This document shows positions 1-64,000 of a stretch of DNA of 64,000 bases, piece after piece. The notes beneath the pieces are model-generated. The model did no database searches and was not told where the DNA came from. It was given only the letters and a program-made list of their open reading frames with translations. The stretch covers positions 1 through 64,000 of the forward strand of contig CDROCS010002724.1 in NCBI GenBank assembly GCA_977020255.1, given 5' to 3'. Origin of the DNA: Obrimoposthia wandeli. Its lineage: Eukaryota. Both the position numbers and the translations under genes were made by a program. How positions within the stretch are numbered: the stretch's first letter is position 1; each line of letters starts with the position of its first letter.

Positions 1-350
1 TTTTCTAGTGTTTTTTTTCGTTTTTCAGCAAATGTCATTTCTGGCTGTTTACCTCCATTCGGTTTATTTAAAACTGCATTTAAAGTTACTTGAGACAATC
101 CTAAAATATGATCGATTGTTTCTAATGTTGTTCTTGATTCTTTATTCGGTTTAAAATCTAAGTCTTTCTCGACTAATCCTTCTGTTGCCCAATAATACCT
201 AAAACCTAATCCGTCTACCGTTCTACTTGCAACGGCACCAGCAGTATATTCTACCGAAGCTTCTGGAATTTCATAATAAGGTAATTTTGATTGTGAATTA
301 ACTGTTGTTGTCATCAATATAATTATAAGAAAAGAAAAAAGTGATTTCAT
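1..350 (-). CDS. Secreted conserved protein, possibly DinB-like fold (partial; runs off the left edge)
   Basis: Hand-translated from ATG at 350: MKSLFSFLIIILMTTTVNSQSKLPYYEIPEAS...DGLGFRYYWATEGL...RTTLETIDHILGLS; signal peptide; no stop before position 1; absent from the ORF track. Confidence 0.7.
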   Translation of the reverse strand, partial: MKSLFSFLIIILMTTTVNSQSKLPYYEIPEASVEYTAGAVASRTVDGLGFRYYWATEGLVEKDLDFKPNKESRTTLETIDHILGLSQVTLNAVLNKPNGGKQPEMTFAEKRKKTLE

Positions 351-485
351 TTTTAAAAAGTTTAAAGCTAATTTAAGAAAAACTTTCAGGTATTAACCGA
401 CCAGTATCAAAAGTTGTAGTGTAATCTTAGAATCTGTTCTCTTTTGATATTTTTTTACACTTTATATTTATGTGCTATTTAGAAC

Positions 486-520
486 AAAAAAACATCACTT
501 TAAGAAAGCGATGTTTTTTT
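486..520 (-). terminator. Intrinsic terminator
   Basis: Minus strand CAUCGCUUU-CUU-AAAGUGAUG-U7; one stem position pairs (G.U) only on the minus strand. Confidence 0.75.
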
Positions 521-578
521 AAAAATTTCATTATTGATTAATCCCCCAATTTATCAATATGATTCCCCTGTGTATTAT
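486..578 (-). ncRNA. Candidate small RNA with two G-rich motifs
   Basis: CATATTTG (-7-like) at 590..583; CAGGGGAAT at 570..562; ATTGGGGGATT at 550..540; intrinsic terminator 520..486; no credible ORF; 5' end estimated. Confidence 0.5.
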
Positions 579-756
579 ATTACAAATATGCGATATAAAT
601 TCACTCTACAAAACCACTAATGTATAAATGACACTAATTCGTATATAAATAGCATTATTTAATCTCTTCTAAAAATATTTTTTATACCCCAAAAAAAAAT
701 TGCTTTAAAAATATTATAAATTAAAAGACTCATCAAGTAATACCTATTTTTTAAGC

Positions 757-789
757 AAAAAAAACCGAAGCCTAAGCTTCGGTTTTTTT
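757..789. terminator. Bidirectional intrinsic terminator
   Basis: A8-CCGAAGC-CTAA-GCTTCGG-T7 downstream of 811..1185. Confidence 0.85.
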
Positions 790-810
790 ATGTTATTATA
801 TTTTTAGATA

Positions 811-1185
811 CTATCTTTTCAATTTCATAGTATATACAACATCTCCTTCTGTTGCAGAGAATAATAATTCTTTTTTTGTTAAAAGTTCAATTTTTAAACC
901 ATTTGCTAAGTTCTCATCTTCTTCGAACTTAATTACTTTAGTTGCTTCTTCAAGCTTCCAGTTACCTTTTTTTTCATTATTACTCATTACAACTTCATAC
1001 TTTCCATCAGCATGAAAAATCATCCAGCTGTTGTTTTCTGAAAAATTTTGAGTTTCTTCACCAATTTGTACTGACTCTACTTGCCATTTACCTGATGTTA
1101 AAAATTCTACTTCATTAATTTCTTGTGAAAAAGACGATACTGTTACACTCAGCAACAATAAAAGTACAGGGAATACTTTTCTCAT
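811..1185 (-). CDS. Secreted lipocalin-like beta-barrel protein
   Basis: Signal peptide, LTSGKW..., GNWKL pattern typical of Bacteroidetes lipocalin-like domains. Confidence 0.6.
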   Translation of the reverse strand: MRKVFPVLLLLLSVTVSSFSQEINEVEFLTSGKWQVESVQIGEETQNFSENNSWMIFHADGKYEVVMSNNEKKGNWKLEEATKVIKFEEDENLANGLKIELLTKKELLFSATEGDVVYTMKLKR

Positions 1186-1224
1186 AATTAGGGGGTTAGG
1201 GGTTTAATACATTCAAATATAATT

Positions 1225-1263
1225 AAAAAAAGCCAAAACAAAAAAATGTTTTGGCTTTTTTTT
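1225..1263. terminator. Intrinsic terminator of gapA
   Basis: AAAAAAAGCCAAAACA...TGTTTTGGCTTTTTTTT. Confidence 0.85.
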
Positions 1264-1281
1264 ACAAAATACTATACTTTG

Positions 1282-2724
1282 TTAATAATATGTATAACGA
1301 CGTACTTTAGCTATGTGCTTTGCTAAACGCATTACTTGATGTGAATATCCATACTCATTATCATACCAAACATATATTACAATCGTGTTACCATCTGCAA
1401 TAGTTGCTTTACTATCGAAAATTGAAGGAGCTGTTGTACCTACGATGTCTGAAGATACTAATTCATTATTTAATGAATATTGAATTTGCTCTACCAAATC
1501 ACCTTCTAAAGCATATTGCTTCATTATAGCATTTACCGCTTCTACCGTAGTGTTAGAATTTAACTGTAAGTTTAAAATCGCTAAAGATCCATTTGGTACC
1601 GGTACACGAATAGCGCTTGATGTTAATTTACCTTCTAAAGCTGGCAATGCTTTTGCAACTGCCTTGCCGGCTCCTGTTTCTGTAATTACCATGTTTAAAG
1701 CTGCTGCTCTACCTCTACGGTATTTACTATGCATGTTATCTACTAAGTTTTGATCGTTAGTATATGCATGAATCGTTTCTAAATGTCCTTTTTTAATTCC
1801 GAAGTTATCTTCTAATACTTTTAAGACTGGTGTAATAGCATTCGTTGTACATGAAGCTGCAGAGAAAATATCTACATTATCAGGATTGTTTTCTGAATGA
1901 TTTACTCCGTGTACAATATTCGGAATTCCTTTTCCTGGAGCCGTTAATAATACTTTACTTGCTCCGTTTGGCACTAAATGACGACTTAACGCTTCTTTAT
2001 CTTTAAAAGCACCTGTGTTGTCTATAATTAATGCATCATTAATTCCGTATTTAGTATAATCAATATCTTCTGGCTTACCAGCAGAAATCATATATACTGT
2101 TGTTCCGTTAATAATTAACGCGTTGTTATCTACATCTACCTGAACAGTTCCTAAGAAATCTCCATGCACTGAATCGATACTTAATAATGACGCTCTTTTT
2201 TCTAATACAGCTTCGTTAATTTCGCCACGAGTAACTACAGCCCTTAATCTTAATTGAGAACCTTTACCCATTTTACTCATTAACTCACGAGCTAATAAAC
2301 GACCAATACGACCAAAACCATATAAAACAACATCTTTAGGCTGAATAGCTTCTGCCTCAGTAGCGTCTTTTAATTGATTTTGTACAAAAGCTAATTTATC
2401 TGCATTGTTATCATCTTGTAAATGATACTCGTATGCCAATTTACCGATATCTAATTTTGATGCTGGTAAATCGATAGATTGTATTGCTTTTGCTATTTCT
2501 AAAGCGTCGTTAATCGAAATTGGTTTTGCTACGAATTCTTTAGCATAGTCAATTAAATTTAAAACCTCACTAGCTCTTTTATCTACTAATTGATTTCTAA
2601 ATAAAACTAATTCTATCGATTTATCGTACCATAAATCATTAACGATATTAATAAACTCAACCGTAGCTCGTCTCACTTGCGCCTGACTTACTACTTCATT
2701 TTCGTAATTTGTTATTGTTGACAT
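1282..2724 (-). CDS. gapA: Glyceraldehyde-3-phosphate dehydrogenase, long form with N-terminal extension
   Basis: GFGRIGR, catalytic SAASCTTNAITP, WYDNEYGYS; about 125 extra N-terminal residues. Confidence 0.95.
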   Translation of the reverse strand: MSTITNYENEVVSQAQVRRATVEFINIVNDLWYDKSIELVLFRNQLVDKRASEVLNLIDYAKEFVAKPISINDALEIAKAIQSIDLPASKLDIGKLAYEYHLQDDNNADKLAFVQNQLKDATEAEAIQPKDVVLYGFGRIGRLLARELMSKMGKGSQLRLRAVVTRGEINEAVLEKRASLLSIDSVHGDFLGTVQVDVDNNALIINGTTVYMISAGKPEDIDYTKYGINDALIIDNTGAFKDKEALSRHLVPNGASKVLLTAPGKGIPNIVHGVNHSENNPDNVDIFSAASCTTNAITPVLKVLEDNFGIKKGHLETIHAYTNDQNLVDNMHSKYRRGRAAALNMVITETGAGKAVAKALPALEGKLTSSAIRVPVPNGSLAILNLQLNSNTTVEAVNAIMKQYALEGDLVEQIQYSLNNELVSSDIVGTTAPSIFDSKATIADGNTIVIYVWYDNEYGYSHQVMRLAKHIAKVRRYTYY

Positions 2725-2859
2725 AGTTGTGTGTTAACTAAATTTTTAAAAATTTGCTGTAAAAATAGGGATTTCAAACGGTTTCATAAATAATTTCACC
2801 AAAGAAAAATGTCGCTAAAAAATAATTTTCAACGACATTTGCACCTTTTATCATCAATT

Positions 2860-4239
2860 TTAAAATCTAAAATATTCTTTTTTCCCTTCAGGGCTCATTA
2901 ATTCTAGTATCATTTGTTGATTACCAGTATAAGTATCTAAAACCGCAACAGCTTCTGATGCATTAAGAACTTCTTTACCATTTATTTTAGTTAAAATATA
3001 ACCGGCACCTACTTTATAATACTGAAAGCCTTTGTTATTTGCTGCTGTAATTTTTGCGCCTCCTATTAAGGCGTATTTTTTTCTTTCTGCTGCTGTTAAA
3101 TCTTTTAATTGTACACCGAAAGAAAACGAAGTAAACGTACTCTTCTTACTTAACTTAACCGTTTTTATTAAATCTTCACCATCTCTATTCACTGTCACAG
3201 CCACATATTCTCCTGGTCTTTTTGCTGTTAACTGTCCTTTTAAATCAGAAAATTTTGTAATTCTAACATCATTTACTTTGGTTATAATATCACCTGCTTC
3301 TAAACCTGCTTTTATTGCTTCACTATTATTTTCTATTTCATCAATCTTTACACCTTCAATCACTCCTTCTTTATCATCATAAGCAACAAAACCTATTAAA
3401 GCCTGTTGTACTGAACCGAATTCTAACAAATCATCTACTACCTTTTTAGCAATATTAGATGGCACTGCAAATGAATACCCTATAAAAGAACCTGTTTTAG
3501 ATGAAATTGCCGTATTTATCCCTATTAATTCTCCTCGAGTATTTACTAAGGCTCCACCGCTATTACCAGGATTTACAGCTGCATCTGTTTGAATAAAAGC
3601 TTCCACATTTTTATTTCCATCTAAATCTCTTCCTTTTGCACTTACAATACCTGCTGTAACTGTTGATGTTAAGTTATAAGGATTTCCTACTGCCAAAACC
3701 CATTCTCCTATTTTTGCATTATCAGAATTCCCGAAAGGCAAATACGGTAAATCCTCATCAGTAGCTACTTTTAACAAAGCGATGTCATTACTTTTATCGG
3801 TGCCTATTAAAACTGCTTTTAACTTTTTACGATTATTTAATGTAATTTCAATTTCACTTGCTCCTGCTATTACATGATTGTTTGTAACAATATAACCATC
3901 CGCAGAAATTATTACACCACTCCCCGTACCTACTTGTTCGTATTTTCGAGCTCCTTTTCTTCCAAAAAGTTGTGCATACGGATTTTGTTGTGTTCTTACC
4001 GCGGTGTTTTTAACGTGTACTACCGCATGTACTGTTTTATCTGCTGCCACTGTAAAATCAGTTGGAGCAGCTGACGAATTTATAACTGTTGGTGTATAAT
4101 TTGCTTTTACAGTTTGCAACGTAGGTTCTACATTTTTCTCTACAATTACTTCTGGTTTTTCTATTGCTATTTTATATCCTGAAAGTGCTATTACACCTCC
4201 AACTATTGCAATTCCTAAGGTTTTAAGTGTTTTTTTCAT
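2860..4239 (-). CDS. HtrA/DegP-family serine protease with PDZ domains
   Basis: TNNHV, DIALLK, TDAAVNPGNSGGAL triad motifs; C-terminal PDZ. Confidence 0.95.
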   Translation of the reverse strand: MKKTLKTLGIAIVGGVIALSGYKIAIEKPEVIVEKNVEPTLQTVKANYTPTVINSSAAPTDFTVAADKTVHAVVHVKNTAVRTQQNPYAQLFGRKGARKYEQVGTGSGVIISADGYIVTNNHVIAGASEIEITLNNRKKLKAVLIGTDKSNDIALLKVATDEDLPYLPFGNSDNAKIGEWVLAVGNPYNLTSTVTAGIVSAKGRDLDGNKNVEAFIQTDAAVNPGNSGGALVNTRGELIGINTAISSKTGSFIGYSFAVPSNIAKKVVDDLLEFGSVQQALIGFVAYDDKEGVIEGVKIDEIENNSEAIKAGLEAGDIITKVNDVRITKFSDLKGQLTAKRPGEYVAVTVNRDGEDLIKTVKLSKKSTFTSFSFGVQLKDLTAAERKKYALIGGAKITAANNKGFQYYKVGAGYILTKINGKEVLNASEAVAVLDTYTGNQQMILELMSPEGKKEYFRF

Positions 4240-4273
4240 TTGTTTACCATATTTAATATCTCAAATATAGTAT

Positions 4274-4333
4274 TTTAACATTCTCAATAAATCTGTTTAA
4301 CTTTGTTTTAACTGACTTTAACCCCTATTTAAC
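4274..4333. promoter_or_regulatory. Helically phased TTTAAC repeat array in the degP/dapF divergent promoter
   Basis: TTTAAC starts at 4274, 4296, 4307, 4317, 4328 (spacing 22, 11, 10, 11). Confidence 0.6.
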
Positions 4334-4372
4334 ACTTCTGCTTCGCTGATAAAATATGTATCTTTGCTTTCT

Positions 4373-5146
4373 ATGATTTTGAATTTTTATAAATACCAAG
4401 GTACAGGAAACGATTTTATCATTATTGATAATCGTACTGCAATTTTTCCTAAAAACGACCGCAATTTAGTTACTAAATTATGTGATCGCCATTTTGGTAT
4501 TGGTGCAGATGGATTAATTCTGATAGAAAATGATGTTACTGCCGATTTTAAAATGATTTATTTTAATGCTGATGGTAGTCAAGCTATGTGTGGCAATGGT
4601 GCCAGATGTGCAGTTGCCTTTGCAAAACATTTAAACATCATTAATATTAAAACAACTTTTACTGCTTTTGATGGTCTCCATTATGCTGAAATAAACAACA
4701 ACATCGTTTCATTACAAATGATAGATGTTGATGAAGTAATTATAAATAACGGATATACTTTTGCCAACACAGGTACACTGCATCATGTTGAATTGGTAAA
4801 AAACTTAGCCGATTATCCTGTTTTTGAAAAAGGAAGAGAGATTCGAAACAGTATATACGGTAAAGAAGGAAGTAATGTGAATTTTGTAGAACAACTAAAC
4901 ACAAATACATTTAGAGTTAGAACCTACGAAAGAGGTGTAGAAGATGAAACTTTAGCCTGCGGTACAGGTGTTACAGCTGTTGCACTTGCCATGTATGCGA
5001 CTAGAAAAACTACTGAAACCTCAATTAAATTACCTGTTGAAGGAGGTTTGCTTGAAGTGAGCTTTGAAGAGAAAAACGGGAATTACACCAATATATTTTT
5101 AAAAGGACCCGCCGTTTGTGTGTTTAAAGGCGAAATTAAATTATAA
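4373..5146 (+). CDS. dapF: Diaminopimelate epimerase
   Basis: KYQGTGNDF, MCGNGARC, ERGVEDETLACGTG; ATG 4373 preferred over TTG 4364 (TATCTTTG promoter at 4359..4366). Confidence 0.95.
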   Translation: MILNFYKYQGTGNDFIIIDNRTAIFPKNDRNLVTKLCDRHFGIGADGLILIENDVTADFKMIYFNADGSQAMCGNGARCAVAFAKHLNIINIKTTFTAFDGLHYAEINNNIVSLQMIDVDEVIINNGYTFANTGTLHHVELVKNLADYPVFEKGREIRNSIYGKEGSNVNFVEQLNTNTFRVRTYERGVEDETLACGTGVTAVALAMYATRKTTETSIKLPVEGGLLEVSFEEKNGNYTNIFLKGPAVCVFKGEIKL

Positions 5147-5670
5147 TGAATACATTAAAAGGTACACATATAAATTTAAGAGCGCTTGAACCCGAAGATT
5201 TAGCCTTTCTATTTAAAATAGAAAACAATGAATCTTTTTGGGAAGTTAGCCATACACAAGCTCCGTTTTCGAAATTTATTTTAAAACAATATTTAGAAAA
5301 TGCCCATTTAGATATTTATGAAACAAAACAATTACGCTTAGTTATTGAAGATAACACCTCGTTAAATGCTATTGGCATGATTGATCTTTTTGATTTTAAT
5401 CCGCAGCACAAAAGAGCAGGCATCGGAATTTTAATTCACCCTGATTATCAGCAAAACGGATTTGCCTCCGAAGCATTGCAACTCTTAATTAACTATTGTT
5501 TTATACATTTACACGTACATCAGTTATATGCAAATATTACTGGCGACAATAAAAATAGTATCCGCCTTTTTACAAAACATGATTTTAAAGAAATCGGAAT
5601 TAAAAAAGATTGGATTCTAAGCAACAAAACATATAAAGACGAAATTTTATTTCAATTGATAAATGAATAA
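5146..5670 (+). CDS. GNAT acetyltransferase, RimJ/RimL-SpeG-like
   Basis: LRALEPEDL, AGIGILIHPDYQQNGFASEAL, N..SIRLF. Confidence 0.85.
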   Translation: MNTLKGTHINLRALEPEDLAFLFKIENNESFWEVSHTQAPFSKFILKQYLENAHLDIYETKQLRLVIEDNTSLNAIGMIDLFDFNPQHKRAGIGILIHPDYQQNGFASEALQLLINYCFIHLHVHQLYANITGDNKNSIRLFTKHDFKEIGIKKDWILSNKTYKDEILFQLINE

Positions 5671-6691
5671 GAAAATAATATACATAGCTATTGCCATTAT
5701 ATTTTTAATTGGCGGAATTATTGGTTTTAATTTTTATCAGAAAATATTTGGCAATGCAGTTACTAAAAGCGGCGCTATTTATATAAAATCTGATGATACT
5801 TTTGATGGATTAAAAAAACAACTATCTAACTACATCGATAAACCTGAATACTTTATTTGGGTTGCTGAAAAGAAAAGGTTTACAAAACCAAAAGGCGGAA
5901 AATACATTCTTAAAAAAGGAATGAGTTTAAACGATGTAGTAAACTTACTACGAAGCGGAAACCAAACTCCTATAAAATTATCTTTTAACAATCAAGATTC
6001 ATTAGAGAAGCTGGCAGGAAGAATAGCACAACAAATTGAAACTGATTCTATTTCTTTAGTCAAAGCAATGAGAAACAATGACTTTTTAGTTAAAAATAGT
6101 TTCAATCAAAAAAATGCTTTAGGTATGTATATTCCTAATAGTTATGAATTTTACTGGAACACTTCTGCTGAAAAATTCCGTAATAAAATGTTATCAGAAT
6201 ACAATCGATTTTGGAATACAGCAAGATTAGAAAAAGCTAAAAAGTTAAATTTAACGAAGAAAGAAGTTACTACATTAGCTTCTATCGTTCAAAAAGAAAC
6301 TGCTCAAAAAAGCGAACGCCCAATTGTAGCTGGTTTGTATTTAAATAGGTTAAGAGACGGTTGGCCTTTACAAGCTGATCCTACAGTAATCTACGCTATC
6401 AAACAACTTAAAGGTCAGGATTTCGTTGTAAAACGCGTATTAAATAAAGACCTTAAAATTAAATCGCCTTATAATACGTACCAGAATACTGGTTTACCTC
6501 CATCGTTAATCGCAATGCCGGATGTTTCATCAATAGATGCTGTTTTAAATTACAAAAAACATGGATACTATTATATGTGTGCAAGTGTAGATAATATTGG
6601 TTTTCATGATTTCGCAAGCTCTTTAGCGCAACATAACAGAAATGCTGCTAAATATCAAAGGTGGATTACACAACGTGGTATAAATAGGTAG
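5663..6691 (+). CDS. mltG: Endolytic transglycosylase MltG
   Basis: LASIVQKET, NRL...LQADPTV, SPYNTY; N-terminal TM. Confidence 0.93.
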   Translation: MNKKIIYIAIAIIFLIGGIIGFNFYQKIFGNAVTKSGAIYIKSDDTFDGLKKQLSNYIDKPEYFIWVAEKKRFTKPKGGKYILKKGMSLNDVVNLLRSGNQTPIKLSFNNQDSLEKLAGRIAQQIETDSISLVKAMRNNDFLVKNSFNQKNALGMYIPNSYEFYWNTSAEKFRNKMLSEYNRFWNTARLEKAKKLNLTKKEVTTLASIVQKETAQKSERPIVAGLYLNRLRDGWPLQADPTVIYAIKQLKGQDFVVKRVLNKDLKIKSPYNTYQNTGLPPSLIAMPDVSSIDAVLNYKKHGYYYMCASVDNIGFHDFASSLAQHNRNAAKYQRWITQRGINR

Positions 6692-6888
6692 TTTTAACAA
6701 AATTTTATTCTCACCCAAACTTCTATAATATTACAAAACAGATAATTTAATTTAGATTTTATTGTGTTTTAAACAACAAAACAACTAACTATTTATAACA
6801 TCCATATTTAACACAAGTCTTAATAAACTGACTACTAGCTATTTACAATAATTAATGTACCTTTGCACCGCTAAACAGAAAGTAACTA

Positions 6889-7479
6889 ATTATCAAGTAT
6901 TTAATATTTTTATTAATAGGTTTTGTAGCGCTAGTAAGCTTTACAACTCCAGAGGTTAAGAAAGATAAAATAACATCTACACCAATTACAACAGCATACT
7001 ATGCTGAAAACGTTAACATTCCTTTTTTATTAAAAGATTTTGTTGGCTTTAAAGAAGCTTTAGCTTTTAAAGAATCACAAGGAAAATATCGAGTTGTAAA
7101 CAAACTAGGGTATTTAGGTAAGTATCAATTCGGAAGAGAAACCTTAAAAAGGTTTAGAATTTACAACACTCAAAATTTCCTAAAAACTCCTGAATTACAA
7201 GAAAAAGCTTTTATTGCTTACTGTAAAGTAAATAAATGGATTTTAAGAAAGGATATTAGAAGAAGTGTAGGTAAAACTATTAATGGTACTAAAATTACCG
7301 AATCTGGTATTTTGGCTGCAGCACACTTAAGCGGTGCCGGTAACGTTAAAAAATACTTACGATCTAACGGGGCTATTAGATTTAACGATGCGTTTGGGAC
7401 ATCTATAAAATCATACATGAAAAAATTTGCTGGTTACGATGTTTCTAATATCAAACCAAATAAAAAAGCGCGCGTTTAA
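6889..7479 (+). CDS. Secreted lysozyme-like (transglycosylase-like) protein, 196 aa, probable ATT start
   Basis: Hand-translated open frame from stop at 6883-6885 to TAA 7477-7479: IKYLIFLLIGFVALVSF...FKEALAFKESQGKY...YLGKYQFG...ILAAAHLSGAGNVKKYL; no in-frame ATG/GTG/TTG in the 5' part; promoter TACCTTTG 6858..6865; missed by the ORF track. Confidence 0.8.
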   Translation: MIKYLIFLLIGFVALVSFTTPEVKKDKITSTPITTAYYAENVNIPFLLKDFVGFKEALAFKESQGKYRVVNKLGYLGKYQFGRETLKRFRIYNTQNFLKTPELQEKAFIAYCKVNKWILRKDIRRSVGKTINGTKITESGILAAAHLSGAGNVKKYLRSNGAIRFNDAFGTSIKSYMKKFAGYDVSNIKPNKKARV

Positions 7480-7501
7480 ATCGCTAAAAATTATAAAACA
7501 T

Positions 7502-7539
7502 AAAAAAAACCGCATCTTAATTAAGATGCGGTTTTTTTT
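7502..7539. terminator. Bidirectional terminator (perfect palindrome)
   Basis: A8-CCGCATCTTAATTAAGATGCGG-T8 between convergent genes. Confidence 0.9.
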
Positions 7540-8245
7540 ATGTTTTATGAAGTATAAAAATGGTAGGTCGTTTATGTAAATCTGTTTTTATATTTTTCCA
7601 TTCTTGTACTGTATGTGTTTTTATATATTCTGATGGCAATGTGATATCACACGCTACACACACCCGTGTTTCAGGAGATAAAATTGTACGTAAATCATCT
7701 AACATCTTTTCGTTTCGATAAGGTGTTTCGATAAATATTTGGGATTGATTTTTATCTCTAGAAATCTTTTCCAGTTCTTTTATTGCTCTTTTTCTATCCG
7801 ATTTATCGATAGGTAAATAACCGTTAAAAGCAAAATTCTGACCATTCATACCAGACCCCATCATTGCCATTAATATTGAAGAAGGCCCTACTAAAGGTAC
7901 TACCTGAACACCTCTTTCGTGTGCAAGTTTTACAATACTTGCGCCAGGGTCTGCCACCGCAGGAACACCCGCATCTGATAATAAACCAATTGATATTCCT
8001 TTATCGCATACATCTAAATAATTTCGAATTTCAATATCGTTCGAGTATTTATCTAGCAATAATAACTCTAAAGAAGGTTGTGCTTTATTTGGTGTAATTC
8101 TTTTTATAAATCTTCTTGCTGATTTTTCATTTTCTACAATGAAATGATCAAGATGCTCTATTACTTTTTTAACTGATATAGGCATTACCTCTAATGGTTC
8201 TGTTTCTCCTAAAGTTGTTGGTATTAAGTATAATTTCCCTTTCAT
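7538..8245 (-). CDS. RsmI-like SAM-dependent (tetrapyrrole methylase family) methyltransferase
   Basis: LYLIPTTLG, SDAGVPAVADPG, GPSSI, FIETPYRN. Confidence 0.85.
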   Translation of the reverse strand: MKGKLYLIPTTLGETEPLEVMPISVKKVIEHLDHFIVENEKSARRFIKRITPNKAQPSLELLLLDKYSNDIEIRNYLDVCDKGISIGLLSDAGVPAVADPGASIVKLAHERGVQVVPLVGPSSILMAMMGSGMNGQNFAFNGYLPIDKSDRKRAIKELEKISRDKNQSQIFIETPYRNEKMLDDLRTILSPETRVCVACDITLPSEYIKTHTVQEWKNIKTDLHKRPTIFILHKT

Positions 8246-8700
8246 TAGTTTTGTAATTTTGAAGCAATAATTTCACAAGCTTCATCTAACATTTTATATA
8301 CATTTTCAAAACCTTGATTACCTCCGTAATACGGATCTGGAACATTTCTGTTTTCTGTTGGAAATTGCTCGTTTAAAATCATTTTTACTTTTCGAGCATC
8401 TTCATTATCTTCAATTATCGAAAGAATATTGTGATAATTACTTTCATCCATTGCAAAAATTAAATCAAATTCTTTAAAATCTGATTTAACAAATTTTCTT
8501 GAGCGTTGCTTCGTTATATCTATTCCGTATTTCTTAGCTACTTCAATAGATCTTTCATCTGGTAATTCACCAACATGATAGCCTGCAGTTCCCGCAGAAT
8601 CAATTTTAAAAAATTCGTTTGTTAATTTTGACTGTAAAACACCTTCGGCTAGTGGCGAACGACAAATATTCCCCAAACAAACCATTAGTATTTTTTTCAT
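8245..8700 (-). CDS. Low-molecular-weight protein-tyrosine phosphatase
   Basis: VCLGNICRSPLAEG P-loop, DSAGT, DPYY. Confidence 0.95.
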   Translation of the reverse strand: MKKILMVCLGNICRSPLAEGVLQSKLTNEFFKIDSAGTAGYHVGELPDERSIEVAKKYGIDITKQRSRKFVKSDFKEFDLIFAMDESNYHNILSIIEDNEDARKVKMILNEQFPTENRNVPDPYYGGNQGFENVYKMLDEACEIIASKLQN

Positions 8701-8702
8701 AA

Positions 8703-10127
8703 TTACAAGGTTAACTTTCTCGTTAAATCTTCAACGTATTTTTTAAATTGCTTATCAGTTTCTGTTAAATTATCAACAGTTTTACAGGCGTGTAATACCG
8801 TTGCGTGATCTCTTTTACCTATTTGGCTACCAATACTTGCTAATGAAGATTTGGTCATACGCTTGGCAAAAAACATCGCTAATTGACGTGCTTGAACAAT
8901 GTGTCTTTTACGTGTTTTAGATTGTAAAGTAGCAACATCCATATCAAAATACTTAGAAACTACTTTTTGAATATAATCGATAGAAACTTCTTTCTTTGTA
9001 TTCTTAACGAACTTATCAACAATTTCTTTTGCTAACTCAACCGTAAATTCTTTTCTATTAAAAGAAGCTTGTGCAATCATCGAAATAATAACACCTTCTA
9101 ATTCACGAACATTCGATTTTATATTCTTTGCTATATATTCAACTATATCTTCTGGCATCTCAACACCATCTCTATATAATTTATTTTGAAGTATAGAAAC
9201 TCGTGTCTCAAAATCTGGTGCTTGTAATTCTGCTGATAATCCCCATTTAAAACGAGATAATAAACGCTGCTCTATGTCTTGCATATCTACAGGCGCTTTA
9301 TCAGAAGTTAAAATTACTTGCTTTCCATTTTGATGTAAATGATTAAAAATATGAAAGAACACATCTTGTGTACCTGTTTTTCCTGATAAAAACTGAACAT
9401 CATCAATAATTAAAACATCAACCATTTGGTAGAAATGAATAAAATCATTTCTAGTATTCGATTTTACAGAATCGATAAATTGTTGTGTAAACTTTTCTGA
9501 AGAAATATATAAAACTGTTTTATCAGCATATTTATCTTTAATATCTACACCAATAGCGTGTGCTAAATGTGTTTTTCCTAAACCTACTCCTCCGTAAATT
9601 AATAACGGATTAAATGAAGTTCCTCCTGGTTTATTCGCAACAGCCATACCAGCAGATCGTGCTAATCTATTTGCGTCTCCTTCTACAAAATTATCAAAAT
9701 TATAATTCGGATTTAATTGAGATTCAATTTTAACCTTTTGTAATCCCGGAATAATAAAAGGATTTTTTAACTCTCTTTTAGATTCTAAAGGAACAGTTAC
9801 TTTTTGAGGTTTTAACGGGTTACGATTTGAACTCGGAATTTTAACTGTTTGCGGACTATTACTACTATACGTATTTTCCATACGTACATCATAAATTAAC
9901 TTAGCATCGCTTCCTAATTCTCGAACTAAAGCGACTCTTAATAATTTAATATAATGTTCTTCTAACCATTCGTAAAAAAATTTACTTGGCACCTGAACAG
10001 TAAGAGCTCCCCCGGCCAATTTAATTGGCTTAATTGGCTCAAACCAAGTTTTATACGCTTGGGGTTTAATGTTATCTTTTATAAAAGACAAACATTCATT
10101 CCAAACTGAATCGGCAGTTTTAGTCAT
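8703..10127 (-). CDS. dnaA: Chromosomal replication initiator DnaA
   Basis: Walker A GGVGLGKT, DDVQFL, NVRELEG, RDHATVLHA. Confidence 0.98.
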   Translation of the reverse strand: MTKTADSVWNECLSFIKDNIKPQAYKTWFEPIKPIKLAGGALTVQVPSKFFYEWLEEHYIKLLRVALVRELGSDAKLIYDVRMENTYSSNSPQTVKIPSSNRNPLKPQKVTVPLESKRELKNPFIIPGLQKVKIESQLNPNYNFDNFVEGDANRLARSAGMAVANKPGGTSFNPLLIYGGVGLGKTHLAHAIGVDIKDKYADKTVLYISSEKFTQQFIDSVKSNTRNDFIHFYQMVDVLIIDDVQFLSGKTGTQDVFFHIFNHLHQNGKQVILTSDKAPVDMQDIEQRLLSRFKWGLSAELQAPDFETRVSILQNKLYRDGVEMPEDIVEYIAKNIKSNVRELEGVIISMIAQASFNRKEFTVELAKEIVDKFVKNTKKEVSIDYIQKVVSKYFDMDVATLQSKTRKRHIVQARQLAMFFAKRMTKSSLASIGSQIGKRDHATVLHACKTVDNLTETDKQFKKYVEDLTRKLTL

Positions 10128-10207
10128 TTGAGTTAAAAACTATTTTTGTTGTTAATTTTATTCGATTTTTAGGGGGCCACAGGGTTACCTGTTTGAGCGA
10201 ACAAAAG

Positions 10208-10216
10208 TGTGAATAA
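10208..10216 (-). promoter_or_regulatory. DnaA box in the dnaA promoter
   Basis: TTATTCACA on minus strand matches TTWTNCACA; adjacent to a CACTTTTG -7-like element. Confidence 0.5.
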
Positions 10217-10300
10217 AATTCAGTATAAAAAAATCAATCTCCTATTGATTCTTAATTATTTTTTACGTAACGTTAGTGCAACTTAAATTTAAAATTCATT

Positions 10301-10708
10301 TTGCAAAAAAATACAATTACAATTCGTATTCGATATGCTGAAACTGATCAAATGGGTGTTGTATATCACGGTAATTACGCGCAATACTTTGAGATAGGTC
10401 GCACAGAATTGTTACGTTCTACAGGCATTACTTACAAATATATGGAAAATAATGGCGTAATGCTACCTGTAATTTCATTATCCGCTAATTTTAAAAAACC
10501 AGCTTTGTATGATGATGAAATAACGATTATAACAACCTTAAAAAAAACACCTAATGTTAAGATTGAATTTGACTACGAAATCATCAATCAAAACAATGAA
10601 CTAATTTGCACAGGCAACACTATTTTAGCTTTTATTAACATGAAAACAAAAAAACCGATACGCTGCCCCGAATATGTTTTAGAAAAACTAACTTTACAAA
10701 AACAATAA
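10301..10708 (+). CDS. Acyl-CoA thioesterase, YbgC/FadM family
   Basis: RYAETDQMGVVYHGNYAQYFE; TTG start. Confidence 0.92.
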   Translation: MQKNTITIRIRYAETDQMGVVYHGNYAQYFEIGRTELLRSTGITYKYMENNGVMLPVISLSANFKKPALYDDEITIITTLKKTPNVKIEFDYEIINQNNELICTGNTILAFINMKTKKPIRCPEYVLEKLTLQKQ

Positions 10709-10722
10709 AAAAATTATCCTTA

Positions 10723-11295
10723 ATGAAAATATATACCAAAACTGGTGACAAAGGTACGACTGCTCTTTTTGGCGGAACTAGAGTTCCGAAACACCATTTA
10801 CGAATTGAAAGCTATGGTACTGTTGATGAATTAAATTCATATATAGGCTTGATAAGAGATAAAAGTAATAATGAATTATTAAGAACATCGCTATCTAAAA
10901 TTCAAAGTGAGTTATTTACCCTTGGCGCAATGCTTGCAACGCCTCCAGAAAAAGAAACTTTAAAAAATGGTAAAGAGCGTTTAAATATAAATAAAATAAC
11001 AGCTGCTTCTATTCAGTTTTTAGAAGATCAAATGGATTTTATGAATACAAGCCTGCCTCAGATGACTCATTTTATTTTACCTGGCGGACACGAAACAGTG
11101 TCATTTTGTCACATAGCGCGTTGTGTATGTCGTAGAGCAGAACGTTTAGCTGTCGCTTTAAATGAAGAGGAAGAGATTAACAATGCCGTTTTAATGTATT
11201 TAAACCGACTTTCTGACTACCTTTTTGTGCTGGCACGAAAATTGTCCCAAGACTTAAACGCAGAGGAAGTTAAATGGATTCCTGAAAAACTGTAA
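10723..11295 (+). CDS. Cob(I)yrinic acid a,c-diamide adenosyltransferase, PduO type
   Basis: KIYTKTGDKGTT, YGTVDELNS, CRRAER, YLNRLSDYLF. Confidence 0.93.
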   Translation: MKIYTKTGDKGTTALFGGTRVPKHHLRIESYGTVDELNSYIGLIRDKSNNELLRTSLSKIQSELFTLGAMLATPPEKETLKNGKERLNINKITAASIQFLEDQMDFMNTSLPQMTHFILPGGHETVSFCHIARCVCRRAERLAVALNEEEEINNAVLMYLNRLSDYLFVLARKLSQDLNAEEVKWIPEKL

Positions 11296-11395
11296 CTAAG
11301 TTCTTTTTTTATTGATTTCACATTTTTTTAAAAAAAACTTGACTTTCTCCAAAAAAAAATTATTTTTGCGAGAATCTTACTAAACAGATAAATAA

Positions 11396-11617
11396 ATGTA
11401 TTGGACACTTGAACTAGCATCATATTTAGCAGATGCACCTTGGCCTGCAACTAAAGACGAATTAATTGATTACGCTATTCGTACAGGAGCGCCTTTAGAA
11501 GTGGTTGAAAATTTACAAGATATTGAGGATGAAGGAGATTCATATGATTCAATAATCGAAATTTGGCCAGACTATCCGACTGAAGAAGATTATCTTTGGA
11601 ACGAAGACGAATACTAA
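11396..11617 (+). CDS. DUF2795-like small acidic protein
   Basis: MYWTLELASYLADAPWPATKDELIDYA, usual secA neighbour in Bacteroidetes. Confidence 0.85.
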   Translation: MYWTLELASYLADAPWPATKDELIDYAIRTGAPLEVVENLQDIEDEGDSYDSIIEIWPDYPTEEDYLWNEDEY

Positions 11618-11629
11618 AAATACAATCAT

Positions 11630-11661
11630 AAAAAGTCTCTAATTTAAGAGGCTTTTTTTTT
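11630..11661 (+). terminator. Intrinsic terminator
   Basis: AAAAAGTCTCT-AATTTA-AGAGGCT followed by a long T tract. Confidence 0.7.
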
Positions 11662-11744
11662 GCTTACTTTTAAGCATAGAAACATAATCATATAACAAAT
11701 GCTATTAACAAAACGTTAACTAGCTATAAAACAATATTTTAAAA

Positions 11745-14700
11745 ATGAGCGTTTTAAATTCGATTCTAAAAATTTTTGTTGGTGATAAACAACAAAAAGA
11801 CCTAAAATCTCTACAACCGATTGTTGAAAAAGTACGATCTTTCGAGGATTCATTAAATAGTTTATCTAATGACGGTCTACGAGCAAAGACAATCGAATTT
11901 AAATCGAAGATAAAAGAAGCTACAAAGACTTTTACTGAAACAATAGTTAAATTAGAAGTAGAAGCTTTAACAGCCGATATTGATCGTCAGGAAGAAATAT
12001 ACACTGAGATTGATCGTTTAAAAGACGAATCGTACAAAACATCAGAAGCTGTTTTATTAGATATTATGGCAGAAGCTTTTGCCTTAGTTAAAGAAACTGC
12101 AAAACGTTTTACGAATAACGATAATATAGAAGTAACGGCTACTTCTTTTGATAGAGAATTATCTGCTACAAGAGAACATATTACCTTAGAAAATGACAAA
12201 GCTTATTGGGCAAGTTCATGGGATGCTGCTGGTAAAGAAGTAACCTGGGACATGATTCATTATGATGTGCAGTTAATTGGTGGTTCGGTTTTACACAATG
12301 GTAAAATTGCTGAAATGATGACTGGTGAAGGTAAAACATTAGTATCTACCCTACCTGTTTTCTTAAATGCTTTAACTGGTAACGGTGTGCATGTAGTAAC
12401 TGTAAATGATTACTTAGCAAAGCGTGACCGCGCTTGGATGGCGCCAATTTTCGAATTTCATGGTTTAAGTACCGATTGTATCGATTTTCACCAACCAAAT
12501 TCAGAAGAACGTAGAAAAGCCTATAATGCCGATATTACTTACGGAACAAATAACGAATTTGGTTTCGATTATTTGCGTGATAACATGGCAAGCTCTAAAA
12601 ATGACCTAGTTCAAAGAGCACCTAACTATGCCATTATTGATGAAGTAGATTCTGTTTTAGTTGATGATGCTCGTACGCCATTAATTATTTCTGGTCCAGT
12701 ACCACAAGGAGATCGTCATGAATTTAACGAATTAAAACCTTTAGTAGCCGATTTAGTTTCACTTCAAAATAAATATTTAGTCGGTGTCTTAGCAGAAACA
12801 AAAGCATTATTAAAAGAAGGAAATACTAAAGATGGTGGTTTCTTATTATTAAGAGTTTACAGAGGTTTACCAAAAAATAAAGCCTTAATTAAGTTTTTAT
12901 CTCAAGAAGGAATTAAGCAAATTCTTCAAAAGACAGAAAACTTTTATATGCAAGACAATAATAAGTTGATGCCTGAGGTAGATGCTGAGTTATGGTTTAC
13001 TGTTGAAGAAAAAAATAATCAAATTGATTTAACTGATAGAGGTGTCGCACATTTATCAGATAAAACACAAAACGATACTTTTTTCGTTTTACCAGATATT
13101 AGTGTTATCGTTGGTCAGATTGATAGCAGTGAAGAAACTCCAGAAGAAAAAGCAAGCAAAAAAGAAGAATTATATCGTGATTTTAGTATAAAAAGTGAAC
13201 GTATTCATACGATGAATCAACTTTTAAAAGCCTATACCGTTTTTGAAAAAGATGTTGAGTATGTAGTGATGGATAATAAGGTAATGATTGTTGATGAGCA
13301 AACTGGCCGTATTATGGACGGTCGTCGTTACTCTGACGGATTACACCAAGCATTAGAAGCTAAAGAAGCTGTAAATATTGAAGACGCAACACAAACATTT
13401 GCGACTGTAACTTTACAAAACTACTTTAGAATGTATCGTAAGTTATCTGGTATGACAGGTACTGCAATTACTGAAGCAGGTGAATTTTGGGAAATCTATA
13501 AATTAGATGTTGTTGAAATTCCAACAAACAGACCAATTCAAAGAGATGATAAAGAAGATTTAGTTTATAAAACTACTCGCGAAAAATACAATGCAGTTAT
13601 TGATGATGTTGTTGTGTTATCTAATCAAGGTCGTCCGGTTCTTATCGGAACAACATCCGTAGAAATATCAGAATTATTAGGAAGAATGTTACAAATGCGT
13701 AAAATTCCTCATAATATATTAAATGCAAAATTACACAAACGTGAAGCAGATGTTGTTGCAGAAGCAGGTAATGCAGGTGTAGTAACTATTGCAACAAACA
13801 TGGCTGGTCGTGGTACCGATATTAAATTATCAGAAGAAGTAAAAAAATCTGGTGGTTTAGCAATTGTAGGTACGGAGCGTCATGATTCTCGTCGTGTAGA
13901 CCGTCAGTTACGTGGTCGTGCAGGTCGTCAAGGAGATGTTGGTTCAACACAATTCTATGTTGCTTTAGACGATAATTTAATGCGTTTATTTGGTTCTGAA
14001 AGAATTGCAAAAATGATGGATAGAATGGGATTAAAAGAAGGCGAAGTAATTCAGCATTCTATGATTTCAAAATCTATTGAAAGAGCACAAAAAAAGGTTG
14101 AAGAAAACAACTTTGGTATTCGTAAGCGTTTACTTGAGTATGATGATATTATGAATGCACAACGTGAGTTTGTTTACAAACGTCGTCGTCATGCATTAGA
14201 TGGTCAGCGTTTGCAAATTGATATTGCAAATATGATTTATGATACTTGTAATTCAATCGTAAAACAAAATAAAATGAATAACGATTATAAGAACTTCGAG
14301 TTCGAATTAATTCGTTTTTCATCAATGACTTCTCCTTTTTCTGAAGAAGATTTTAACAAATTAACAGAAGAAGAATTAACTGACAAGTTATATGTAATTG
14401 TTTCTGCTCATTATAAAAATGATACAGAAAGACATGCTGATAGTGCTTTCCCTGTAATTAAAAATGTTTTTGAAACAGAAGGTGATCGTTACGAACGTAT
14501 TGTTGTTCCTTTTACTGATGGTGTAAAAACATTACAAGTAGTTACCAATTTAAAAGAAGCATACGAATCTGAAGGAAAATCATTAGTAAACGATTTCGAA
14601 AAGAATATTACATTATCGATTATTGATGAAAACTGGAAAGATCATTTACGTAAAATGGACGAGTTAAAACAAACTGTTCAAAATGCTTCTTACGAACAAA

Positions 14701-15095
14701 AAGATCCATTATTAGTTTATAAGTTTGAAGCTTTCGAATTGTTTCAAAAAACAGTTGACAAAATAAATAAAGAGGTTTTATCTTTCTTATTTAAAGGGCA
14801 TTTACCTAGTCAAGATGCTTCACAAGTATCAGAAGCTACCGAACAAAAAAGAGAGCAATTAGATACTCGTAAAGACGATGTTCAAAATTCTTCTCAACAA
14901 GCAATAAATAGGGCTCGTAATCAGCAAACTCAAGAAGAGCAAATTGTTGAAACAATTGTTCGTGATCAACCAAAAATTGGTCGTAACGAGAAAGTTACCA
15001 TTAAAAACATAATGTCTGGTGAAGAAAAAGATGTTAAGTACAAACAAGCTATTCCTTTATTAGAAAAAGGTACTTGGGTATTATATAATAAGTAG
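11745..15095 (+). CDS. secA: Preprotein translocase ATPase SecA
   Basis: MMTGEGKT, DEVDSVLVDDARTPLIISG, ATNMAGRGTDI, QLRGRAGRQGD. Confidence 0.98.
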   Translation: MSVLNSILKIFVGDKQQKDLKSLQPIVEKVRSFEDSLNSLSNDGLRAKTIEFKSKIKEATKTFTETIVKLEVEALTADIDRQEEIYTEIDRLKDESYKTSEAVLLDIMAEAFALVKETAKRFTNNDNIEVTATSFDRELSATREHITLENDKAYWASSWDAAGKEVTWDMIHYDVQLIGGSVLHNGKIAEMMTGEGKTLVSTLPVFLNALTGNGVHVVTVNDYLAKRDRAWMAPIFEFHGLSTDCIDFHQPNSEERRKAYNADITYGTNNEFGFDYLRDNMASSKNDLVQRAPNYAIIDEVDSVLVDDARTPLIISGPVPQGDRHEFNELKPLVADLVSLQNKYLVGVLAETKALLKEGNTKDGGFLLLRVYRGLPKNKALIKFLSQEGIKQILQKTENFYMQDNNKLMPEVDAELWFTVEEKNNQIDLTDRGVAHLSDKTQNDTFFVLPDISVIVGQIDSSEETPEEKASKKEELYRDFSIKSERIHTMNQLLKAYTVFEKDVEYVVMDNKVMIVDEQTGRIMDGRRYSDGLHQALEAKEAVNIEDATQTFATVTLQNYFRMYRKLSGMTGTAITEAGEFWEIYKLDVVEIPTNRPIQRDDKEDLVYKTTREKYNAVIDDVVVLSNQGRPVLIGTTSVEISELLGRMLQMRKIPHNILNAKLHKREADVVAEAGNAGVVTIATNMAGRGTDIKLSEEVKKSGGLAIVGTERHDSRRVDRQLRGRAGRQGDVGSTQFYVALDDNLMRLFGSERIAKMMDRMGLKEGEVIQHSMISKSIERAQKKVEENNFGIRKRLLEYDDIMNAQREFVYKRRRHALDGQRLQIDIANMIYDTCNSIVKQNKMNNDYKNFEFELIRFSSMTSPFSEEDFNKLTEEELTDKLYVIVSAHYKNDTERHADSAFPVIKNVFETEGDRYERIVVPFTDGVKTLQVVTNLKEAYESEGKSLVNDFEKNITLSIIDENWKDHLRKMDELKQTVQNASYEQKDPLLVYKFEAFELFQKTVDKINKEVLSFLFKGHLPSQDASQVSEATEQKREQLDTRKDDVQNSSQQAINRARNQQTQEEQIVETIVRDQPKIGRNEKVTIKNIMSGEEKDVKYKQAIPLLEKGTWVLYNK

Positions 15096-15117
15096 TATTA
15101 TTTATATAAGTAAACAT

Positions 15118-15145
15118 AAAAAGCTCGGTATATACCGAGCTTTTT
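15118..15145. terminator. Intrinsic terminator of secA
   Basis: Perfect palindrome AAAAAGCTCGGTATATACCGAGCTTTTT. Confidence 0.85.
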
Positions 15146-15252
15146 ATGTTTTAAAAAATTAAGATTTAATTACAAAAACTTCACAATTTATTTAACATTT
15201 AAACACATCCAAAAAGTATTTTTACTAAGCTGTAACCTAGCATACTTTTAAA

Positions 15253-16128
15253 ATGGAAAAAAATAAAAGACGTAAACTAGACATTGTTGTTATTTCTGAT
15301 ATTCATTTAGGCACTTTTGGCTGCAGAGCAACAGAACTTCATAATTACCTAAAAACAATAAATCCAGAAATATTAGTTTTAAATGGCGACATTATTGATA
15401 TTTGGCAGTTTAAGAAAAGTTACTTTCCTAAATCACACATGAAGATTATAAAGCAGTTAATGTCTTATATAACTTCAGGAACCAAAGTATACTATATAAC
15501 CGGTAATCATGATGAAATGTTTCGTAAGTTTAAAGGATTTCGTCTTGGTAGTTTTGAGATATTAAACAAGCTAGTGTTAAATATCGATGGTAAAAAAGGT
15601 TGGTTTTTTCATGGAGACGTTTTTGATGTAACCATGCAACACTCTAAATGGCTTGCTAAGTTAGGTAGTATTGGTTATAATGTTTTAATCATGATAAATA
15701 CAGTTGTAAATTGGTTTAGCAATAAACTAGGATATGGAAGGTTATCATTTTCAAAAAAAATAAAAAACAGTGTTAAAAGTGCTGTGAAGTTCATTAATGA
15801 TTTTGAAATAACAGCTTCAGATATCGCTATTTCCAACAACTATGATTATGTTGTATGCGGACATATACATCAGCCTGAAATAAGGTTAATAGAAAATAAA
15901 AATGGAACTACCACTTATTTAAACTCTGGAGACTGGATTGAAAACTTAACCGCCTTAGAGTATCATAATAAATCTTGGTCGTTATATGAATATGAGAAAG
16001 ATGAAATAGCTAAAAATTTACATCCTAATTTAATCACAAATGATCTTGATTTTATAAGTGCAGAAAGTAGTAATAGCAAACTTTTTGAAGAGCTTTTGCA
16101 AGAATTTAACATCCAAAAAACTAAATAA
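15253..16128 (+). CDS. Calcineurin-like metallophosphoesterase, LpxH/PlcP-like
   Basis: SDIHLG, GDIID, GNHDE, HGDVFD, CGHIH, NSGDWIE. Confidence 0.85.
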   Translation: MEKNKRRKLDIVVISDIHLGTFGCRATELHNYLKTINPEILVLNGDIIDIWQFKKSYFPKSHMKIIKQLMSYITSGTKVYYITGNHDEMFRKFKGFRLGSFEILNKLVLNIDGKKGWFFHGDVFDVTMQHSKWLAKLGSIGYNVLIMINTVVNWFSNKLGYGRLSFSKKIKNSVKSAVKFINDFEITASDIAISNNYDYVVCGHIHQPEIRLIENKNGTTTYLNSGDWIENLTALEYHNKSWSLYEYEKDEIAKNLHPNLITNDLDFISAESSNSKLFEELLQEFNIQKTK

Positions 16129-16131
16129 GTT

Positions 16132-17151
16132 ATGAAGATTTTATATGCTTTTCAAGGAACAGGAAACGGGCATGCTAGCAGAGCTATAGAAATTATACCA
16201 TACCTACAACAAAAAGCTGAAGTAGATGTTTTAATTAGCGGATATCAGTGTGAATTAGAGCTCCCTTTTGATGTAAAATATAAATATTATGGATTGAGCT
16301 TTATTTTTGGGAAAAAAGGAGGAGTTGATCTTTGGGAAACTATTAAAAAAGCGAAACTTAAAAACCTCTTTAACGAGATTAAATCAGTTCCTTTAGAAGA
16401 ATACGATTTAATTATCAATGATTTTGAACCTGTTTCTTCTTGGGCTGCAAAACTAAAAAACACTCAAATTATATCATTAAGTCATCAAAATGCAGTTTTA
16501 GATAAAAAAGCTCCTAAATACAAATTATATAGGTTAGAACGATTAATATTAAAATACTATGCTCCTGTAAAAACAAAATTTGGGTTTCACTTCAATTCCT
16601 ATTCTTCTGCTATATTCACACCAATTATACGTAAAAAAATAAGATATAGTAATGTTATTAATAAAGGTCATTACACTGTTTATCTACCTGCATATGAAGA
16701 TAAAAAAATAATTAAAGTACTATCAGAAATTGAAAATGTTAAATGGCAAGTGTTTTCAAGACACACTAAAAACCATGTTTTCAAAAATAATATAACCATA
16801 AAACCAATAAACGGTTCTGATTTTATTAAAAGTATAAGTACTTGTAAAGGAGTAATATGTGGTGCTGGGTTTGAAACACCTGCTGAAGCATTATATTTAC
16901 AAAAAAAACTACTTATAATTCCTATGAAAAATCAATATGAGCAACAATGTAATGCTGCATCTTTAAAGGAAATGGGCGTTCCTGTTTTAAAAAAATTTAA
17001 CAAAAAACAAGTTTCAAAAATTTCATCGTGGGTTGAAGCTAATCAATTAATAAAAGTTGACTATCCTGATGTCACAGAGGATATTTTAGATGCTATTATT
17101 TTGCCTTACTATAAAAACCAAATAGATTTAGCTAAAATTACCATTGGATAA
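16132..17151 (+). CDS. GT-B glycosyltransferase (GT28/MJ1255-like)
   Basis: QGTGNGHASRA, INDFEP, GAGFETPAEAL, QYEQQCNA. Confidence 0.85.
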   Translation: MKILYAFQGTGNGHASRAIEIIPYLQQKAEVDVLISGYQCELELPFDVKYKYYGLSFIFGKKGGVDLWETIKKAKLKNLFNEIKSVPLEEYDLIINDFEPVSSWAAKLKNTQIISLSHQNAVLDKKAPKYKLYRLERLILKYYAPVKTKFGFHFNSYSSAIFTPIIRKKIRYSNVINKGHYTVYLPAYEDKKIIKVLSEIENVKWQVFSRHTKNHVFKNNITIKPINGSDFIKSISTCKGVICGAGFETPAEALYLQKKLLIIPMKNQYEQQCNAASLKEMGVPVLKKFNKKQVSKISSWVEANQLIKVDYPDVTEDILDAIILPYYKNQIDLAKITIG

Positions 17152-17800
17152 TCTCTATTCTTTTGCTTTTTAAAAAAGCATTTGTTCTAGAAAAATGCTC
17201 ACTACCAAACCAACCTCGCCATGCTCCTAAAGGTGACGGGTGCGGCGCTTTAAAAACAGTATGTTTTTCTAGATTAATAACACTTCCTTTTTTTTCTGCA
17301 AACTTTCCCCAAAGTAAAAACACAACATTTTCTTTTTCTTCGGATATTTTACGAATAATAACATCGGTAAATTCTTCCCAACCTTGTTGCTGATGACTTC
17401 CCGCCTCTGCTTCTCTTACAGTTAAAGTTGCATTTAATAATAAAACTCCTTGTGTTGCCCAACGAGATAAATCTCCCGAAACTGGATACGGATTTCCAAT
17501 ATCAGATTCAATTTCTTTAAAAATATTTTTTAATGACGGTGGATGCTTAATTCCGTCTTGAACAGAAAAACACAATCCGTTTGCTTGCCCTTTTCCATGA
17601 TACGGATCTTGCCCAATAATCACTACTTTTAAATCGTTAAAAGAACAGTAATTAAAAGCCGAAAAAACTGCCTCTTTTTTCGGAAAACAGGTGTGATTAT
17701 CATATTGATTATCAACAAAATTTGTTAAATTTTTAAAATATGGTTTTTCAAACTCGGTTTGTAAAATATTTTTCCAGTTATCGCTAATATTTAGTTGCAT
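17138..17800 (-). CDS. ung: Uracil-DNA glycosylase
   Basis: GQDPYHG, QGVLLLN, HPSPL. Confidence 0.97.
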   Translation of the reverse strand: MQLNISDNWKNILQTEFEKPYFKNLTNFVDNQYDNHTCFPKKEAVFSAFNYCSFNDLKVVIIGQDPYHGKGQANGLCFSVQDGIKHPPSLKNIFKEIESDIGNPYPVSGDLSRWATQGVLLLNATLTVREAEAGSHQQQGWEEFTDVIIRKISEEKENVVFLLWGKFAEKKGSVINLEKHTVFKAPHPSPLGAWRGWFGSEHFSRTNAFLKSKRIEIIQW

Positions 17801-17948
17801 AATCCATCTATTTTAGAAAAAATCAAATATACAATTTTAACATTTTTTAGAGTCTAAATAACCGTTCCTTTCTTCAAGTAAGCATTTCATTAAACGAGTC
17901 TTTTATTCTTTTTAATTGCATTGTAGGTTTGCTTAAAAAGAGAAACTT

Positions 17949-18527
17949 ATGATACTTATACGAAAAACCGTTATTAGCTCTTTAATTTTTATAGCAGCGT
18001 TCCTTTTTTTCACTTTTAGTGGTTGTAATAACAACGACAGTATAGTGCCAACATTAAATACAGATGAATACTTTAAATACACTTTAAATAATGGTTCAGA
18101 ACGTGTTTTTGATGGCAATATGAATGCTTACCTAGTTACTAACCCTAACCCCAATTATCAACGATTTTACTTTAGAGCTTCAGCAAATACTACTAATGGT
18201 GGTAGTGTTTTTGTTGATGGCGATTTTACTTTTGATCTTTACAACGCTTTTACCTCTACTACAACTATTCCTTGGGGCAGCCCTGTATCGCTACCTATTA
18301 CATCAAAATTTTACTTTTCAGAACTTTTTTCTGATGACGGGTTTCGGTTTATACCTCATCATGAATACACATCAAGTCCTATAAACTGTACCATAATTAC
18401 GCACGCAACTAATGTTGGCGATTATTTAGAGTTTACATTTTCAGGTACTTATACCGACGCTGTAAACTCATCAAACACAGGTCCTATTGAAGGAAGTGCT
18501 AGAATAAAAAGAGCTGCTGATTTATAA
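17949..18527 (+). CDS. Hypothetical lipoprotein
   Basis: Signal peptide ending in lipobox FSGC; beta-rich mature region. Confidence 0.75.
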   Translation: MILIRKTVISSLIFIAAFLFFTFSGCNNNDSIVPTLNTDEYFKYTLNNGSERVFDGNMNAYLVTNPNPNYQRFYFRASANTTNGGSVFVDGDFTFDLYNAFTSTTTIPWGSPVSLPITSKFYFSELFSDDGFRFIPHHEYTSSPINCTIITHATNVGDYLEFTFSGTYTDAVNSSNTGPIEGSARIKRAADL

Positions 18528-18538
18528 AAACGTAAACT

Positions 18539-19288
18539 ATGTTTCCTAAATTATTAGAATATCAAAATATCACTATTTATACCTACGCTTTTTGTATTAT
18601 TTTAGGTACTTTATTAGCTATACTATATACAAAATCACAAGTAAAAAAAACACTAGATATAACCCTGCCTAATTCATTTTTCTACTTAGTATTTATTTCG
18701 GGTTTTGTTGGAGGAAAGTTATTTTTGTTTTTAGAGAGACCTTTATACTACATTCAAAATCCGCGAAGCATCATCAATATTTTTTCTGGCGGGTTTGTTT
18801 TTTACGGTTCTTTCATATGCATTACTCTAGTGGTTATTTGGTGCTTAAAAAAATATAAAGCTCCTATTTTACCAATGTTAGATATCTTAGCAATTACCAC
18901 AACTATTGTACACGTTATTGGTAGAATAGGTTGTTTTTTTGCTGGATGTTGTTATGGTAAAGAAACAAATTCGTCCTTTGGAGTTGTTTTCTCCAAAACA
19001 CAATCAATTGCCGTACACCCTACACAACTTTATGAAGTTTTTGCTATTCTGGTTATTATGAGTCTGCTTTTATTTATCAAAAAAAAGAAAACATTTAACG
19101 GTCAAATTTTTATATGCTACGTTATTTTATACGCTATTGCTAGAAGCTTTTTAGAAGTTTTTAGAGGTGATAATAGAGGTTTTATTATTGAAGGTTTTCT
19201 TTCTCATTCTCAATTCATTGCCGCTTGTCTTATTATTATCATTAGTTATTTTTATATCAAATTGAATAAAAAAAAGAGTATTAATTAA
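18539..19288 (+). CDS. lgt: Prolipoprotein diacylglyceryl transferase (Lgt) family protein, probably an accessory paralogue
   Basis: GGFVFYG, IGRIGCFFAGCCYG, HPTQLYE, Y.IARSFLEVFR, SQFI; multi-TM. Confidence 0.85.
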   Translation: MFPKLLEYQNITIYTYAFCIILGTLLAILYTKSQVKKTLDITLPNSFFYLVFISGFVGGKLFLFLERPLYYIQNPRSIINIFSGGFVFYGSFICITLVVIWCLKKYKAPILPMLDILAITTTIVHVIGRIGCFFAGCCYGKETNSSFGVVFSKTQSIAVHPTQLYEVFAILVIMSLLLFIKKKKTFNGQIFICYVILYAIARSFLEVFRGDNRGFIIEGFLSHSQFIAACLIIIISYFYIKLNKKKSIN

Positions 19289-19300
19289 AATTATCTTATT

Positions 19301-19869
19301 ATGAAAAAATCAATTTTAAAAACAGTTTTACCTACAACTCTATTAATCATCGCAATGGCTATAATAGGCTCTGGCTGTGGAGATACAAGCCCTAGCATAG
19401 ACCCAAGTAATGATTGTAGCGATGCTGAAACAGTAATAGAAACAGCACTCGGTAATTTATCAACTAATTCTATGGATTTGCAAATACACGAATATACTTT
19501 TGAAACAGTCGTTGTGAGATTATACGAAATTGGTTATCAAAGTTTACAACTCAAATAATACTGTGATTGTCGTGCTGGTTAATATATATGAGGTGATAGT
19601 TGGTGCTCATGTTATAATACTTTTTATTATTATATGAATATGCAGCTATTGGTGAATTTTTGATACTTACGGTAACCTATATTACATTAGAATTCGGTGG
19701 AGATGGTTTAAATTCTTCTATGGGACATACTTCTACAACTACTTTTCCATATACTAGTGGTAACATTACTTTTTTAAGTTCTAAATTTGTAGATAGTTCT
19801 AGCACAGGAGGTGGACCAATAACGGATAACGGAATTCCTAAAATATATTTTAAGTTTACAGCTAACTAA
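19301..19869 (+). pseudogene. Disrupted lipoprotein gene
   Basis: 5' part (lipobox GSGC) stops at 19558; about 100 nt of broken frames; coherent C-terminal frame to TAA 19869, followed by a terminator. Confidence 0.65.
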
Positions 19870-19892
19870 CTTATTTAAAAAATTAGTTAAAC

Positions 19893-19922
19893 AAACGAGT
19901 GTTAATCTTAACACTCGTTTTT
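19893..19922 (+). terminator. Intrinsic terminator closing the lipoprotein-lgt operon
   Basis: AAACGAGTGTTAA-TC-TTAACACTCGTTT followed by TT. Confidence 0.8.
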
Positions 19923-19936
19923 AATTTATCATTTAT

Positions 19937-20866
19937 ATGCTTACCATAATATCATATATAAAAACACATTTTAAACAAGATTTTAAAGCGTCAACTTATA
20001 TACTTACTCTCTTGTTTTTAGGACTCTTTATTTATGTGAACCATACCACAAAACTCCCTACTCTCTTTTTTAAGAACCAACAAAAAGAGGCCGTTATCTA
20101 CATATACTATTTTTTGTTTTTCGGTTGTGCTTATTATACTACAATTATAATAACAGCAATTACAAAATCTGATTGGAGGTTTACAAAATCATTTTATTTT
20201 TGGTTTACAAGTATCATTGCTATTCTATTAGTTAGCTTTCGTTTTGGCTTTTTAGAATTTTTAAATTGGATACAAAAAAACATAGATCCTCAAAAAGTTA
20301 ATTTCTATATAAAGGTTATTGCTAGAAGTACTCGTTTTATAATATTTACTTTCGGAATTCTTTTTTTCTATTATTTATTTGAAAAAAGTAATACGAATTA
20401 TTATGGATTCTCAATTAAAAATACACGTTGGAAACCTTATTTTTTATTACTTTTATTTGTACTTCCCTTTATTATTATAGCATCTTTTCAACCTAGTTTT
20501 TTAAAACAATATCCAATGCTTGGAAATGTTGGGCCTGCCATAAATAAATGGACAGCTTTAGCTATTTACGAACCTATTTACTTAATTGATTTCATTGCTA
20601 TTGAATGGTTTTTTAGAGGTTTTTTAATATTAGGTACAGTTAAATACTTAGGCTCAAAAGCTGTTTTACCAATGGTTGTTTTATATGCTTTTTTTCATAT
20701 AGGAAAACCAACAGGTGAAATTATCGGTTCAGTTTTTGGTGGTTATATACTAGGTATTGTTTCACTACATAGTCGCTCTATAATTGGCGGAATTATAATT
20801 CATATGGGAGTTGCATTTTTAATGGATCTATTTGCTGTTATTCAAAAATTGGATAATTATTTATAA
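19937..20866 (+). CDS. CPBP (Abi/CAAX-type) intramembrane metalloprotease
   Basis: IEWFFRG, FFHIGKP, IIIH motifs; many TM segments. Confidence 0.85.
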   Translation: MLTIISYIKTHFKQDFKASTYILTLLFLGLFIYVNHTTKLPTLFFKNQQKEAVIYIYYFLFFGCAYYTTIIITAITKSDWRFTKSFYFWFTSIIAILLVSFRFGFLEFLNWIQKNIDPQKVNFYIKVIARSTRFIIFTFGILFFYYLFEKSNTNYYGFSIKNTRWKPYFLLLLFVLPFIIIASFQPSFLKQYPMLGNVGPAINKWTALAIYEPIYLIDFIAIEWFFRGFLILGTVKYLGSKAVLPMVVLYAFFHIGKPTGEIIGSVFGGYILGIVSLHSRSIIGGIIIHMGVAFLMDLFAVIQKLDNYL

Positions 20867-20870
20867 GACA

Positions 20871-20920
20871 ACATTCCTCTTATCAAACGAACACTTGCTT
20901 TAATAATGCATACATCCTCA
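20871..20920 (+). promoter_or_regulatory. LytTR-type direct repeats
   Basis: ACATTCCTC 20871, ACACTTGCT 20891, ACATCCTCA 20912 (20-21 bp period). Confidence 0.45.
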
Positions 20921-20963
20921 CTATTTATATGATAACTTTATAATATATAAAAAAACATATATT

Positions 20964-21482
20964 ATGAAAGTAAAAAATATTTTATTGATTGTAACATTAA
21001 CAATTTGCACAATTGCTTTTGCAAACACCTCAGAAAAACCAAAAAAAGTAATTAAAAAAGTAAACACAATAAAAAATTGTTGCTCATTTTCTGGAAATTT
21101 TAAATATAATGGAAAGTGGGAATTTGGAGGTAAATTTACTATAAATTTTGGATTAGCTGGTACACCACCAAACGGAGGAGGGAATTCGAACACAGGTTGG
21201 GGTGAAATAGTTTTAGGAGAAAACGCAACTCATGGAAGCTATTTAATAATTACACCTCCAAAAGAATATATAGGAAGAACCATTGAAATTGTGAGTAGTA
21301 ATATTGTTATAAATAAAATTAATTGCGGCCAAGAACTATTGCAATTTATTAATTTAAAAGCTAAAAAAAGTAAAATACTTTTAAAAGAAAAAACCATCAT
21401 AAAAATTGTAAATTTACCTAAAACAGGTAACGTAATTCACAAAAAATTACAGCACAAAAAACAAGGATATAAAAAACGCTAA
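20964..21482 (+). CDS. Hypothetical secreted protein
   Basis: Signal peptide, Gly-rich centre, basic C-terminus; no family recognised. Confidence 0.65.
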   Translation: MKVKNILLIVTLTICTIAFANTSEKPKKVIKKVNTIKNCCSFSGNFKYNGKWEFGGKFTINFGLAGTPPNGGGNSNTGWGEIVLGENATHGSYLIITPPKEYIGRTIEIVSSNIVINKINCGQELLQFINLKAKKSKILLKEKTIIKIVNLPKTGNVIHKKLQHKKQGYKKR

Positions 21483-21495
21483 TAAAATAAAATAC

Positions 21496-24372
21496 GTGAA
21501 ACAAAGAAAACTTCATATTACACTACTTGCACTAATAGTATGGAGTTTATCTTTTTCACAACAGTATACAAATTACTCTATAAAAGATGGTTTACCTAGT
21601 AATCATGTATATCGAATTTCACAAGACAATGAAGGTTTTATTTGGTTAATTACTGATAAAGGAATTTCTAAATTCGATGGTGAAAATTTTAAAAATTTCA
21701 CTATCAAAGATGGCTTACCATCTAATGACATTTGGCACATAAGAATTACACCTGATAATAAAGTTTGGTTTTTCTCTAAATCAAGTAAACTTGGTTATAT
21801 TTTTAATGACAAAGTATACTCTTTTGGTTCTTTTAGAAAAAAAGTTTTGTATCCAAGAACAATATTACAGTCTAAAAATATCATTAATTTTAATGATGGT
21901 TCATTTTATTATTCTTTAAAAGACAGTATTTGGGGAGCCTCTTCTAATTATCTTTTGGAGGATAGTAATTTAACAAAACAAAAAGTAATACACCCAATAA
22001 TTAACTTTCATGCTTTAATTAAAGACAGTCTTTATTTTTTTAATAAAAACCATAAAAAATCTTTTTTTATTAAAAAAGGTATTTTTCAAACTATTTCAGA
22101 ACACGGACAAGCAAATGACAGCCTATATATTAGTACAGCCAAACAGTATTATATAATTGAAAATTTTAATTCAGAAAAAGTTTATTTAATTTCTTATGCT
22201 TCACAAAATTTACCCGAAAATTTAAAACATTTTAGGTATCATAATGTGAATAATCATGTTCAGCTAACAGGGATGGATTTTGTAAGTTATTTAGGCAAAA
22301 ATGGAACATTAAAAAACACAATTCACATTCCCGAAAAATTAAATACTCATTTTTCTTTTATAGATAATACAGGTAATATTTGGTCTGCTACGTTTAATAA
22401 AGGTGTTTTTTTACTTCCAAAAGAGAAGAAATTAACTAAAATATTAGCTAAAAATAAAAAAATACAGCAATTAAAATTGATAAACAATAATATATATGCA
22501 GGTATTTACAAAGAAGGTTTTTTTAAAATAAATAACTCTTTAAAACCTATTATAAAAAACAATAGTTTTCAACATTCTATTTCATTTTTTAAAGACATAA
22601 ATACTTTTATTTTTTCTTCTGAAGATTTTTTATACGCTTATAAAAACAAAAAAACATCAATAATTAAAACCTCTAAAAAAAACTCTTTTAAAAATGATTT
22701 CGCAAAAAAAATCATAAATCATAAAGATTTTTTATATGTTAATAACGCTTTTGGCATTTTTAAAATAAACCCTATTAACTTTAGTATAATTAAAAAATAT
22801 CCGTTGTATGGAGTTAACTCTTTCTCAAGTACAAATACCAATCTGTTTTTTGCAAATCAATCTGGTTTATTTATCTTAAAAAACGATAGTATATTAAAAC
22901 TACAATCTAATAAATTATTTAATCAACCTGTATTAACCCAAGCTAATTATACACAAAAAAAAGTAATTATAGGTACTGAAGGTAATGGAGCTTATATAAC
23001 TAATGGAAAAACAGTTTCATTTATTAAAAAGACAAATAATTTAAGTATTCAAGATATTTTTGTTGACCTTAACAACAATATTTGGTTAGCTACAGCTAAA
23101 GGAGTTCATAAAGCAAGTAAACAAAATAATAATTATGTAATTACACAATCTTTTTATGAATCTGACGGGTTAATTTCTAATAACATAAATAGTGTTGTTG
23201 TAAAAAACGATTCTTTATACACGGGTACGGATATTGGCCTTTCTATAATTTATTTACAGAAAGAACCTGTAAATCAATTACAAAAAATCTATGTAAAATC
23301 AATAATTATAAACGAAACCTCTTATACAGGAGATACGATAATTGCTTCTTATAAAAAAAACGGTATTTTTTCTACCTCTTTTGGTACAATTAACTTTAGC
23401 AATCAACAAAACTTAAGCTATCAATATAAATTAGAGCCTCTTCAAAGTAATTGGATAACAACAACGACACCTTATATTAATTTTACAGATCTAAAACCAA
23501 ATACCTATTCTTTACAATTAAAAGTAAGTAACCATCATAAAGAAGAAAAAAGAAAAACTATTTATATTACAATTACTCCATTATGGTATCAGACTTTATG
23601 GTTTAAAATTGGTTTTGTTTTATTAGTAATTGGTTTTTTTTATTTATTTAATAAATGGGCAACAAAAAAAATTAAAGCAAACACACGTAAAAGTATTTTA
23701 AAAAAACAAAAAGATATTGAATATGAACTTTACGCATTACGTTCGCAAATGAACCCTCATTTTGTTTTCAATTCATTAAATGCAATTCAGTATTACATGA
23801 CTAAAAACGAGGTTGAATTATCCGAGAAATACTTAGTTAAATTTTCTCGTTTGATACGCATGTTTTTTGATTTTTCTAGACAAAAAAACATAACTTTAGA
23901 GCAAGAATTATTGCTTTTAAAGAGTTATTTAGAAATAGAAAAAATGAGATTTGGAGATGATTTTAAATTTAGTTTTAATATTGATAAAACACTTAACTTA
24001 GAAACAAAAATACCTACAATGTTATTACAACCCATTGTAGAAAATGCAGTAAACCATGGCCTGTTTCACAAAAAAGGAAAAGGACTTATTGATATTTCTT
24101 TAAAAAAATCAACCTTTAAAAATGAATTTATTATTGCTATAAGAGATAATGGAGTAGGTTTTTTAAAATCAAAAGAGATACAGAAAAAATCAATAAAAAA
24201 ACATACTTCAAAATCTACCCTAATAATTGCTGATAAAATAAAACTAATCAATCAATCTTTGCAATGGCATATTTCTCAAGAAATTATTGATTTATCTGGA
24301 AAAAACAGTTCTGGTACTTTAGTATTGTTAACCTTTAAAAAAATTAAACATGATAAAAGCTATATTAGTTGA
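21496..24372 (+). CDS. LytS-type sensor histidine kinase with periplasmic beta-propeller and Y_Y_Y domain
   Basis: YSIKDGLPSNHV propeller repeats, TM, LRSQMNPHFVFNSLN, QPIVENAVNHG, DNGVG; GTG start. Confidence 0.92.
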   Translation: MKQRKLHITLLALIVWSLSFSQQYTNYSIKDGLPSNHVYRISQDNEGFIWLITDKGISKFDGENFKNFTIKDGLPSNDIWHIRITPDNKVWFFSKSSKLGYIFNDKVYSFGSFRKKVLYPRTILQSKNIINFNDGSFYYSLKDSIWGASSNYLLEDSNLTKQKVIHPIINFHALIKDSLYFFNKNHKKSFFIKKGIFQTISEHGQANDSLYISTAKQYYIIENFNSEKVYLISYASQNLPENLKHFRYHNVNNHVQLTGMDFVSYLGKNGTLKNTIHIPEKLNTHFSFIDNTGNIWSATFNKGVFLLPKEKKLTKILAKNKKIQQLKLINNNIYAGIYKEGFFKINNSLKPIIKNNSFQHSISFFKDINTFIFSSEDFLYAYKNKKTSIIKTSKKNSFKNDFAKKIINHKDFLYVNNAFGIFKINPINFSIIKKYPLYGVNSFSSTNTNLFFANQSGLFILKNDSILKLQSNKLFNQPVLTQANYTQKKVIIGTEGNGAYITNGKTVSFIKKTNNLSIQDIFVDLNNNIWLATAKGVHKASKQNNNYVITQSFYESDGLISNNINSVVVKNDSLYTGTDIGLSIIYLQKEPVNQLQKIYVKSIIINETSYTGDTIIASYKKNGIFSTSFGTINFSNQQNLSYQYKLEPLQSNWITTTTPYINFTDLKPNTYSLQLKVSNHHKEEKRKTIYITITPLWYQTLWFKIGFVLLVIGFFYLFNKWATKKIKANTRKSILKKQKDIEYELYALRSQMNPHFVFNSLNAIQYYMTKNEVELSEKYLVKFSRLIRMFFDFSRQKNITLEQELLLLKSYLEIEKMRFGDDFKFSFNIDKTLNLETKIPTMLLQPIVENAVNHGLFHKKGKGLIDISLKKSTFKNEFIIAIRDNGVGFLKSKEIQKKSIKKHTSKSTLIIADKIKLINQSLQWHISQEIIDLSGKNSSGTLVLLTFKKIKHDKSYIS

Positions 24373-25087
24373 TGATGAAGAAAAAGCTTTAGAAGGATTA
24401 TTATTGAAGGTTAAACAATTTTTTCCTGAAATTGAAATTTTAAAAACGTTTCAAAATCCACAAGAAGCCGTAAATTTCATAAATACAAACACGCCTGATA
24501 TTCTTTTTTTAGATGTAGAAATGCCTGTTATTAATGGTTTTGACGTGTTATCTTTAATTAAAAACCCTAATTTCGAAATTATTTTTGTTACCGCATATAA
24601 TAATTATGCCGTAGAAGCTTTTCAACATTGCGCGATTGGTTATATTTTAAAACCGATAGATAATGATGAACTTAAAACGACTATTGAAAATGCTATTAAG
24701 GGCGTTAATCAAAAAAAGACGCTGCATAAAAATGAAGCTTTATTAAACAGGTTAATCAACACAACATCAAATGCAAATAAGTTAATTATACCTACAAGTA
24801 AAGGATTACTTTTTGTTCCTTACAATGAAATTTTACATATTGAAGGATATGAAGGTTACACCAAAATACATACCATTAACACTTCTGAAATTATAAGTTC
24901 CTATAACATAGGGAAGTATGAAAAACTACTGAATGATAATTTTTATAAATGCCATAAATCTCATATTGTAAACCTAAAAAAAGTACGTCATTTTGAGAAT
25001 GAAGGATATATTATATTAGAAAATAAAAAAAGAGTGCCAGTTTCTAAAACCAAACGAAAAGAATTTATAGATTTGTTCTCTACATAA
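24350..25087 (+). CDS. LytTR-family response regulator
   Basis: VDDE, FLDVEMP, FVTAY, YILKP receiver; CHKSHIVN LytTR domain. Confidence 0.95.
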   Translation: MIKAILVDDEEKALEGLLLKVKQFFPEIEILKTFQNPQEAVNFINTNTPDILFLDVEMPVINGFDVLSLIKNPNFEIIFVTAYNNYAVEAFQHCAIGYILKPIDNDELKTTIENAIKGVNQKKTLHKNEALLNRLINTTSNANKLIIPTSKGLLFVPYNEILHIEGYEGYTKIHTINTSEIISSYNIGKYEKLLNDNFYKCHKSHIVNLKKVRHFENEGYIILENKKRVPVSKTKRKEFIDLFST

Positions 25088-25098
25088 AAACTTTTTTT

Positions 25099-27306
25099 TT
25101 GACTAAAAATATTTCAGAAAAGACACTTCAAGATTTAGAATTCACAACAGTTTTAGAACAAGTTGCAGAACATTGTATTACAAATTTAGGTAAAGAAAAA
25201 ACACTTGCGGTTCAGCCTATATCAAATAAAAGAAAATTATTTTTCGAATTAAATTTAGTAAACGAATACCTATCTTCTTTTGAAAACGAAAACAGACTTC
25301 CGAATCATTTTTTTGAAGATATTACAGAAGAAACTAAACGATTAGCCATAGAAAATAGTTTTTTAGAAACCGAAGCTTTTTTAAGAGTTGCTACAGTTAC
25401 AGAGACTGTAAACGAAATGAAAAAGTTTTTAAAAAAATTTCAACCCTACTACCCTACTTTATTTACTTTAAGTGATCAAATAGAACTTACTACTTTTGTT
25501 TCTGACAGTATAAAAGAAATAATTACATCTTACGGTAAAGTTGCCGATAACGCTTCGCCTACTTTAAGACAAATACGTAAAGATGTTAATAATGTTCGTG
25601 GAAAAATATCTGAAAGCTTTACGCATGCCTTAACCAGAAATATTACCAACGGTTATTTAGATGATATTAAAGAAACTATTGTAGATAACCAGCGTGTTTT
25701 GGCTGTTACAGCAATGCATCGCCGTAAAATTAAAGGAAGTTTATTAGGCGCTTCTAAATCGGGTAATATCGTTTATATAGCACCTCAGGCTACCTTAGCA
25801 TATAGTAGAGAATTGCAAAATTTAATTTATGAAGAAAAGCAAGAGGTTGTTAAAATATTAAGAGCCTTGGCTAGTGAAATTCATCCTTACACGCCTTTAT
25901 TAAACGAATATACGGTCTTTTTAACGCATTTAGATGCTGTGGCTGCTAAGGCAAAATACGCGAAAAGCATCAACGGATTATTACCAAAAATAACCAAAGA
26001 GAAAAAGATTCTTTTTAAAGATGCATATCATCCTGTTTTATGGAAAAAAAATAAAGATCAGAATAAAAAAACATTTCCTCAAACGATTCAATTAGACGAG
26101 AAACAGCAAATTATTGTCATTTCTGGTCCCAATGCTGGTGGAAAAAGTATCACTTTAAAAACAATTGGCTTATTACAGTTGATGTTACAAAGTGGATTAT
26201 TGATTCCTGTTCACGAACGGAGTGAAACCACTTTATTCAACACCATATTAACGGATATTGGAGATAATCAATCCATAGAAAATCAACTAAGTACTTATAG
26301 TTATCGATTAAAAAATATGCGCTCGTTTTTGAAAAAATGCGACGATAGCACCTTGTTTTTAATTGATGAATTCGGTACCGGTTCTGACCCTGAATTAGGT
26401 GGTGCTTTGGCGGAGATTTTCTTAGAAGAATTTTATGAAAGAAAAGCATTCGGTATTATTACAACGCATTATGCTAATTTAAAGGTATTAGCGAACGAAC
26501 TAGATAATGTTACCAACGCAAACATGCAGTTTGATGAACGTACTTTAGAGCCTTTATATAAATTATTTATAGGACAAGCAGGTAGTTCATTTACTTTTGA
26601 AGTTGCTCAGAAAAACGGAATTCCGTACAGCTTAATCAACAGAGCTAAGAAAAGAGTAGAAACAGAAAAAATTAGACTGGATAAAACTATTTCTAAGCTT
26701 CAGAAAGAGCGTAATCGTTTACAAAAAACGTCCGACAGTTTGGTTGAGCAGAAATCTAAAGGTCAAGAACATATTGAAAGCTTGCTGAAAAAAGAAGATA
26801 AGTTACAAAATAAACTTTCTGGTTTTCAAGAATTATACGACAACAACCAACGAATGTTAACATTAGGTAGAAAAACAAATGAGTTGTTGAATAAGTATTT
26901 TCAAACCAATAACAAAAAGGAATTATCTACCGAATTTTTTAAATGGGTTGCTGCAGAAAATACAAAACGCATAAAAAAAGCGCCTCTTAAAAAATTAACG
27001 AAGCTAGAAAAAAAACAAGATAAAATTACTACTCAAAAACAACAAGAAGCTATAAAAAAGGTAGAAAAAGAAGTGCTTCAAAAAGTAGTAAAAGTTAGAG
27101 CAGAAAAGAAAGAAGAAGCTAAAAAGATAGCCATTGAAAAAGCGGCTTACCTATATAAAATAAATGATCGTGTTCGCTTAATTGACGGTAATTCTGTTGG
27201 TACCATTGATAAAATTGAAAAGAAAAATGTTTTTATCAATTATGGTTTATTTACAACCAAAGCAAAACTAGAACAGTTAGAATTGGTAGAACGTGCTAAA
27301 AAATAA
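25099..27306 (+). CDS. mutS2: MutS2 family protein without a C-terminal Smr domain
   Basis: SGPNAGGKS, STYSYRL, IDEFGTGSDP, TTHY; ends at a KOW/SH3-like domain. Confidence 0.93.
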   Translation: MTKNISEKTLQDLEFTTVLEQVAEHCITNLGKEKTLAVQPISNKRKLFFELNLVNEYLSSFENENRLPNHFFEDITEETKRLAIENSFLETEAFLRVATVTETVNEMKKFLKKFQPYYPTLFTLSDQIELTTFVSDSIKEIITSYGKVADNASPTLRQIRKDVNNVRGKISESFTHALTRNITNGYLDDIKETIVDNQRVLAVTAMHRRKIKGSLLGASKSGNIVYIAPQATLAYSRELQNLIYEEKQEVVKILRALASEIHPYTPLLNEYTVFLTHLDAVAAKAKYAKSINGLLPKITKEKKILFKDAYHPVLWKKNKDQNKKTFPQTIQLDEKQQIIVISGPNAGGKSITLKTIGLLQLMLQSGLLIPVHERSETTLFNTILTDIGDNQSIENQLSTYSYRLKNMRSFLKKCDDSTLFLIDEFGTGSDPELGGALAEIFLEEFYERKAFGIITTHYANLKVLANELDNVTNANMQFDERTLEPLYKLFIGQAGSSFTFEVAQKNGIPYSLINRAKKRVETEKIRLDKTISKLQKERNRLQKTSDSLVEQKSKGQEHIESLLKKEDKLQNKLSGFQELYDNNQRMLTLGRKTNELLNKYFQTNNKKELSTEFFKWVAAENTKRIKKAPLKKLTKLEKKQDKITTQKQQEAIKKVEKEVLQKVVKVRAEKKEEAKKIAIEKAAYLYKINDRVRLIDGNSVGTIDKIEKKNVFINYGLFTTKAKLEQLELVERAKK

Positions 27307-27423
27307 TCAATCTCCTCTTGATTTTTTATTAAAAAAAACGAACTTAGCTAACTATTGATAATCAATTAAAACTGCGACGTATCATTAAAGTTATATCAAA
27401 TTTAAAAAGACCTAAAAAATAAA

Positions 27424-28179
27424 ATATTTAGACATCAAGGTAAAAGCAGAACTTTAAAACACAACCTGCGAATTGCCAAGATTTTGTCGTTTGTCGCTGG
27501 AATTGTGAATGTAACAGGGTTTTTGGCTTTTACACAATTGATAACAAATGTAACTGGACATTTTGCTCTTTTTATAAGTGATGTCGCTAATTTTGAGGTT
27601 TGGAAAGGAATAATTTATTTTCTTTATATTTTTTCCTTTCTCTTTGGTTCTTTTTTTTCAAGTTTTCTAATCGAAAAATTCAAGGAAAACAAAAAACTTA
27701 ATGTTTTTGTTTTACCAACAATAATTGAATGCTTGATTTTATTATAAATTGCAATTATAAGTAATACAGGAGAAATAAAATATCCTGATTTAATTGTTTG
27801 TTCTCTTCTCTTTGCTATAGGACTTCAAAACTCTTTTGTTACCAAAATTTCAAATGCTATTGTAAGGACAACACATCTGACTGGACTATTCACCGATTTA
27901 GGTATTGAACTATCTCAGCTCTTTTTCCCTGAATCTTATCCCTATAGAGAAAAAATTAAAGCAAATATAAAACTGCGAATTTATATAATATGTTTCTTCT
28001 TTTTTGGTGGAATAATTGGTGGTTTTCTTTATTCACGACTTGAATTAAAATTAAACACCCTGTTTTTTGGAGTATTTATATTATTAATAAGCTTATTTCA
28101 CGACGACATGAAATATAGCTTCATTAGAACTCAAAGAAAATACAAACAAAGAAAAAAAACCATACACAATACCATCTAA
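27424..28179 (+). pseudogene. YoaK/DUF1275-family membrane protein pseudogene
   Basis: One frame: start codon reads ATA (IFRHQGKSRTLKHNLRIA), in-frame TAA at 27745-27747, then GLQN and VRTTHLTGLFTDLG motifs to TAA 28179. Confidence 0.85.
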
Positions 28180-28301
28180 AATTAATTACTAGTTCTAACC
28201 TATTTACGAAAGTACTCACGGACTTTCTATTTGTGATTTATTTGCTAACTTTAGTACTTAAATCACGCAACGTATATTTATAAAAAAAGAGTTTCTAATT
28301 C

Positions 28302-29138
28302 ATGAGTCCTACACAACCATCCAAGAATACAGTAAAAATAGTTTGGCATACATTTATAAATAGTTCTACCTGGCGTTGGTTTCAGAAAGTAATTGTATTG
28401 ATTATTTTCTTTTTAATGGTAAATCATTTAGCAACACGCGATAGTTTTCCAGATGGCGAATCGTATAGATTCCCTATAGAAGGTTTTCTGTCGTCTATTG
28501 TTTTATGTATTCTCATTGGAGTTATAGCTCATCTTAATTTTAAATTTTACAAGAAAAAATATTTCTCTAAAAAAGTAGAAATTGTAACTATCGTATGGTA
28601 TATGGCTTCTACTCTAGGGTATATTACAATCATGTATTTTCCTGTAAATATTATTTTTAATATAGTTGCAGGTAGCCAGACAGCGTTCTATTATTTATTA
28701 ATTGGATTGCTAATTACCTTATTGTTGAGTTTTATTCTCATTGGTTTATGGTATGCACAAGACATATACAATTTATATAAATTATCTATAAAAGATGCTG
28801 AAATTACCATTGAAAGCGGCGCGAAAATAACGAAGCTTACCTATGAAAATATTGCGTGCTTTTACAGCGAAAACAAAATTGTGTACACTGTTAAAAGTAA
28901 TGGCACAATAATTAACACCGATTTTACATTAAATGAACTCGAAGAAAAAATAAACGATCAATTGTTTTTTAGAGCCAATCGACAAATTATCATTCACAAA
29001 GATGCTGTAAATCAAATTGAAAAGATTGAAAATGGCAAGTTGCGTATCCGTTTAAAAACTGCCATTGAAAACGATGTAATTACTGAAATAAATATCAGTC
29101 GTTACAAGCGGAAAGCATTTATAAATTGGTTTCAATAA
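28302..29138 (+). CDS. Membrane-anchored LytTR-domain regulator
   Basis: Several N-terminal TM helices; C-terminal FFRANRQIIIH LytTR domain; no receiver domain. Confidence 0.85.
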   Translation: MSPTQPSKNTVKIVWHTFINSSTWRWFQKVIVLIIFFLMVNHLATRDSFPDGESYRFPIEGFLSSIVLCILIGVIAHLNFKFYKKKYFSKKVEIVTIVWYMASTLGYITIMYFPVNIIFNIVAGSQTAFYYLLIGLLITLLLSFILIGLWYAQDIYNLYKLSIKDAEITIESGAKITKLTYENIACFYSENKIVYTVKSNGTIINTDFTLNELEEKINDQLFFRANRQIIIHKDAVNQIEKIENGKLRIRLKTAIENDVITEINISRYKRKAFINWFQ

Positions 29139-29157
29139 AAAACATCAAAAATTAACG

Positions 29158-29190
29158 ACTATTCAGTTATAAATTTATAACCATTCAGTA
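29158..29190 (+). promoter_or_regulatory. LytTR-type direct repeat pair
   Basis: ACTATTCAGT and ACCATTCAGT; ATTCAGT cores at 29161 and 29183 (22 bp period). Confidence 0.6.
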
Positions 29191-29262
29191 AAAACACCGA
29201 TATTTAAAGAGGTTATCAGGTATTTTGTTCATTATTTCGCTTAGAATTTAAAATCAAAAACA

Positions 29263-29925
29263 ATGAACAAAATTAACTTACAACAAACATTAATCCCATT
29301 AATTACCCTTACAATCATCTGCTTTTTATGGTTTGGACCAATACATATAAGTTATATAGAAAACATCATTATTTCTATATTAATCATTATAGCAAATTAT
29401 ATAGAATACAAAGGAAAACCATTTTCAGTACTTGGATTTCAACGTGAAAAATTCACATTCAAAAACATCTTCGTATTTGCTCCATTAGTTGCATTAGTAC
29501 TCTTTGCTTTTTATGTCTTTGCATTGGTTCCTGTGATTACAAAACTCACAGGAGCTCCTATAGATTATTCAAGTTTTGATCAATTGAAAGGAAATCTTCC
29601 TGCTTGTTTAATTGGTTTATTATTAGTGTGGAGTGCTACGGCATTTGGAGAAGAAATTATCTTTCGCGGTTATTTTATGAGACAATTTGTAAAATTATTT
29701 GGAGAAAGTAAAGTCAGCATTATACTTAATATTATCCTATTTTCTTGGTTCTTTGGTTTTATGCATAGTCAACAAGGAATTACAGGGCAACTAGTTACAG
29801 GAATTGTAGGAGCACTTTTAGCCCTGATATTCTACTTGCGTAAATACGATTTATGGTTTATTATTGCTGTACATGGTTTTTTTGATACCATTGCTTTAAT
29901 CTGTATTTACTTTGGTTTAGCTTAA
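29263..29925 (+). CDS. CPBP (Abi/CAAX-type) intramembrane metalloprotease
   Basis: FGEEIIFRGY, FGFMH, AVHGFFD. Confidence 0.9.
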   Translation: MNKINLQQTLIPLITLTIICFLWFGPIHISYIENIIISILIIIANYIEYKGKPFSVLGFQREKFTFKNIFVFAPLVALVLFAFYVFALVPVITKLTGAPIDYSSFDQLKGNLPACLIGLLLVWSATAFGEEIIFRGYFMRQFVKLFGESKVSIILNIILFSWFFGFMHSQQGITGQLVTGIVGALLALIFYLRKYDLWFIIAVHGFFDTIALICIYFGLA

Positions 29926-30318
29926 TGAGAGCAGGTAATAACACTTACTCCTTGAATTCAACTAATAAATATACATTTTTGTAAAGTTTCGTGTTAAATA
30001 AACACAAAACTAGGACTGATAACAATGACAATAATTAATACGCCTTTTATACTTAATCTAAAGTTTAGTGTATTTTTATAAAGTCCTCCAAATATTTGGA
30101 TATTATTTTAGGATACAGAAATTAAAAAAATTTAAAATTCTGGATAAATATTAATAGAAACCTTAGCCACAACTTACTTTAACTATTTCTTCTTAAATAT
30201 AATAGTTTACCTAAACTACATTTAAAGATTAATCACGAAACAAAAATTGCTTGCTCAATCTTATTTTAAAAAATTTAGCAAGCAATCAATGTCGTAAAAT
30301 AAGTCTTTATAAAATTAC

Positions 30319-30543
30319 CTACTCTAAACCTTCCATTTCTTTATCGTAAAACTCTCCTGCTTTATCCATTAAAACAGCTAATTCGGTGGTAATATCTTCT
30401 TCTGTTTCTCCTGTTAAATCCTCAAACCATTCTACTTCATCATCTTTTAAATTGATTAAAAAACGTGGAAATTCTGTATGCAACACAAAAATATCTTCTG
30501 GATGATTGCTATTATCTGCTAATAAAAATTTAGGTAAGTTCAT
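30319..30543 (-). CDS. Conserved small acidic hypothetical protein
   Basis: MNLPKFLLADNS...FVLHTEFPRF; followed by a hairpin at 30246..30286. Confidence 0.75.
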   Translation of the reverse strand: MNLPKFLLADNSNHPEDIFVLHTEFPRFLINLKDDEVEWFEDLTGETEEDITTELAVLMDKAGEFYDKEMEGLE

Positions 30544-30564
30544 AAAAAACGTATTATTTATATT

Positions 30565-31956
30565 TTATTTATCCCCAACAACTGGGTTTGTTTCAATCAA
30601 TTTTAAAGTTAATCTATTAAATCTAATAAAAAGTAAAATAGATGCTGTTGTTAAACCTGCCAATAAGCCTAACCAAATACCAAAACTACCATAAGTTTCT
30701 TCAGTTCCTAAAAAATAACTGATAGGAAAACCTACAACCCAATACGATATAAAAGTAATTATTGTTGGTATTTTAACGTCTTGTAATCCTCTTAACGCAC
30801 CTAATATTACAACTTGAATACTATCTGATATTTGAAAAATAGCTGCAGCTATTAATAAATTTGCTGCAATTTTCATTACTTCCATATTATCCGCATAGTT
30901 TTCAGCATCACTTAAATCTACATATAAATTAGGCAGCGATTTGTGAAATAGGTAAAATATGGTTGCGAATCCTATTGCTAATATTATCCCTAATAAAAAG
31001 ATAGAAAAAGCAATTCTTCTAAGATCTATAAAGTTTTTTAATCCTTTTTGATTTCCTACTCTAATCATAGAGGCAACTCCTAATCCCATAGCCACCATAA
31101 ATGTCATTGAAGATAAATTTAAAGCTATTTGATTTGCCGCTTGTGCATTTTTCCCTAACAATCCGCTTAACCAGATAGCTGCCGTAAAAATAGCTACTTC
31201 AAAAAACATTTGCATAGCACTTGGTGCTCCTAAGTTTATTATTTTACGAAGCATTAATTTATCGAGTACAAATAATTTAATATTTGTTACTAATAGCTTC
31301 GAGCGTTCTTTTCTTTTTAAAATCCACCAAAGGTGAAATACCATTACGAATCTAGATAATAATGTTCCGTATGCAGCACCTACAATTCCCATTTCTGGAA
31401 AGCCAAATTTCCCAAAAATCAACAAATAATTTAAAATTACATTTAAAACATTCGCTAATATTGTAGAATACATTGGGTAACGTGTCATCGATAAACCGTC
31501 ACTAAATTGTTTAAATGCCTGAAAAACAATCATCGGAATTAAAGAAAAAGCAACCAAATCTAAATATGGAATCGCTAATTCAACAACTTCTACAGGCTGC
31601 TTCATTAAATACATTAAGGGTTTCGATAAGAAAACCAATAGAAACATTAAAATACCTATAGTGGTACATAAAAACAAACCGTGTTTGAAGGTAGATTTTG
31701 CTTCTTTAAAATTGTTAGAAGAATCTGCTTCGGCAATTAATGGTGTAATTGCTGTAGAAAACCCGATTCCTAAAGACATGGCAATAAACATAAAACTGTT
31801 TCCTAAAGAAACAGCTGCTAACTCGGCCGTTCCTAATTGCCCTACCATAATATTATCTACAAAACTTACGAAAGTGTGCCCTAACATTCCTAACATTACT
31901 GGGGCTGCAAGTTTCCAATTGTATTTAAATTCTGATGTGTATTGTTGTAAGTTCAA
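30565..31956 (-). CDS. MATE family efflux transporter
   Basis: LAAPVMLGMLG, DNIMVGQLG, GALRGLQD; about 12 TM. Confidence 0.93.
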   Translation of the reverse strand: MNLQQYTSEFKYNWKLAAPVMLGMLGHTFVSFVDNIMVGQLGTAELAAVSLGNSFMFIAMSLGIGFSTAITPLIAEADSSNNFKEAKSTFKHGLFLCTTIGILMFLLVFLSKPLMYLMKQPVEVVELAIPYLDLVAFSLIPMIVFQAFKQFSDGLSMTRYPMYSTILANVLNVILNYLLIFGKFGFPEMGIVGAAYGTLLSRFVMVFHLWWILKRKERSKLLVTNIKLFVLDKLMLRKIINLGAPSAMQMFFEVAIFTAAIWLSGLLGKNAQAANQIALNLSSMTFMVAMGLGVASMIRVGNQKGLKNFIDLRRIAFSIFLLGIILAIGFATIFYLFHKSLPNLYVDLSDAENYADNMEVMKIAANLLIAAAIFQISDSIQVVILGALRGLQDVKIPTIITFISYWVVGFPISYFLGTEETYGSFGIWLGLLAGLTTASILLFIRFNRLTLKLIETNPVVGDK

Positions 31957-32069
31957 AAGGTATTGTATTTCAAAACGCGAAGATAACTTTTTTAACAGTC
32001 CGCTATCTTTATCTTCTTCATTTTTTAATTAATTTAATTACCTTTGATTTTTATAAAAACAAACAGAAA

Positions 32070-32567
32070 ATGGCGACAATAACACTTAAAGGGAATTCAA
32101 TAAACACAATAGGTAATTTACCAGAAAACGGTAGTAAAGCAACTGATTTTTCTTTAGTTGCAACCGATTTATCAATTAAAAAATTAGCTGATTTTTCAGG
32201 GAGCAGATTAATTTTAAATATTTTTCCTAGTGTAGATACTGGTACATGTGCTGCATCTGTTAGAGAATTCAATAAAAAGGTTGCAGGTTTAGATAATACA
32301 AAAGTTTTATGTATTTCTAGAGATTTACCGTTTGCACAAGGTCGTTTTTGTGGCGCTGAAGGAATTGAAAATGTAATTATGCTTTCTGATTTTACTACTG
32401 GAAAATTCGGTAAAGATTATGGTTTAGAAATTACAAATGGTCCTTTAGCTAACTTACACTCTCGTTGTATTGTTATAATTAACGAAGAAGGAAACGTTGT
32501 ATATACAGAACAAGTAAGTGAGGTTGTTGATGAACCAAATTACGAAACAGCTTTAAAAGCTTTATAA
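32070..32567 (+). CDS. tpx: Thiol peroxidase (Tpx-type peroxiredoxin)
   Basis: FPSVDTGTC, SRDLPFAQGRFC; ATG 32070 preferred over 31935. Confidence 0.95.
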   Translation: MATITLKGNSINTIGNLPENGSKATDFSLVATDLSIKKLADFSGSRLILNIFPSVDTGTCAASVREFNKKVAGLDNTKVLCISRDLPFAQGRFCGAEGIENVIMLSDFTTGKFGKDYGLEITNGPLANLHSRCIVIINEEGNVVYTEQVSEVVDEPNYETALKAL

Positions 32568-32573
32568 TATTTT

Positions 32574-32954
32574 ATGAAAAATCCGAATGATGGTTTTATT
32601 AAAGGAAGGTTGCGTAGTATGACCTTTGCTTTAAAAGGAATGTGCTTATTAATAACTACTGAAGATAGTATTAAAGCACAACTTTTTTTTGGCTTTATTG
32701 CTACTGTTTTAGGTTTCTGTTTTAATATTTCTATGAATGAATGGATGCTTCAAACTTTAGTTATCGGAATGGTTTTAGTTGCGGAAGCATTAAATACTGC
32801 TGTGGAAAAGGTGGCTGATTTTATACATCCAGATTATCATGAAAAAATAGGTTTTATAAAAGATATTGCAGCTGGCGCACCCGCTTTTGCTGCCTTTACC
32901 TCTTTGATTATTGCAGGTATAATTTATCTTCCTAAAATAATAGCTATCTTGTAA
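32574..32954 (+). CDS. dgkA: Diacylglycerol kinase (DgkA family)
   Basis: EALNTAVEKVAD, KDIAAGA. Confidence 0.9.
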   Translation: MKNPNDGFIKGRLRSMTFALKGMCLLITTEDSIKAQLFFGFIATVLGFCFNISMNEWMLQTLVIGMVLVAEALNTAVEKVADFIHPDYHEKIGFIKDIAAGAPAFAAFTSLIIAGIIYLPKIIAIL

Positions 32955-32981
32955 CGTTCAATTTATTTCTAACACAAATAC

Positions 32982-35402
32982 ATGGCAAAAAAAAAGACAA
33001 CCGCTCAAAAGAAACAACCTAGTAATAGTTCTTTTAAAAAGATTTCTTCTTTTCTTTCGAATAAGCATAATCAAACTATTTTAGGCGCCTTTTTAGTGCT
33101 TTTTTCAATATTTTTAACTGTTGCGTTTATCTCTTTTTTCTTCTCATGGCAAGAAGACCAGAGTGCTTTATCGCAGTTCTCAAACAAAACTATTCCTACT
33201 AAAAACCTATTAGGTAAAATTGGTGCTAAGTTAAGCAACTTTTTTATCTACAAAGGCTTTGGTTTAGGTGCTTTTGTTATACCTGTTACGCTATTTTTAA
33301 CGGGAGCAAGAATTTTACTGCAAACAAATTTAAAAAGAATCATAATTTCATGGAACTGGGGTTTATTAATAATGCTTTGGTTATCTATTTCATTAGGATT
33401 TGTTGAAAAAAAGAATGCCCTTTTATCTGGTATTATTGGTTTTGAATTAAATGAATACTTGCAAACATTTTTAGGAAAAACAGGATTAATTATTTTATTG
33501 TTTTTCTTTTTGATTGCTTATTTAATTATTCGTTTTAGTATTACTCCAGAGAAAATTAGCGAGAAAGTAAAAACTGCTAAAGAAAACAAGATAACAGATA
33601 CTACCGTTGTTACTGAAGAAATTATTGCTGCAACTATTAAAGAAAAGGATTCGGAACCAAAATCTGGATTCGAATTATCAGTAGAAAATTTACAACCTAC
33701 AATTTCAAAACATTCTGAAGTAAAAACGCCTACGCAACCAAAAGAGAAAGAAATTACTTTAAATGTAGCTTTAAAAAACGAACCTTCAGTAAAAGTATCC
33801 GAAGAAACAAAAAAAGAGATTGAAATTGCTATTGAACAAAATTCTGAAGAAAAAAGTGTTGCTGAAAACTTATCTGATAAATTAGTTAAAGATTTTGGTG
33901 AATTTGATCCTACGTTAGATTTAGGAAACTTCAAATTTCCAACCTTTAATTTATTAAAAGAATATAACGAAACCATTTCTATAGATCCGGAAGAACTTGA
34001 GGCTAACAAAAACCGAATTGTAGAAACACTTAAGAACTATAAAATTGGTATTGCTCAAATTAAAGCAACTGTAGGGCCAACAATTACATTGTATGAAATT
34101 GTTCCTGAAGCCGGTATTCGAATTTCAAAAATAAAAAATTTAGAAGATGATATTGCCTTATCTCTTTCTGCCTTAGGTATTCGTATCATCGCGCCTATTC
34201 CTGGTAAAGGAACTATTGGTATTGAGGTTCCGAATAAAAAATCGACCATTGTTTCTATGCATTCTGTTATTTCATCAAAGAAATTTCAAGAATCTCAAAT
34301 GGAGTTACCAATTGCTTTAGGTAAAACAATATCCAACGAAACGTTTGTTGTTGATTTAGCAAAAATGCCTCACTTATTAATGGCAGGTGCAACGGGACAA
34401 GGAAAGTCAGTTGGTTTAAATGCTGTTTTAACTTCTTTATTGTACAAAAAACACCCTGCAGAGGTTAAATTTGTTTTAGTAGATCCGAAGAAAGTAGAAT
34501 TGACATTGTTTAATAAAATTGAACGTCATTATTTGGCAAAATTACCAGATAGTGAAGATGCAATTATTACAGATACTGCCAAAGTTGTAAACACCTTGAA
34601 TTCTTTATGTATAGAGATGGATAACCGTTACGACTTGCTTAAAGATGCAATGGTACGTAATATTAAAGAATACAATGCCAAGTTTAAAGCGCGGAAGTTA
34701 AATCCTGAAAATGGTCATAAATTCTTACCTTATATTGTTTTGGTAATTGATGAATTTGCAGATTTAATTATGACTGCTGGTAAGGAAGTAGAAACACCAA
34801 TTGCTCGTTTGGCGCAATTAGCACGTGCCATCGGAATTCACTTAATCGTAGCTACACAAAGACCTTCTGTAAATGTAATTACAGGTATTATTAAAGCAAA
34901 TTTCCCTGCAAGAATAGCCTTTAGAGTAACTTCTAAAATAGATTCTAGAACAATTTTAGATGCAGGTGGAGCAGATCAATTAATTGGTCGTGGAGATTTA
35001 TTATATACCGCAGGAAATGATTTAAATAGAATTCAGTGTGCTTTTGTAGATACGCCTGAAGTTGAAAAAATAACAGATTTTATTGGTTCTCAACGTGCAT
35101 ATCCCGATGCTTATTTATTACCCGAATATGTAGGTGAAGAAGGTGGCACAAATGTTGATATAGACATTGCGGACAGAGATAAATTGTTTAAAAGTGCTGC
35201 TGAAGTTATTGTTACAGCACAACAAGGTTCAGCATCTTTATTACAGCGTAAATTAAAGTTAGGGTACAATAGAGCCGGTAGAATAATAGATCAATTAGAA
35301 GCTGCTGGTATTGTAGGACCTTTTGAAGGTAGTAAAGCTAGGCAAGTTTTAGTTCCTGATTTTGTTGCTTTAGAACAATTATTAGAAAACGAAAAAAAAT
35401 AA
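32982..35402 (+). CDS. ftsK: DNA translocase FtsK
   Basis: N-terminal TMs, GATGQGKS, IDEFADL, ATQRPS, gamma domain GYNRAGRIID. Confidence 0.97.
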   Translation: MAKKKTTAQKKQPSNSSFKKISSFLSNKHNQTILGAFLVLFSIFLTVAFISFFFSWQEDQSALSQFSNKTIPTKNLLGKIGAKLSNFFIYKGFGLGAFVIPVTLFLTGARILLQTNLKRIIISWNWGLLIMLWLSISLGFVEKKNALLSGIIGFELNEYLQTFLGKTGLIILLFFFLIAYLIIRFSITPEKISEKVKTAKENKITDTTVVTEEIIAATIKEKDSEPKSGFELSVENLQPTISKHSEVKTPTQPKEKEITLNVALKNEPSVKVSEETKKEIEIAIEQNSEEKSVAENLSDKLVKDFGEFDPTLDLGNFKFPTFNLLKEYNETISIDPEELEANKNRIVETLKNYKIGIAQIKATVGPTITLYEIVPEAGIRISKIKNLEDDIALSLSALGIRIIAPIPGKGTIGIEVPNKKSTIVSMHSVISSKKFQESQMELPIALGKTISNETFVVDLAKMPHLLMAGATGQGKSVGLNAVLTSLLYKKHPAEVKFVLVDPKKVELTLFNKIERHYLAKLPDSEDAIITDTAKVVNTLNSLCIEMDNRYDLLKDAMVRNIKEYNAKFKARKLNPENGHKFLPYIVLVIDEFADLIMTAGKEVETPIARLAQLARAIGIHLIVATQRPSVNVITGIIKANFPARIAFRVTSKIDSRTILDAGGADQLIGRGDLLYTAGNDLNRIQCAFVDTPEVEKITDFIGSQRAYPDAYLLPEYVGEEGGTNVDIDIADRDKLFKSAAEVIVTAQQGSASLLQRKLKLGYNRAGRIIDQLEAAGIVGPFEGSKARQVLVPDFVALEQLLENEKK

Positions 35403-35443
35403 TAGTTATAAAAACATTCCGGTAACGGAAAAAAAAATATAAA

Positions 35444-36097
35444 ATGAGAAAACTAGCATTATTATTTATTGGATTATTTATTAGTGTAACCACCATTGGT
35501 CAAAACACTTCTTCTCAAGCTAAACAATTATTAGATGAAGTTTCTAGTAAAATGGGCGCTTATAATAATATGATTATTGGTTTCAACTCTTCTTTAATCA
35601 ATAGAGAAGCAGGTATTACTAACGACCCTCCAATACGAGGAGAGATAACTCTTTCTGGTGAAAAATACAACTTAGATTATTTAGGAAACAATTTCGTTTT
35701 TGATGGTAAAAAACTAGTTGTAATTAATCAAGAAGAAAAAGAAGTAAATATTTCAAACGGAAACCTAGAAGAGGAAGATGGTTTTATTTATCCATCTAAA
35801 CTATTAACTTTTTACAAAGAAGGATATAGTTACGCTATGGGAAAACTTAATAATAGTAATGGTCGAAAAATCCAATTTATTAACTTAACACCTATTGATA
35901 GTAATTCTGACATTATTAAAGTTCAGTTAGCTATTGATGCCAAAACAAAGCACATATATAAATTAGTACAAATAGGGTCTAACGGAGCAGAGACAACTTT
36001 TACAATAACAAAATTTAAGAGTAATCAACCTATTTCTAAAAACTTATTTTCTTTTGATAAAGAAAAGTACCTAAAACAAGGATACTTTATCGATTAA
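35444..36097 (+). CDS. lolA: Outer-membrane lipoprotein carrier LolA
   Basis: Signal peptide, LolA-like pattern, directly downstream of ftsK. Confidence 0.8.
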   Translation: MRKLALLFIGLFISVTTIGQNTSSQAKQLLDEVSSKMGAYNNMIIGFNSSLINREAGITNDPPIRGEITLSGEKYNLDYLGNNFVFDGKKLVVINQEEKEVNISNGNLEEEDGFIYPSKLLTFYKEGYSYAMGKLNNSNGRKIQFINLTPIDSNSDIIKVQLAIDAKTKHIYKLVQIGSNGAETTFTITKFKSNQPISKNLFSFDKEKYLKQGYFID

Positions 36098-36186
36098 ATT
36101 TCAAAATACAAGTTTTGTTAATAACACTAAAAATCATTAACAAAACTTTTATTTTTTTATCCACCTAACCTACTACCTTTGTTTCT

Positions 36187-37635
36187 GTGAAAACATTAGA
36201 CAAATATATTTTAAAAAGCTTCTTACAGCCTTTTTTCGCAACATTCTTAATCATACTATTCGTTTTAGTAATGCAAGTACTATGGCTTGCTTTTGATAGT
36301 TTTGCTGGTAAAGGAATCAGCCTTGTTATTATCTTAAAATTTCTTTGGTATACCATGCTTCTTATGGCGCCACAGGCTTTACCGATTGGAGTTTTACTTT
36401 CTTCAATCATGACTTTAGGAGGTTTATCTGAAAATTATGAATTTGCAGCAACAAAATCTGCTGGTATTTCACTGCCAAGAATGGTTCGTCCTTTAATTAT
36501 TTTAACAATTATTTTAAGTGCTGTAAACTTTGTTTTTTTAAATAATGTATACCCGTACGCAATGTTAAAACAGTTAAACATGAAGGTTAACATCAAAAAG
36601 AAACAACCATCAATTGCCTTAGTTGCAGGAAGTTTTAATACAGAGTTACCTAATTTTCAAATTAAGTTTGATGAAAAATACGGTGAAGAAAACAATCTTC
36701 TTAAAAAAGTTATTATTTACGATCTTTCTGACAAAAAAGGAAACAATAAAATTATAACTGCTAAAAAAGGAAAAATAATTTCTGATGAAGGTAGTCGATA
36801 TATGACTTTAATCTTAGAAGATGGTTATTATTTTGAACATCATATAAAAAATGGAGCGCCTATTAAAGAGAAACAAAAAATGCCTGCTTCTCACGCTTAT
36901 TTTGATGAATACACTATTAACATTGACATTTCTTCTTTAAGTGGTGATGATTTAGAAAAAGAAAGGTATAAAACACAATACAATATGTTGAGTTTAAATC
37001 AACTTAAGGATACGATACCTGTAATGAAGAAAAATTATGATGATCATATTTCTAGCAGAGCAAGAAACTTATTTTTAAGTATTGATGTAGACGATTTATA
37101 TTCATATCCCGATTCTATAATAAATAAAGAGCTTTCATTAAATACTCTTGAAAATTTTAACCCAAGAGAAGTAAAAATTATTTTAAGTAGCTCGGTTTCT
37201 AAAATTGAACGTACTTTAAATAATATCAAATCATATAAAGAAACTATTAAGAGAAAACGAAAATATCTGAATTTATATGATATCGAATTTTATAACAGAG
37301 TTGCTTTTTCACTATCTTGTTTATTACTTTTCTTTATAGGCGCACCACTAGGCTCAATAATAAGAAAAGGGGGAATGGGTTTACCTATGATTCTTGCAAT
37401 AGCGGTCTATGTACTCTATTTTTTTACCAACACTTTTGGGCGGAATTTAGCAGAAGAAAGCTCGGTTACAGCTATTTTTGGTTCTTGGCTAAGTGTATTT
37501 TTAATGCTACCTTTGGCTATAACATTAACTATTAGAGCTAGTAAAGACAAAGGTTTATTCGATTTTAAAAGTTTTTTCATCTCAATTATCAACACATTTA
37601 AAAACATATTCTCTAAAAAAGAGAAAACAACATAA
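36187..37635 (+). CDS. LptF/LptG family LPS export permease
   Basis: LDKYILKSF, ENYEFAATKSAGISL, IGAPLGSIIRKGG; GTG start. Confidence 0.92.
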   Translation: MKTLDKYILKSFLQPFFATFLIILFVLVMQVLWLAFDSFAGKGISLVIILKFLWYTMLLMAPQALPIGVLLSSIMTLGGLSENYEFAATKSAGISLPRMVRPLIILTIILSAVNFVFLNNVYPYAMLKQLNMKVNIKKKQPSIALVAGSFNTELPNFQIKFDEKYGEENNLLKKVIIYDLSDKKGNNKIITAKKGKIISDEGSRYMTLILEDGYYFEHHIKNGAPIKEKQKMPASHAYFDEYTINIDISSLSGDDLEKERYKTQYNMLSLNQLKDTIPVMKKNYDDHISSRARNLFLSIDVDDLYSYPDSIINKELSLNTLENFNPREVKIILSSSVSKIERTLNNIKSYKETIKRKRKYLNLYDIEFYNRVAFSLSCLLLFFIGAPLGSIIRKGGMGLPMILAIAVYVLYFFTNTFGRNLAEESSVTAIFGSWLSVFLMLPLAITLTIRASKDKGLFDFKSFFISIINTFKNIFSKKEKTT

Positions 37636-37637
37636 CA

Positions 37638-38780
37638 ATGGCAACACAAACAGCAACTAAAGTTCAATTAAATACTATTGAAGAGGCTATACAAGACATT
37701 AAAGACGGAAAAGTTATAATTGTTGTAGATGATGAAGATCGCGAGAATGAAGGCGATTTTTTAGCTGCTGCAGAAAAAGCAACTCCAGAGATGGTTAACT
37801 TTATGGCAACACATGGTAGAGGTTTAATATGTACTCCCCTTACCGAAGATCGCTGTAAAGAACTAGAGTTAAATATGATGGTTCATAATAATACGGACCC
37901 TATGGAAACTGCTTTTACTGTTTCTGTTGATTTAAGAGGAAAAGGTGTTACTACAGGTATTTCTGCTGCTGATAGATCAAAAACAATTCAAGCATTGGTT
38001 GATTCAGAAACAAAACCTTTTGATCTTGCACGTCCTGGTCATATTTTTCCTTTAAAAGCTAAAAACGGAGGCGTTTTAAGAAGAACTGGTCACACAGAAG
38101 CGGCTATTGATTTTGCACGTTTAGCAGGCTTAAAACCTGCAGGTGTTATTGTAGAAATCATGAACGAAGATGGTACCATGGCTCGTTTACCTCAATTACT
38201 AAAAGTTGCAAAGAAGTTCGACCTTAAAATTGTTTCTATTGAAGATTTAGTGGCATATAGAATGGAACATGATTCTTTAATTGAAAAGAAAGAAGATTTT
38301 AATATTGAAACTCGTTTTGGTGATTTTCGCTTAAGAGCTTATCAACAAACTACAAATAAACAAATCCATATCGCTTTAACTAAAGGCAATTGGACAAAAG
38401 ATGATGCTGTTTTAACTCGAATTAATTCAACTTTAATTAACAATGATATTCTTGGGACTTTAACCAACAACGCTGACAAAAAACTAGATCAAATGTTTAA
38501 TGTCATTAATGAAGAAGGTAAAGGTGCTATTGTTTTTATCAATCAAGAAAATCAAGCTTTAAACTTATTAAACCGTTTACGTGGATTAAAAGATAACCAA
38601 GCAAACGGAGAAATGAAGGCTCCGAATGTGGTGATGGATAATAAAGATTTTGGTATTGGAGCACAAATATTACACGATTTACACTTACATAAATTGCGTT
38701 TAGTTTCTAACACAAAACAAACCAAACGTGTTGGTATGATTGGTTACGGATTAGAAATTGTAGACTACGTAAATTATTAA
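37638..38780 (+). CDS. ribB: 3,4-dihydroxy-2-butanone-4-phosphate synthase with GTP cyclohydrolase II-like C-terminal domain
   Basis: [26 protein letters not shown]. Confidence 0.93.
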
Positions 38781-38799
38781 AACATACATTTGATAAAAT

Positions 38800-38829
38800 A
38801 AAAAAGGAAGCGATATCGCTTCCTTTTTT
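38800..38829. terminator. Bidirectional terminator
   Basis: Perfect palindrome A6-GGAAGCGATATCGCTTCC-T6. Confidence 0.9.
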
Positions 38830-38849
38830 TATGCTATAAATCTTACTAA

Positions 38850-39791
38850 TTATAAATTAGCTACTGCTAATTTAACTTCATCATATTCTTTTACAATATC
38901 TTCAAGAACTTCTTTAGCTGATTTTATTTCATTTATAATTCCTGCTATTTGTCCAATTTCAAGCTCACCGTCCTCTAAATCACCTTCAAACATTCCTTTT
39001 TTAGCTCTTGCACGGCCTAACAGCTCTTTAATTTGTGCTGTGGATGGATGCTTTTGATATAACTCTTGTACTTCATTATAGAATTTGTTTTTCACCAAAC
39101 GAACTGGTGCCAATTCTTTTAAAGTTAATTGCGTTCCACCATCTTTAACAGCTACAATTGTTTTCTTAAAGTTATCGTGTGCAGAAGACTCTATAGTTGC
39201 CGCAAAACGACTACCTATTTGTACGCCGTCTGCTCCTAAAACCATCGCTGCTAACATTCCTCTACCCGATCCTATTCCACCTGCAGAAATCACAGGTATT
39301 TTAATCTCTTGCTTTACCATTGGTATTAAAGTAAGCGTAGTGGTTTCTTCGCGTCCGTTATGTCCACCAGCTTCAAAACCTTCACAAACCACAGCATCTA
39401 CTCCTGCTGCTTCTGCTTTTAAAGCAAACTTTACCGAACTAACAACATGTACAACCGTAATTCCTTTTTCTTTTAAATAAGAAGTCCACGTTTTAGGATT
39501 TCCTGCGGATGTAAAAACGATTTTAATACCTTCTTCTATAATGATTTCCATGATTTTTTCAATATCCGGATATAACATTGGTACGTTTACTCCAAATGGT
39601 TTATCAGTTGCTTTTTTGCATTTTTGAATATGCTCACGTAAAACATCAGGATACATAGATCCTGCTCCGATTAAACCTAAACCACCTGCGTTAGAAACTG
39701 CTGATGCTAGTTTCCATCCAGAAACCCAAATCATTCCACCTTGAATAATTGGATATTTTATATTAAAAAGTTGTGTGATTTTATTTTGCAA
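38850..39791 (-). CDS. Nitronate monooxygenase / FabK-like flavin oxidoreductase
   Basis: PIIQGGM, EGFEAGGH, GADGVQIGSRF; TTG start. Confidence 0.9.
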   Translation of the reverse strand: MQNKITQLFNIKYPIIQGGMIWVSGWKLASAVSNAGGLGLIGAGSMYPDVLREHIQKCKKATDKPFGVNVPMLYPDIEKIMEIIIEEGIKIVFTSAGNPKTWTSYLKEKGITVVHVVSSVKFALKAEAAGVDAVVCEGFEAGGHNGREETTTLTLIPMVKQEIKIPVISAGGIGSGRGMLAAMVLGADGVQIGSRFAATIESSAHDNFKKTIVAVKDGGTQLTLKELAPVRLVKNKFYNEVQELYQKHPSTAQIKELLGRARAKKGMFEGDLEDGELEIGQIAGIINEIKSAKEVLEDIVKEYDEVKLAVANL

Positions 39792-39804
39792 AATTAACTT
39801 CTGT

Positions 39805-40516
39805 TCAGATTATAAAAAAGTCTTGAATTCTTTTATCGTATTGTTCTTTTAACTTTGGAACTATATGAACTTTATTAATTCTTCCACTATCAGTTATCTG
39901 AATTTTTACTAGAAAATTAGTTTTTAAACCTTCTTCCTCTAATCCTTTTACTAACTCTTTTTTCAGTTTAAGTTTAAATGATTTAAATCCTTTTTTAAAT
40001 TCTGGTTTTCTTGATAATATTAATTCTTCTTTTAGAACTTCTCCATCTTCATCCCATAATTTATAATTTAAAACTTTATCTTTCTTAAATAAAACTCTAG
40101 CTCTTATATTCTTTGCATTATCAAAATACTTCCAAACACTTTCTCTCTTACTGTTTTGAAAAAAACCACTTATTATTTGTTCACCATCATCATTAAAATA
40201 AAAGTAATTCCCTTGCTTTCTTCCTTTTGAGTTATATTTTTGAATTGATTTTAATTTACCTTCCTCATTATATACTTTAAAAACTCCTACTCTAGTTTTT
40301 AATTTACGTTCCTAACCATAATTCTTTTGGTTTCCCATTTGAAAAATAAACTGTTGCTCTCCATAAATCTTTATTCTTTACAATAGTTTGAACATACCAA
40401 GCTTTATCTTTTGATACTTTCTCATACTTTCTTCCTAAATAATTAACAATAGAATCTTTTTGCGAGTATCCTTGAAAACTAAAAAATAAAATAATTAATA
40501 GCAATACTTTTTTCAT
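39805..40516 (-). pseudogene. MORN-variant repeat protein with truncated TonB-C-like domain, frameshifted
   Basis: 5' ORF 40516..40304 with signal peptide; second frame RKLKTRVGVFKVYNEEGKLK...KPEFKKG...IQDFFII* ending at TGA 39807..39805. Confidence 0.7.
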
Positions 40517-41685
40517 ATTTTTCTTTTCTTTTTTATGATATCTTTTAAGAAATTACTCCAGAGCCAAGTAATTTTCGGATTTTCAAATTCAACATACAAT
40601 CCATTTTCGACTTTATGAAGCGTTGCTTTTTCTAATTTCTGACGGTAACGAATTCGAGCTTCAACTTCCATTGTTTCGCCAGACTTTAATCCTAAATCTT
40701 TACGAACCCAATGTAATTCTTCATTAGACACAAATAACACATTTCTATATAAACCTTGGTGATTTTTACCTTCACCTGTATAAATTACATTTTCGTTTAC
40801 ATCGGTTTCAATAACATACAAAGCTTCTTTGGTTCCTCCTACATTTAAACCTTTACGTTGTCCTTTTGTAAAATAGTGCGCTCCTTGATGTTTACCTACT
40901 GTTTTTCCATCCTCTTTGTTGTATGAGAATTTTGTTGAAAAATAACTTAGTTCTGCTTCTTTATTTTCAAACTTCGGAATTGAACGCGTATATTGTTCAA
41001 AACCTGAAGGGATTTGTACTATTACACCTTCTTTAGTTTCTAATTTTTGCTGTAAAAAATCTGGTAAACGGACTTTACCTATAAAACATAATCCTTGAGA
41101 ATCTTTTTTATCCGCAGTAATTAAATCTGCTTTTTTTGCAATTTCTCTAACTTCTGGCTTTGTTAATTCACCAATAGGAAACATTGCTTTAGATAATTGT
41201 TTTTGCGATAATTGACATAAAAAATACGACTGATCTTTGTTATTGTCTTTTCCTGCTAATAATTTATAAACAGTATTTCCGTCAATAACTTCTTCATCCT
41301 TTCTGCAATAATGACCCGTTGCCACATAATCGGCTCCAAGACTTAAAGCGATATCCATAAAAACATCAAACTTAATTTCTCGGTTACATAAAACATCCGG
41401 ATTTGGTGTGCGACCTTTTTCGTATTCATTAAACATATAATCTACAATACGTTCTTTGTATTGGTCGCTTAAATCTACTGTTTGAAAAGGAATTCCTAAT
41501 TTATCGGCAACAATCATTGCATCATTGCTGTCTTCTAACCAAGGGCATTCATCAGATATGGTTACCGAATCGTCATGCCAGTTCTTCATAAACAAACCGA
41601 TTACTTCGTATCCTTGTTCTTTTAATAAATATGCGGTTACACTACTATCTACACCACCCGAAAGTCCTACTACTACTCTTTTCAT
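40513..41685 (-). CDS. mnmA: tRNA 2-thiouridylase MnmA with frameshifted, aberrant C-terminus
   Basis: [31 protein letters not shown]; after ENP the frame shifts and the native-looking LLGSGVIS* lies in another frame (40571..40545). Confidence 0.93.
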
Positions 41686-41775
41686 TCTTTACTTTTGTGA
41701 GCTGCAAATTTACGAATAAGTTTCTATTTTCATAATGGATAAAACTAATAGAATCATCAATTTAATTGATTGCTA

Positions 41776-42474
41776 TTAATTACCATTTTTTAAGTCAGAT
41801 AGTTTTTCTTTTTTCCTTTTATCAACAATTTCACCATCCATATAAAACTCCCACTTCCCTACTCTTTTTCCGTTTTTATAGATACCTTTTTCCTTAATAC
41901 CTCCTTTTAAATCGTAGTATTTACCTTCTCCTTCTAACTTTCCGTTTACATAAAGTACGTCTTCAATTAAAATTGCAGAATCTGTGAATGTTTTAGAAAC
42001 TCCATCTTTTTTACCATCTTTATAAGATGTTTCTTGAGTTACATTTCCGTTTGGGTAATAATTTTTAAGAGTTCCATCTAGCTTTCCATCTTTATACTCT
42101 TCTTCAGAAAAAGTCTTTCCGTTCGAAAAATAATAAATCCATTTACCGATGCGGTTTTTTCCTATCATTTTACCAGCACTTTTAAGCGTACCTAATTCGT
42201 TGTAAAACTTAACAGTTGCTGTATCATTAACAAACGTTTTTACAATTGTTGGTATAGTTGACGATGTAATATTGTAAAATTTAAAAACGCCAACTTCTTT
42301 ACCGTCTTTAAACGCTCCTGAATAACGGATTTTTCCATTATCATAATTCTTTTTCCAAACTCCAGTTCTTTTTCCGTTCGCATCTAATTTATTTAATTTC
42401 TGAGCTTCTACAGAAACCATAAAAAAAACTGATAATAAAAGTACTGTTGAAAATATCCTCTTTATATTTAGCAT
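41776..42474 (-). CDS. MORN-variant (YwqK-like) repeat protein
   Basis: Signal peptide; repeated G.W.YY.NG units. Confidence 0.85.
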   Translation of the reverse strand: MLNIKRIFSTVLLLSVFFMVSVEAQKLNKLDANGKRTGVWKKNYDNGKIRYSGAFKDGKEVGVFKFYNITSSTIPTIVKTFVNDTATVKFYNELGTLKSAGKMIGKNRIGKWIYYFSNGKTFSEEEYKDGKLDGTLKNYYPNGNVTQETSYKDGKKDGVSKTFTDSAILIEDVLYVNGKLEGEGKYYDLKGGIKEKGIYKNGKRVGKWEFYMDGEIVDKRKKEKLSDLKNGN

Positions 42475-42536
42475 TGATAATTTTTTTACTTAGTTTGATA
42501 ACTTACTAAAATCAAAAATACACAAACCGTACCAAT

Positions 42537-43118
42537 ATGAGTATCGATTTTTTAATTTCTGTTTTAAATGACATGAAAAATCCTGCTAGGGTAAACAGAA
42601 ATAATGCTGCAAATATTGTATTAGCACAACCAAACTTAATAAAACATTTAGTTGATTTAACTTTTGATGTAAATAATAAGCTCTCAATTAAGGCTGCTTG
42701 GGTGTTAGAATGGATTTGTACGCATCACGGAATTGAATACATCCACCCTTACATTACTACTTTTATTGATAATATATCGAAGGTACAATTTGATAGCGCC
42801 ACAAGACCTTGTGCTAAAATCTGTGAACATTTGGCAAACGCATATACTTCTAAAAAAGAAAATGAAACACAAATTATAGTAACACAAAAGCATATAGATA
42901 CAATTATTGAAGTTGGATTTGATTGGTTAATTACTGATCAAAAAATAGCGGTACGTGCTTATACCATGAATAGTTTATATTTATTCGGATTGCAGAAAGA
43001 TTGGGTGCATCCAGAATTACAACATTTAATTAGTTCAAAAATCATTCATGAAAGCAAAGGTTGTAAAGCTCGTGGAAAATATATTTTAAAATTGATTGAT
43101 AAACAAAAAAATAAGTAA
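42537..43118 (+). CDS. Conserved helical (ARM/HEAT-like) hypothetical protein
   Basis: KAAWVLE, RPCAKICE, QKIAVRAY helical pattern. Confidence 0.65.
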   Translation: MSIDFLISVLNDMKNPARVNRNNAANIVLAQPNLIKHLVDLTFDVNNKLSIKAAWVLEWICTHHGIEYIHPYITTFIDNISKVQFDSATRPCAKICEHLANAYTSKKENETQIIVTQKHIDTIIEVGFDWLITDQKIAVRAYTMNSLYLFGLQKDWVHPELQHLISSKIIHESKGCKARGKYILKLIDKQKNK

Positions 43119-43142
43119 CTCTTTATTTTAGAAAAAACTTCA

Positions 43143-43205
43143 TTCGGAAATAATAATACCATTTTCGAAAACAATAATGCTATGTTCGAAAAATAGCATA
43201 TAAAA
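43143..43205 (+). repeat. Three direct repeats with an exact 21-bp period
   Basis: TTCGGAAATAATAATACCATT / TTCGAAAACAATAATGCTATG / TTCGAAAAATAGCATATAAAA at 43143, 43164, 43185. Confidence 0.75.
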
Positions 43206-43289
43206 GAAACCTTAATTTTTATTAAATTTAACTAATTATTAATCAATAAATTATATAATTATGTTAAAAGAAATTTTAAATCTAAAAGG

Positions 43290-43664
43290 TGTCAGAAAAT
43301 GACAAAATTTTAGATACTCTTCTAAAGATTCTACCATAAACACAAAAAGGAAGATAGTTCATAACCAGGAATAGGAGACTTAATTTATTAAACCTAACTT
43401 CGGACTCTGGAAATGTTTTCGAAACAATTCAAAAATTAAACTACGACAGATCACTTCTTTTCTCTCATTTTCTGTTGATTTATATTACAGTAATTCAAAA
43501 GATTTTACAAGTGTTATATAAGATTATGGAAAGTAAACAGACGATCAGCTATGTTAATTACAAATATTAATTTTGAAAGTAATACGTATGAAGGTTTTTT
43601 AGATACTTTTCAAATATGGAATGAGCAAATTAATGCAAACCATATATTGAAACTCTTAAATTAG
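43290..43664 (+). pseudogene. Possible decayed gene remnant
   Basis: Short protein-like fragments in shifting frames, e.g. MLITNINFESNTYEGFLDTFQIWNEQINANHILKLLN (43551..43664); 5' boundary approximate. Confidence 0.35.
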
Positions 43665-43774
43665 TAATAGTATTTAGAAATCTACATTCCTAAAATCATA
43701 AAAATAAACTCTTTAAATGATTTTCATAAAATGCAAACTATCTATCTAAATTAACACAAATATAAATTTGAAGT

Positions 43775-43798
43775 AAGACGAGCTACATAGCTCGTCTT
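43775..43798. terminator. Hairpin, probable terminator
   Basis: AAGACGAGCTA-CA-TAGCTCGTCTT next to the 3' end of the desaturase gene. Confidence 0.6.
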
Positions 43799-43801
43799 TA
43801 A

Positions 43802-44629
43802 TTAATTTTTAATAGGTTTCCTATAACCAACAAAAGGTTGCTTTAGTAACTCTTTTAAACTCGCATTCTTCTTTGCGTCAGGAAATGTATCTACTCCGTA
43901 CACAATTTTATCTCTGTCGAGTTCCATATATGTTCCGAATAAGCGATCCCAAATAGAAAAAATATTTCCGTAATTAGAATCCGTGTATGGCAACATATTA
44001 TGATGATGAATTTTATGCATATCTGGTGATACAATTATATAACTCAGTATTTTATCGAGTTTTTTAGGCATTTTTATATTTGCGTGTGTTAACTGTGTAA
44101 AAATTAACGAAATTGATTGATACAACATTATAATTGCGATTGGAGTTCCCACTAAGAAAACACCTACAAGTGTAAAAATAAAACGAATTACACTTTCTAA
44201 AGGATGATGTCGGTTTGCCGTAGTTGTATCTACCTCATGATCGGTATGATGCACCAAATGAACCATCCAAAGTTTTGGTGTTTTATGTTCGGTAAAATGC
44301 GCTAAATATGCTCCGAAGAAATCTAAAAACAACACGCCTAAAACTACATATAACCACAGTGGCATTTCTGGAAGCCAATTAATCAATCCGAAATTATTTA
44401 CTTCTACCCAATCTGCCGTTTTTAACAACAAAAAAGCAAGTGTAAAATTAATTACAATGGTAGTTGCCGTAAAAAACAAATTCGGAAAAGCATGTTTCCA
44501 TTTACTGTATTTAAATCCAAATAAAGGGATCGCTCCTTCCAATAGCCAGAAAAAAGTAATTCCACCAACTAAAATTAAACTTCGGTGACTAGACGGTATC
44601 GTCTCAAAATAATGAATAAGGGTTTCCAA
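43802..44629 (-). CDS. Sterol desaturase / fatty acid hydroxylase family protein
   Basis: His boxes H.TEH, HLVHH, HHP, HKIHH; SNYGNIFSIWDRLFGT. Confidence 0.9.
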   Translation of the reverse strand: METLIHYFETIPSSHRSLILVGGITFFWLLEGAIPLFGFKYSKWKHAFPNLFFTATTIVINFTLAFLLLKTADWVEVNNFGLINWLPEMPLWLYVVLGVLFLDFFGAYLAHFTEHKTPKLWMVHLVHHTDHEVDTTTANRHHPLESVIRFIFTLVGVFLVGTPIAIIMLYQSISLIFTQLTHANIKMPKKLDKILSYIIVSPDMHKIHHHNMLPYTDSNYGNIFSIWDRLFGTYMELDRDKIVYGVDTFPDAKKNASLKELLKQPFVGYRKPIKN

Positions 44630-44662
44630 CGTAAAATATTTTTCTAAAAATAAGAAAATTTA

Positions 44663-45190
44663 TTAACCTAATCTTTTTATTTTCTCGTTAGATCTAACTG
44701 GCAAGCGCTTTTTAAGTTCTTCAACAATTCTATATGTTGCAGGACAAATAGCTGTATTTGCTATCGTTAAATCAGATATTTGAATAAATTTCTTACGATT
44801 TGTATGTGGGTATTCTGAACACGCTTTTGGGCGCACATCATAAATAAAGCATGAATTATCACTTTCATCAAAAAATGAACATGGCGCCGTTTTTAACACC
44901 ATAAAATCATCTTTATCACGCTCTAAATATTGACCTTCAAAATCTCTAACTTTCATTTTTAAATGCTTCGCAATACGCTCAGTGTCTTTATCTGTAAAAA
45001 TCGGACTTGTAGTTTTACAACAGTTACCACAATCTAAACAATCTGTTTTAGCAAACTCTTTTTCATGTATATCTTGCACTACAACATCAAAGTTTTTAGG
45101 CACTCGCTTTTTTATGGTTGCAAAGTATTTTTTATTTTGCTTTTCTACGTCTGCGGCTAACTTTTCTAAATTCTCTAAATCTTTATCCAT
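44663..45190 (-). CDS. YkgJ-family cysteine cluster protein
   Basis: CLDCGNCC, PCSF...CFIYDVRPKACSEYP. Confidence 0.9.
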   Translation of the reverse strand: MDKDLENLEKLAADVEKQNKKYFATIKKRVPKNFDVVVQDIHEKEFAKTDCLDCGNCCKTTSPIFTDKDTERIAKHLKMKVRDFEGQYLERDKDDFMVLKTAPCSFFDESDNSCFIYDVRPKACSEYPHTNRKKFIQISDLTIANTAICPATYRIVEELKKRLPVRSNEKIKRLG

Positions 45191-45366
45191 AATTTTATTT
45201 TAAGAAGAAGTTTCGCCCTTGTTATTTAACACATAATTACCTGAAATAATATTCAGAAATTTTAAAGACAAAACTTACTGCAAAACTAACCATATAAATT
45301 GTTAGAATCAGTTTAAATATCATCCAAATAAATTATGTAATTTTGCACTTCAATTTTCAACAACTA

Positions 45367-47151
45367 ATGAGCATACAAACCTTAATAGAAACCAAAGTAA
45401 AAGAAGGATTTTTAGCCTTATATAATATTGATATTCCTACTGTAGAATTTCAAGCAACTCGTAAAGATTTTGAAGGAGATATCACCGTAGTGGTTTTTCC
45501 TCTTTTAAGGTATAAAAAAGGGAATCCTGTTCAGATAGGTAACGATTTAGGCGCTTATTTAGTTGAAAACGTTACTGAAATCACCAATTTTAATGTAGTA
45601 AAAGGTTTCTTAAACTTAGTAATTGAAAATAGTTTTTATACTGATTTCTTTAATAAAATAGCGACAGATACCTCTTACGGATTTGTTTCGCCTTTGGCGG
45701 ATGATTCTTCTCGTATGGTAGAATATTCATCGCCAAACACCAACAAACCTTTACACTTAGGGCATGTTCGTAATGTGTTATTAGGATATTCGGTTGCTGA
45801 AATTTTAAAAGCATCGGGTAAAAAAGTATACAAAACACAGATTATTAACGATCGCGGAATTCATATCTGTAAATCGATGTTAGCTTGGGAACGTTTTGGT
45901 AACGGAGAAACTCCAGAATCAACAGGTTTAAAAGGTGATAAATTAGTAGGGAATTACTACGTAAAATTCGATCAAGAATATAAAAAAGAAATTGCAACTT
46001 TAGTTGCCTCAGGTATTTCTGAAGATGATGCAAAAAAACAAGCGCCTTTATTTTTAGAAGCGCAAGTAATGCTTCGTAAATGGGAAGCTGGAGATGAGCA
46101 AGTTGTTACCCTTTGGAAAGAAATGAATTCTTGGGTTTATAAAGGTTTTGATGTTACTTATAAGAGTATTGGAGTAGATTTTGATAAATTATATTACGAA
46201 AGCAACACCTATTTATTAGGAAAAGATGTTGTTGAACAAGGGTTAGAAAGTGGGGTTTTCTTCAAAAAAGAAGATGGCTCTGTTTGGTGTGATTTATCCG
46301 AAGATGGTTTGGATGAAAAACTGGTATTGCGTTCTGATGGAACTTCTGTTTATATGACGCAAGATATTGGTACTGCAATTCAGCGTTCTAAAGACATGCC
46401 AGATGTTGGCGGAATGGTATATACAGTTGGTAACGAGCAAGATTATCACTTTAAAGTATTGTTTTTAATTTTAAAGAAATTAGGGTATTCTTGGGCAAAG
46501 CAATTGCATCATTTAAGCTACGGAATGGTAGATTTACCTTCTGGAAAAATGAAATCTCGTGAAGGAACTGTTGTAGATGCTGATGACTTGATGGATGAAA
46601 TGACTGGAACAGCAAGAACTATTTCGCAAGAATTAGGAAAGTTAGAAGGGTATTCTAATGAAGAAAAAGAGGAACTATACAGAGTTATTGGTTTAGGTGC
46701 TTTAAAATATTTTATATTAAAAGTAGATCCTAAAAAGAGAATTTTATTCGACCCAAAAGCATCGGTAGATTTTCAAGGAAATACAGGACCTTTTATTCAA
46801 TATACCTATGCTAGAATTCAATCTATTTTAAGAAAAGCAGATTTCGACTACAATGTCATATCGAGCGCAGCCGAGATAGAACTACACCCTAAAGAAAAAG
46901 AATTAATAAAACAATTAGAATTATATCCTGAAGTAATTCAGCAAGCAGCGAAGAATTATTCACCAGCAGTAATTGCTAATTACACGTATGAATTAGTAAA
47001 AGAATTCAATTCTTTTTACCAAAACGTACACATTTTAGGAGAAGAGAATCAAGATAAAAAAATATTTAGAGTTCAGTTATCTAAAAAGGTAGCCGATACT
47101 ATAAAATCAGCATTTAATTTATTAGGAATTCAGGTTCCTGAGAGAATGTAG
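45367..47151 (+). CDS. argS: Arginine--tRNA ligase
   Basis: SSPNTNKPLHLGHVRN, KMKSREG, GNTGPFIQY; ATG 45367. Confidence 0.97.
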   Translation: MSIQTLIETKVKEGFLALYNIDIPTVEFQATRKDFEGDITVVVFPLLRYKKGNPVQIGNDLGAYLVENVTEITNFNVVKGFLNLVIENSFYTDFFNKIATDTSYGFVSPLADDSSRMVEYSSPNTNKPLHLGHVRNVLLGYSVAEILKASGKKVYKTQIINDRGIHICKSMLAWERFGNGETPESTGLKGDKLVGNYYVKFDQEYKKEIATLVASGISEDDAKKQAPLFLEAQVMLRKWEAGDEQVVTLWKEMNSWVYKGFDVTYKSIGVDFDKLYYESNTYLLGKDVVEQGLESGVFFKKEDGSVWCDLSEDGLDEKLVLRSDGTSVYMTQDIGTAIQRSKDMPDVGGMVYTVGNEQDYHFKVLFLILKKLGYSWAKQLHHLSYGMVDLPSGKMKSREGTVVDADDLMDEMTGTARTISQELGKLEGYSNEEKEELYRVIGLGALKYFILKVDPKKRILFDPKASVDFQGNTGPFIQYTYARIQSILRKADFDYNVISSAAEIELHPKEKELIKQLELYPEVIQQAAKNYSPAVIANYTYELVKEFNSFYQNVHILGEENQDKKIFRVQLSKKVADTIKSAFNLLGIQVPERM

Positions 47152-47168
47152 AAAATTAATAAGTACAC

Positions 47169-47286
47169 GCGTTAGGGATTGAACGGTGTGTTTGAGCTCT
47201 TTTTAGTTGTCAGTTCGAGTAAATTTATGAAGAATGAATAAATTTGTATCGAGAACAAAACTAAAAAAGCGAGTAGTGAAAGCCCG
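47169..47286 (+). ncRNA. Flavo-1-like structured repeat element carrying an internal REP-like insert
   Basis: GCGTTAGGGATTGAACGG at 5' end and AGCGAGTAGTGAAAGCCCG at 3' end resemble my recollection of the Flavo-1 motif; TTTTAGTT/AACTAAAA stem. Confidence 0.55.
47209..47256 (+). repeat. REP-like element GTCAGTTCGAGT...TGTATCGAGAAC
   Basis: Both half-motifs are visible; a degenerate inverted copy (TTCTCGATA...AATCGAGGCAAC) follows at 47301..47340. Confidence 0.55.
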
Positions 47287-47384
47287 CTCGAACGCCCAAC
47301 TTCTCGATATGATTCTGAAAATGAAATCAATCGAGGCAACATAAATAAAAAGAATAAACAAACAACAAGTAAAAAATAAACGAC

Positions 47385-48773
47385 ATGAAATACGACGTAT
47401 TAATAATAGGAAGTGGTCCTGGAGGATATGTAACTGCAATTAGAGCATCTCAATTAGGATTTAAAGTTGGAGTAATTGAAAAAGAAAGCTTAGGTGGAAT
47501 TTGCTTAAATTGGGGATGTATTCCTACAAAAGCATTATTAAAATCTGCTCAAGTTTACGATTACTTAAAACATGTTGATCAATATGGTTTAAAGGCAGAA
47601 GCAATCGATAAAGATTTCGAAGCTGTTATTAAACGTAGTCGTGGTGTTGCTGAAGGAATGAGCAAAGGTGTTTCTTTTTTAATGAAGAAAAACAAAATTG
47701 ACATCATTAACGGTTTTGGTAAAATTAAAACTGGTAAAAAAGTAGCTGTTACTGCCGAAGACGGAACTGTAACTGAATATAGCGCTGATAATATTATTAT
47801 TGCAACAGGTGCTCGATCAAGAGTATTACCAAATTTACCACAAGATGGTAAAAAAGTAATCGGTTATCGTGAAGCAATGAGCTTACCAAGTCAACCTAAA
47901 TCTATGATTGTTGTAGGTTCTGGTGCTATTGGTGTTGAGTTTGCGCATTTTTACAACTCTATGGGAACTGATGTTACTGTGGTAGAGTTTATGCCAAACA
48001 TTGTGCCTGTTGAAGATAAAGATGTTTCTAAACAAATGGAACGTTCTTTTAAGAAAGCCGGAATTAAAGTAATGACAAGTTCTTCTGTAGAATCTGTTGA
48101 TACTTCTGGTGACGGAGTAAAAGCGACCGTTAAAACTAAAAAAGGAGAAGAAATTTTAGAAGCTGACATTTTATTATCTGCTGTTGGAATTAAAACAAAC
48201 ATTGAAAACATCGGTTTAGAAGATGTTGGAATTGTTACTGATAGAGATAAAGTATTGGTAAATGATTTCTACCAAACTAACATTCCTGGATACTACGCTA
48301 TTGGAGATATTACTCCTGGTCCTGCTTTAGCACACGTTGCTTCTGCCGAAGGAATTACTTTGGTTGAAAAATTAGCTGGTGTACATACTGAAGCAATCGA
48401 TTACGGAAACATTCCTGGTTGTACATACGCTACTCCAGAAATTGCTTCTGTTGGTTTAACTGAAGAACAAGCTAAAGAAAAAGGATACGAATTAAAAGTA
48501 GGTAAATTTCCTTTCTCTGCTTCTGGTAAAGCAACTGCAGCTGGAACGCCAGACGGATTTGTAAAAGTAATTTTTGATGCTAAGTACGGTGAATGGTTAG
48601 GTTGCCATATGATTGGTGCCGGAGTTACTGATATGATTGCTGAAGCTGTTTTAGGGCGTAAGTTAGAAACTACAGGTCATGAAGTATTAAAAACAATTCA
48701 CCCTCACCCAACGATGAGTGAAGCGGTGATGGAAGCTGTTGCGGATGCTTATGATGAAGTAATTCACCTATAA
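47385..48773 (+). CDS. lpdA: Dihydrolipoamide dehydrogenase
   Basis: GSGPGGY, GGICLNWGCIPTK, HPHPTMSE. Confidence 0.97.
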   Translation: MKYDVLIIGSGPGGYVTAIRASQLGFKVGVIEKESLGGICLNWGCIPTKALLKSAQVYDYLKHVDQYGLKAEAIDKDFEAVIKRSRGVAEGMSKGVSFLMKKNKIDIINGFGKIKTGKKVAVTAEDGTVTEYSADNIIIATGARSRVLPNLPQDGKKVIGYREAMSLPSQPKSMIVVGSGAIGVEFAHFYNSMGTDVTVVEFMPNIVPVEDKDVSKQMERSFKKAGIKVMTSSSVESVDTSGDGVKATVKTKKGEEILEADILLSAVGIKTNIENIGLEDVGIVTDRDKVLVNDFYQTNIPGYYAIGDITPGPALAHVASAEGITLVEKLAGVHTEAIDYGNIPGCTYATPEIASVGLTEEQAKEKGYELKVGKFPFSASGKATAAGTPDGFVKVIFDAKYGEWLGCHMIGAGVTDMIAEAVLGRKLETTGHEVLKTIHPHPTMSEAVMEAVADAYDEVIHL

Positions 48774-48796
48774 AACTCTTAAAGTTTATATAATTG

Positions 48797-48830
48797 AAAC
48801 CTCGCCTATTTATTGGGCGAGGTTTTTTTT
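48797..48830 (+). terminator. Intrinsic terminator of lpdA
   Basis: AAACCTCGCC-TATTTATT-GGGCGAGGTTTTTTTT. Confidence 0.85.
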
Positions 48831-48842
48831 ATATCTTTGAGC

Positions 48843-49295
48843 ATGAAAAAATTAATCCCAATATTCGCTTTATTAATTGTATGTTTTTATTCTTGTAAAA
48901 CAGAAGAAAAAAAAGCTACTACACATCCCTTAAACGTTCCTTTTAACGAACGTCCAGCCCCTATGCTTCCTAACATGAATAACGCTGCAACTAGTGTTGT
49001 AGGTGGCGCACATTATATATGTCCTAAAAAATGTAAAGGAGGAACTTCTGGTGTTAAAGGCGCTTGTCCTGTTTGTAAAACAGCCCTTGCACACAACCAA
49101 GGGTTTCATAATACACCACAAACACTTACTACAACACCAATGTCTACTCCTGTAGCACCACCTGCTGCCGGACCAAATGCTGCTGGTCAATATCACTATA
49201 CTTGTGCTAACGGTTGTGCTGGAGGTGGTGACGCCGCAGGTAAATGTAATAGTTGTGCTGGAGACTTAGCACATAATGCTGCTTTTCATAGTTAG
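48843..49295 (+). CDS. Lipoprotein with two Cys/His heavy-metal-binding-like repeats
   Basis: Lipobox FYSC; HYICPKKC...CPVC...LAHN and HYTCANGC...CNSC...LAHN; ATG 48843. Confidence 0.8.
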   Translation: MKKLIPIFALLIVCFYSCKTEEKKATTHPLNVPFNERPAPMLPNMNNAATSVVGGAHYICPKKCKGGTSGVKGACPVCKTALAHNQGFHNTPQTLTTTPMSTPVAPPAAGPNAAGQYHYTCANGCAGGGDAAGKCNSCAGDLAHNAAFHS

Positions 49296-49323
49296 AAATA
49301 AAACTATAAATTTTATACTATTG

Positions 49324-49354
49324 AAGCCTCACCTATTTGGTGAGGCTTTTTTTT
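49324..49354 (+). terminator. Intrinsic terminator (homologous to the lpdA terminator)
   Basis: AAGCCTCACC-TATTT-GGTGAGGCTTTTTTTT. Confidence 0.85.
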
Positions 49355-49413
49355 AGTTTTATTTTCTATAACTTTATCCATAAAACAATATCTACCTTAA
49401 ATGTTTTTAATTT

Positions 49414-50313
49414 ATGAAGAAATTTTTAATAATAGTTCTAATAGTCATTTCTTGTAAAAATGTTAATAATGATACTGTAAAAACAAGTTTTGAAATCGTT
49501 AAAAGCAATGGTTATGAATTGCATAAGCCAACAAAAAACATAAAAGCCATTTTAATTCTTTTTGGTGGTTATCCTGAAAAAACAGCGGATATAAAAAGAG
49601 AATTCCCAATACTTAAAAGAGCTAAGAAGAAGAATATTGCTGTTTTATATCTGAATTATAATCAAAAATTATGGCTAGAAAAAAGTGAAAAGAAAAAACT
49701 AGTAACTCAACTTCAAAACATCTTTAAAAACAACGTATTACCTACAGATAATATTTATATCGGAGGTTTTTCAAGTGGAGGAAATGTTTCTTTATTAATT
49801 AGTGATTTTATAGCTGAAACAAAAATAAACATAGTGCCAAAAGGGGTTTTTATTATCGATTCTCCTATTGATCTGATAGCGCTTTACAAAAGTGCTGAAA
49901 AAAATATAAATCGTAATTTTTCTAAAATAGCAGTTCAAGAAAGTAATTGGATCCTTAAAACTTTAGGTAAAAAATTAGGGAACCCAAATAAAGATATCTC
50001 TAACTATGAGAAATACGCTGTTTACACTTCTAAAACGAATAATATTGACAATCTAAAAAACTTAAAAAATATTAAAATCAGATTTTACACTGAACCTGAT
50101 ACTATTTGGTGGAGGAAAGAAAGAATGGCTGATTATAAACAAACGAACGCTTATTACATCAAAAGTCTTTCAAAAACATTGATCAAATCAAAATTTAAAA
50201 ATGTTGAATATATACCAACAATAAACAAAGGCTATAGAGCGAACGGAGAAAAGCATCCTCATAGCTGGTCGATAGTAAATAAAGAGAACTTAATAGAATG
50301 GATGTTAAATTAA
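49414..50313 (+). CDS. Lipoprotein with alpha/beta-hydrolase-like fold
   Basis: Lipobox VISC; GGFSSGG nucleophile elbow; HPHSWS. Confidence 0.7.
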   Translation: MKKFLIIVLIVISCKNVNNDTVKTSFEIVKSNGYELHKPTKNIKAILILFGGYPEKTADIKREFPILKRAKKKNIAVLYLNYNQKLWLEKSEKKKLVTQLQNIFKNNVLPTDNIYIGGFSSGGNVSLLISDFIAETKINIVPKGVFIIDSPIDLIALYKSAEKNINRNFSKIAVQESNWILKTLGKKLGNPNKDISNYEKYAVYTSKTNNIDNLKNLKNIKIRFYTEPDTIWWRKERMADYKQTNAYYIKSLSKTLIKSKFKNVEYIPTINKGYRANGEKHPHSWSIVNKENLIEWMLN

Positions 50314-50466
50314 TAGTTTAAGTAACACTTAGGTTTTCAAGTAATTAAACCTTAAAAAGGTAATTATCTAACCTCTTATTCAATAATTTCTCAACAAAAA
50401 CAACATTAAATTATGTTTTCGGCATGTTTATTGTATTTAACAATGCTTTAACATAAATCACAAACT

Positions 50467-50514
50467 ATGAAAAACTATCTACTAAACAGTTTTAATTGGT
50501 GGGAGAATTGTTAA
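50467..50514 (+). CDS. Candidate small ORF MKNYLLNSFNWWENC (15 aa)
   Basis: A-rich leader with A at -3; phased TTTAAC pair upstream; terminator 14 nt downstream. Confidence 0.4.
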   Translation: MKNYLLNSFNWWENC

Positions 50515-50527
50515 ATGAAAAGGAAAG

Positions 50528-50560
50528 AAAAAACTCGAAGTATGCTAGCTTCGAGTTTTT
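50528..50560. terminator. Bidirectional terminator
   Basis: A6-CTCGAAG-TATGCTAG-CTTCGAG-T5. Confidence 0.85.
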
Positions 50561-50588
50561 GTTTTTTATAGTAATATGTAATAACTAA

Positions 50589-52280
50589 TTATCTAATTAG
50601 CTTTCTATATTTAATTCGTTTTGGCATTAAATCTCCACCTAAACGTTTCTTTTTATTTTCTTCATATTCAGAGAAACCTCCTTCAAAGAAATACACTTCA
50701 CTATTACCTTCAAAAGCTAAAATGTGTGTACAAACTCTATCTAAAAACCATCTATCGTGACTAATAACTACTGCACAACCTGCAAAATTATCTAAACCTT
50801 CTTCTAAAGCTCTTAATGTATTTACATCCAAGTCGTTTGTTGGCTCATCTAATAATAAAACGTTTCCTTCTTCTTTTAAAGTCATCGCTAAATGCAAACG
50901 GTTACGCTCACCTCCAGAAAGTGTAGAAACCTTCTTATTTTGCTCACTTCCACCGAAATTAAAACGACTTAAATAAGCTCTAGAATTTACTTGCTTACCT
51001 CCCATCATTACTAAATCTTGACCTTCAGAAAAGTTTTCCCAAATAGATTTATCTTGATCGATATTAGAGTGTGCCTGATCTACATAAGCAATCTTTGCAG
51101 TTTCACCTACTTTGAAACTTCCTGCATCTGGAGTTTCCTCTCCCATAATCATTTTAAAAATAGTGGTTTTACCAGCACCGTTTGGCCCAATAATTCCAAC
51201 AATTCCCGCTTGCGGAAGATTAAATTCTAAATTATCATATAATAATTTATCTCCGAATGCTTTCGAAACTCCACTCGCTTCAATTACATTAGTTCCCAAA
51301 CGTGGTCCGTTAGGAATGTAGATTTCTAATTTTTCGTCAGTTTGTTTCTGATCTTGACTCATCAATTTATCATAGTTCTTCAAACGTGCTTTTTGCTTTG
51401 TTTGACGCCCTTTTGCTCCTTGACGAACCCATTCTAATTCTCGTTCTAATGTTTTTTGACGCTTAGAAGCTGTTTTGCTTTCTTGTGCCATTCTTGTAGA
51501 TTTTTGATCTAACCAAGAAGAGTAATTCCCCTTCCAAGGAATTCCTTCTCCTCTGTCTAATTCTAAAATCCAACCTGCAACGTTATCTAAGAAATATCTA
51601 TCGTGCGTTACTGCAATTACAGTTCCTTTATATTGTGCTAAATGGTGCTCTAACCAGTGTACAGATTCTGCATCCAAGTGATTGGTAGGTTCATCTAATA
51701 ATAAAATTTCAGGTTCTTGTAATAAAAGTCTACATAAAGCAACTCTTCTTCTTTCCCCTCCTGATAAGTTTTTAATTGGCGTATCACCATCTGGAGTACG
51801 TAAAGCATCCATAGCGATTTCTAACTTCGTATCTAACTCCCAAGCATTAGAAGCATCAATTTTATCTTGAAGCTCTGCCTGTTGTGCCATTAACTTGTCC
51901 ATTTTATCAGCATCAGAATACACCTCTTCTAAACCAAACATATCGTTGATTTTGTTGTATTCTTCTAAAATAGCTACGGTTTCTGCAACACCTTCTCTTA
52001 CTATTTCGATAACCGTTTTGCTATCATCTAATTTTGGTTCTTGCTCTAAATAACCAACTTTATAACCTGGTGAGAAAGTTACATCTCCTTGGAAATTTTT
52101 TTCTACTCCTGCAATGATTTTTAATAAGGTAGATTTACCCGATCCGTTCAGACCTAAAATACCAATTTTTGCTCCGTAGAAGAAACTTAAATAAATATCT
52201 TTTAAAACTTGCTTATTGGTACTTTGAAAGGTCTTTGAAACCTTATTCATTGAAAAAATGACCTTCTTATCGTCTGACAT
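50589..52280 (-). CDS. ettA: Energy-dependent translational throttle ABC-F ATPase
   Basis: Two ABC domains (GLNGSGKS, GPNGAGKT, LSGGE), GIPWKGNYSSWL. Confidence 0.95.
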   Translation of the reverse strand: MSDDKKVIFSMNKVSKTFQSTNKQVLKDIYLSFFYGAKIGILGLNGSGKSTLLKIIAGVEKNFQGDVTFSPGYKVGYLEQEPKLDDSKTVIEIVREGVAETVAILEEYNKINDMFGLEEVYSDADKMDKLMAQQAELQDKIDASNAWELDTKLEIAMDALRTPDGDTPIKNLSGGERRRVALCRLLLQEPEILLLDEPTNHLDAESVHWLEHHLAQYKGTVIAVTHDRYFLDNVAGWILELDRGEGIPWKGNYSSWLDQKSTRMAQESKTASKRQKTLERELEWVRQGAKGRQTKQKARLKNYDKLMSQDQKQTDEKLEIYIPNGPRLGTNVIEASGVSKAFGDKLLYDNLEFNLPQAGIVGIIGPNGAGKTTIFKMIMGEETPDAGSFKVGETAKIAYVDQAHSNIDQDKSIWENFSEGQDLVMMGGKQVNSRAYLSRFNFGGSEQNKKVSTLSGGERNRLHLAMTLKEEGNVLLLDEPTNDLDVNTLRALEEGLDNFAGCAVVISHDRWFLDRVCTHILAFEGNSEVYFFEGGFSEYEENKKKRLGGDLMPKRIKYRKLIR

Positions 52281-52299
52281 TTTATTGTTTTTTTATTAA

Positions 52300-52482
52300 T
52301 TAAACTCTTCCTTTTAATGCATTAAAAACCCATGCATTTGCAAAGAAACCTAAACCCACTGCTGCAAATCCATAGCCAGCTACTTCATCATATCTAAAAG
52401 CTCCTAAACATACTAGTAAAAGACCTATTAAAATCATTATAAATGTTGCCCAAGCTAGGACAGTATTCTTATTCATTGCCAT
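52300..52482 (-). CDS. Small conserved two-TM membrane protein
   Basis: MAMNKNTVLAWATFIM; usual ettA neighbour in Flavobacteriaceae. Confidence 0.75.
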   Translation of the reverse strand: MAMNKNTVLAWATFIMILIGLLLVCLGAFRYDEVAGYGFAAVGLGFFANAWVFNALKGRV

Positions 52483-52595
52483 AATTTACTCTTTATAAAA
52501 AATGTGAACTGCAAATATCGGGATTTATTTTATCTTTAAATAATCCGCATAAAAAAATCTCACTCGAAGTAAGATTTTTAAAATATCTTTATTTT

Positions 52596-53582
52596 TTACC
52601 CTCTTGCTAACTTACGTAAAGCAACCCATTGTTTCATCATTTCACGAGCATCTGTTGCTGGATAACCAACTACTGTTTTTCCTGCGGCAACATCTGCAAT
52701 AACTCCAGATCCTGCTCCTACTTTTGCGCCCGAGTGAATTGTTGTGTGATCTTTTATTGAAGCACTTCCGCCAATAACAACACCATCACCTAAAGTAACA
52801 GAACCTGCTAAACCGCTATTTCCAGCCATAATGCAAAATTTACCTAATACCGAATTATGACCAATTTGCACTAAATTATCTATCTTACATCCATCTCCTA
52901 AAATTGTAGAACTAAACTTACCTCTATCTACACAAGAATTTGCTCCTATCTCTACCTGGTTTCCAATAACAACGTTTCCTATATGCGGAATCTTAGTCAA
53001 CCCTTTTTCACTTGGTCTGTAACCAAATCCGTCTGCCCCAATACTCACATTTGCATGAAAAATACAATCATTACCAATTACACTTCTTTCTCTAATTACG
53101 GTACCCGACCAAACGATCGTATTATTTCCTATAGTGGTATCATCAAAAATTGAAACATTCGGATACAAAATAACACCATCAGCTATAACTACATTTTTAC
53201 CAACATAGGTATTGGCACCAATCTTACAACCTACACCTATTTTTGCTGTTTTATCAATTACTGAAGTCGGATGAATATCCGTTTCGAAATAAGGACCTTC
53301 TTCCTGAAATGCTTCCAATAATGTTGCCATTGCTAAATCTGCATTTGTTACTTTAATAAATGCTTTATCAACTCCCGGTTCAATTTCTATTTTGGCGTCA
53401 ATAATTGCAGCACTTGCATTAGAATCATCCCATAAACGAGCAAACTTCTTATCTCCAATAAAAGTAATTTGTCCTTTTTTCGCTTTTTCTATTTGCTCTG
53501 GAGCTGTAATTTCTTCGGAACAATTCCCTATTAATTCTCCGTTTAATAATGAATTAATTTCTTTTATCGTAAATGATTTCAT
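52596..53582 (-). CDS. lpxD: UDP-3-O-(3-hydroxyacyl)glucosamine N-acyltransferase (LpxD family)
   Basis: Hexapeptide repeats, GADGFGY, IGANSCVDRG, IDNLVQIGHN. Confidence 0.92.
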   Translation of the reverse strand: MKSFTIKEINSLLNGELIGNCSEEITAPEQIEKAKKGQITFIGDKKFARLWDDSNASAAIIDAKIEIEPGVDKAFIKVTNADLAMATLLEAFQEEGPYFETDIHPTSVIDKTAKIGVGCKIGANTYVGKNVVIADGVILYPNVSIFDDTTIGNNTIVWSGTVIRERSVIGNDCIFHANVSIGADGFGYRPSEKGLTKIPHIGNVVIGNQVEIGANSCVDRGKFSSTILGDGCKIDNLVQIGHNSVLGKFCIMAGNSGLAGSVTLGDGVVIGGSASIKDHTTIHSGAKVGAGSGVIADVAAGKTVVGYPATDAREMMKQWVALRKLARG

Positions 53583-53684
53583 CTTGGTTTTTTGTAGTTA
53601 GTTTGCTAAAAATACTATTTAATTTTTTAACATAAAAAATCCTGCAAAAAAGCAGGACTTTTAATATTCGAGGGTCTTATATTT

Positions 53685-55760
<2,076 letters not shown>

Positions 55761-55793
55761 TTATTTTTTGAACTTAAAAAGTAAAAGAGTTAG

Positions 55794-55985
55794 AATGAAA
55801 AAGATGCAATGAGAATTGCAAATGAGAGTAAATTTAGTTTAGGTGGAGCTATTTTTCCTAAAAACGTTAAAAGAAACAAAATTAACTGAAGATCATTTTG
55901 ATACTTCAAAAATCTATCGATGCTCTTCGAAGGTGTAAAAAATGCTGGTTTTGGAAGAGAACACTGTGGTTTTAGTTTTAAATAA
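55794..55985 (+). pseudogene. 3' remnant of an aldehyde dehydrogenase gene
   Basis: NEKDAMRIANESKFSLGGAIF and FEGVKNAGFGRE match the ALDH C-terminal AN.S.(F/Y)GL and PFGG.K.SG.GRE motifs; broken frames, no 5' part. Confidence 0.75.
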
Positions 55986-56044
55986 ACAATTAATAAATTC
56001 TAACAAAACAAACCCTGTTCTTTTTTAAAGAATAGGGCTTGTTA

Positions 56045-56758
56045 TTAAATATTCATGGGTACATCAATAACTAATAATTTACTATGTTTATTGCCTGTAA
56101 TACTTACTGTTTCTGTATTATAAATACCTATTGCATCTCTTGCTTCTATCGTTTCATTTTCGATATCAATCGATCCATCTATTAAGAAAAAATAAGCGGA
56201 ATTTTTTAATTTATATGTAACTTCTATGCCTTTATCTAAATCAATCATTGCTATATATCCTTGTTGATTTATAGGTAAAGAGCCTGCTATTTGTTTATCT
56301 TTTGGAGATACTAATGTTTGAAATTTGTTTTTCCTGCCCGCTTTATCAAACATTTTTTGATTGTAATATGGTGTTGCATTTTCTATTTCTGGAATAATCC
56401 AAAGTTGTAAAAAGTTGACTTCGTCTGTTTTACTATCATTAAATTCTGAATGTGTCAAACCTGTTCCGGCACTCATAACTTGTACTTCTCCTACCTCTAT
56501 CGAACGCTTGTTATTCATACTGTCTTTATGAGACAATGCACCTGAAATCGGAATAGAAATAATTTCCATATTTTTATGAGGATGTGTACCAAAACCCATT
56601 TTTGGTTGTACAACATCGTCATTTAAAACACGGAGCATTCCAAAATTCATTCTTTCTGAATTTTGATAACTAGCAAAACTAAACGTGTGATTAGACTTTA
56701 ACCAACCATGATCTGCATAACCTCTAGAGGTCGCTCTGTGAATTATTTTTTTCATCAT
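56045..56758 (-). CDS. Pirin family protein (YhhW-like)
   Basis: HTFSFA, FGMLRVLNDD, GFGTHPHKNMEI, HSEFN. Confidence 0.93.
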   Translation of the reverse strand: MMKKIIHRATSRGYADHGWLKSNHTFSFASYQNSERMNFGMLRVLNDDVVQPKMGFGTHPHKNMEIISIPISGALSHKDSMNNKRSIEVGEVQVMSAGTGLTHSEFNDSKTDEVNFLQLWIIPEIENATPYYNQKMFDKAGRKNKFQTLVSPKDKQIAGSLPINQQGYIAMIDLDKGIEVTYKLKNSAYFFLIDGSIDIENETIEARDAIGIYNTETVSITGNKHSKLLVIDVPMNI

Positions 56759-56831
56759 TTTAAATATTTATCGCGTTCATAAAGTATATATAATGGCGAC
56801 TATTAGAACCAAAACTGTTTTCTGAAAAATG

Positions 56832-57701
56832 TTAATATAAATACCCCATTTTTCCTTTTTGATAATCACGCATAGCTTCCATAATTTCGGTTTGCGTGTT
56901 CATTACATAAGGGCCGTATTGCGTTATTTTTTCTTTAATAGGCGCTCCTGAAAGCACCAACAAGTTGGATGTATCTTTTGCTTCAATTTTTATTATATTT
57001 CCATCTTCATTGAAAACAACCATTTGTATTTCTCCTTTTTTTAATACTGTTGATTCATTTATCAGAATTTCACCATCTAACAAGTAAACTAACGACTGAT
57101 GACCTTCAGGAATATTAATCTCTATACTTCCTGATTCTTTAGATTTTAAGGTAAAAACATTCACTGCTGTTTGTGTTTTTATCAAACCAACTTTATTATT
57201 TTGTGTTCCCGCAATAACTTTTAACTGAATAGTTTTATCATCGTTTTCAATTACAGGGATATATTCACTTTTTAAATGTTGATAATTCGCTGGCATCATT
57301 TTTTTTGAAGCTGGCAGGTTTAACCACAATTGAATTCCTTCTAAATCACCTCCTTTTTTAATAAATTCTTTTGATGGGCCTTCTGCATGAATTATTCCTC
57401 TTCCAGCCGTTGTCCATTGTACATCTCCCGCTTTTACTAACATTTCATTTCCTAAGGAATCTCTATGCAATTGTTCTCCCTTAAATAATAATGTAATTGG
57501 TTCAAAACCACGATGTGGATGCGGTCCTAAATCAAACGGATTATTAAACTCACTAATTGCGTACGGTCCATAATGGTGTAATAACAAAAAAGGATCTACA
57601 TTTTCGATACCTTCAGTTGGCAATGGTTGTCGCAGTTTTATTGGCCCCATATCAACTAATGGACTCGCTACTTTATGTTGTATTGTTTTTAGTTTCTTCA
57701 T
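56832..57701 (-). CDS. Pirin family protein
   Basis: DPFLLLHH, PHPHRGFE, GIIHAE, QYGPYVMN. Confidence 0.93.
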   Translation of the reverse strand: MKKLKTIQHKVASPLVDMGPIKLRQPLPTEGIENVDPFLLLHHYGPYAISEFNNPFDLGPHPHRGFEPITLLFKGEQLHRDSLGNEMLVKAGDVQWTTAGRGIIHAEGPSKEFIKKGGDLEGIQLWLNLPASKKMMPANYQHLKSEYIPVIENDDKTIQLKVIAGTQNNKVGLIKTQTAVNVFTLKSKESGSIEINIPEGHQSLVYLLDGEILINESTVLKKGEIQMVVFNEDGNIIKIEAKDTSNLLVLSGAPIKEKITQYGPYVMNTQTEIMEAMRDYQKGKMGYLY

Positions 57702-57717
57702 TTTATATTGATAAAGT

Positions 57718-57733
57718 AATCTCCATGGAAAAT
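57718..57733. promoter_or_regulatory. CCAWGG-centred operator-like site 1
   Basis: AATCTCCATGGAAAAT upstream of pirin. Confidence 0.45.
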
Positions 57734-57779
57734 ATTTTTACGTAATTATTCAATTTCAATCTTATAACTACTAAACATA

Positions 57780-58217
57780 TTATCTTATTTTATCTAATAA
57801 ATCACTTAGCTGAGCAGCTTCTTTTTCTGTTAAATTACCTAAATAATCTAAATTCAATGATGTATCGATAGTACTTAATAATTCTAATCCTTGTTTAGAA
57901 ATATTAATGTAAACTACTCTTCTATCATGATCACAACGAATTCTTTCTATGAATTTTTTTTCGCATAACTTATCCATTAAACGAGTTGCGTTAGGAGCAC
58001 GCTCTATCATTCGGTCTTTAATAACCTGAACTTTTATAGCCTCTCCTGCTCCTCGTAAAATTCGTAGAATATTAAATTGCTGCGGTGAAATTCCGTAAGG
58101 TTTAAAAAACTCATTTTCGTTACTACTTAACCAATTTGCAGTATATTTAATATTTATTAAAGCTTTTACTTTATTACTTGGAAATTTAGATTTTATGTCT
58201 TTAGAAATATCTCCCAT
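57780..58217 (-). CDS. MarR family transcriptional regulator
   Basis: ISPQQFNILRILRG, NATRLMDKL, DRRVVYI. Confidence 0.93.
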   Translation of the reverse strand: MGDISKDIKSKFPSNKVKALINIKYTANWLSSNENEFFKPYGISPQQFNILRILRGAGEAIKVQVIKDRMIERAPNATRLMDKLCEKKFIERIRCDHDRRVVYINISKQGLELLSTIDTSLNLDYLGNLTEKEAAQLSDLLDKIR

Positions 58218-58248
58218 TTTTAATTGATCGTAATTAGTGTAAATTAGC

Positions 58249-58497
58249 TTATCCTTTTAGGCTAGCTTCCTTTAATATTTTATTAAACTCATCAGAAGTT
58301 GGTGTTAAATACACCTCATCATTAATAAATAATGTTGGGTATTTTAAAACTCCGTCATACAATTCTTTTGTATGTTCTTTAGCTTTTTCATCTGTAGCTA
58401 CATCTTTATATTCAAACGGAATATCTGCCATTCGTAAATAGTTTTTAAAAGCTACTGTGTGCGCATGTCCTTTTCTTCCGTATATAATAATCTTCAT
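58249..58497 (-). CDS. Glutaredoxin-like protein lacking cysteines
   Basis: IIIYG..., IPFEYKDV, YPTLFIND Grx/NrdH pattern; HAHT where CxxC is expected. Confidence 0.7.
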   Translation of the reverse strand: MKIIIYGRKGHAHTVAFKNYLRMADIPFEYKDVATDEKAKEHTKELYDGVLKYPTLFINDEVYLTPTSDEFNKILKEASLKG

Positions 58498-58543
58498 TTT
58501 TTCACCTCTTTGTATGAATACAAATTTACATAAAATTACTTTT

Positions 58544-58559
58544 AAATCCCAAGGAATAT
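58544..58559. promoter_or_regulatory. CCAWGG-centred operator-like site 2
   Basis: AAATCCCAAGGAATAT about 30 bp upstream of the TAAATTTG -7 element. Confidence 0.45.
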
Positions 58560-58580
58560 AAAGTCAGTTCATTTAATCAA

Positions 58581-59111
58581 TTACAATGATTTTTTAAATA
58601 TTAAAACAGCTTTTTCTAATTGATGTTTTAATTCTTCATTTACAATACTTCCTTCTTTATAATTATCAAAGAAACTAGGTAATGAAAAATCAGCAACTAC
58701 ATTTCCGCCCATATGTGGAAATCCGTTTTTAGCTATTGATAAAGCAGATGCTCCACCTCTTCCTCCAGGAGAAGTTGCCATTAATAACATCGGAATGTTA
58801 TTCCATAATTTCTGATTAATACGAGACATCCAATCATACATATTTTTAAATGCCACGGTAAAATTCCCATTATGCTCTGCTAACGATAAGACAACTCCGT
58901 CTGTATCTTGAAATAAATCAAAAAACTTCTGAGCATTCTTTGGAATTCCGTTTACAGTTTCTTCATCGATTCCATAAACTGGTAAAGGAAAATCATTTAA
59001 ATCTAAAATTGTTGTTACTGCTCCATCAACTAAACTAGCAGTATAAATTGCTAATTCTTTATTGATTGATTTTTTACTATTACTACCTGCAAAAGCTACT
59101 ATTTTTTTCAT
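58581..59111 (-). CDS. NADPH-dependent FMN reductase
   Basis: AGSNSKKSIN, AEHNG, ATSPGGRGG. Confidence 0.92.
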   Translation of the reverse strand: MKKIVAFAGSNSKKSINKELAIYTASLVDGAVTTILDLNDFPLPVYGIDEETVNGIPKNAQKFFDLFQDTDGVVLSLAEHNGNFTVAFKNMYDWMSRINQKLWNNIPMLLMATSPGGRGGASALSIAKNGFPHMGGNVVADFSLPSFFDNYKEGSIVNEELKHQLEKAVLIFKKSL

Positions 59112-59112
59112 T

Positions 59113-59520
59113 TTATATTATTTTTGATGTTATTGGTGTTTCTCCTTTTACCATTTTAGCAACAGGACATTTCGCTGCCATTTCTAACAACTTAATTCTT
59201 TGCGCTTCTGTAATTTCTTTTTCAAATGAAATTTCTTCTAGCAATGTTTTTTTAATCCCTTCGGATGTTAGTTCTTCTTTCTGAATTACATTAACAGTTA
59301 TTTTACCAACATCCCAGTTTTTACGCTCTGCATACATTCGTAATGTAATTGAAACACAGCTTCCAATTGCTGTTAATAAATACTCTACAGGCGTTGGTCC
59401 TTTATCATTACCTCCTTTATTTATTGGAACATCAATTACCGCCTTATAATTTCGCATAGTTGCCTCTGCAAAATAATTATTAGTTGTTAATATGGTTTCT
59501 GAAGATACTTTACTTGCCAT
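59113..59520 (-). CDS. OsmC family protein
   Basis: GPTPVEYLLTAIGSC, AAKCPV. Confidence 0.92.
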   Translation of the reverse strand: MASKVSSETILTTNNYFAEATMRNYKAVIDVPINKGGNDKGPTPVEYLLTAIGSCVSITLRMYAERKNWDVGKITVNVIQKEELTSEGIKKTLLEEISFEKEITEAQRIKLLEMAAKCPVAKMVKGETPITSKII

Positions 59521-59526
59521 TTATCT

Positions 59527-59877
59527 TTATATTTTTTTACTATACACATACGAAGTTATTAATAAAATCATTGCAACCAATGCTGCTGTTTGCTCACCAT
59601 CACCAATCATAACATGTGCAAAAAAAGCAAGTATAAATGCAAAGAAAAAACCTGCGTACACCCATTCTTTAATTGTTTTATTTGCCAAAAACCAAATAGC
59701 AACTAACCCTAATATTTTTGCTGCCGCATACGGATAAATAATATATGTTGGGTATCCAAAATTTGTAAACATCTGTATTACTGCTTCATGATTAAACAAA
59801 TACATTCCTGCAGAAAACAACATTAACAATGATAATAAACCTGTTGCTACGTAATATATAATTTTATTTTTTTTCAT
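59527..59877 (-). CDS. DoxX family membrane protein
   Basis: FGYPTY, KEWVYAGF; four TM. Confidence 0.88.
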   Translation of the reverse strand: MKKNKIIYYVATGLLSLLMLFSAGMYLFNHEAVIQMFTNFGYPTYIIYPYAAAKILGLVAIWFLANKTIKEWVYAGFFFAFILAFFAHVMIGDGEQTAALVAMILLITSYVYSKKI

Positions 59878-59922
59878 CTTTATTCATTTTAATTTCAATG
59901 CAAATGTACAAAAAATAAATTT

Positions 59923-59938
59923 AATTCCCATGGGTTTT
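59923..59938. promoter_or_regulatory. CCAWGG-centred operator-like site 3
   Basis: AATTCCCATGGGTTTT about 30 bp upstream of the TACATTTG -7 element. Confidence 0.45.
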
Positions 59939-59991
59939 AATTTCTAGGTAAATTACCGCAATAAAACAATAGTATTTTATACTTTTGTAAA

Positions 59992-60462
59992 ATGAATACA
60001 ATAGAAATAGAAAATTTTAAAACTCAATATTCTGCTCATTTTTATGATCTGAATATTGAATGGCTGAAAACCTTTTTTTATGTTGAACCTTTTGATGAAG
60101 AGGTTTTAAGCAACCCTACTAAATACATCATTAATAAAGGCGGACATATATTTTTCACAAAATTAAATGATGAAATTGTTGGTACAGTTGCCTTAATGCC
60201 TAAAGGAACTACTTTCGAGTTAACGAAAATGGCCGTTTCACCAAAACACAGAGGTTTTAAAATCGGACAACAATTAATGCAGCATTGCATAAATTTTGCT
60301 AAAACTGATTTACAATTAAATAACTTAATTTTATATTCTAATACCGCCCTAGAAAACGCTATTTACATCTATAAAAAATATGGCTTTATAGAAATTCCAG
60401 TTGAAGAAAATTGCCCGTACGAACGTTGTAATATTAAAATGGAATTACATCTAAACAATTAA
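59992..60462 (+). CDS. GNAT acetyltransferase
   Basis: ELTKMAVSPKHRGFKIG, AIYIYKKYGF. Confidence 0.9.
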   Translation: MNTIEIENFKTQYSAHFYDLNIEWLKTFFYVEPFDEEVLSNPTKYIINKGGHIFFTKLNDEIVGTVALMPKGTTFELTKMAVSPKHRGFKIGQQLMQHCINFAKTDLQLNNLILYSNTALENAIYIYKKYGFIEIPVEENCPYERCNIKMELHLNN

Positions 60463-60488
60463 AAAACTCCAGCTTTCACTGGAGTTTT
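60462..60488. terminator. Bidirectional terminator
   Basis: AAAAACTCCAG-CTTTCA-CTGGAGTTTT. Confidence 0.8.
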
Positions 60489-60536
60489 CACTTCAAAATA
60501 AAATATATAATTAACTAATTATACACTTCTAATTTA

Positions 60537-62159
60537 TTAAACAGCCATTTTAATTTTTCTTTTTTCTACTTGTTTTACTTCAAACTGATTTGACGTGTTT
60601 TTCTCTCCTCCTGCTTTTAAAGCATTATCACCTGCAAAAAAGGTTTTATGATCATCTCCTAAATTAGAACCTGCCATTCTTTGATGCTTCACACACGAAA
60701 CTCCTTTTCTAATTTCTTGCCTTTGTACTCCTTTTACATACGCTAACATTCCGTCCTCTCCAAAATAACCTTCGGTTAAATCATTCATATGAAGCGCTGT
60801 TGTATGATATGTTGGTAATGTTATTAAATGATGAAAAATACCTGCTTCACGTGCACTATCTGCTTGAAAAGTTCTGATTTTCTCATCAGCTATTCTACAT
60901 AATTCCGAGCCATCATATATATCATTCATTAAATTATTTTTATCATAAAAAGACATATCTTTTCCCTCAATAAACATTGTATCGTATACTTGATTACGGA
61001 AGTTTAATGTCCAATTAAAAGAAGGCGAATTATTATATACTAATTTGGCATTAGGTACCACTTCTTTTACCCTATTAACCATATTTGCAATTTGCCCTAC
61101 ATGCGGAGTTGGCGTTTCGATCCATAATAAATCGGCTCCATTTTGTAAACTCGTAATACAATCTAACACTACTCTATCGATATTAGAACCTTCTTTAAAC
61201 TTATACAATCCGTTTGCCAATCTTACCGGACGCACCAATTTCCCTCCTCTCTTCAATAAAACATCATCCTCTTTAGCTTCGTCAATTGCAATTTCTTCAG
61301 CTTCTACAAAAGCTAAATATTGCGATGCTAAATCTCCTGGCTCTTGACTTACTGGTAATTTTTGAGTTAAACCTGCGCCTTCAGAATCGGTACGCGCCAC
61401 TATAACTCCGTCTTCTACACCTAATTCTAAAAATGCATATCTAATTGCATTTAACTTCGCTATAAAATCTTCGTGAGGAACTGTTACTTTTCCGTCTTGA
61501 TGACCACATTGTTTTGCATCAGAAACCTGATTTTCAATTTGAATAGCACAAGCACCAGCTTCAATCATTTTTTTAGCCAAAAGGTATGTTGCTTCTTCAT
61601 TACCAAAACCTGCATCAATATCTGCTATAATTGGTACAATATGAGTTTCGAAATTATCTATTTTATCTTGTACATCTTCACCGTTTTCTAATCTTCTAAA
61701 TAAATCATTTAACTCAATTGCATCTGCTTGACGTAAAAAATCATAAATCTCACTAATTAATGAAGAAACAGCTGTTTTTTCGTGCATTGATTGATCTGGA
61801 AGTGGTCCAAATTCAGATCGTAACGCTGCTACCATCCAACCCGATAAATACAAATATCTTTTACTAGTTGTTTTATGATGTTTTTTTACTGATATCATTT
61901 TTTGCTGCGCCACAAATCCGTGCCAACAACCTAAAGACTGTGTATATTTTGATGAATCTGCATCATATTCAGCCATATCTTTTCTCATGATACCTGCTGT
62001 GTATTTAGCAATTTCTAAACCTGTTTTAAAACGATTTTGTGTAATCATTCTAGCTGCATTTTCAGAAGTAATAGCATCCCAAGTACTACCGTATTTTTTC
62101 TTAAGAGATTTTACGGTTTCTAATGCCGAATTATAACTTCCTTGCGCTAAATTTTTCAT
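60537..62159 (-). CDS. aceA: Isocitrate lyase
   Basis: YLSGW, DIDAGFG, QCGHQDGK, LWIET, YNNSPSFNW. Confidence 0.95.
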   Translation of the reverse strand: MKNLAQGSYNSALETVKSLKKKYGSTWDAITSENAARMITQNRFKTGLEIAKYTAGIMRKDMAEYDADSSKYTQSLGCWHGFVAQQKMISVKKHHKTTSKRYLYLSGWMVAALRSEFGPLPDQSMHEKTAVSSLISEIYDFLRQADAIELNDLFRRLENGEDVQDKIDNFETHIVPIIADIDAGFGNEEATYLLAKKMIEAGACAIQIENQVSDAKQCGHQDGKVTVPHEDFIAKLNAIRYAFLELGVEDGVIVARTDSEGAGLTQKLPVSQEPGDLASQYLAFVEAEEIAIDEAKEDDVLLKRGGKLVRPVRLANGLYKFKEGSNIDRVVLDCITSLQNGADLLWIETPTPHVGQIANMVNRVKEVVPNAKLVYNNSPSFNWTLNFRNQVYDTMFIEGKDMSFYDKNNLMNDIYDGSELCRIADEKIRTFQADSAREAGIFHHLITLPTYHTTALHMNDLTEGYFGEDGMLAYVKGVQRQEIRKGVSCVKHQRMAGSNLGDDHKTFFAGDNALKAGGEKNTSNQFEVKQVEKRKIKMAV

Positions 62160-62243
62160 AAGTTTGTTTTTTAATTATTGAAGTTTTCTAGATTTTGATA
62201 ATTCCGTCTCGCAAACTATTGCCGTAGTTGCGAGACACTTTTT

Positions 62244-63839
62244 TTATATGTGTTTGTATGCCGAAAGCGTTAAAAACTCTTTGTATTCTTTTGATACAAC
62301 TAATTCATCAAATAGCTCAATCGCTAATGTAAATTTTCCATTTGTAAAATTACTTTCGCCTACTAAATTTTTAATTTTTTCTAACTCTTCTTTTTTTAAT
62401 GATTGATACATCGAAAGATTAAAATTTCTACCATCTTCAATCTTCACATTGCGATGTAACCACAACCAAACCTGAGTTCTTGAAATTTCTGCAGTAGCAG
62501 CATCTTCCATTAAGTTATACAAAGCTGCCGCTCCGTTTCCGCGCAACCAACTTTCCATATATAAGATACCAACATTTATATTTTTTCTAATTCCCTCTTC
62601 AGTAATGGTTCCTATCGGCATTTCAACTAAATCAGCTTCAGAAATTTTTACATCATCTCTAGAAACATGTATTTGGTTTTTAGTTGTCATATTTTCATTA
62701 AAAACATCCATTACTACTTTTACCAAGCCAGGATGTGCAACCCAAGTACCATCATGCCCATTCTTTACTTCTTGCTCCTTATCTGCAAATACTTTCGCAA
62801 AGGCAGCAGCATTAGCTTTTTCATCATTTTTAATCGGAATTTGAGCAGCCATCCCTCCCATAGCATGTACTTTTCGTTTATGGCATGTTTGAATTACTCG
62901 CAATGAATACGCTTCCATAAAAGGAGTTTTCATTGTTACCTGATCTCTATTAGGAACCATAAAACCTCTGTGATTTCTAAACTTTTTGATATATGAGAAA
63001 ATGTAATCCCAACGACCACAGTTTAAACCAGCCATATGATCTTTTAACTCATATATAATTTCATCTAACTGAAAACTAGCGGTAATTGTTTCAATCAACA
63101 CCGTTGCTTTTATTGTTTTTTGTGGGATATTTAAATATTCTTGTGCAAATACAAAAACATCATTCCACCAACGAGCTTCATTGTAATGTTCTAATTTTGG
63201 TAAGTAAAAATAAGTTGCAGAGTTTTGTTCTTGTAAAGTTTTGATATTATGAAAAAAATACAATCCAAAATCGACCAAAGAGCCAGACATTGGTATTCCG
63301 TCTATTAAAAAATGTTTTTCATTTAAATGCAACCCTCTTGGTCTTACCAATAACGTTGCCGTTTGATTATTTAGTGAATATGTTTTATTTTTTTTCTCGT
63401 TATAAAACGAGATTGTTTTATTGTTTGCGTCTCTTAAGTTAATCTGACCTTCTAAATTATTTGAGATATTAGGAGAATTACTGTCTTCAAAATCTGCCAT
63501 AAAAGTTTTAGCTCCAGAGTTTAAAGCATTAATAACCATTTTACGATCTACCGGGCCGGTAATCTCGACTCTTCTATCCAATAAATCGTGCGGCAATTCT
63601 GCACACACCCAATCACCATCTCTAACTTCTTTTGTTTCTGAAGGAAAAGACGGATAATTACCCATATCAAAATAAGCCTGATCAATTTCTCTTTCCTCTA
63701 ATAATTGCAATCGCTTTTTATCAAATTTTTCATGAAGTTGTACTAAAAATATTTTAGCATCAATAGTTAAAATATTTTTATAATTAACTTCATTAAAACC
63801 TATACATTCTATTTCCTTAATCAAAACATCTTGATTCAT
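62244..63839 (-). CDS. aceB: Malate synthase A
   Basis: RRVEITGP, NCGRWDY, LMEDAATAEISR. Confidence 0.96.
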   Translation of the reverse strand: MNQDVLIKEIECIGFNEVNYKNILTIDAKIFLVQLHEKFDKKRLQLLEEREIDQAYFDMGNYPSFPSETKEVRDGDWVCAELPHDLLDRRVEITGPVDRKMVINALNSGAKTFMADFEDSNSPNISNNLEGQINLRDANNKTISFYNEKKNKTYSLNNQTATLLVRPRGLHLNEKHFLIDGIPMSGSLVDFGLYFFHNIKTLQEQNSATYFYLPKLEHYNEARWWNDVFVFAQEYLNIPQKTIKATVLIETITASFQLDEIIYELKDHMAGLNCGRWDYIFSYIKKFRNHRGFMVPNRDQVTMKTPFMEAYSLRVIQTCHKRKVHAMGGMAAQIPIKNDEKANAAAFAKVFADKEQEVKNGHDGTWVAHPGLVKVVMDVFNENMTTKNQIHVSRDDVKISEADLVEMPIGTITEEGIRKNINVGILYMESWLRGNGAAALYNLMEDAATAEISRTQVWLWLHRNVKIEDGRNFNLSMYQSLKKEELEKIKNLVGESNFTNGKFTLAIELFDELVVSKEYKEFLTLSAYKHI

Positions 63840-63895
63840 AATAACTTACTTTTAATTATTGATACCTCAATAGTATAAAAAATAATTAAATAAAA

Positions 63896-63913
63896 TTAGC
63901 GAACGTTCGCTAA
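63896..63913. promoter_or_regulatory. Perfect 18-bp palindrome, probable aceBA operator
   Basis: TTAGCGAACGTTCGCTAA; extra half-site TTCGCTAA at 63942..63949. Confidence 0.65.
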
Positions 63914-64000
63914 ATATTTAAAATGTTATGATTTTTATTAATTCGCTAATTTTAATACCTTTGAATTACGAATCTTTTAATAAAAAATTTTGGAAGAAGA

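Follow-up and report, generated by a model that had tools for sequence, protein, structure and literature searches.

The window analysed here, a stretch of 64,000 nucleotides, is part of a Tenacibaculum genome. It shares 95% identity with T. ovolyticum in the GAPDH-like protein and 95% with T. haliotis in the lipocalin-like protein, and a two-protein tree places the window as the sister of T. haliotis. Tenacibaculum is a marine and fish-associated genus that includes important fish pathogens. The minus-strand genes and terminators at the locus are arranged in the following order.

2724-1282, minus strand: GAPDH-like gene
1262-1225, minus strand: terminator of the GAPDH-like gene
1185-811, minus strand: gene for a secreted lipocalin-like protein of 124 amino acids (ATG at 1185)
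789-757, minus strand: terminator of the lipocalin-like gene, located by a terminator/promoter scan
from 350, minus strand: gene of 187 amino acids, which runs off the window

A 460-bp spacer separates the lipocalin-like gene and its terminator from the 187-amino-acid gene. An earlier note on this DNA described a promoter element, two G-rich motifs and a second terminator in the spacer and interpreted them as an sRNA gene whose product reads C-rich leaders. All of these features, including both terminators, CATATTTG, CAGGGGAAT, ATTGGGGGATT and the leader motifs, lie on the minus strand at the positions given for them. The unit is located ~135 nt upstream of the 187-amino-acid gene on the same strand. 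Positions 578-486 of the minus strand very probably constitute a genuine, previously unannotated sRNA gene of ~90 nt.

Anatomy of the RNA unit

The unit consists of a regulatory region, a promoter and a structured transcript that ends in an intrinsic terminator.

642..651, minus strand: upstream box 1, a degenerate version of the family box ACCATTTAYACA, centred near -68
621..630, minus strand: upstream box 2 (CATTTATACA), a putative site for a LytTR-type response regulator, centred near -47
609..612, minus strand: possible -33 element TTTG, read from the sequence, 18 nt upstream of the -7 box
583..590, minus strand: -7 box CATATTTG of the Bacteroidota sigma-A type (consensus TAnnTTTG)
486..578, minus strand: predicted sRNA transcript of ~90 nt, with a probable start at ~578 and an end in the T-run 492-486
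563..577, minus strand: single-stranded 5' segment UAAUACACAGGGGAA, which holds the first G motif and is unpaired in the folds of all copies
570-562, minus strand: first G-rich motif CAGGGGAAT
528..562, minus strand: hairpin 1, with an AUUGAU/AUCAAU stem, a lower stem and the apical loop UUGGGGGAUU (G-run at 547-543)
550-540, minus strand: second G-rich motif ATTGGGGGATT
486..521, minus strand: intrinsic terminator, a ~16-bp hairpin followed by a T-run (inverted repeat at 520-486, which folds)

The flavobacterial sigma-A box TAnnTTTG sits at -12 to -5 (PMC9723704). This distance puts the predicted start at ~578, a single base ahead of the first conserved position; UAAUACAC adjoins the predicted RNA start. 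With the exception of T. maritimum, whose -7 box is located ~13 nt upstream of the conserved RNA block, every Tenacibaculum copy has a [C/G/T]AT[A/C]TTTG box at a fixed distance of 5 nt from this block. The T. soleae box is a perfect TATCTTTG. The TTTG at 609..612 is conserved among the copies at the lipocalin locus only. A weak -33 element would fit an activator-dependent promoter.

Upstream of the promoter, the ATTTATA repeats at 650-644 and 629-623, which had been noticed for their 21-bp distance, turn out to be the conserved boxes of every Tenacibaculum copy. The box consensus is ACC[A/G]T[T/C]TA[C/T]ACA, and the two boxes are exactly 21 bp apart in each of these copies; the two copies from Polaribacter have boxes that are displaced or unevenly spaced. 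Box 2 is invariant or nearly so across copies in both position and sequence. Within the window, the double-box pattern matches solely at 621-651, with two mismatches and 0.06 matches expected. LytTR sites generally comprise two repeats of 9-11 nt with 11-13 nt between them (PMC4847170), and the box pair upstream of the RNA promoter conforms to this layout.

The transcribed region folds far more stably than its shuffled counterparts (z = -5.1). Its 5' end is single-stranded over 15 nt and is followed by a hairpin that displays GGGG in the apical loop and by a terminator hairpin of ~16 bp. The G-run of the loop is the most conserved element of the family, and T. maritimum and Polaribacter retain it. 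The core that is invariant across genera comprises the AUUGAU/AUCAAU stem and a UGGGGG loop sequence, for which T. ovolyticum reads GGGGA. In the 5' segment, UAAUACACA is invariant within Tenacibaculum, and the adjoining G motif varies by copy (AGGGG, AAGGGG, AAGGG, AAGGGAA, AAGGA, AAGGU or AAGAG). The first motif is therefore no fixed GGGG, as it reads AAGGGAA, AAGGA or AAGGU elsewhere, and it is not conserved across genera. The linker between the 5' block and the terminator is variable among copies, and the sequence of the terminator stem differs in nearly every copy.

As had been stated, the unit contains no credible open reading frame. Its only frame opens at the ATG at 531 and encodes 18 amino acids while running through the terminator. 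In AHE15PA and HL-MS23, this start codon is replaced by TTG or shifted, the frame is altered by indels, and the resulting peptides are unrelated. The 18-codon frame was rejected as a gene in its own right, given that the peptide is dictated by the terminator of each copy.

An RNA family linked to a LytTR two-component system

The conservation of the unit was assessed with a covariance model (R1) that was built from ten copies and searched against flavobacterial loci totalling 0.94 Mb, among them the remainder of the window. R1 scores the window copy at 100 bits and the known copies at 81-107 bits, and no other match in the 0.94 Mb exceeds ~32 bits. A second copy elsewhere in the window was not found with R1. 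An origin as a MITE or an internal duplication was also considered and rejected, since a repeat search of this DNA returned low-complexity matches only and no terminal inverted repeats. When metagenomes were scanned with the 19-nt core of the loop, six more true copies came up, spread over five contigs (one each on L090, L092, L100 and L102, two on L093), along with nine unrelated chance or coding matches. All of the true metagenome copies have the two upstream boxes, the -7 box, a near-invariant block of ~50 nt that opens with UAAUACACAAGGGG and extends through the hairpin, and a terminator stem of their own. The family, as found here, amounts to 16 copies, 15 of them besides the window copy (31-107 bits), from Tenacibaculum, Polaribacter and marine metagenomes. 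The suggestion that the sRNA belongs to a wider Flavobacteriaceae code finds no echo in the loci searched, where copies are seen in Tenacibaculum and Polaribacter only and none of the 73 other syntenic flavobacterial loci has one.

The predicted structure is maintained across the family. In 14 aligned copies, 97.4% of the cells are paired, compared with 32-63% when the partners are slid, and both partners have changed in 13 of the 27 pairs. Fitting the alignment to the model gives the structure some advantage; independent folds of single sequences agree with it. The changes on both sides affect 10 of the 13 terminator pairs (97.8% of cells paired) and 3 of the 14 pairs of hairpin 1 (96.9% of cells paired). 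This comparative sequence analysis shows that the RNA is under purifying selection, with structural covariation. The idea of an independent ~90-nt minus-strand sRNA gene with its own promoter and terminator appears sound in view of a family of 16 copies, the covariation and the lack of a conserved open reading frame.

The unit stands above chance because it is conserved and folds with z = -5.1, not because of its G/C-runs, although the rarity of such long runs in this AT-rich DNA had been put forward as an argument. Runs of at least five G or C are depleted in the whole window (5 versus 15.3 +/- 4 expected from dinucleotide shuffles), and their number outside long open reading frames (3 versus 0.9 expected, P ~0.09) makes that argument weakly meaningful. 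CCCCTAA occurs three times in the window, with ~4 occurrences expected.

When the whole window was compared with Rfam 15 at gathering thresholds, no match was obtained. A permissive search returned only sub-threshold, terminator-driven matches over 483-559, namely MCS4 (27.9 bits, threshold 56) and STnc370 (22.4 bits, threshold 54). We found no literature description of a Tenacibaculum or Bacteroidota sRNA that is linked to a LytTR system. The unit belongs to a new RNA family of general Bacteroidota sRNA design.

What is the genomic home of this RNA family? On the metagenome contigs L093 and L100, the RNA gene is located between rpmA and a gene of 244 amino acids, and is convergent with rpmA and divergent from the latter. 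The 244-amino-acid protein has Response_reg and LytTR domains, and its best 120 matches, which are 73-96% identical, come from Tenacibaculum and Polaribacter. The gene 3' of the LytTR regulator gene encodes a protein of 607-638 amino acids with TPR repeats and a LytS-type His_kinase domain. An RNA copy is found upstream of this regulator/kinase operon in all five genomes checked, and is directly divergent from it in four.

T. ovolyticum regulator locus: RNA copy of 89 bits, divergent from the regulator
T. haliotis regulator locus: RNA copy of 81 bits, divergent from the regulator
T. insulae regulator locus: RNA copy of 78 bits, divergent from the regulator
T. maritimum regulator locus: RNA copy of 52 bits; a gene of the cholesterol-dependent-cytolysin family is located inside the module, between the RNA gene and the regulator
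Polaribacter sp. Z022 regulator locus: two tandem RNA copies of 39 and 31 bits, divergent from the regulator

Because the regulator-linked copies converge on rpmA and serve no downstream gene, the RNA is predicted to stand alone. The primary copy of the family is the one beside the LytTR regulator/kinase operon. The window itself contains neither the cognate regulator nor the primary RNA copy. It has a LytS/LytTR pair of its own (21496-25087, with the LytTR regulator at 24350-25087), which was rejected as the cognate system because its regulator and the sRNA-linked one share only 38% identity. The window copy is a secondary paralogue between the lipocalin-like gene and the next gene, and occurs there only in some species.

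The adjacency of the two genes and the geometry of the sites suggest that the LytTR regulator activates the sRNA promoter. In the proposed mechanism, the phosphorylated regulator would bind both boxes (near -68 and -47) and activate transcription of the sRNA, as AgrA does at agr P3.

Candidate targets and competing explanations

Two C-rich leaders in the window are candidate targets of the RNA.

1221-1214, minus strand: -7 box TATATTTG of the lipocalin-like gene
1186..1209, minus strand: predicted 24-nt 5' UTR of the lipocalin-like gene, with two C-runs (CCCCUAA CCCCCUAA); candidate target
1205-1186, minus strand: C-rich leader directly before the lipocalin ATG
10176-10169, minus strand: CCCCCTAA upstream of dnaA (ATG 10127); weaker candidate target, with seven contiguous pairs
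10169..10176, minus strand: CCCCCUAA in the presumed dnaA 5' UTR, ~45 nt upstream of the ATG and just after a small conserved hairpin

The position of the lipocalin -7 box at 1221-1214 implies a transcript start near 1209 according to the spacing of flavobacterial promoters (PMC9723704), and the predicted 5' UTR is almost wholly made up of the two C-runs. Both C-runs are kept in all 11 Tenacibaculum lipocalin leaders examined, including those of T. geojense and SDUM215027, whose proteins are only 35-42% identical; this persistence indicates that the leader is under constraint. T. soleae strains differ in how many CCCCCUAA units their lipocalin leader contains. The C-rich leader is also kept in T. 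ovolyticum, T. insulae, Bg11-29, SDUM215027 and T. geojense. These species lack the unit at the lipocalin locus, which is not counter-evidence since T. ovolyticum and T. insulae, those checked, retain the regulator-linked copy.

The pairing that had been proposed between the RNA and the lipocalin leader was described correctly: it extends over 10 of 11 positions, including one G.U pair, and the remaining position is an A.C mismatch. Among 54 leaders of the window, that of the lipocalin-like gene forms the best duplex with the loop (-13.8 kcal/mol versus a mean of -6.5 with an sd of 2.5, z ~ -2.9); this first rank is post hoc and holds within the window, and several leaders would match equally well by chance genome-wide. 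Many coding sites in the window form duplexes that are as good or better (-15 to -17 kcal/mol). Eight pairings of an RNA with the leader of its own species, drawn from seven species, give predicted duplexes of between -9.7 and -17 kcal/mol, and T. ovolyticum pairs poorly at -9.7 kcal/mol. The register of the pairing moves between the first and the second C-run among species.

The dnaA leader ranks second of the 54 when all leaders are defined as -80..+20. Its CCCC(C) is kept in five species while the flanks vary, and the small hairpin that precedes it has a compensatory change in T. insulae. Within 60 nt upstream of the window genes, C4 is found in five cases and G4 in one, and ~80 open reading frames at other loci give three upstream C4 matches from two distinct genes and no G4; the numbers are small in both sets.

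We propose that the RNA acts in trans via the exposed G-run of its apical loop, which would pair with C-runs that are rare in AT-rich leaders devoid of Shine-Dalgarno sequences. In Tenacibaculum, the single-stranded 5' AAGGGG would assist the pairing of the loop. The best local candidate target would be the 24-nt lipocalin 5' UTR, and dnaA would be a weaker one. Pairing of the G-run with C-runs is the most likely mode of action, at somewhat less than even odds. The lipocalin-like gene is a tentative target, doubtful on present indications, and a role of dnaA as a target is improbable. In a broader and rather speculative form, a LytTR system would act through the G-loop sRNA copies on short 5' UTRs with oligo-C motifs, that is, on a 'C-leader regulon' that includes the lipocalin-like gene and possibly dnaA and that would connect an external signal to translation and perhaps to replication initiation. 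If the pairing of G-loops with C-leaders is true, it would show how sRNAs can target leaders without Shine-Dalgarno sequences and would provide a simple sequence rule for regulon discovery. The number of CCCCCUAA units in T. soleae lipocalin leaders could then tune the response.

Taken together, we favour, with a probability of about 0.6, a noncoding RNA gene of ~90 nt that belongs to a LytTR-linked family, is present in the window as a paralogue and would act in trans through its G-run on C-rich leaders. Four other explanations were weighed against this reading.

The RNA may be real and yet bind a protein, with its G-rich loop and the 5' AAGGGGAA, both of which contain GGA, docking or sequestering an RNA-binding protein in the manner of CsrB/RsmZ or of another RNP; the complementarity to the leaders would then be coincidental. 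The most conserved element of the family is indeed a G-run displayed in a hairpin loop, the tandem or multiple copies in L093, in Polaribacter and at two T. haliotis loci fit dosage-dependent sponges, and the registers of pairing with the lipocalin leader are not conserved. However, each RNA has one or two GGA motifs, whereas known sponges have many, no candidate partner protein emerged from the loci analysed, and a sponge leaves the conserved C-runs of the lipocalin and dnaA leaders unexplained. We consider such a role unlikely, although it is the strongest competitor of trans-acting base pairing.

Alternatively, the family as a whole may have a function, and the copy in the window would be a decaying or silent duplicate whose promoter is weakened and which plays no part itself. 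The distribution of the copy lends itself to this view. The unit is present at the lipocalin locus of the window organism, T. haliotis, T. soleae, AHE15PA and HL-MS23, and is absent from the same locus in T. ovolyticum, T. insulae, Bg11-29, SDUM215027 and T. geojense, where the spacer measures 108-135 bp. T. haliotis carries the RNA gene both beside the regulator and at the lipocalin locus. In T. ovolyticum, only the lipocalin-locus paralogue is missing, and both T. ovolyticum and T. insulae keep the regulator-linked copy. On the tree, the lipocalin-locus copy requires at least two events of gain or loss. T. insulae, which is without the copy, nests with T. haliotis and the window organism, its nearest relatives, which have it; this points to an old paralogue that was later lost. 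Furthermore, box 1 of the window copy carries a 1-nt insertion and is without ACC, and box 1 is also degenerate in T. haliotis. The pattern of identity argues in the opposite direction. In the same-locus copies of four other species (five assemblies), the 5' half of the RNA is 84-94% identical to that of the window (T. haliotis, T. soleae, AHE15PA and HL-MS23), the linker and terminator are 73-84% identical and the upstream boxes are 64-87% identical, whereas the flanking spacers are 14-47% identical in T. soleae, AHE15PA and HL-MS23 and 73-75% identical in T. haliotis. The pairing of the terminator is, moreover, maintained by compensatory changes. The segment identities and the preserved terminator pairing thus indicate purifying selection on the lipocalin-locus copy, and a silent duplicate is distinctly unlikely.

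A cis-acting leader or attenuator of the 187-amino-acid gene, similar to a riboswitch, or a short protein-coding gene would account for the same-strand gene ~135 nt downstream and for the 18-codon frame that opens at position 531. A leader function is incompatible with the regulator-linked copies, which have no downstream gene in the same orientation, and with the 187-amino-acid gene, which retains its own conserved promoter in species without the unit; Rfam, too, gave no riboswitch or leader match. A short gene conflicts with the unconserved start codon and frame and the unrelated peptides described above. Both versions are very improbable.

Finally, promoter-like matches are common in the window DNA (17 found versus 10 expected) and the G/C-run counts are not significant, as a chance arrangement of promoter-like and terminator-like sequences in an AT-rich spacer would predict, but 15 further conserved copies in different genomic contexts, with covariation, effectively refute this explanation.

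Comparison with known regulatory RNA systems

To our knowledge, few regulatory RNAs of Bacteroidota are understood and almost none in marine Flavobacteriaceae, and we know of none tied to a specific signalling system. What is new and most informative here is that the sRNA family is tied to one particular two-component system. The RNA shares its general design with GibS of B. thetaiotaomicron and Rfp18 of F. psychrophilum, which are likewise short, end in a terminator, have TAnnTTTG promoters and expose their seeds in single-stranded regions or loops (PMC9723704; PMC7366714). Rfp18, which is conserved within its genus, works via a stem-loop (PMC9723704; PMC7366714). The family RNA bears no similarity to GibS, whose Rfam model RF04182 reaches only 24 bits on a terminator. 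In the available part of the supplements of the F. psychrophilum sRNA paper, the loop motif occurs only in an unrelated promoter. We found no link to LytTR for GibS, Rfp18 or other characterised Bacteroidota sRNAs.

The regulatory region resembles the operators of E. coli YpdB and BtsR (YehT), which also consist of two direct repeats of ~10 nt in a 21-bp register upstream of the core promoter (PMC4847170). The YehT probe contains ACCGCTTA and ACCACTCA (PMC4847170), which resemble the box core ACC[A/G]T[T/C]TA by eye only. The E. coli systems differ in the organisms, in their targets, which are transporter genes, and in the type of sigma-factor promoter.

The layout as a whole is reminiscent of agr/RNAIII of S. 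aureus. There, AgrA binds repeat pairs in the region between two divergent promoters, agr P2 and agr P3, from the latter of which RNAIII is transcribed (PMC4227749). Both systems combine a LytTR two-component operon with a divergent gene for a regulatory RNA, two direct repeats that precede the RNA promoter and a homopolymeric run in a hairpin loop as the likely interaction site. RNAIII uses C-rich loops against G-rich ribosome-binding sites, whereas the loop of the Tenacibaculum family is G-rich rather than C-rich and occurs in a phylum that does not use Shine-Dalgarno sequences. The family RNA further differs from RNAIII in size (~90 nt versus ~514 nt), in encoding no peptide and in having no Rfam match. 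The sRNA-linked kinase, with its TPR repeats, sets the system apart from agr, as does the duplication of the RNA gene in some species, either in tandem or at a second locus. The genes called around the regulator include the TPR/His_kinase gene, a Y-family polymerase gene and others, and no AgrB or AgrD families are among them. Because the RNA has no homology to RNAIII and no agrBD-like genes are called nearby, the system is agr-like in layout and not a member of the agr family. VirR/VR-RNA and FasA/FasX are related modules of Firmicutes that lead from a LytTR regulator to an RNA, and the system described here belongs to none of them either. Alongside these systems, the Tenacibaculum locus offers a compact and testable module in which a sensor kinase and a LytTR regulator are accompanied by one or two sRNA genes whose candidate seed is clear.

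C-rich leaders upstream of the lipocalin and other genes

Across the whole window, G or C runs at least five residues long are depleted approximately three-fold (5 vs 15.3 +/- 4 in dinucleotide shuffles). The C-rich 5' UTR of the lipocalin gene differs among three T. soleae assemblies.

L083, L084 and L085 (T. soleae), 9960-10000: C-rich lipocalin 5' UTR, orthologous to window 1186-1209
L087 (Tenacibaculum sp. Bg11-29), 13949: secreted glycosidase-like gene, 620 aa, with an EndoS-type TIM barrel, CBM_5_12 and Big_7
Window 10176-10197, minus strand: presumed dnaA leader hairpin region, with orthologous regions upstream of dnaA in comparison loci L081 and L083-L086

The T. soleae variants carry CCCCCTAA followed by CCCCTTAA, CCCCCTAA followed by C9TAA, or three CCCCCTAA units, and these differences look like slipped-strand variation of the 8-nt repeat or the poly-C tract. 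In a scan of approximately 80 ORFs, the only C-run leader besides that of lipocalin belonged to the Bg11-29 glycosidase-like gene, in which a C6 run lies 16-21 nt upstream of the ATG.

The presumed dnaA leader opens with a small hairpin (ACAGG..CCUGU), which in T. insulae displays compensatory changes (UAUAG..CUAUA), and a conserved CCCC(C) follows immediately 3' of this hairpin. Upstream of dnaA, the DnaA-box-like TTATTCACA overlaps a putative -7 box.

Duplicated sRNA copies and a copy with a third G motif

The sRNA unit occurs in tandem at two comparison loci, and one metagenome copy carries an additional G motif.

L093 (metagenome Tenacibaculum-like contig), 1410-1501 and 1611-1700: tandem sRNA units
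L107 (Polaribacter sp. Z022), 3811-3725 and 3591-3507: tandem sRNA units
L092 (metagenome), 1149-1237, minus strand: sRNA copy

The duplication in L093 and L107 spans the whole sRNA unit, and each copy has a separate promoter and terminator. In the L092 copy, a third G motif, AAUUGGGGAGC, is located within the linker, directly before the terminator.

LytTR regulators and the T. maritimum cytolysin gene

The window has a sensor-regulator pair of its own, and in T. maritimum a further gene lies within the sRNA/LytTR module.

Window 21496-25087: 958-aa Reg_prop/Y_Y_Y/His_kinase protein and 245-aa LytTR regulator
L106 (T. maritimum), 2297-3793: intact thiol-activated (cholesterol-dependent) cytolysin family gene, PF01289

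The 245-aa regulator is a paralogue of the sRNA-linked regulator (38% identity), and no sRNA-type double box was found near it. The T. maritimum cytolysin gene separates the LytTR regulator from the sRNA gene and its box pair. Because its transcription is directed away from these boxes, the cytolysin gene may share the control region of the module.

What the first reader, a model, noticed from the sequence alone, without database searches (positions are those of the whole stretch)
17949..25087. Accessory block with a dedicated Lgt paralogue between two lipoprotein genes, plus CPBP protease and LytS/LytTR pair
Seen: lipoprotein (FSGC) - Lgt-family gene - lipoprotein (GSGC) form a tight operon (11-12 nt gaps) closed by a terminator, followed co-directionally by a CPBP protease, a secreted orphan, a propeller histidine kinase and a LytTR regulator, inserted between ung and mutS2. 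The Lgt is short (249 aa) with a GCFFAGCCYG motif. Established: Lgt lipidates lipobox cysteines and is normally one housekeeping gene; substrate-dedicated Lgt paralogues are known from a few specialised clusters. Inference: a private lipoprotein-maturation module (special acylation and/or CPBP processing of its own clients) under two-component control. This is my best candidate for an undescribed system in the window.
Basis: partly seen in the sequence, partly recalled or inferred. Interest (0 to 1): 0.7.

Follow-up and report, generated by a model that had tools for sequence, protein, structure and literature searches.

The report
Extra Lgt enzyme with private client
A marine flavobacterium carries, besides its normal lipoprotein-lipidating enzyme Lgt, a second, differently built Lgt that always travels with one lipoprotein gene bearing an unusual conserved signal peptide, which looks like a natural enzyme-and-private-substrate pair that nobody has described.

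Summary
Between ung and mutS2 lies a 7.3 kb block: lipoprotein, 249-aa Lgt (GRIGCFFAGCCYG), second lipoprotein, terminator, CPBP homologue, secreted 172-aa protein, propeller/LytS-type kinase and LytTR regulator. In five genus-mates without this Lgt, ung and mutS2 are adjacent, so the block is an insertion.

The organism is close to Tenacibaculum haliotis. A canonical long Lgt sits on another contig of the assembly, and every relative checked has one too. The short Lgt ("LgtS") is rare: 12 of 401 Flavobacteriaceae genomes sampled. It belongs to a Cys-type Lgt clade that supplies the only Lgt, beside lspA, in Nitrospinota and Desulfobacterota, so it is probably active.

New here: in 20 of 20 informative loci the gene just 3' of lgtS encodes a lipoprotein with the same 26-aa signal peptide (…LLIIAVFIIGSGC, Gly at -3), whatever its mature domain. 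In one genome the two genes are fused. Neighbouring lipoproteins have ordinary signal peptides.

The kinase/regulator pair accompanies the cassette in 15 of 19 loci but also occurs without it. CPBP homologues were found only in lgtS genomes (5 of 5).

The client gene is broken in the window's assembly. An independent contig suggests an intact-length version.

Dedicated lipidation is inferred, not shown. I found no earlier report of this cassette in this scan.

The parts
17138..17800 (-). ung (uracil-DNA glycosylase), left flank of the insertion
   Evidence: PF03167. It is adjacent to mutS2 in five relatives lacking the block.
17949..18527 (+). lipA: 192-aa lipoprotein with an ordinary lipobox (FTFSGC then NNND), no Pfam family
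   Evidence: It is 62% identical to the T. haliotis copy. Family members occur in Winogradskyella-type clusters (L112, L133) and in the cluster L193, which has no lgtS.
18539..19288 (+). lgtS: 249-aa Cys-type Lgt paralogue (GRIGCFFAGCCYG; Tyr at the His103 position)
   Evidence: PF01790 at 184 bits, below the NCBIfam equivalog cut-offs. Motif table, tree. Found in 12/401 Flavobacteriaceae.
19301..19558 (+). lipB 5' part: the conserved client signal peptide MKKSILKTVLPTTLLIIAMAIIGSGC plus 59 residues, ended by a stop codon in the assembly
   Evidence: It is 82% identical to residues 1-85 of the intact 197-aa T. haliotis protein.
19660..19869 (+). lipB 3' part in another reading frame (matches residues 125-197 of the intact protein)
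   Evidence: The region 19506-19695 differs in an independent contig of run X1.
19893..19920 (+). intrinsic terminator closing lipA-lgtS-lipB
   Evidence: It is conserved in T. haliotis and P. marinus (alignment A1).
19937..20866 (+). CPBP (Rce1-like) intramembrane protease homologue, 309 aa, with partly degenerate motifs (IEWFFR, FFH, HMGVA)
   Evidence: PF02517 at 31 bits. NCBIfam MrtA-like at 43 bits, far below the cut-off. Homologues occur only in lgtS-bearing genomes, 5/401.
20964..21482 (+). 172-aa secreted protein (signal peptidase I type signal, AFA-NT), no family
   Evidence: It is 91% identical in T. haliotis and absent from the Polaribacter locus.
21496..24372 (+). sensor histidine kinase: periplasmic Reg_prop/Y_Y_Y sensor, one membrane span, LytS-type His_kinase core
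   Evidence: Orthologues follow the cassette in 15 of 19 informative loci.
24350..25087 (+). response regulator with LytTR DNA-binding domain
   Evidence: PF00072 + PF04397. Orthologues of at least 51% identity also occur in genomes without lgtS.
25099..27306 (+). mutS2, right flank of the insertion
   Evidence: PF00488.
15050..19850 (.). patch of low identity to T. haliotis (64-88% against 94-98% outside it); its right edge falls inside lipB
   Evidence: Sliding-window identity.

Best explanation
The block is a mobile accessory module of marine Flavobacteriaceae. Its core is a two-gene cassette. The first gene is a second Lgt of the Cys type (LgtS). The second, immediately downstream and probably translationally coupled, encodes one prolipoprotein (the client).

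The client's 26-residue signal peptide (consensus MKKxxLKTxLPxxLLIIAVFIIG-S-G-C) is conserved even where the mature domain has been swapped. It has Gly at position -3 of the lipobox, where the other lipoproteins of these bacteria have F/I/L/V.

Most likely mechanism (inferred): after Sec export, LgtS transfers the diacylglyceryl group to the Cys of this atypical lipobox, which the housekeeping long Lgt (His103/Asn146/Glu151 type) handles poorly. The ordinary pathway, presumably LspA, then matures the protein into a surface or periplasmic lipoprotein.

The cassette sits in the variable cargo region upstream of a propeller-sensor kinase and a LytTR regulator, which presumably control its expression. 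In some lineages, this one included, a co-inherited CPBP homologue may further process or guard the lipidated client.

Shown: the paralogy, the insertion, the conserved adjacency, the signal-peptide class, and retention of the catalytic Arg/Tyr/Glu residues. Inferred: enzyme activity, client specificity, regulation by the two-component pair, and any role for the CPBP.
For: Paralogy. There are two Lgt genes in every lgtS genome checked. A canonical Lgt of a T. haliotis-like organism lies on C6527 of the same assembly.

Accessory status. LgtS is in 12/401 family genomes and 7/121 genus-level genomes. The site is empty in five relatives.

Likely activity. LgtS keeps Y26, G104, G142, R143, G145, G154, Y235, R239, E243 and R246. 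The same H103Y/N146C/E151C pattern is found in the sole Lgt of a Nitrospinaceae genome (G087). In a Desulfobacter genome (G088) the only other match is faint (34.7 bits). Lgt genes of this type lie between lspA and holA in those phyla.

Tree. LgtS is a monophyletic Flavobacteriaceae branch (100*) inside a Bacteroidota branch of the Cys-type clade, separate from the canonical clade.

Client link.
- The downstream gene is a lipoprotein with the special signal peptide in 20/20 informative loci.
- Its mature domains belong to at least four unrelated types: MopE-like PF11617 repeats, the lipB family, the '145-aa' family, and others.
- Gly is at -3 in 16/16 clients, against F/I/L/V in 23/27 other lipoproteins of the same loci. 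Mean pairwise signal-peptide identity is 0.51 against 0.21.
- The IIG[SA][GSA]C signal-peptide context occurs only at this gene in three genomes scanned.
- Synonymous differences in the signal-peptide codons show that the constraint is on the protein.
- lgtS and the client form a single ORF in G147.
- All 14 known lipB-family proteins carry the signal peptide, and for at least six the longest contig has the same length as that of an lgtS hit.

Literature. His103 with arm-2 is proposed to set protein-substrate specificity, and the signature motif to select the lipid donor (PMC4728403; preprint 10.1101/2025.03.27.645668). LgtS differs from the canonical enzyme at exactly these elements.

CPBP. 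All five genomes with a homologue are lgtS genomes (hypergeometric about 1e-8, ignoring relatedness).
Against: There is no biochemical evidence of any kind.

The conserved signal peptide could be inherited with the cassette, with domain swaps downstream of a fixed 5' end, rather than being selected by enzyme recognition.

Cys-type Lgts serve as general enzymes in other phyla, so nothing in the fold demands narrow specificity.

The related short Lgt of Cytophagales has no adjacent lipoprotein.

The client gene is disrupted in this window's assembly, although that may be an assembly error.

The kinase/regulator orthologues occur without lgtS, and I found no shared operator motif.

The CPBP has degenerate catalytic motifs, and two of the five co-occurring homologues are distant (34-35% identity) and unlinked.

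Co-occurrence counts are not phylogenetically independent.
Confidence: 0.5

Rival explanations
1. LgtS is simply a second, general-purpose Lgt carried on a mobile surface-lipoprotein island. It adds lipidation capacity when the island's many lipoproteins are induced. The conserved client signal peptide reflects shared ancestry of the cassette, not recognition.
For: Cys-type Lgts are the sole, housekeeping enzyme in other phyla. Many loci hold several further lipoproteins with ordinary lipoboxes next to lgtS. Redundant Lgt paralogues are known in actinobacteria (preprint 10.1101/2025.03.27.645668).
Against: The same lipoprotein families occur in an orthologous cluster without lgtS (L193). Minimal loci hold only lgtS plus the Gly(-3) client (L110, L126, L130). 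The signal peptide is conserved at protein level across swapped mature domains, while neighbouring lipoproteins' signal peptides drift freely.
Confidence: 0.3
2. LgtS uses a different lipid donor, or makes a different lipid anchor, from the housekeeping enzyme. The client would then receive a chemically distinct anchor that changes its sorting or release. Specificity would lie in the lipid, not the peptide.
For: The substitutions N146C, N149A and E151C fall in the signature motif, which the E. coli structure paper assigns to phosphatidylglycerol head-group recognition (PMC4728403).
Against: The same motif is present in sole-Lgt lineages, where it must serve all lipoproteins. There are no lipid data. 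This reading does not explain the private signal peptide.
Confidence: 0.1
3. The genes are neighbours without a functional link beyond co-transfer. LgtS is a decaying or inactive paralogue, and the block is a variable surface-antigen or bacteriocin-immunity-like island (LytTR regulator plus CPBP/Abi protein, as in Gram-positive bacteriocin loci).
For: The client gene is broken in the assembly. The CPBP motifs are degenerate. The distribution is sparse. CPBP/Abi plus LytTR is a known combination in bacteriocin loci (my own knowledge).
Against: lgtS is intact in all 20+ loci, with every catalytic Arg/Tyr/Glu residue kept, at 52-82% identity across genera. That indicates purifying selection. The adjacency is kept at many different chromosomal sites. 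No small bacteriocin-like peptide genes were seen. The kinase has a large periplasmic propeller sensor, not a peptide-pheromone type.
Confidence: 0.1

Closest known systems
Housekeeping phosphatidylglycerol:prolipoprotein diacylglyceryl transferase Lgt (E. coli, PDB 5AZB/5AZC; PF01790)
   Same: Same family and fold-level architecture. It keeps R143, R239, Y26, Y235, E243, R246 and the glycines of the 13-residue motif.
   Different: It is 249 aa and carries H103Y, N146C, N149A and E151C. It is accessory rather than universal, and it coexists with a canonical Lgt. It scores below the NCBIfam equivalog cut-offs.
Cys-type ('CC') Lgt of Nitrospinota, Desulfobacterota and Nitrospirota; the variant is noted in preprint 10.1101/2025.03.27.645668
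   Same: Same motif GRxGCFFAGCCYG, same length, same clade.
   Different: In those phyla it lies in an lspA-lgt-holA context and was the only Lgt in the Nitrospinaceae genome checked. Here it is a paralogue tied to one lipoprotein gene in a regulated accessory island.
Second Lgt homologues of actinobacteria (M. smegmatis MSMEG_5408; Streptomyces Lgt1/Lgt2)
   Same: A second Lgt beside a major one. The M. smegmatis copy also has N146C.
   Different: No fixed client gene or private signal peptide is reported for those. MSMEG_5408 also has Y26H, which LgtS does not. That pattern resembles a different, more divergent Lgt-like class seen in other Flavobacteriaceae.
Dedicated sorting enzyme plus single target pairs (e.g. 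MrtJ with a JDVT-CTERM protein; myxosortase MrtX with MYXO-CTERM)
   Same: A two-gene neighbourhood of a membrane processing enzyme and one target that carries a recognisable sorting signal with an invariant Cys. It is sporadically distributed. A CPBP protease is proposed to act next to a lipidated Cys, with Lgt named as the candidate lipidating enzyme (PMC11980579).
   Different: Here the signal is N-terminal (a lipobox), the dedicated enzyme is the lipid transferase itself, and the CPBP is optional and has degenerate motifs.
LytS/LytR-type (BtsS/BtsR-like) two-component systems
   Same: A His_kinase (PF06580) core paired with a receiver-LytTR regulator. The regulator scores 124 bits on the BtsR model, below its cut-off.
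   Different: The sensor is a periplasmic Reg_prop/Y_Y_Y propeller with one membrane span, not the 5TM LytS sensor. The targets are unknown.

Membership tests
Lgt family (PF01790) | Full-length match to the LGT profile above the gathering score | tested here: met
   184 bits against a cut-off of 24.9, profile positions 2-238 of 240.
Lgt family (PF01790) | Essential Arg143 and Arg239, plus Tyr26, Tyr235, Glu243, Arg246 and Gly104/142/145/154 (E. coli numbering) | tested here: met
   All are present in the window protein and in 18/18 Flavobacteriaceae LgtS sequences.
Canonical (E. coli-type, housekeeping) Lgt | His103 of the HGGL motif, and Asn146 and Glu151 of the signature motif | tested here: not met
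   Tyr, Cys and Cys respectively. In E. coli, H103Y and E151A/Q fail to complement (PMC4728403) and N146A does not restore growth (preprint 10.1101/2025.03.27.645668).
Canonical (E. coli-type, housekeeping) Lgt | NCBIfam equivalog score; being the single Lgt of the genome | tested here: not met
   The best equivalog, NF000778, scores 160.7 against 334, and TIGR00544 scores 104.6 against 118.9. A second, long Lgt is present in every lgtS genome checked.
Lgt family (PF01790) | Diacylglyceryl transfer to a lipobox cysteine | not testable with these tools
   This needs an enzyme assay or mass spectrometry. It is supported only by the fact that the same motif class is the sole Lgt elsewhere.
CPBP / Rce1-like intramembrane glutamic protease (PF02517) | Profile match above the gathering score | tested here: met
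   31.2 bits against 22.4, residues 214-293.
CPBP / Rce1-like intramembrane glutamic protease (PF02517) | Catalytic motifs EExxxR, FxxxH, HxxxN/D | tested here: inconclusive
   Read directly from the sequence: IEWFFR (one Glu only), FFH, and HMGVA (no Asn/Asp at +4). The Glu-Arg motif (IEWFFR) reads the same in the Polaribacter copy. No alignment to a solved CPBP could be obtained.
Myxosortase-type sorting proteases (MrtX/MrtA) | NCBIfam model score; a C-terminal Cys-containing sorting signal in nearby targets | tested here: not met
   The MrtA model scores 43 bits against a cut-off of 200. None of the island's proteins ends in a membrane helix with a Cys motif.
LytS-type sensor kinase | His_kinase PF06580 core next to a LytTR regulator | tested here: met
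   PF06580 at 78 bits. The regulator gene overlaps the kinase gene by 23 nt.
LytS-type sensor kinase | Multi-span 5TM LytS sensor domain | tested here: not met
   Pfam finds Reg_prop and Y_Y_Y in a roughly 700-residue extracytoplasmic part instead.
Bacterial lipoprotein (client lipB and lipA) | Signal peptide ending in a lipobox with Cys at +1 | tested here: met
   lipA has ...FTFSG-C. The client has ...AIIGSG-C, with Gly at -3, which departs from the usual [LVI] at that position. Actual lipidation was not tested.

The most novel reading that the evidence does not exclude
LgtS is a substrate-dedicated Lgt. It recognises a private 26-residue signal peptide with a Gly(-3) lipobox that the housekeeping Lgt cannot use. 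The cell can therefore lipidate one regulated surface protein independently of the general pathway, and where a CPBP is present, that protease acts on the lipidated client. This would be the first natural Lgt-client pair. It would give a direct handle on how Lgt reads its protein substrate (the His103/arm-2 question).
Probability: 0.35. Interest if true: 0.75.

Novelty: new variant of a known kind. Interest (0 to 1): 0.55.

Why it matters
Lgt is an antibiotic target whose protein-substrate recognition is still unresolved, because there is no structure with a prolipoprotein. A naturally occurring second Lgt would help here. It differs at exactly the residues proposed to bind the peptide (His103) and to select the lipid (Asn146/Glu151). 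It is also locked to one client with a distinctive lipobox.

That gives a ready-made pair of enzymes and a pair of signal peptides for swap experiments. It also extends the idea of a dedicated sorting enzyme with a single target, known for exosortases, rhombosortases and myxosortases, to the first step of lipoprotein biogenesis.

Finally, it flags a variable, two-component-linked surface-lipoprotein locus in marine Flavobacteriaceae, a group that includes fish pathogens of the genus Tenacibaculum.

Tried and rejected
1. 'The short length and Cys motif make this Lgt odd or inactive.' Rejected: the same motif class is the only Lgt in the Nitrospinaceae genome checked, and Lgt genes of this type sit next to lspA in Nitrospinota and Desulfobacterota.

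2. 'lipA is a private client too.' Not supported: it has an ordinary lipobox and an unconserved signal peptide, and its family is present in a cluster without lgtS.

3. 'The kinase/regulator is specific to the module.' Rejected: orthologues of at least 51% identity occur in genomes without lgtS. There they sit behind a DUF7935 gene and other cargo.

4. A hunt for a shared operator motif (8-mers upstream of the modules in 17 loci) gave only AT-rich words.

5. The sigma-70 promoter scan found fewer sites than shuffled sequence does, and it does not model Bacteroidota promoters.

6. Fold of the client lipB: the model is a beta-sandwich of modest confidence (pLDDT 67) with no PDB match at E <= 0.001. 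The weak CBM35- and PHR-like hits were not used.

7. Aligning the CPBP to a solved structure failed.

8. A second LspA linked to the module: not found. T. haliotis and P. marinus have one lspA, located elsewhere.

9. The contig as a chimera of two strains (suggested by the low-identity patch): not supported. An independent contig of run X1 spans both sides.

10. Two distant CPBP homologues in lgtS genomes lie in unrelated housekeeping contexts, so their co-occurrence is weak evidence.

Full report
**What is in the window**

| Gene | Coordinates | Notes |
|---|---|---|
| lipA | 17949-18527 | 192 aa; signal peptide ends FTFSG-C; no family |
| lgtS | 18539-19288 | 249 aa; PF01790 at 184 bits; motif GRIGCFFAGCCYG |
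| lipB | starts 19301 | signal peptide MKKSILKTVLPTTLLIIAMAIIGSG-C |
| terminator | 19893-19920 | 12-bp stem |
| CPBP homologue | 19937-20866 | PF02517 at 31 bits |
| secreted protein | 20964-21482 | 172 aa; no family |
| kinase | 21496-24372 | 958 aa; Reg_prop, Y_Y_Y and His_kinase PF06580 |
| regulator | 24350-25087 | receiver + LytTR |

The flanks are ung (minus strand) and mutS2. The gaps around lgtS are 11 and 12 nt.

**Whose genome it is, and the other Lgt**

The window is the first 64 kb of a 286 kb contig in a 1.35 Gb mixed assembly. That assembly holds 21 Lgt matches from many bacteria. The window is 94-98% identical in DNA to Tenacibaculum haliotis over most of the compared stretch.

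A long canonical Lgt 96.7% identical to that of T. haliotis lies on contig C6527. By inference this is the same organism's housekeeping gene. T. haliotis, Polaribacter marinus and two Flavobacteriaceae MAGs each have one long Lgt (about 275-316 aa) and one short one.

**It is accessory and inserted**

The short Lgt was found in 12 of 401 evenly drawn Flavobacteriaceae genomes. It was found in 7 of 121 genomes of the genus-level group of T. haliotis. In 81 family genomes, 55 have a single Lgt match, and in the rows listed that match is the long form.

In five relatives that lack the short Lgt, ung and mutS2 are directly adjacent and divergent. The whole 7.3 kb from lipA to the regulator is therefore one insertion.

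**What kind of Lgt it is**

I aligned the sequences to E. coli Lgt (locus; table). LgtS keeps Y26, G104, G142, R143, G145, G154, Y235, R239, E243 and R246. It has Tyr for His103, Cys for Asn146, Ala for Asn149 and Cys for Glu151.

In E. coli, H103Y and E151A/Q fail to complement. The signature motif is assigned to phosphatidylglycerol recognition and the HGGL motif to lipobox binding (PMC4728403). A 2025 preprint notes that 'CC' replaces N146/E151 in distant Lgts and that His103 can be Y/W/F. It proposes that His103 with arm-2 sets protein-substrate specificity (10.1101/2025.03.27.645668).

The Cys-type motif is not a defect. A Nitrospinaceae chromosome has only this type, and a Desulfobacter chromosome has it plus only a faint second hit. 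In Nitrospinota, Desulfobacterota and Nitrospirota the gene lies between lspA and holA.

A maximum-likelihood tree of 86 Lgts (quick search, SH-aLRT support) separates two clades:
- a canonical clade (96*), holding E. coli, other bacteria of the assembly and the long Bacteroidota Lgts;
- a Cys-type clade (86).

Inside the Cys-type clade, the short Lgts of Cytophagales and Flavobacteriaceae form one branch (100*), and the Flavobacteriaceae LgtS are monophyletic (100*).

The Cytophagales copies lie after a small PaaI-like gene, with no lipoprotein or kinase nearby.

**The conserved partner**

I mapped genes around lgtS in 19 Flavobacteriaceae loci and two more reached through the lipB family. 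The chromosomal sites differ:
- between ung and mutS2 only in Tenacibaculum and Polaribacter;
- after a DUF7935 gene in Olleya/Winogradskyella-like genomes;
- elsewhere in Lutibacter, Kordia and a Cellulophaga MAG.

In every locus where sequence continues past lgtS (20 of 20), the next gene starts 2-20 nt after lgtS or overlaps it. It encodes a lipoprotein with the same signal peptide: 26 residues, consensus MKKxxLKTxLPxxLLIIAVFIIG-[SAP]-[GSA]-C.

The mature parts are unrelated:
- MopE-like metal-binding repeats (PF11617) in most loci;
- the lipB family in Tenacibaculum, Polaribacter, Kordia and Cellulophaga;
- a roughly 145-aa family in Olleya;
- others.

In one genome (G147) lgtS and the client are one 375-aa reading frame.

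| Feature | Clients (n = 16) | Other lipoproteins of the same loci (n = 27) |
|---|---|---|
| Residue at -3 | Gly in 16/16 | F/I/L/V in 23/27 |
| Signal-peptide length | 26 aa in 13/16 | 17-21 aa in most |
| Residues after the Cys | variable | usually an acidic NDDD-type stretch |
| Mean pairwise signal-peptide identity | 0.51 | 0.21 |

A back-translated pattern for IIG[SA][GSA]C was scanned over five lgtS genomes. The pattern could not match the clients of two of them. In the other three, the only hit in a signal-peptide context was the lgtS-adjacent gene. Third-codon-position differences in these codons show that the constraint is on the peptide.

The lipB family has only 14 clusters in the 5.8-billion-protein collection. 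All carry the signal peptide, and for at least six the longest contig has the same length as that of an lgtS hit.

**The rest of the block**

Kinase and LytTR regulator orthologues follow the cassette in 15 of 19 informative loci. Regulator orthologues of 51-67% identity also occur in genomes without lgtS. There the pair lies behind the same DUF7935 gene, and the space between holds other cargo. That cargo can be a single secreted protein of about 580 aa. In L193 it is lipoproteins of the same families as in the lgtS clusters, including a lipA relative, but with no lgtS and no Gly(-3) client.

So the two-component pair heads a variable cargo locus, and the lgtS-client cassette is one optional cargo.

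CPBP homologues at E <= 1e-30 were found in 5 of 401 genomes, all among the 12 with lgtS. Three are in the lgtS locus (64-93% identity). Two are distant (34-35%) and sit in housekeeping contexts. Its motifs are partly degenerate (IEWFFR, FFH, HMGVA).

CPBP proteases such as Rce1 and myxosortase cut next to a lipidated cysteine, and Lgt has been named as the candidate lipidating enzyme for myxosortase targets (PMC11980579). That makes a link plausible but untested.

**State of the client gene here**

In the assembly, lipB is split. Residues 1-85 are in one frame, followed by a stop at 19556-19558. Residues 125-197 are in another frame. About 40 codons between them are unrecognisable.

This spot is also the right edge of a 4.8 kb patch (about 15050-19850) that is only 64-88% identical to T. 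haliotis. That pattern suggests an imported divergent segment.

A Logan contig of run X1, which holds 87% of the stretch's words and may be the source sample, spans 17900-20634. It agrees with the window except for a net +3 nt at 19506-19522 and 164 nt in place of 19551-19695 (145 nt). These are the positions and sizes of the gaps the window shows against the intact homologues: 3 nt, then 5+4+4+6 = 19 nt in alignment A1.

I therefore think an in-frame client gene exists in the sample, and that the window carries a consensus error or a variant strain. I could not read the 164 letters.

**Fold of the client**

The AlphaFold model of T. haliotis LipB (14-sequence alignment) is a beta-sandwich with mean pLDDT 67. 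It has no PDB match at E <= 0.001. This says little beyond 'small secreted beta domain'.

**Interpretation**

Firmly shown:
- an accessory Cys-type Lgt paralogue;
- its insertion with a regulated island;
- an invariant pairing with one lipoprotein gene that has a private, Gly(-3) signal peptide.

Inferred:
- LgtS lipidates that client because the canonical enzyme does not accept it (my estimate 0.5);
- the kinase and regulator control the operon;
- the CPBP acts on the product.

The main rival is a general second Lgt carried along with the cassette (0.3). A different lipid donor (0.1) and mere co-transfer or decay (0.1) are less likely.

**Novelty**

Lgt paralogues and the CC motif variant are in the literature. 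Four full-text searches for Lgt paralogues, second Lgts and CPBP-Lgt links turned up no description of the cassette or its signal-peptide class.

It is a new variant of two known kinds: Lgt paralogy, and dedicated enzyme-target pairs.

Noticed in passing
window 15050-19850: A 4.8 kb patch (metallophosphoesterase-like gene, glycosyltransferase-like gene, ung, lipA, lgtS, 5' of lipB) is only 64-88% identical to T. haliotis, while both sides are 94-98% identical. It looks like a recombination import, and its right end lies inside lipB, where the gene is disrupted.
   Followed up: partly
window 19506-19695: A Logan contig of run X1 has small indels at 19506-19522 and 164 other letters in place of 19551-19695. 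The assembly may be wrong here, or two strains coexist.
   Followed up: partly
G000 contigs C309, C2315, C425, C1539 (Lgt matches with 4-18 in-frame TGA): Several Lgt matches in the same assembly contain only TGA stops. That suggests bacteria using genetic code 4 among the co-assembled organisms. The assembly also holds four Tenacibaculum-like long Lgts (C6527, C2610, C3344, C2312) but only one lgtS.
   Followed up: no
L144-L149 (e.g. G064:C2:187888-188550, G026:C1:748243-748914): A third, more divergent Lgt-like class (about 245-262 aa, 80-99 bits) occurs in at least 15 of the 81 Flavobacteriaceae genomes sampled. It has His at the Tyr26 position, Phe at His103, Cys at Asn146 and Ile at Glu151. 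This is the same Y26H/N146C pattern reported for the second Lgt of M. smegmatis. There are also fusion proteins of about 600 aa with an Lgt-like domain (L150-L152).
   Followed up: no
L055 1170-2710 and L087 7236-8792: Two Bdellovibrionota MAGs carry two Cys-type Lgt genes in tandem.
   Followed up: no
L193-L199 and L111, L112, L127, L129, L132, L133: There is a conserved frame in many Flavobacteriaceae: peptidase M1, patatin, DUF7935 (minus strand), variable secreted or lipoprotein cargo, propeller kinase, LytTR regulator. The cargo region is hypervariable between genomes.
   Followed up: partly
L125 7927-8385 (oriented coordinates; G097): A second lipoprotein in an lgtS locus (145-aa family, upstream of lgtS) also has a client-like signal peptide ending FIGTSC with Gly at -3. 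Some loci may therefore have two clients.
   Followed up: no
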